NCBI GenBank assembly: GCA_046861645.1
Contig: JBHHUM010000116.1
Location: 1-5,453 of the forward strand
From: Fidelibacterota bacterium
GTDB taxonomy: Bacteria; Fidelibacterota; Marinisomatia; Marinisomatales; UBA2128
Length of the DNA stretch: 5,453 nucleotides
Direction of reading: 5' to 3'
Shown here: positions 1 to 5,453 of the stretch, in pieces
How the letters are laid out: each line of letters opens with the position of its first letter
Position numbering within the stretch: the stretch's first letter is position 1
Made by a program: the position numbers and the translations under genes
Notes under the pieces: model-generated
What the model was told of the DNA's origin: nothing
The model's input: only the letters and a program-made list of their open reading frames with translations
Databases searched by the model: none

Positions 1-24
1 AACTCCTAAAAGTACCTTTTTCAT
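1..24 (-). CDS. 5' end of a probable exported protein (MKKVLLGV...), truncated by the window edge
   Basis: The minus strand reads ATG AAA AAG GTA CTT TTA GGA GTT from 24 to 1, a typical MKK + hydrophobic signal-peptide start, preceded by purine-rich GGGAAAAAAG. Only 8 codons are visible. Confidence 0.55.
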
Positions 25-125
25 AACTTTTTCCCACCAATCATCTAAGATAACCTACGGAAAATTTAGGATTTTTCCAGCTCTTTTTGCTATCAATCTT
101 TCTTAAGAAGTGTGCTTCAAAAGCT

Positions 126-953
126 TCATTTTAATAATATAACTTTTTCTGTTTGTCTCTGTGATGGAGATTCCAAAACAACAAAATAGATGCCTGAAGA
201 TAGCCCTTCAGCATTCCAAATTAACTGATGATATCCAGCAGGAACTTTTTCTCGCTTTCTAAGAATAGTTAATTGAGCACCCAATAAGTCAAAAATTGAC
301 AATTCAACCACCGCGTTTATGGGAAGATAAAAAGATATCCTGGTTTGGTGGTTGAATGGATTAGGATAAGGTGAATTTAGTATTATTCTTTCAGGAACAA
401 TTGACTGCTTCTCTTCAAAGTTGACTCCAACTTCTGGTATTTCTCCCATTAATTCTTCAATTATGGCTATCATCTCATTCTCATTGAATCCGTAAGCTGA
501 ATGTCTTACAGTCATATTATGATCTAAAATAATATTGTGAGGCACATACGGTACTCCAAATAAATCCACAAGTGAGTAATCAGTATCATCTAACAGTGGA
601 TACGAGGGTCCAAAAGTTTCTGCCCAGTCACTGCAGTAATAGGGATAACCCCAATCAAATCCAATGCCAATAATTTGCAGTCCTTGGTCTTTAAATGATT
701 GAAAAATGGTTTCCGTAAACGGAGCCTCCGCCTGGCAATTAGTTCACCAGGAAGCAAAGAAAGTCAACCAGACTACATGGTAATTCCCTCCATTGAAATC
801 CCCAAAATAATCATACAAACTTATATCACCTTCGCCATTAGCACATATTGGAGCTACAAAATCCTCAACAATTTCCCCCACTCCGTAAGGTTGGGCCTTG
901 AGGGAAATAAGAGAAGCTATCATAATACTCAGGGAGAATACTCTTTTCAGCAT
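126..953 (-). CDS. Putative selenoprotein: signal peptide + thioredoxin-fold redoxin (AhpC/TSA/TlpA-like, UxxC) + C-terminal T9SS type A sorting domain; ~275 aa, Sec at codon 70 (TGA 744-746)
   Basis: ORFs 744..977 and 126..569 are in the same frame (746-569=177 nt). Reading through TGA 744-746 gives ...VVWLTFFASW-U-TNCQAEAPFTETIFQSFKDQGLQIIGIGFDWGYPYYCSDWAETFGPSYPLLDDTDYSLVDLFGVPYVPHNIILDHNMTVRHSAYGFNENEMIAIIEELM..., an uninterrupted redoxin fold (FxAxW-x-xx-C, GxxIIGI strand, YPLLxD, cis-Pro-like VP). The signal peptide MLKRVFSLSIMIASLISLKA|Q starts at ATG 953 (alternative TTG at 977). The C-terminal PYPNPFN...IFDLLG...WNAEGLSSGIYFVVL...KVILLK matches the T9SS CTD pattern. Confidence 0.88.
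717..733 (-). promoter_or_regulatory. Candidate bacterial SECIS element
   Basis: The mRNA after UGA reads ACUAAUUGCC-AGGCGGA-GGC-UCCGUUU. AGGCGGA pairs with UCCGUUU (7 bp including two G-U pairs) around a GGC loop that begins with G, with 17 nt between the UGA and the loop. This fits the bacterial SECIS model (hairpin just 3' of UGA, G at the start of the apical loop). Folded by eye only. Confidence 0.6.
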
Positions 954-1007
954 ATCGAAGTCTTTATTCGATTTCAAAGTCTTACTTGGGACAATTTAGA
1001 TCCATTT

Positions 1008-1037
1008 AATGTAAATAGTTTGTCGCCCTGCTGACAA
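1008..1037 (-). promoter_or_regulatory. Possible sigma70-like promoter for the selenoprotein gene, overlapping an inverted repeat
   Basis: Minus strand: TTGTCA (1037-1032), 18-nt spacer, TACATT (1013-1008). The inverted repeat TTTGTC/GACAAA (1019-1024/1033-1038) overlaps the -35 box. These are weak matches in AT-rich DNA. Confidence 0.25.
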
Positions 1038-1061
1038 AAGGAGATATAGCTAATACTCATT

Positions 1062-2975
1062 TCAGAAACTACTGGTAAGAGTAATCGTCAGAGCATCTTC
1101 AATACCGGGTACGTAAACACAAACTCCACTATCACATTTAAGTCCACCCTGGAGAGATCCATAAAAAACACTAAAAATAGTTGCTGGTGTCAGATATATA
1201 GAACCTTGAATACCAAACCACTTATTGGTCATGTTTACACCTGAATTTCTCAGAATTTTCTCCAACCAACTGTCATTGTCGGGATTGGTATTTTGTGGAG
1301 TTCCTGCTTTAACAGCTGAAGCATAATCATAAACAAATCCAGCAGTATATTTTGAGGGTTTGCTAAAAGTTAAAGCCATATAACGATAATAATAAGGAAC
1401 AGATAAAGTTTCATCAGTAGTAATACTGTCAATTTCTCCGGAAGATAAATTTCTATATACCAGATAATTTCTATCCTGATAATCTTCCCACTGATGTTCC
1501 CAGTATAGTGTCATACCCCATCCGGAAGGGAGGTTAAAAGAAAGTTGAGTAGGTAGTGTAAATAATTTTCTTTTTTTCCAATCCAATTGTTCCAGAGTAT
1601 GATCTTCCCAATAGGATAGTTCACGTATACTTTCTTCGTACTTCTCTACCATATCACTGGAGTTAGCAAGCATGACTCTAAGGTCAAGGTTAAGTGGTGA
1701 GTAGTGGTAATTTATTTCACCATATAATTCCATGAATGGGTAGAAACCTTCATCATCAGAAAACCAAAATAACGACTTGGTTTCGATTTTATCCCACCCG
1801 TCAAAACCGTCGATATAACGGATATCCCGAAAACCGGTATGCCGACTGCTTTGAGCGTAGTTGAATGTTAGAAAAAGATTTTCAGACACGTTCAGATTAA
1901 ATTCAACCTGAATACCTACTTCATCTCCGAAATCCATAACGTGTGGAGTTCTACCCAAAAGTGTTGAGCTATGTTCTTTGAATGCAGTTGGACCATTCAT
2001 GGTGGGAGTTAACCGCCCTAATCGATAAGGTAAATGTGAACGGATATCAGGTTGGCTAATGTCAAAGTAGTAATTTTTATAGTCTAATGTTAATCCCCAA
2101 TTCCCTGAATAATATGATAAACTGGCATACCCTCCCCATCCTGAACTTTTACGATCATAGTAAAGCCACTCGAAAAGTGGAGTGGAATAAAGACTGTCAG
2201 CATCATCAATTTCCAGAGACCTTTTTAATACTTCGATATAGAAATCAACATCTGCTCCAAAGTATTCGATAAACAAGCCGGGTGAAAACGTACGAGTATG
2301 TATTGACATAGAATCAATCGTTGTAACAGTACCGTCCAAACTTTGCATCTTCCCAAACCAGGGATTAGTCGCATCGATATCTACACCATAAAAACCTGCT
2401 GAAAGACTGGGTAAGATATCATTAACCGTTAACAAAAGGACATTTACCATAGAATTTTCAGAAAAATCTCTAATTCTGGGATCCACACCTGGTCCTTGAG
2501 GAAGATGTCTCCCTCCAGTCGTTTTTCCACTAATGATATCAAAAGTCAGTTTATTCTTAGGTTGAGCCGTGAGCCAAATACCTCGTAAAGTTGAATCCCA
2601 GTCTATACCTTGATTCTCCCACATGTTTAAAGCCAGCCCCCGGCCAATCAGTCCGTAGAGATCACCAGCATTTACTGACAAATAATCACTCTCCCAAGTT
2701 AACCGCAACTTGCGGAGACCCAGATGATCCGGTCCGATCTGAGGCGGAGAGCTGAACTCAAAGTTCGACCAAAGCGTGAAGTTACTGTACCCAGCTGTTA
2801 CATCGAGCAAATGCTCACGATAGACGTATGACCCCCGGATCGTGTCACCTATTTCAATTGGCGGCTGAAGCCCACTGCCGTATTGAGCGGTTAGTCCGGC
2901 TGAGAAGTAAGCTCCCTGTCCATAGATCAAAGAAATAAAAATAAGAATTGGGGTAAGTCGTTTTATGGGAAGCAC
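1062..2975 (-). CDS. DUF6029-like outer-membrane beta-barrel protein with C-terminal CxxGxC motif
   Basis: 637-aa ORF with GTG start and signal peptide (MLPIKRLTPILIFISLIYG|Q). It has many amphipathic aromatic-rich beta-strands, the motifs AGDLYGLIGRGLAL...DSTLRG, LDYKNY and DEVGIQVE, and the C-terminus FYGSLQGGLKCDSGVCVYVPG...LTLTSSF-type ending in Phe (BAM signal). These resemble DUF6029 as I recall it; the family was assigned from memory, not by a search. Confidence 0.75.
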   Translation of the reverse strand: MLPIKRLTPILIFISLIYGQGAYFSAGLTAQYGSGLQPPIEIGDTIRGSYVYREHLLDVTAGYSNFTLWSNFEFSSPPQIGPDHLGLRKLRLTWESDYLSVNAGDLYGLIGRGLALNMWENQGIDWDSTLRGIWLTAQPKNKLTFDIISGKTTGGRHLPQGPGVDPRIRDFSENSMVNVLLLTVNDILPSLSAGFYGVDIDATNPWFGKMQSLDGTVTTIDSMSIHTRTFSPGLFIEYFGADVDFYIEVLKRSLEIDDADSLYSTPLFEWLYYDRKSSGWGGYASLSYYSGNWGLTLDYKNYYFDISQPDIRSHLPYRLGRLTPTMNGPTAFKEHSSTLLGRTPHVMDFGDEVGIQVEFNLNVSENLFLTFNYAQSSRHTGFRDIRYIDGFDGWDKIETKSLFWFSDDEGFYPFMELYGEINYHYSPLNLDLRVMLANSSDMVEKYEESIRELSYWEDHTLEQLDWKKRKLFTLPTQLSFNLPSGWGMTLYWEHQWEDYQDRNYLVYRNLSSGEIDSITTDETLSVPYYYRYMALTFSKPSKYTAGFVYDYASAVKAGTPQNTNPDNDSWLEKILRNSGVNMTNKWFGIQGSIYLTPATIFSVFYGSLQGGLKCDSGVCVYVPGIEDALTITLTSSF

Positions 2976-2990
2976 AATTAGGTTGAATAT

Positions 2991-3488
2991 TTACTGCGAT
3001 CCCTCTTGGGGAGACAGGATTGACAGTATCTCAGTTTCGAGGATTTTCTCATCTCCCGGCACATATCCTGAATGGCGATAGACAATATTTCCAGCGCCAT
3101 CTACCAGCAACGTGAAAGGCATCGTTGCACCGTTAAGCCGGCGATAGCTTTCCTGACTTGGATCGAGAGCCACTGTAAATCCATATCCTTTGGATCGAAT
3201 GTAGCTTCGGACTTTGGATCGACTGCGTTCAGTGTCAAGATTAATACCCAAAACTGTGAATCCCTGATCGCTGTATTTTTTCTGAAGGTCGTCAAGGTGC
3301 CTCATGGCTTTAATACACGGTGCACACCAGAGTGCCCAGAAATCAATCAATACTGGCCCAGACTTAATTATTTCCTGAACTGTGGTTTCAGTACCGTCAG
3401 TCAGTTTTAGATTTATTGCAGGAATCTGATCCGTTTGTGCTATCAGAAAATTTGATATCAGGCTGGCAAGTACAATCAGTCTAATCAA
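2991..3488 (-). CDS. TlpA-family thiol-disulfide oxidoreductase (exported, CxxC)
   Basis: 165 aa with signal peptide MIRLIVLASLISNFLIA|Q. It contains GPVLIDFWALWCAPC (W-C-A-P-C at 3315-3329), GFTVLGINLD, VALDP and MPFTLLVDGAGNIVYRHSGY, the hallmarks of TlpA/ResA/AhpC-TSA proteins. The TTG start overlaps the upstream TGA stop (TTGA, 3485-3488). Confidence 0.9.
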   Translation of the reverse strand: MIRLIVLASLISNFLIAQTDQIPAINLKLTDGTETTVQEIIKSGPVLIDFWALWCAPCIKAMRHLDDLQKKYSDQGFTVLGINLDTERSRSKVRSYIRSKGYGFTVALDPSQESYRRLNGATMPFTLLVDGAGNIVYRHSGYVPGDEKILETEILSILSPQEGSQ

Positions 3489-4810
3489 AGTAATTTCCCT
3501 AAGAAGCTCTCCAATTCAGATTCCGGAATAAATTCTATTAACACTTTTGTATAGTCAACTGCCTCATGTCTGGAGAGTGAGATCATGTATTCTGCATTGA
3601 TTTCTACGGTTTCCATTGTCACCTGAAGAGAGTTTCCACTGGCAGTGAAAGCTATTAGCGGAGAGAATTGATGTTCTGTCAGGAAGCGGACATTTGAGGA
3701 GGTTCTTCGATACCACGACGGTTCTGAAGTCTCCAGAATAATTGTCCGCGCACGACCCTCCTTATCCATCAACTGAATAACCGGAACAATCCGGAAATCT
3801 CCCCGGCTGATACGCTCGATCAAGGCGTGAGGTATACGCATCTCCCTCCGGGAAAATTGAAGCGAAATGAGAGACCCATCCTGGCGCATTGCCGAATACG
3901 GAAGGGATGACAGCATATCCTTGATGACGTTTTCACGAAGTGAATATTTCACGGACAAAGCAAACAGTACGGTCCCATCGTTTTCGCTGGGAACATGTAG
4001 AGACGGCCGGCTAATATCTACAATATAAGGATTGCTGGAGACGGTATTGATAATTTCTTCCAGCATAACAGCGTCTTTTGTAGGAACATCTTCGACTATT
4101 CCACCCGGTGAGAAGGAAAACTCCCTGCTGAAGGTACTCCCTTCAGAAACGGTCGGATCTAACTCATCCCTGCTGCCGATATAGAGGTCCATCACCTTCT
4201 CCAAATCTTCCACTGCTGTCTCAAGAGAGAAATTTAATTCCTTGGCTTGCTGACGATATTCAGGAATGGGAGCTTTGGCATCAGGCGACTTGAGAATACC
4301 CCGGGCATCCGGTTGAGGTATTTCACCCTCGAGAGCTATTTTCATTCGGAGGACGAGATCTTCGCCCAGTTTAGAGACCTGGTTCAGACTTCCTCTGGTC
4401 ACAAAACTTCCCAGCTCCACCCAGTTAGCGATATTAATTAATTGAATATTTACTGTCAGTTGATCCAATTCCCGAGTGAAGCTGCCCATGACAAGAATAC
4501 TCCGGGTACCCGACGGCTGACTCAGCAGCAACGAGCGATCCTGAAGTATCCGCTCCAGAGCTACCCGGTCATGCACACGAACGCCATCCACATCCTGAAA
4601 TCCGGTTGAAACCATATCCACCAGTCCTCTGCTCAGCCACGATACAGTTTCATCATTTCTAATGTTATCGAAATCCAGGAGATAGAGTTTCAGCCGCTTG
4701 GCGCCGTACAGGTCTGCAGCTCCAACAGTTGCAATGAGGGCTATCAGGAGATAAATACGCACTGTTTGTGGAATTCGCATGAAGCAGAATGTATCAGTGC
4801 GACGGCTCAT
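3485..4810 (-). CDS. Exported hypothetical protein with N-terminal TolB-N/CsgG/FlgO-like domain and unrecognised C-terminal region
   Basis: 441-aa ORF (alternative ATG at 4780, MRIPQ...) with a hydrophobic signal segment IYLLIALIATVGAA. The segment LLDFDNIRNDETVSWLSRGLVDMVSTGF...VRVHDRVALERILQ...ILVMGSFTRELDQLTVNIQLINIAN matches the TolB-N/CsgG-like alpha/beta pattern. Confidence 0.7.
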   Translation of the reverse strand: MSRRTDTFCFMRIPQTVRIYLLIALIATVGAADLYGAKRLKLYLLDFDNIRNDETVSWLSRGLVDMVSTGFQDVDGVRVHDRVALERILQDRSLLLSQPSGTRSILVMGSFTRELDQLTVNIQLINIANWVELGSFVTRGSLNQVSKLGEDLVLRMKIALEGEIPQPDARGILKSPDAKAPIPEYRQQAKELNFSLETAVEDLEKVMDLYIGSRDELDPTVSEGSTFSREFSFSPGGIVEDVPTKDAVMLEEIINTVSSNPYIVDISRPSLHVPSENDGTVLFALSVKYSLRENVIKDMLSSLPYSAMRQDGSLISLQFSRREMRIPHALIERISRGDFRIVPVIQLMDKEGRARTIILETSEPSWYRRTSSNVRFLTEHQFSPLIAFTASGNSLQVTMETVEINAEYMISLSRHEAVDYTKVLIEFIPESELESFLGKLL

Positions 4811-4856
4811 TTACAATCGCATTTTTTAACCGGAGAACGTTTAGGATATCTCTTTA

Positions 4857-5453
4857 TTAGCCGGATTTTTCAATCTTCGCCCACGTATCCCGGAGAGTAA
4901 CCGTCCGATTGAAAACAGGGTTCCCTTCCCTGGAATCCACTGGATCCACATAGAAGTAACCAACACGTTCAAATTGATAATGTTCACCCGGCTTGGCATC
5001 ACTGAGACTCGGCTCAAGTTTGGAGTCCTTTAAGATTTCGAGGGAATCAGGATTGATATCAGCTTTGAAGTCATCGCCTCCGCTTCCTGGTTTTGGGGAA
5101 CGAAACAGACGATCGTAAAGTCGAATTTCCTGACTGACTGCATGCTGAGCAGAAACCCAATGGATGGTACCCCGTACCTTCCGTCCATCAGGAGCAGAAC
5201 CTCCCTTTGTTTTTGGATCGTAAGTGCAGCGAAGTTCTATTATCTCTCCGGAAGAGTCCTTTACAACTTCATCACATTTCAGGAAATAAGCATAGCGCAA
5301 ACGAACCTCTCGACCTGGAGTCAATCGAAAGAATTTCTTTGGTGGATCCTCTCGAAAATCATTTCTCTCAATGAATAATTCCCGGCTGAAGGGAACCTTT
5401 CGCTTTCCTGCTGATTCATCTTCGGGATTGTTAATGGCATCCAATTCCTCACC
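4857..5453 (-). CDS. glnS: Glutaminyl-tRNA synthetase, C-terminal anticodon-binding domain (5' truncated by the window)
   Basis: The frame stays open to the window edge ([12 protein letters not shown]...). GlnRS motifs are present: [80 protein letters not shown]. It ends with tandem TAA TAA and has no appended YqeY domain. Confidence 0.97.

Follow-up and report, generated by a model that had tools for sequence, protein, structure and literature searches.

Positions 126 to 953 on the reverse strand of a 5,453-nucleotide stretch of Fidelibacterota DNA (assembly GCA_046861645.1, contig JBHHUM010000116.1; the whole stretch is hereafter called the window) very probably hold one intact selenoprotein gene, the product of which would be a ResA/TlpA-like enzyme with selenocysteine (Sec) at position 70 and export through the T9SS. 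The protein is a genuine, fairly ordinary addition to the known UxxC class, since UxxC Prx-like or TlpA-like selenoproteins have been catalogued from ocean metagenomes since 2008 (PMC2398784; PMC13188914). The following features were located around the internal stop:

126..953, reverse strand: whole selenoprotein gene, 275 codons in one frame, closed by the TGA at 126-128
744..746, reverse strand: in-frame TGA, predicted selenocysteine codon 70, at the Cys column of Cys-form homologs
735..746, reverse strand: redox motif U70-T-N-C73, preceded by W69, aligned with WCAPC of the neighbouring TlpA
713..738, reverse strand: SECIS-like stem-loop with the core CGGA[GGC]UCCG, from RNAalifold consensus and covariation

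Reading frame and the Sec/Cys column

Counted from the ATG at 951-953, which is the likely start, codon 70 is the TGA at 744-746, the one internal stop of the frame, with FFASW encoded before it and TNC after it. The ORF listing splits the frame into a 77-aa ORF (744-977) and a 147-aa ORF (126-569). The first-pass annotation had proposed that both belong to one frame with this stop as its sole interruption and 58 stop-free codons between the TGA and the GTG at 567-569, all of which was borne out, as was its comparison with the neighbouring TlpA, for BLASTP pairs FFASW[U]TNC with FWALWCAPC of that protein (E 3e-7). Full-length homologs were found among relatives, the copy in genome G003 with 64% identity. 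A scan of window positions 1-1300 for promoters and terminators gave counts close to the shuffle expectation.

It is extremely improbable that the gene encodes no selenoprotein, the TGA being a real stop (of two genes or of a pseudogene), a sequencing error, or a codon for Trp, Gly or Cys under a changed code, although the division of the gene by standard ORF calling would fit such a reading. It is opposed first by the homologs. A search of relatives with the full protein gave matches in 61 of 61 genomes; because these came mostly through the C-terminal sorting domain (CTD), it was repeated with the thioredoxin domain alone. Across 61 related genomes, 30 loci comprise 15 with W-TGA-x-x-C, seven with W-C-x-x-C and eight in which the motif is absent, the Cys-form motifs at the Sec column being WCVPC, WCIPC, WCTNC, WCSSC and WCTTC. 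A further 20 homologs, picked for their TGA, include another class as well as family f24; with them, each of the 35 TGA-bearing homologs with extracted sequence (15 + 20) carries the TGA in the same alignment column, so that its position is not a matter of chance. In an alignment of 29 sequences, among them the eight that lost the redox motif, E76, G98, W101, C107, W110, P119, P138 and G155 are invariant (29/29).

The column therefore holds TGA or Cys between conserved flanks, as the first-pass annotation had wished to see in homologs, and the downstream decay it had named as a sign of a pseudogene did not appear, these eight residues being constant; a pseudogene was rejected on this ground. 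No variant was found at 744-746 in contigs of four DNA sequencing runs, the agreement of which is not independent, since the runs are of one sample, perhaps the assembly's own source; no RNA run was among those listed for this DNA. The unchanged TGA in these contigs and its retention in homologs led us to reject an assembly error as well.

A search of other genome contigs returned 52 loci, only one of which (L052) spans the whole protein; L099 matches residues 25-134 (E 2e-6), and the others match chiefly the T9SS tail. In public gene calls of relatives the protein is present as full-length Cys forms (P0002, P0004) or as 3' fragments (P0003, P0005, P0006), the call of P0005 beginning at a GTG within the hairpin. 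Gene callers routinely cut the T9SS-tailed UxxC family, three of the five best database matches being such fragments, and as genes are split in this way and the protein stays below the cut-off of every specific NCBIfam model, the selenoproteome of the phylum is undercounted. A survey of 2016 tabulates three SAR406 single-cell genomes, apparently as possessing selD without a known Se trait (PMC5029168).

The SECIS-like hairpin and the Sec machinery

Comparison of the homologs points to a covarying SECIS hairpin, absent from the first-pass annotation, which adds independent support for the selenoprotein reading. It overlaps the codons of C73-Q-A-E-A-P-F-T, and its apical loop (724-726) begins 17 nt past the UGA. 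RNAalifold found a stem-loop shared by the 15 Sec forms, but for the seven Cys forms it gave no consensus structure; likewise, of the codons GAG-GCT-CCG the Sec forms have the first in 14, the second in 15 and the third in 13 of 15 sequences, as opposed to two, one and one of the seven Cys forms. In the 35 Sec forms 84% of the stem cells pair, compared with 33-46% when the partners are slid, and in the 15 Sec forms 90%, compared with 31-49%. Six of the 11 stem pairs changed on both sides (31 cells; 35 Sec forms) and the covariation score of the 35 Sec forms was reached by none of 500 shuffles; the covariation counts are inflated because the sequences are related and the bases concerned are also under coding constraint. 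Hairpin variants in Sec homologs include CGAGAUC[GUC]GAUCUCG and CUGA[GUC]UCAG, and the apical loop reads GGC, GGU, GAU or GUC. The criterion of bSECISearch, introduced by Zhang and Gladyshev in 2005, is reportedly a stem-loop just past the UGA whose apical loop contains a G, and the hairpin at 713-738 has this form.

When the 71 nt that follow the UGA in the window are folded by themselves, they reach -12.5 kcal/mol (z 0.08 versus shuffles, that is, no extra stability), and their minimum free energy structure is another hairpin, which is not conserved; this non-significant single-sequence fold is the second point in favour of a non-selenoprotein. The hairpin as it stands in the window contains one mismatch along with several G-U pairs, so that its support comes from the comparative data. 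An Rfam scan of window positions 600-800 gave no match at E <= 10.

The machinery whose presence the first-pass annotation had made a check of its proposal is complete, with all four components over curated cut-offs: tRNA-Sec (selC; contig C148, 63.9 bits, anticodon TCA, i.e., UCA), selA (531 bits), selB (contig C163, 395 bits) 48 nt downstream of selA, and selD (390 bits), which has an in-frame TGA of its own in GSGUACK. In addition, contig C71 of the same genome carries a separate TxxU selenoprotein of the Prx/BCP type with the motif TPGU. TGA is the terminal stop of three of the five window genes (the selenoprotein, DUF6029 and 441-aa genes) and hence is not reassigned, by which a genome-wide change of the code was rejected. 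The shared column with its conserved flanks, the unchanged codon, a hairpin confined to TGA forms, the complete machinery and the use of TGA as an ordinary stop all stand against a non-selenoprotein, and the first four uphold the Sec70 interpretation of the first-pass annotation. SelB and tRNA-Sec would decode the UGA at codon 70 as selenocysteine, guided by the hairpin, which starts a few nucleotides past the UGA and lies within the codons of the conserved C-x-x-E-A-P stretch. A single order contains Sec, Cys and motif-lost forms, and the hairpin follows the Sec state, so that the family forms a clean natural series for Sec/Cys exchange.

Domains, fold and family

The predicted product begins with a probable signal peptide, continues with a ResA/TlpA-like domain bearing the Sec70/Cys73 pair and ends in a T9SS sorting domain of type A:

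894..953, reverse strand: probable Sec-pathway signal peptide, residues 1-20 (MLKRVFSLSIMIASLISLKA, then QPYG), read by eye
501..881, reverse strand: thioredoxin-fold (AhpC/TSA; ResA/TlpA-like) domain, residues 25-151, from PF00578, PDB profiles and Foldseek
843..845, reverse strand: Cys37, invariant in 29/29 sequences, including the eight without redox motif
633..635, reverse strand: Cys107, invariant in the 29/29 alignment
138..368, reverse strand: T9SS type A C-terminal sorting domain, residues 196-272, from PF18962, TIGR04183 and the structure model

Residues 1-20 are a probable signal peptide of the Sec pathway, judged from the sequence: the structure model (pLDDT 88.3) predicts a helix at residues 2-16, and homologs are hydrophobic at their N-terminus, which ends in A-Q/S-Q. 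The following domain matches PF00578 with E 6.9e-13 (49.1 bits, cut-off 26) and also PF08534. DipZ-C and ResA lead the PDB profile matches (E 4e-15 to 8e-15), Foldseek returned ResA chains (TM 0.83-0.87 relative to the target, rmsd about 2 Å), and by structure and sequence together ResA, DipZ-C, DsbE and StoA match best. The thioredoxin fold of the domain includes the insertion typical of ResA. The ResA/TlpA group (cd02966) is characterized by a W-C-x-x-C active site, a Glu further downstream and a loop with a cis-Pro; here W69-U70-x-x-C73 is accompanied by the invariant E76 and P138, with Sec in place of the first Cys. No specific NCBIfam model reaches its curated cut-off (ResA subfamily 49.1 versus 170 bits, DsbE 26.2 versus 123), and the TlpA model is not among the matches to the protein, which is a distant ResA/TlpA branch and not an equivalog.

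With the solved members ResA, TlpA, DsbE (CcmG), StoA and DipZ-C the protein shares the fold, the position of the W-C-x-x-C motif, the next Glu and the cis-Pro; it differs from the group in Sec for the N-terminal Cys, in an extra invariant pair, C37/C107, proposed as a structural disulfide, and in a T9SS sorting tail with no membrane anchor. As regards the first-pass annotation, its thioredoxin fold stood, while its wider attribution to thioredoxin/AhpC-TSA folds was refined by PDB profiles and Foldseek to ResA/TlpA-like, not peroxiredoxin proper. In a peroxiredoxin proper the peroxidatic Cys or Sec lies in a P-x-x-x-T/S-x-x-C context. This identity was rejected, the context being FFASWUTNC and not the peroxidatic motif, as opposed to the TPGU of the selenoprotein on contig C71.

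The product may be a genuine selenoprotein that acts as a thiol or selenol peroxidase and at the cell surface detoxifies H2O2 or organic peroxides instead of exchanging disulfides, which we regard as quite unlikely. AhpC/TSA is the best Pfam match, the class was published as 'Prx-like', lower ranks of Foldseek include Bcp1, LsfA and an alkyl hydroperoxide reductase, and the C71 selenoprotein implies that the organism uses Sec for peroxide chemistry. However, W-U-x-x-C followed by E-x-P and a cis-Pro is of the ResA/TlpA style, the T/S-x-x-C peroxidatic motif as defined above is lacking, and ResA, DipZ-C, DsbE and StoA take the top ranks in structure and sequence. The favoured reading is a selenol:disulfide oxidoreductase: Sec70 would attack a disulfide of the substrate, or alternatively a peroxide or a different oxidised sulfur species, after which Cys73 would resolve the resulting Se-S bond.

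Among catalogued selenoproteins, 'Prx-like 1' of the GOS selenoproteome is defined by pfam00578 and UxxC (PMC2398784, Table 2) and is also named 'Prx-like thiol:disulfide oxidoreductase' (PMC13188914). The protein falls under this definition, an assignment by domain and motif, not by prototype sequences, and shares with the class PF00578/PF08534, a UxxC with Sec first, marine origin, many Cys homologs and predicted status. In the passages on Prx-like 1 neither a T9SS sorting domain nor a gene cluster is mentioned, and the term 'signal peptide' is absent from PMC2398784. Two other families, NF041054 ('ResA-like WAxxUGC motif-containing protein') and NF045500, are likewise thioredoxin-fold selenoproteins of environmental bacteria, the latter listed as 'Hypothetical protein GOS_C' in a review table (PMC13188914). 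Membership in either was rejected (NF041054: 42.2 bits, cut-off 300; NF045500: no match at E <= 0.01).

The sorting domain matches PF18962 (E 1.4e-9, 38.6 bits, cut-off 27) and TIGR04183 (40.5 bits, cut-off 23), forms a beta-sandwich in the model (pLDDT above 90) and is retained by all full-length homologs. Of the T9SS parts searched for in the genome, the PorU sortase (684.8 bits) and SprA (609.8 bits) were found, the PorU search with dozens of CTD matches alongside. The product would pass the inner membrane via the Sec translocon, then the outer one via the T9SS, and end at the cell surface or be released. HBP35 of Porphyromonas gingivalis, a T9SS cargo that combines a thioredoxin-like motif with a CTD (PMC2907840; PMC3120885), shows that redox-motif proteins can take this route; by its description it differs in being a hemin-binding protein of a host-associated member of the Bacteroidota, and selenocysteine is not part of that description. 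In the literature consulted, neither a T9SS-sorted selenoprotein, nor the T9SS tail of a UxxC selenoprotein, nor selenoproteins of Fidelibacterota, nor the four-gene cluster described below were found described, and the supplements of the GOS study and of the reviews could hold such sequences.

The gene cluster and the location of the selenoenzyme

The remaining genes of the window are:

1..24, reverse strand: start of the next gene (MKKVLLGV...), cut by the contig end, compared with contig C138
1062..2975, reverse strand: DUF6029 protein, 637 aa, ending ...TSSF (PF19494, E 2.7e-15), upstream of the selenoprotein gene and syntenic in relatives
2991..3488, reverse strand: TlpA/ResA-like thiol:disulfide oxidoreductase, 165 aa, with WCAPC and a hydrophobic N-terminus, from profiles; syntenic in 7/7 loci
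3485..4810, reverse strand: 441-aa protein without family, its stop overlapping the TlpA start by 4 nt; syntenic in 7/7 loci

The order 441-aa protein, TlpA, DUF6029 protein, selenoprotein is kept in all seven of the seven relatives with enough flank. The DUF6029 protein is probably an outer-membrane beta-barrel; Wzi-type barrels resemble DUF6029 by HHpred (PMC9603273). For the 441-aa protein there was no Pfam or NCBIfam match; in the protein atlas it gave mere leads to FlgO or CsgG/LpoB-like clusters. The gene cut at 1..24 is probably a long UxxC paralog, the rest of which would lie at the end of contig C138, and no exact overlap was found between the two contig ends. In G003 the selenoprotein gene and the paralog stand in tandem. 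The paralog has the same domain on a long Asp-rich spacer that precedes a CTD.

These neighbours bear on the location of the enzyme. It is unlikely, but conceivable, that the genuine selenoprotein is a second periplasmic reductant of the TlpA/ResA type, fed by CcdA or DsbD and serving, e.g., cytochrome c or copper-protein maturation, with a CTD that does not lead to surface display. Its closest solved relatives are extracytoplasmic reductants fed from the membrane, the cluster includes a periplasmic TlpA, and an obvious reductant for a surface location is missing. Nevertheless, the CTD exceeds curated T9SS cut-offs and is kept as noted, the tandem paralog with its Asp-rich spacer and CTD has the layout of a surface protein, PorU, SprA and dozens of CTD matches occur in the genome, and HBP35 is a precedent for a thioredoxin-motif T9SS cargo (PMC2907840). 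With export by the T9SS, the family would place a selenoenzyme beyond the outer membrane and link it to the conserved cluster of TlpA and barrel, and a surface selenol raises the two questions of its role and its recharging.

One speculative answer, to which we give little credence, is that the four genes encode an envelope-spanning redox module, a trans-outer-membrane thiol/selenol relay from the periplasmic TlpA to the surface Sec-ResA. Its members would be the FlgO/CsgG-like 441-aa protein, TlpA, the DUF6029 barrel and the T9SS-sorted Sec-ResA, and the barrel would either hold the selenoenzyme at the cell surface or hand on reducing equivalents derived from TlpA. To our knowledge such a relay is not among known systems. 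If it existed, a vent or deep-sea member of the Fidelibacterota could reduce extracellular disulfides or polysulfides, for example opening disulfide-rich proteins for its own secreted proteases.

An in-frame TGA within one reading frame

The gene under study was read as follows:
126-953, minus strand: selenoprotein gene, one frame of 275 codons, terminal TGA at 126-128

The first-pass annotation had proposed that two apparently separate ORFs conceal a selenoprotein with a UxxC motif, and its reading of the frame held. The standard ORF list shows the two ends of 126-953 as ORFs of 77 and 147 aa, separated by 58 stop-free codons, and translation gave TGA 744-746 (minus strand; codon 70 counted from the ATG at 951-953) as the sole internal stop, in the context FFASW-U-TNC. 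As had been claimed, BLASTP aligned this codon with the first, nucleophilic cysteine of FWALWCAPC in the neighbouring TlpA-like gene. It was unchanged in the contigs of four DNA runs (one sample labelled hydrothermal vent metagenome, possibly the source of the assembly), in which variants occurred only at 296, 297, 310, 408 and 915. The selenoprotein, DUF6029 and 441-aa genes all terminate in TGA; therefore the code is standard, and a non-standard code was rejected.

The genome (2.51 Mb in 184 contigs, estimated to be 94% complete, with the window as the entire contig C143 of 5453 bases) holds all four components of a Sec machinery that were sought: selA (531 bits), selB (395 bits, 48 nt downstream of selA), selD (390 bits; itself a selenoprotein, GSGUACK) and tRNA-Sec (63.9 bits, gathering score 47; anticodon TCA in ARAGORN). 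The 5' end of selD (C34:25008-25934) recurs some 6.5 kb away at C34:32445-32582 (minus strand) as a 65-codon copy that includes the GSGUACK TGA, apparently a partial duplication or what remains of a gene.

Homologs and the SECIS hairpin

In 61 genomes from the same order, 30 homologous loci were found, 15 with W-TGA-x-x-C (Sec forms), seven with W-C-x-x-C (Cys forms) and eight in which the motif is lost. With the thioredoxin domain alone as query (E <= 1e-25), matches were found in 81 of 301 genomes sampled across the phylum Fidelibacterota, which we take to be Marinimicrobia/SAR406. Among the 111 matches listed, 71 had one in-frame TGA, one had two, one had a TAG and 38 had none (counted by hand); the TGA lay in the identical column in 20 of 20 further matches, which were picked for having it. 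Because E76, G98, W101, C107, W110, P119, P138 and G155 are invariant in a 29-sequence alignment, the part downstream of the TGA is selected as protein; the expected picture of Cys or TGA at one column with conservation on both sides was thus found. The best public database matches comprised two Cys forms of full length and three fragments of the 3' part, one of which begins at a GTG within the hairpin; these fragments illustrate how gene callers handle homologs of this selenoprotein, namely by splitting them, as had been stated.

Single loci deviate. L132 (G254:C8, around locus positions 245-289) has two adjacent TGA codons, W-U-U-P-C, against W-U-G-P-C in its sister L131: either a genuine double Sec, or a GGA codon turned into TGA by mutation or error. 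L040 (G013:C18:28072-28851) is a Cys form whose conserved PYSC-x-x-W stretch is interrupted by an in-frame TAG, likely a pseudogene or sequencing error. The motif-lost homologs (L032, L036, L043-L047 and L051; e.g., TSRRCQ or NFTSRTE at the U/CxxC site) still have both C37 and C107, the fold and a T9SS tail, and are therefore probably redox-dead surface proteins with a different role.

A quick maximum-likelihood tree, calculated without L040 owing to its TAG and with active-site columns kept, comprised 49 domains (35 Sec, 6 Cys, 8 motif-lost), proportions biased by the 20 added rows selected for TGA. In this unrooted tree Sec forms stand on either side of the deepest split, the Cys forms are accounted for by four changes in either direction, at least two of them forced by well-supported branches, and the motif-lost forms are a single clade (99% support).

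The hairpin CGGA[GGC]UCCG, with its apical loop starting 17 nt past the UGA and an additional lower stem, showed no significance when folded as a single sequence, and an Rfam scan returned no family matching the region. CGGAGGCUCCG is common to 14 of the first 15 Sec forms, including one with a compensated U-A closing pair (G010); G047 (L025) deviates. RNAalifold found a consensus structure in the 15 Sec forms and none in the seven Cys forms, and the codons GAG, GCT and CCG occur in 14, 15 and 13 of the 15 Sec forms versus two, one and one of the seven Cys forms. The paired fraction was 90% in the 15 Sec forms (31-49% with partners slid) and 84% of cells in all 35 (33-46% with partners slid), in which six of 11 pairs changed on both sides (31 cells) and the covariation score was reached by none of 500 shuffles, all among related sequences whose bases also encode protein. 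Distant members retain the hairpin position and a G-first triloop on very unlike stems, such as CGAGAUC[GUC]GAUCUCG (one codon shifted) and CUGA[GUC]UCAG. The TGA/Cys column, the covarying hairpin and the Sec machinery bear out the hidden selenoprotein: 126-953 is a real gene, mis-split, and we are highly confident that it encodes one.

Fold, and proposed export and role

Two domains were recognized:
Residues 25-151: AhpC/TSA domain (Pfam, E 6.9e-13)
Residues 196-272: T9SS sorting domain, CTD (Pfam, E 1.4e-9; TIGR04183, 40.5 vs 23 bits)

The AlphaFold model (mean pLDDT 88.3) shows from N to C a helix, likely a signal peptide, the thioredoxin domain, a low-confidence stretch including residues 176-184, and a beta-sandwich CTD. 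The top domain-sized Foldseek matches were ResA structures (TM 0.83-0.87 relative to target, rmsd about 2 A), followed in structural and profile searches by DipZ-C, DsbE, StoA-type and Etrx proteins. ResA/TlpA proteins are marked by W-[U/C]-x-x-C, a Glu three residues on and a cis-Pro, all conserved in the homolog alignment; C37 and C107 are conserved without exception, in the eight motif-lost sequences too, and may form a structural disulfide. Membership in the WAxxUGC or GOS_C family was rejected, as the protein scores below the cut-offs of all specific NCBIfam models.

Both the PorU sortase, at 684.8 bits, and SprA, at 609.8 bits, are present in the genome, and the PorU search gave dozens of weaker matches to CTD regions elsewhere in it. 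A thioredoxin motif on a T9SS cargo has a precedent in HBP35 of P. gingivalis, as far as the consulted parts of the reports go (PMC2907840, PMC3120885). The selenoprotein would be exported by the Sec translocon and then the T9SS. Outside the cell, Sec70 would be the nucleophile that attacks disulfides or further oxidised sulfur species, and the Se-S bond would be resolved by Cys73. Action in the periplasm rather than at the surface, and function as a peroxidase, are live alternatives to this surface role.

The protein joins a known marine class: the consulted parts of the GOS selenoproteome list UxxC proteins as 'Prx-like 1' (pfam00578, 225 sequences) and 'Prx-like 3' (pfam08534), with no occurrence of the words 'signal peptide' (PMC2398784), and those of a 2026 review name Prx-like thiol:disulfide oxidoreductase (PF00578), thiol-disulfide isomerase-like (cd02966) and Redoxin (PF08534) as predicted UxxC selenoproteins (PMC13188914). 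Its export tail is unreported; our literature search turned up no description of a selenoprotein sorted by the T9SS, nor of selenoproteins from Fidelibacterota (Marinimicrobia/SAR406, Marinisomatota).

Gene cluster and further selenoprotein genes

All five window genes lie on the minus strand, in the order GlnRS-type C-terminus, 441-aa unknown, TlpA, DUF6029, selenoprotein; the TlpA start overlaps the stop of the 441-aa gene by 4 nt, and gaps of 15 and 108 nt precede DUF6029 and the selenoprotein gene. The cluster is conserved. In 12 of the 30 relative loci (1.5-kb flanks only; L023 and L052 are probably one place), DUF6029 is the gene just upstream of the homolog, and the 441-aa, TlpA and DUF6029 genes keep the identical order in 7/7 loci of families f1, f3, f7, f8 and f11, i.e., L052 and six of eight longer regions fetched, two that ended at contig ends being excluded. 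The neighbouring proteins fall into atlas clusters made up mostly of Fidelibacterota. The DUF6029 protein ends in TSSF; the family has been tied to Wzi-type outer-membrane barrels through HHpred in the consulted part of one study (PMC9603273). The 441-aa protein (3485-4810, minus strand), present in the cluster of all seven relatives, matches no Pfam or NCBIfam family and gave weak atlas leads only (FlgO or CsgG/LpoB-like lipoprotein domains). Identity between L052, a close relative, and window 126-4810 is very uneven, falling from 98% (TlpA) and 97% (441-aa protein) to 80% (DUF6029) and 63% (selenoprotein); this pattern points to rapid evolution, or to recombination, at the end of the cluster exposed at the surface.

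Further genes were located:
Window 1-24, minus strand: start of the next gene at position 24, cut by the contig end
C138:4216-5754, minus strand: long UxxC paralog, 512+ aa, motif U-P-S-C, at contig end
C173:23-310, minus strand: third ResA-like domain, W-U-P-V-C, C-terminal end of a >550-aa frame cut at the contig end
C71:19846-20160, plus strand: small BCP/Prx-type gene, in-frame TGA, T-P-G-U (TxxU motif)

The C138 paralog has a ResA-like domain (56% identical), Asp-rich thrombospondin-type-3-like/calcium-binding-type repeats and its own T9SS CTD; the gene begun at position 24 is probably this paralog, split by the contig break, and both genes stand in tandem in the related genome G003. By eye, the N-terminal part of the C173 frame looks like a repeat or beta-propeller region. 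The C71 gene is, judged by its motif, a putative classical peroxiredoxin-type selenoprotein, and with it and SelD the genome has at least five selenoprotein genes.

Follow-up and report, generated by a model that had tools for sequence, protein, structure and literature searches.

DsbD is a known route of reducing power to the periplasm, and the pathways that lead from DsbD/CcdA to TlpA, ResA or CcmG make use of an exported thioredoxin-fold reductant with a W-CxxC motif. To our knowledge these pathways end at periplasmic targets such as apocytochromes, Sco or CoxB and none includes an outer-membrane barrel of its own, and we know of reducing power crossing the outer membrane only via haem or flavin systems. 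The barrel of MtrCAB, MtrB, has 26 strands. In this complex (PDB 6r2q) a periplasmic redox protein sits in the large barrel and faces a surface redox protein. The locus described here likewise encodes an exported W-CxxC thioredoxin-fold protein, in a genome that contains DsbD, and an arrangement like that of MtrCAB is predicted for it. The original prediction for this locus was a thiol/selenol relay across the outer membrane, and it gave Bacteroidota as the setting of such genes; the host here belongs to the Marinimicrobia.

Gene order in the window and in related loci

The window (the whole stretch of 5,453 nucleotides that was analysed) contains the following genes:

3485..4810, minus strand: p441, an exported protein that matches no Pfam or NCBIfam family
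2991..3488, minus strand: TlpA/ResA/DsbE-like periplasmic thiol:disulfide oxidoreductase, 165 aa (Pfam Redoxin, 77.5 bits)
1062..2975, minus strand: DUF6029 outer-membrane beta-barrel, 637 aa (PF19494, 56.5 bits)
126..977, minus strand: ResA-like redoxin (selenoprotein, 283 aa with TGA read as U) that carries a type A sorting domain of the T9SS at its C-terminus (CTD)
1..24, minus strand: 5' end (MKKVLLGV) of a further gene, cut by the contig end

The three co-oriented genes with redox motifs that had been predicted are thus present in the order TlpA-like redoxin, DUF6029 barrel and selenocysteine (Sec) redoxin with CTD, and the gap of 15 nt between the first two was confirmed. The stop codon of p441 overlaps the start of the TlpA-like gene by 4 nt. 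A scan for promoters and terminators gave counts that did not exceed those of shuffled sequences (13 versus 12.1 and 6 versus 4.8), so it is only gene spacing and the 4-nt overlap that speak for an operon. That p441, TlpA, the DUF6029 barrel and the Sec redoxin with CTD form the operon of a thiol/selenol module of the envelope, judged jointly with the relay explanation as a whole, falls just short of being probable. The gene at 1..24 probably continues on another contig of the genome (C138), where the rest of it would encode a second Sec redoxin that has Asp-rich repeats and a CTD, and locus L023 shows a matching gene order for this second redoxin. The N-terminal domain of p441 (residues 40-160; AF2 model of the protein, pLDDT 73.8) resembles the folds of TolB-N, PelC, CsgG and GNA1162 (Foldseek E in the 1e-4 range), and p441 lies upstream of TlpA in 7 of 14 Marinimicrobia loci.

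The proposed synteny held for one pair of genes and partly for the third. TlpA is immediately upstream of the barrel in every one of the 14 Marinimicrobia loci. The distant metagenome loci that extend far enough upstream number 66, and 62 of them show the same; in two of the four misses TlpA was adjacent but overlapping under the rule used, and in the other two the barrel was cut. The metagenome counts cover one narrower DUF6029 subfamily (alignment A3; 80 loci), and barrel identity across the compared loci is 21-28%. Downstream of the barrel, an exported CxxC/UxxC protein is encoded in 7 of 12 Marinimicrobia loci and the redoxin gene is missing beside the barrel in the other 5. The metagenome loci agree with the original prediction in linking such pairs to Omp28-like and T9SS cargo genes, as the downstream gene is Omp28-like in 51/57 (CxxC in 51/51, T9SS CTD in 17), with lipoprotein forms without CTD among these third proteins. 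Relatives keep the position of the TGA, the barrel Cys pair and the order of the genes, and the pattern of the locus therefore goes beyond chance.

The DUF6029 barrel and its predicted complex with the TlpA-like protein

The barrel matched PF19494 (DUF6029) with 56.5 bits (cut-off 27), covering profile positions 60-159 of 538 only, and DUF6029 was also found in a six-frame search (33.5 bits). PF19494 was present in all barrel homologs among the matches listed. The family comprises 629 representative clusters, and of 201 genomes sampled from the phylum, 101 have it. The AF2 model (pLDDT 76) has about 26 strands and ends in an aromatic residue (F). Fold searches with this model gave generic large barrels only, to which no family could be assigned: VIA placed the FimD and PapC pores first (Z 17.5/17.1) and found Wzi with Z 15.4 over residues 23-480, and Foldseek found OprC (TM 0.40), MtrB (TM 0.36) and AlgE. 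LptD was not among the matches listed by either program, which does not exclude unlisted families, and when the barrel alignment was used as a profile against the PDB, only chance-level matches came up. Conserved motifs of the barrel map to loops in the lumen. The redox motifs of the two proteins are:

3315..3329, minus strand: WCAPC active site of the TlpA-like protein (residues 54-58); W54, C55 and C58 do not vary across 49 TlpA sequences linked to DUF6029
1119..1136, minus strand: CDSGVC of the barrel (residues 614-619), with its sole cysteines, C614 and C619

The cysteines of the barrel had been put forward as a conserved feature, and this was borne out: 96 of 98 full-length representatives of the family have the pair, and it is invariant in a 19-sequence and a 48-sequence set. 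From these sequences we derived a C-terminal GGxxCxxGxC hairpin before the last strand, which the window barrel has as well, and on sequence grounds the Cys pair is a hallmark of the DUF6029 family. The position of the pair does not support the original interpretation. CDSGVC lies on a short hairpin joining the last two strands, in the last extracellular or in-folded loop and not on the periplasmic face (AF2 model; pLDDT of the hairpin <50 in the barrel monomer). Static disulfides, too, can have this Cx4C geometry across a hairpin.

The TlpA-like protein has two cysteines in total, both in its WCAPC site. It scores 77.5 bits against Redoxin and 66.3 bits against AhpC-TSA (Pfam), its best PDB matches are 3gl3 and then 2m72 (second, E 3.4e-19), and its closest structures by sequence are DsbE, ResA and TlpA. 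The Bradyrhizobium TlpA equivalog (NF047696) was matched with only 60.5 bits against a cut-off of 230, and the protein is therefore called TlpA-like and not a TlpA ortholog. Signal peptides were judged by eye from hydrophobic N-termini, and by this measure the TlpA-like protein would be exported to the periplasm. A three-domain DsbD, proposed earlier as the upstream donor, is indeed encoded elsewhere in the genome (contig C146) and presumably keeps the TlpA-like protein reduced. The genome (94.47% complete) also encodes DsbA and VKOR, DsbB was not found in it, and it contains five further TlpA-like matches.

Modelling of the barrel with the TlpA-like protein, which the original prediction had suggested, gave a confident complex in a position that it had not foreseen: TlpA is placed within the barrel lumen, with ipSAE values of 0.83, 0.81 and 0.83 against 0.02 for the best control. 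The model has 152-157 contacts, at least 94% contact agreement across runs and a partner pLDDT of at least 83. The ipSAE is the model's own confidence and the alignments of the two proteins were unpaired; of 157 solved complexes 116 attained the mark used, as did 2 of 215 mismatched pairs, and these rates are approximate because the alignments were self-made. Predicted contacts involve all periplasmic turns of the barrel, its in-folded loops 107-119 and 328-336 and S616 at the tip of the Cys hairpin, and on TlpA they include the active-site residues W54 and A56. Interface residues of the barrel were slightly more conserved than the rest (0.42 versus 0.35, p 0.007), a difference confounded by lumen-facing positions, and those of TlpA were no more conserved (0.44 versus 0.43, p 0.28). 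The TlpA-like protein is thus predicted to plug the lumen of the DUF6029 barrel.

The selenocysteine redoxin

The open reading frames 744..977 and 126..569 form one frame that is bridged by the TGA at 746..744, with the ATG at 953 as the probable true start. The features of the redoxin are:

744..746, minus strand: in-frame TGA, U78 of WUTNC (residues 77-81), read so from TGA in homologs and Sec machinery
717..733, minus strand: SECIS-like hairpin of 7 pairs with loop GGC, beginning 11 nt after the UGA
138..368, minus strand: T9SS C-terminal sorting domain (Por_Secre_tail, residues 204-280; PF18962, E 1.5e-9, 38.5 bits versus 27)

The TGA very likely encodes selenocysteine, and three lines of comparative and genomic evidence point to this: the exchange of TGA and Cys codons in homologs, a covarying hairpin and the Sec machinery of the genome. 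The AhpC-TSA match of the redoxin (residues 33-159, E 7.3e-13) runs across the TGA. The aligned codon is TGA in 7 homologs (5 loci), TGT in L027 and TGC in L028, and CxxC or UxxC is kept in 9/9 homologs. Across the homologs 98% of the cells of the hairpin are paired (0/500 shuffles as high), covariation is 0.401 (1/500 shuffles) and compensatory change occurs in 2 pairs, while in the Cys orthologs the hairpin is lost (3/7 and 4/7 pairs remain). Folded alone, the post-UGA stretch of the window was no better than shuffles (z 0.08); the evidence for the hairpin is taken from the comparative data, with single-sequence folding set aside. A tRNA-Sec was found in the genome (63.9 bits; ARAGORN also calls tRNA-SeC), together with selB (395.2 bits), selA (531.1 bits) and selD (389.7 bits), all over their cut-offs.

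In sequence, ResA-type reductants are closer to the redoxin than peroxidases are. Its sorting domain also matched TIGR04183 (40.4 bits versus a cut-off of 23), and the genome encodes the T9SS protein SprA (609.8 bits versus a cut-off of 200) and 80 further CTD-like matches on 50 other contigs. We infer that the T9SS displays the redoxin on the cell surface, but CTD cargo of this kind may be released instead of staying cell-bound.

A possible relay, its rivals and comparison with known systems

These observations can be joined into a thiol/selenol relay from DsbD to TlpA in the barrel and on to the surface Sec redoxin, which we hold to have nearly an even chance of being correct. The relay as first proposed is upheld in its synteny, Cys conservation, DsbD and complex; it is weakened by the position of the barrel cysteines and by a redoxin gene that is not constant. 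DsbD would reduce TlpA in the periplasm, and TlpA would then dock in the lumen of the ~26-strand barrel, like the plug in LptD or MtrA in MtrB. The docked CAPC site is predicted to adjoin the conserved in-folded loops, among them the Cx4C hairpin. From there reducing equivalents could pass to the T9SS-displayed redoxin, with the hairpin serving as shuttle arm or else by contact made directly through the pore, and a path of electrons through the barrel cysteines would follow from the former. As a plug with a single CxxC cannot contact DsbD and an outer partner simultaneously, docking cycles would be needed. The redoxin would attack its substrate with selenocysteine, as might suit a recyclable reductase in oxidising seawater, and candidate substrates are disulfides of extracellular proteins or peptides, or peroxides. 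A more specific form, in which the barrel is a protein-thiol electron conduit whose Cx4C hairpin swings outward and recycles Sec/Cys redoxins on T9SS cargo or surface lipoproteins, is conceivable but doubtful.

Much of this evidence could also be read in terms of assembly or quality control. The TlpA-like protein would be a dedicated partner of the barrel or an LptE-like plug, taking care of the disulfide in the barrel or, while the exported redoxins cross an oxidising periplasm, of their Cys/Sec sites; the Cys pair would be a staple, the barrel would anchor or export the third protein and no electrons would cross. The genome has an oxidising pathway of DsbA and VKOR, the Cx4C spans a hairpin, the predicted complex is compatible with a stable plug, plugged usher pores rank first among the fold matches and the CTD-less lipoproteins among the third proteins require some surface route. 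Still, this seems unlikely, as neither the constant CxxC/UxxC of the third component (51/51; 9/9) nor the use of Sec is explained and a reductant is an odd helper for making a structural disulfide. The large barrel with conserved motifs in its lumen loops, redoxins predicted on both sides of the membrane and the heavy use of selenium by the genome would also fit a channel for a small thiol, disulfide, selenium compound or peptide, which the surface redoxin captures or opens and TlpA reduces at the pore mouth. We consider this distinctly unlikely, since the predicted TlpA fills the lumen and the window has no gene for the transport or metabolism of such a substrate.

DUF6029 was floated as a polysaccharide-export porin from HHpred likeness to Wzi-barrel-like matches (PMC9603273), and Wzi (Z 15.4) and AlgE are indeed found here, among generic barrel matches. 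However, no gene for OPX, Wzx/Wzy or a glycosyltransferase occurs in the window or among the first downstream genes of 57 metagenome loci, and the universal partner is a thioredoxin-fold protein, which makes such a role very improbable. It is equally hard to believe that the genes are chance neighbours, with a TlpA for cytochrome c or copper-centre maturation, an unrelated porin and an ordinary secreted peroxidase-like redoxin. Targets of the TlpA family are usually periplasmic, and CcmB is the downstream gene in 2 of 57 metagenome loci (L075 and L108), pointing to a possible connection with cytochrome c in some lineages. Against this stand the adjacency of TlpA and barrel (14/14 and 62/66) at 21-28% barrel identity, the complex score (0.83 versus 0.02) and the five other TlpA-like matches, which could cover housekeeping.

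Compared with other plugged barrels, the module resembles LptD-LptE and the FimD/PapC ushers in that a very large barrel is filled by a protein plug, and LptD is also disulfide-dependent. Those systems carry LPS and pili, gave no sequence match with the window barrel in the PDB search and, unlike the window, do not have a redox enzyme from a separate gene as plug. In the Ero1 shuttle a Cx4C on a mobile loop carries a disulfide between two redox partners. Ero1 is a eukaryotic flavoenzyme, and its likeness to the barrel hairpin is an analogy only.

For the redoxin, the closest counterparts described are the UxxC Prx-like and Trx-like selenoproteins of marine metagenomes, with a pfam00578-type domain, Cys homologs and SECIS (Zhang and Gladyshev, 2008; PMC2398784), of which 'Prx-like 1' has 225 sequences in Table 2 of that work. 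No T9SS domain, barrel or TlpA context is described for the Prx-like proteins in the sections of that paper that deal with them, and the window redoxin, unlike them, is nearer to ResA-type reductants.

In the literature searched we found no paper characterising the TlpA/DUF6029/redoxin cassette and no thioredoxin-fold protein plugged into an outer-membrane barrel, a novelty that holds under the rival explanations too. The locus may represent an undescribed way of carrying thiol chemistry across the outer membrane. If the relay is real, it would give DUF6029 a function. It would also explain how surface thioredoxin-like proteins keep their activity in an oxidising environment, and why marine bacteria invest selenium in them. 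MtrB gave no sequence match with the window barrel in the PDB search and only a generic fold match (TM 0.36), and MtrCAB uses haem wires where the window module would use thiols and selenols. With such a thiol/selenol route, FCB-group bacteria would have an envelope machine of a new type and a powered reductase activity at the cell surface, a thiol counterpart of the haem-based MtrCAB.

Gene layout and neighbourhood of the barrel

The window makes up an entire contig (C143, 5453 nt) of the genome (2.5 Mb, 184 contigs, 94.47% complete), and all its genes are on the minus strand. By the names of close homologs of the barrel and p441, the organism belongs to Marinimicrobia (SAR406, Fidelibacterota).

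Features of the window
5453..4857, minus strand: 3' end of a glutaminyl-tRNA synthetase gene (Pfam)
4810..3485, minus strand: p441, a protein of 441 aa and no known family
3488..2991, minus strand: TlpA-like redoxin, TTG start, 4-nt overlap with the p441 stop
2975..1062, minus strand: DUF6029 barrel, 637 aa, 15 nt after the TlpA stop
977..126, minus strand: redoxin, a single frame only with the TGA at 746..744 read through
24..1, minus strand: further gene starting MKKVLLGV, truncated by the contig end

These coordinates bear out both the three consecutive, co-oriented genes with redox motifs (TlpA, barrel and redoxin with TGA read-through) and the 15-nt gap between TlpA and barrel that had been noticed beforehand. 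A promoter and terminator scan of the window gave nothing exceeding shuffled sequence, so the genes are read as an operon from their shared orientation, the short gaps between them and the 4-nt overlap. p441 is translationally coupled to TlpA. The p441 N-domain has a fold resembling TolB-N, PelC, CsgG and GNA1162, types of periplasmic proteins that lie under the outer membrane; a long helix and an alpha/beta C-domain of no assigned type come after it. Relatives of p441 occurred only among Marinimicrobia-type sequences (46 matches).

Species genomes yielded 14 Marinimicrobia loci, and in every one the gene immediately before the barrel encodes TlpA; L024 contains only the last 32 residues of TlpA, at the locus edge. 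Half of these loci (7/14) have p441 upstream of TlpA. Twelve loci extend for 1 kb or more beyond the barrel; a redoxin homolog comes after the barrel in seven of them and is absent there from L026, L031, L032, L033 and L034. The metagenome set comprises 80 loci of one distant barrel subfamily, five members of which share 24-28% identity with the window's barrel in a diverse alignment. Upstream sequence of 600 nt or more is available in 66 metagenome loci, and in 62 of these a strict rule places a TlpA-like ORF (HMM E 1e-32 to 1e-52) immediately before the barrel. Of the four others, L058 and L115 do have TlpA adjoining the barrel, with an ORF overlap too large for the strict rule, and L065 and L105 have barrel ORFs without real upstream DNA.

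Downstream of the metagenome barrels, Pfam was applied to 57 of 104 candidate ORFs, namely the first after each barrel. Omp28-family proteins made up 51 of these 57, all 51 with a CxxC near the domain start and 17 with a T9SS sorting domain. The remaining ORFs encode RNase E/G (L064), a CTD-only protein (L110), proteins without Pfam match (L103, L123) and CcmB. The latter, a cytochrome c maturation protein, replaces the Omp28-like gene at L075:4032-4700 and L108:5669-6331. The L103 and L123 proteins share the same CIPC and a lipoprotein-like 'SCESND' start. Two forms of the Omp28-like CxxC proteins occur: the first combines a signal peptide with a T9SS sorting domain, and the second is a lipoprotein starting '...SCESND', whose acidic stretch after the lipid Cys is presumably similar to the signal for surface export in Bacteroidota lipoproteins. 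The general module thus has three parts: TlpA in the periplasm, the barrel, and a CxxC/UxxC protein that is exported either as T9SS cargo or as a lipoprotein. The neighbourhood analysis that the original prediction called for thus came out in favour of co-occurrence on both sides of the barrel, and the placing of TlpA-DUF6029 pairs beside Omp28-like and T9SS cargo genes, which it mentioned, holds for the metagenome loci.

The redoxin, very likely a selenoprotein

The last complete gene of the window contains WUTNC at residues 77-81 when its TGA is translated as U, and an AhpC-TSA match (residues 33-159) spans this TGA. The genome encodes a tRNA-Sec that scores 63.9 bits (gathering score 47) and that ARAGORN also calls, as tRNA-SeC, together with selB (395.2 bits), selA (531.1 bits) and selD (389.7 bits). 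At the homologous position, seven genes from five related loci have TGA and two have TGT or TGC. A hairpin of 7 pairs with loop GGC begins 11 nt 3' of the UGA; 98% of its cells are paired over seven distinct Sec sequences, a value equalled in 0 of 500 shuffles. Two pairs show compensatory change, and one is G-U, U-A, G-C or C-G depending on the sequence, so that the encoded residues change together. The two Cys orthologs keep only 3/7 and 4/7 pairs. Folded by itself, the post-UGA stretch of the window was not better than shuffled sequence (z 0.08). Taken together, the gene very likely encodes a selenoprotein with TGA as Sec. The selD gene has an in-frame TGA of its own (contig C34:25008-25934), and a second short selD-like match at C34:32445-32582 also contains a TGA.

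By sequence the redoxin is nearest to ResA-type thiol-disulfide reductants, rather than peroxidases. Zhang and Gladyshev (PMC2398784) list a 'Prx-like/Trx-like UxxC' class of marine selenoproteins, which the window redoxin fits. A second Cys pair, C45/C115, is kept in 8 of 9 homologs; it probably forms a structural disulfide of the exported protein, which fits an extracytoplasmic location. The T9SS sorting domain lies at residues 204-280. This part of the redoxin had 80 matches across 50 other contigs, and the genome contains the T9SS translocon SprA (609.8 bits).

Contig C138 of the same genome opens within a gene for a second Sec redoxin (W-TGA-PSC, 5755..4219), which carries Asp-rich repeats of calcium-binding type (thrombospondin-3/dockerin-like) and a T9SS sorting domain. 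Since the window ends in a cut gene, the two contigs probably adjoin. The same order of the two redoxins is found in locus L023.

The barrel and its predicted complex with TlpA

A search at E up to 0.001 puts the DUF6029 family at 629 representative clusters. Of 201 genomes sampled from the phylum, 101 carry a member (86 of 141 among those of high quality), and two taxonomic families have none (0/33 and 0/30 sampled genomes). In the AlphaFold2 model, built with 19 sequences, about 26 strands form a barrel (mean pLDDT 76), and its tight turns lie on one side. Outer-membrane proteins usually have both termini in the periplasm and a terminal aromatic residue, and by this rule the tight-turn side is predicted to be periplasmic. 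The most conserved motifs (PPxIGP, WENQxIDWD, GPGxDPRxRD, EHSxxLxxRxxH and KCDSGVC) lie in long loops on the opposite side, which are modelled with low confidence. The only cysteines, C614 and C619, stand across a short hairpin that joins the last two strands and are invariant in 19 close and 48 diverse sequences. Among 98 full-length representatives (480 aa or more, drawn from the best 150 matches), 96 have C-x(3-6)-C in the tail; the two others also end without the usual terminal strand.

A model of barrel residues 21-637 (48-row alignment) with TlpA residues 18-165 (49-row alignment) gave ipSAE values of 0.83, 0.81 and 0.83, compared with 0.00, 0.02 and 0.00 for three controls, so that the structure prediction proposed earlier supports the pair. 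The runs gave 152-157 contacts with an agreement of at least 94% and a partner pLDDT of at least 83. In calibration, solved complexes reached the mark in 116 of 157 cases and mismatched pairs in 2 of 215, counts that are only rough, with own alignments used. Every periplasmic turn of the barrel is touched (23-29, 58-69, 239-246, 285-296, 358-368, 424-433, 477-489, 536-544, 596-600, 634-637), as are in-folded loops (107-113, 119, 328-336) and S616 at the tip of the Cys hairpin. Since TlpA touches the whole periplasmic rim, it would have to lie in the barrel lumen, and this is the predicted position. Among the TlpA residues in contact are W54 and A56 of WCAPC, F125 beside the cis-proline, and K92, G120, G145 and D146. 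These last four belong to the residues that are invariant outside the active site in 49 DUF6029-linked TlpA sequences (D85, S89, K92, V93, D109, G120, G145, D146). The contact lists suggest that the active site of TlpA faces the Cys hairpin. Interface positions of the barrel are more conserved than others (0.42 vs 0.35, p 0.007), a weak difference that is confounded by lumen-facing positions, and those of TlpA show no difference (0.44 vs 0.43, p 0.28). Since we know of no solved complex of the TlpA-in-barrel kind, it seems unlikely that the score reflects memory of solved structures by the model. The window's TlpA itself matches PDB 2m72 (E 3.4e-19).

Proposed electron route and alternatives

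The search for an upstream donor found a three-domain DsbD (DsbD_N, DsbD_TM, thioredoxin; 640 aa) on contig C146 (L037:973-2892). Another TlpA-like reading frame lies downstream of it (C146:3497-3844), and the two may be a housekeeping reductant pair. The genome also contains a DsbA-like gene and VKOR; DsbB was not found in this 94.47% complete genome. This gene content makes it probable that an oxidising and a reducing branch coexist in the periplasm.

The original prediction, which is partly supported, had electrons passing from TlpA to the barrel cysteines and on to the surface selenoprotein. Computation establishes how the genes are arranged and conserved and that the redoxin is very likely a selenoprotein, and it models TlpA with confidence inside the lumen; the electron steps are what we infer. 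TlpA would be reduced by DsbD and would dock in the barrel, and its CAPC would then exchange with the Cx4C hairpin or straight with the surface partner. The surface Sec/Cys redoxin would thus stay reduced and could act on an extracellular substrate. We hold this overall route, from DsbD through TlpA in the barrel to the redoxin, as a tentative reading with slightly less than an even chance, and passage through the barrel cysteines specifically is doubtful.

We consider unlikely a role in assembly or as a plug, in which the invariant Cys pair would be a static disulfide. Fold searches with the barrel model retrieved only generic large barrels, headed by FimD and PapC (Z 17.5 and 17.1), which are plugged usher pores. 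That the barrel is a substrate channel with redoxins on both flanks is an explanation to which we give rather little weight. PMC9603273 floated a polysaccharide porin, which seems very improbable; what that paper offers in its part on DUF6029 is only an HHpred likeness of some Wzi-barrel-like matches. Chance neighbourhood of the genes is equally improbable, with TlpA recurring upstream across the loci.

A sequence search for a solved relative of the barrel found none. Judged by titles, no study of a TlpA-DUF6029-CxxC/UxxC module was evident in a literature search that covered P. gingivalis locus tags, Omp28 with thioredoxin, TlpA with beta-barrel, selenoprotein with Marinimicrobia, and selenocysteine with type IX secretion. 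The parts of the module are known families, and the system that they form matches no described system.
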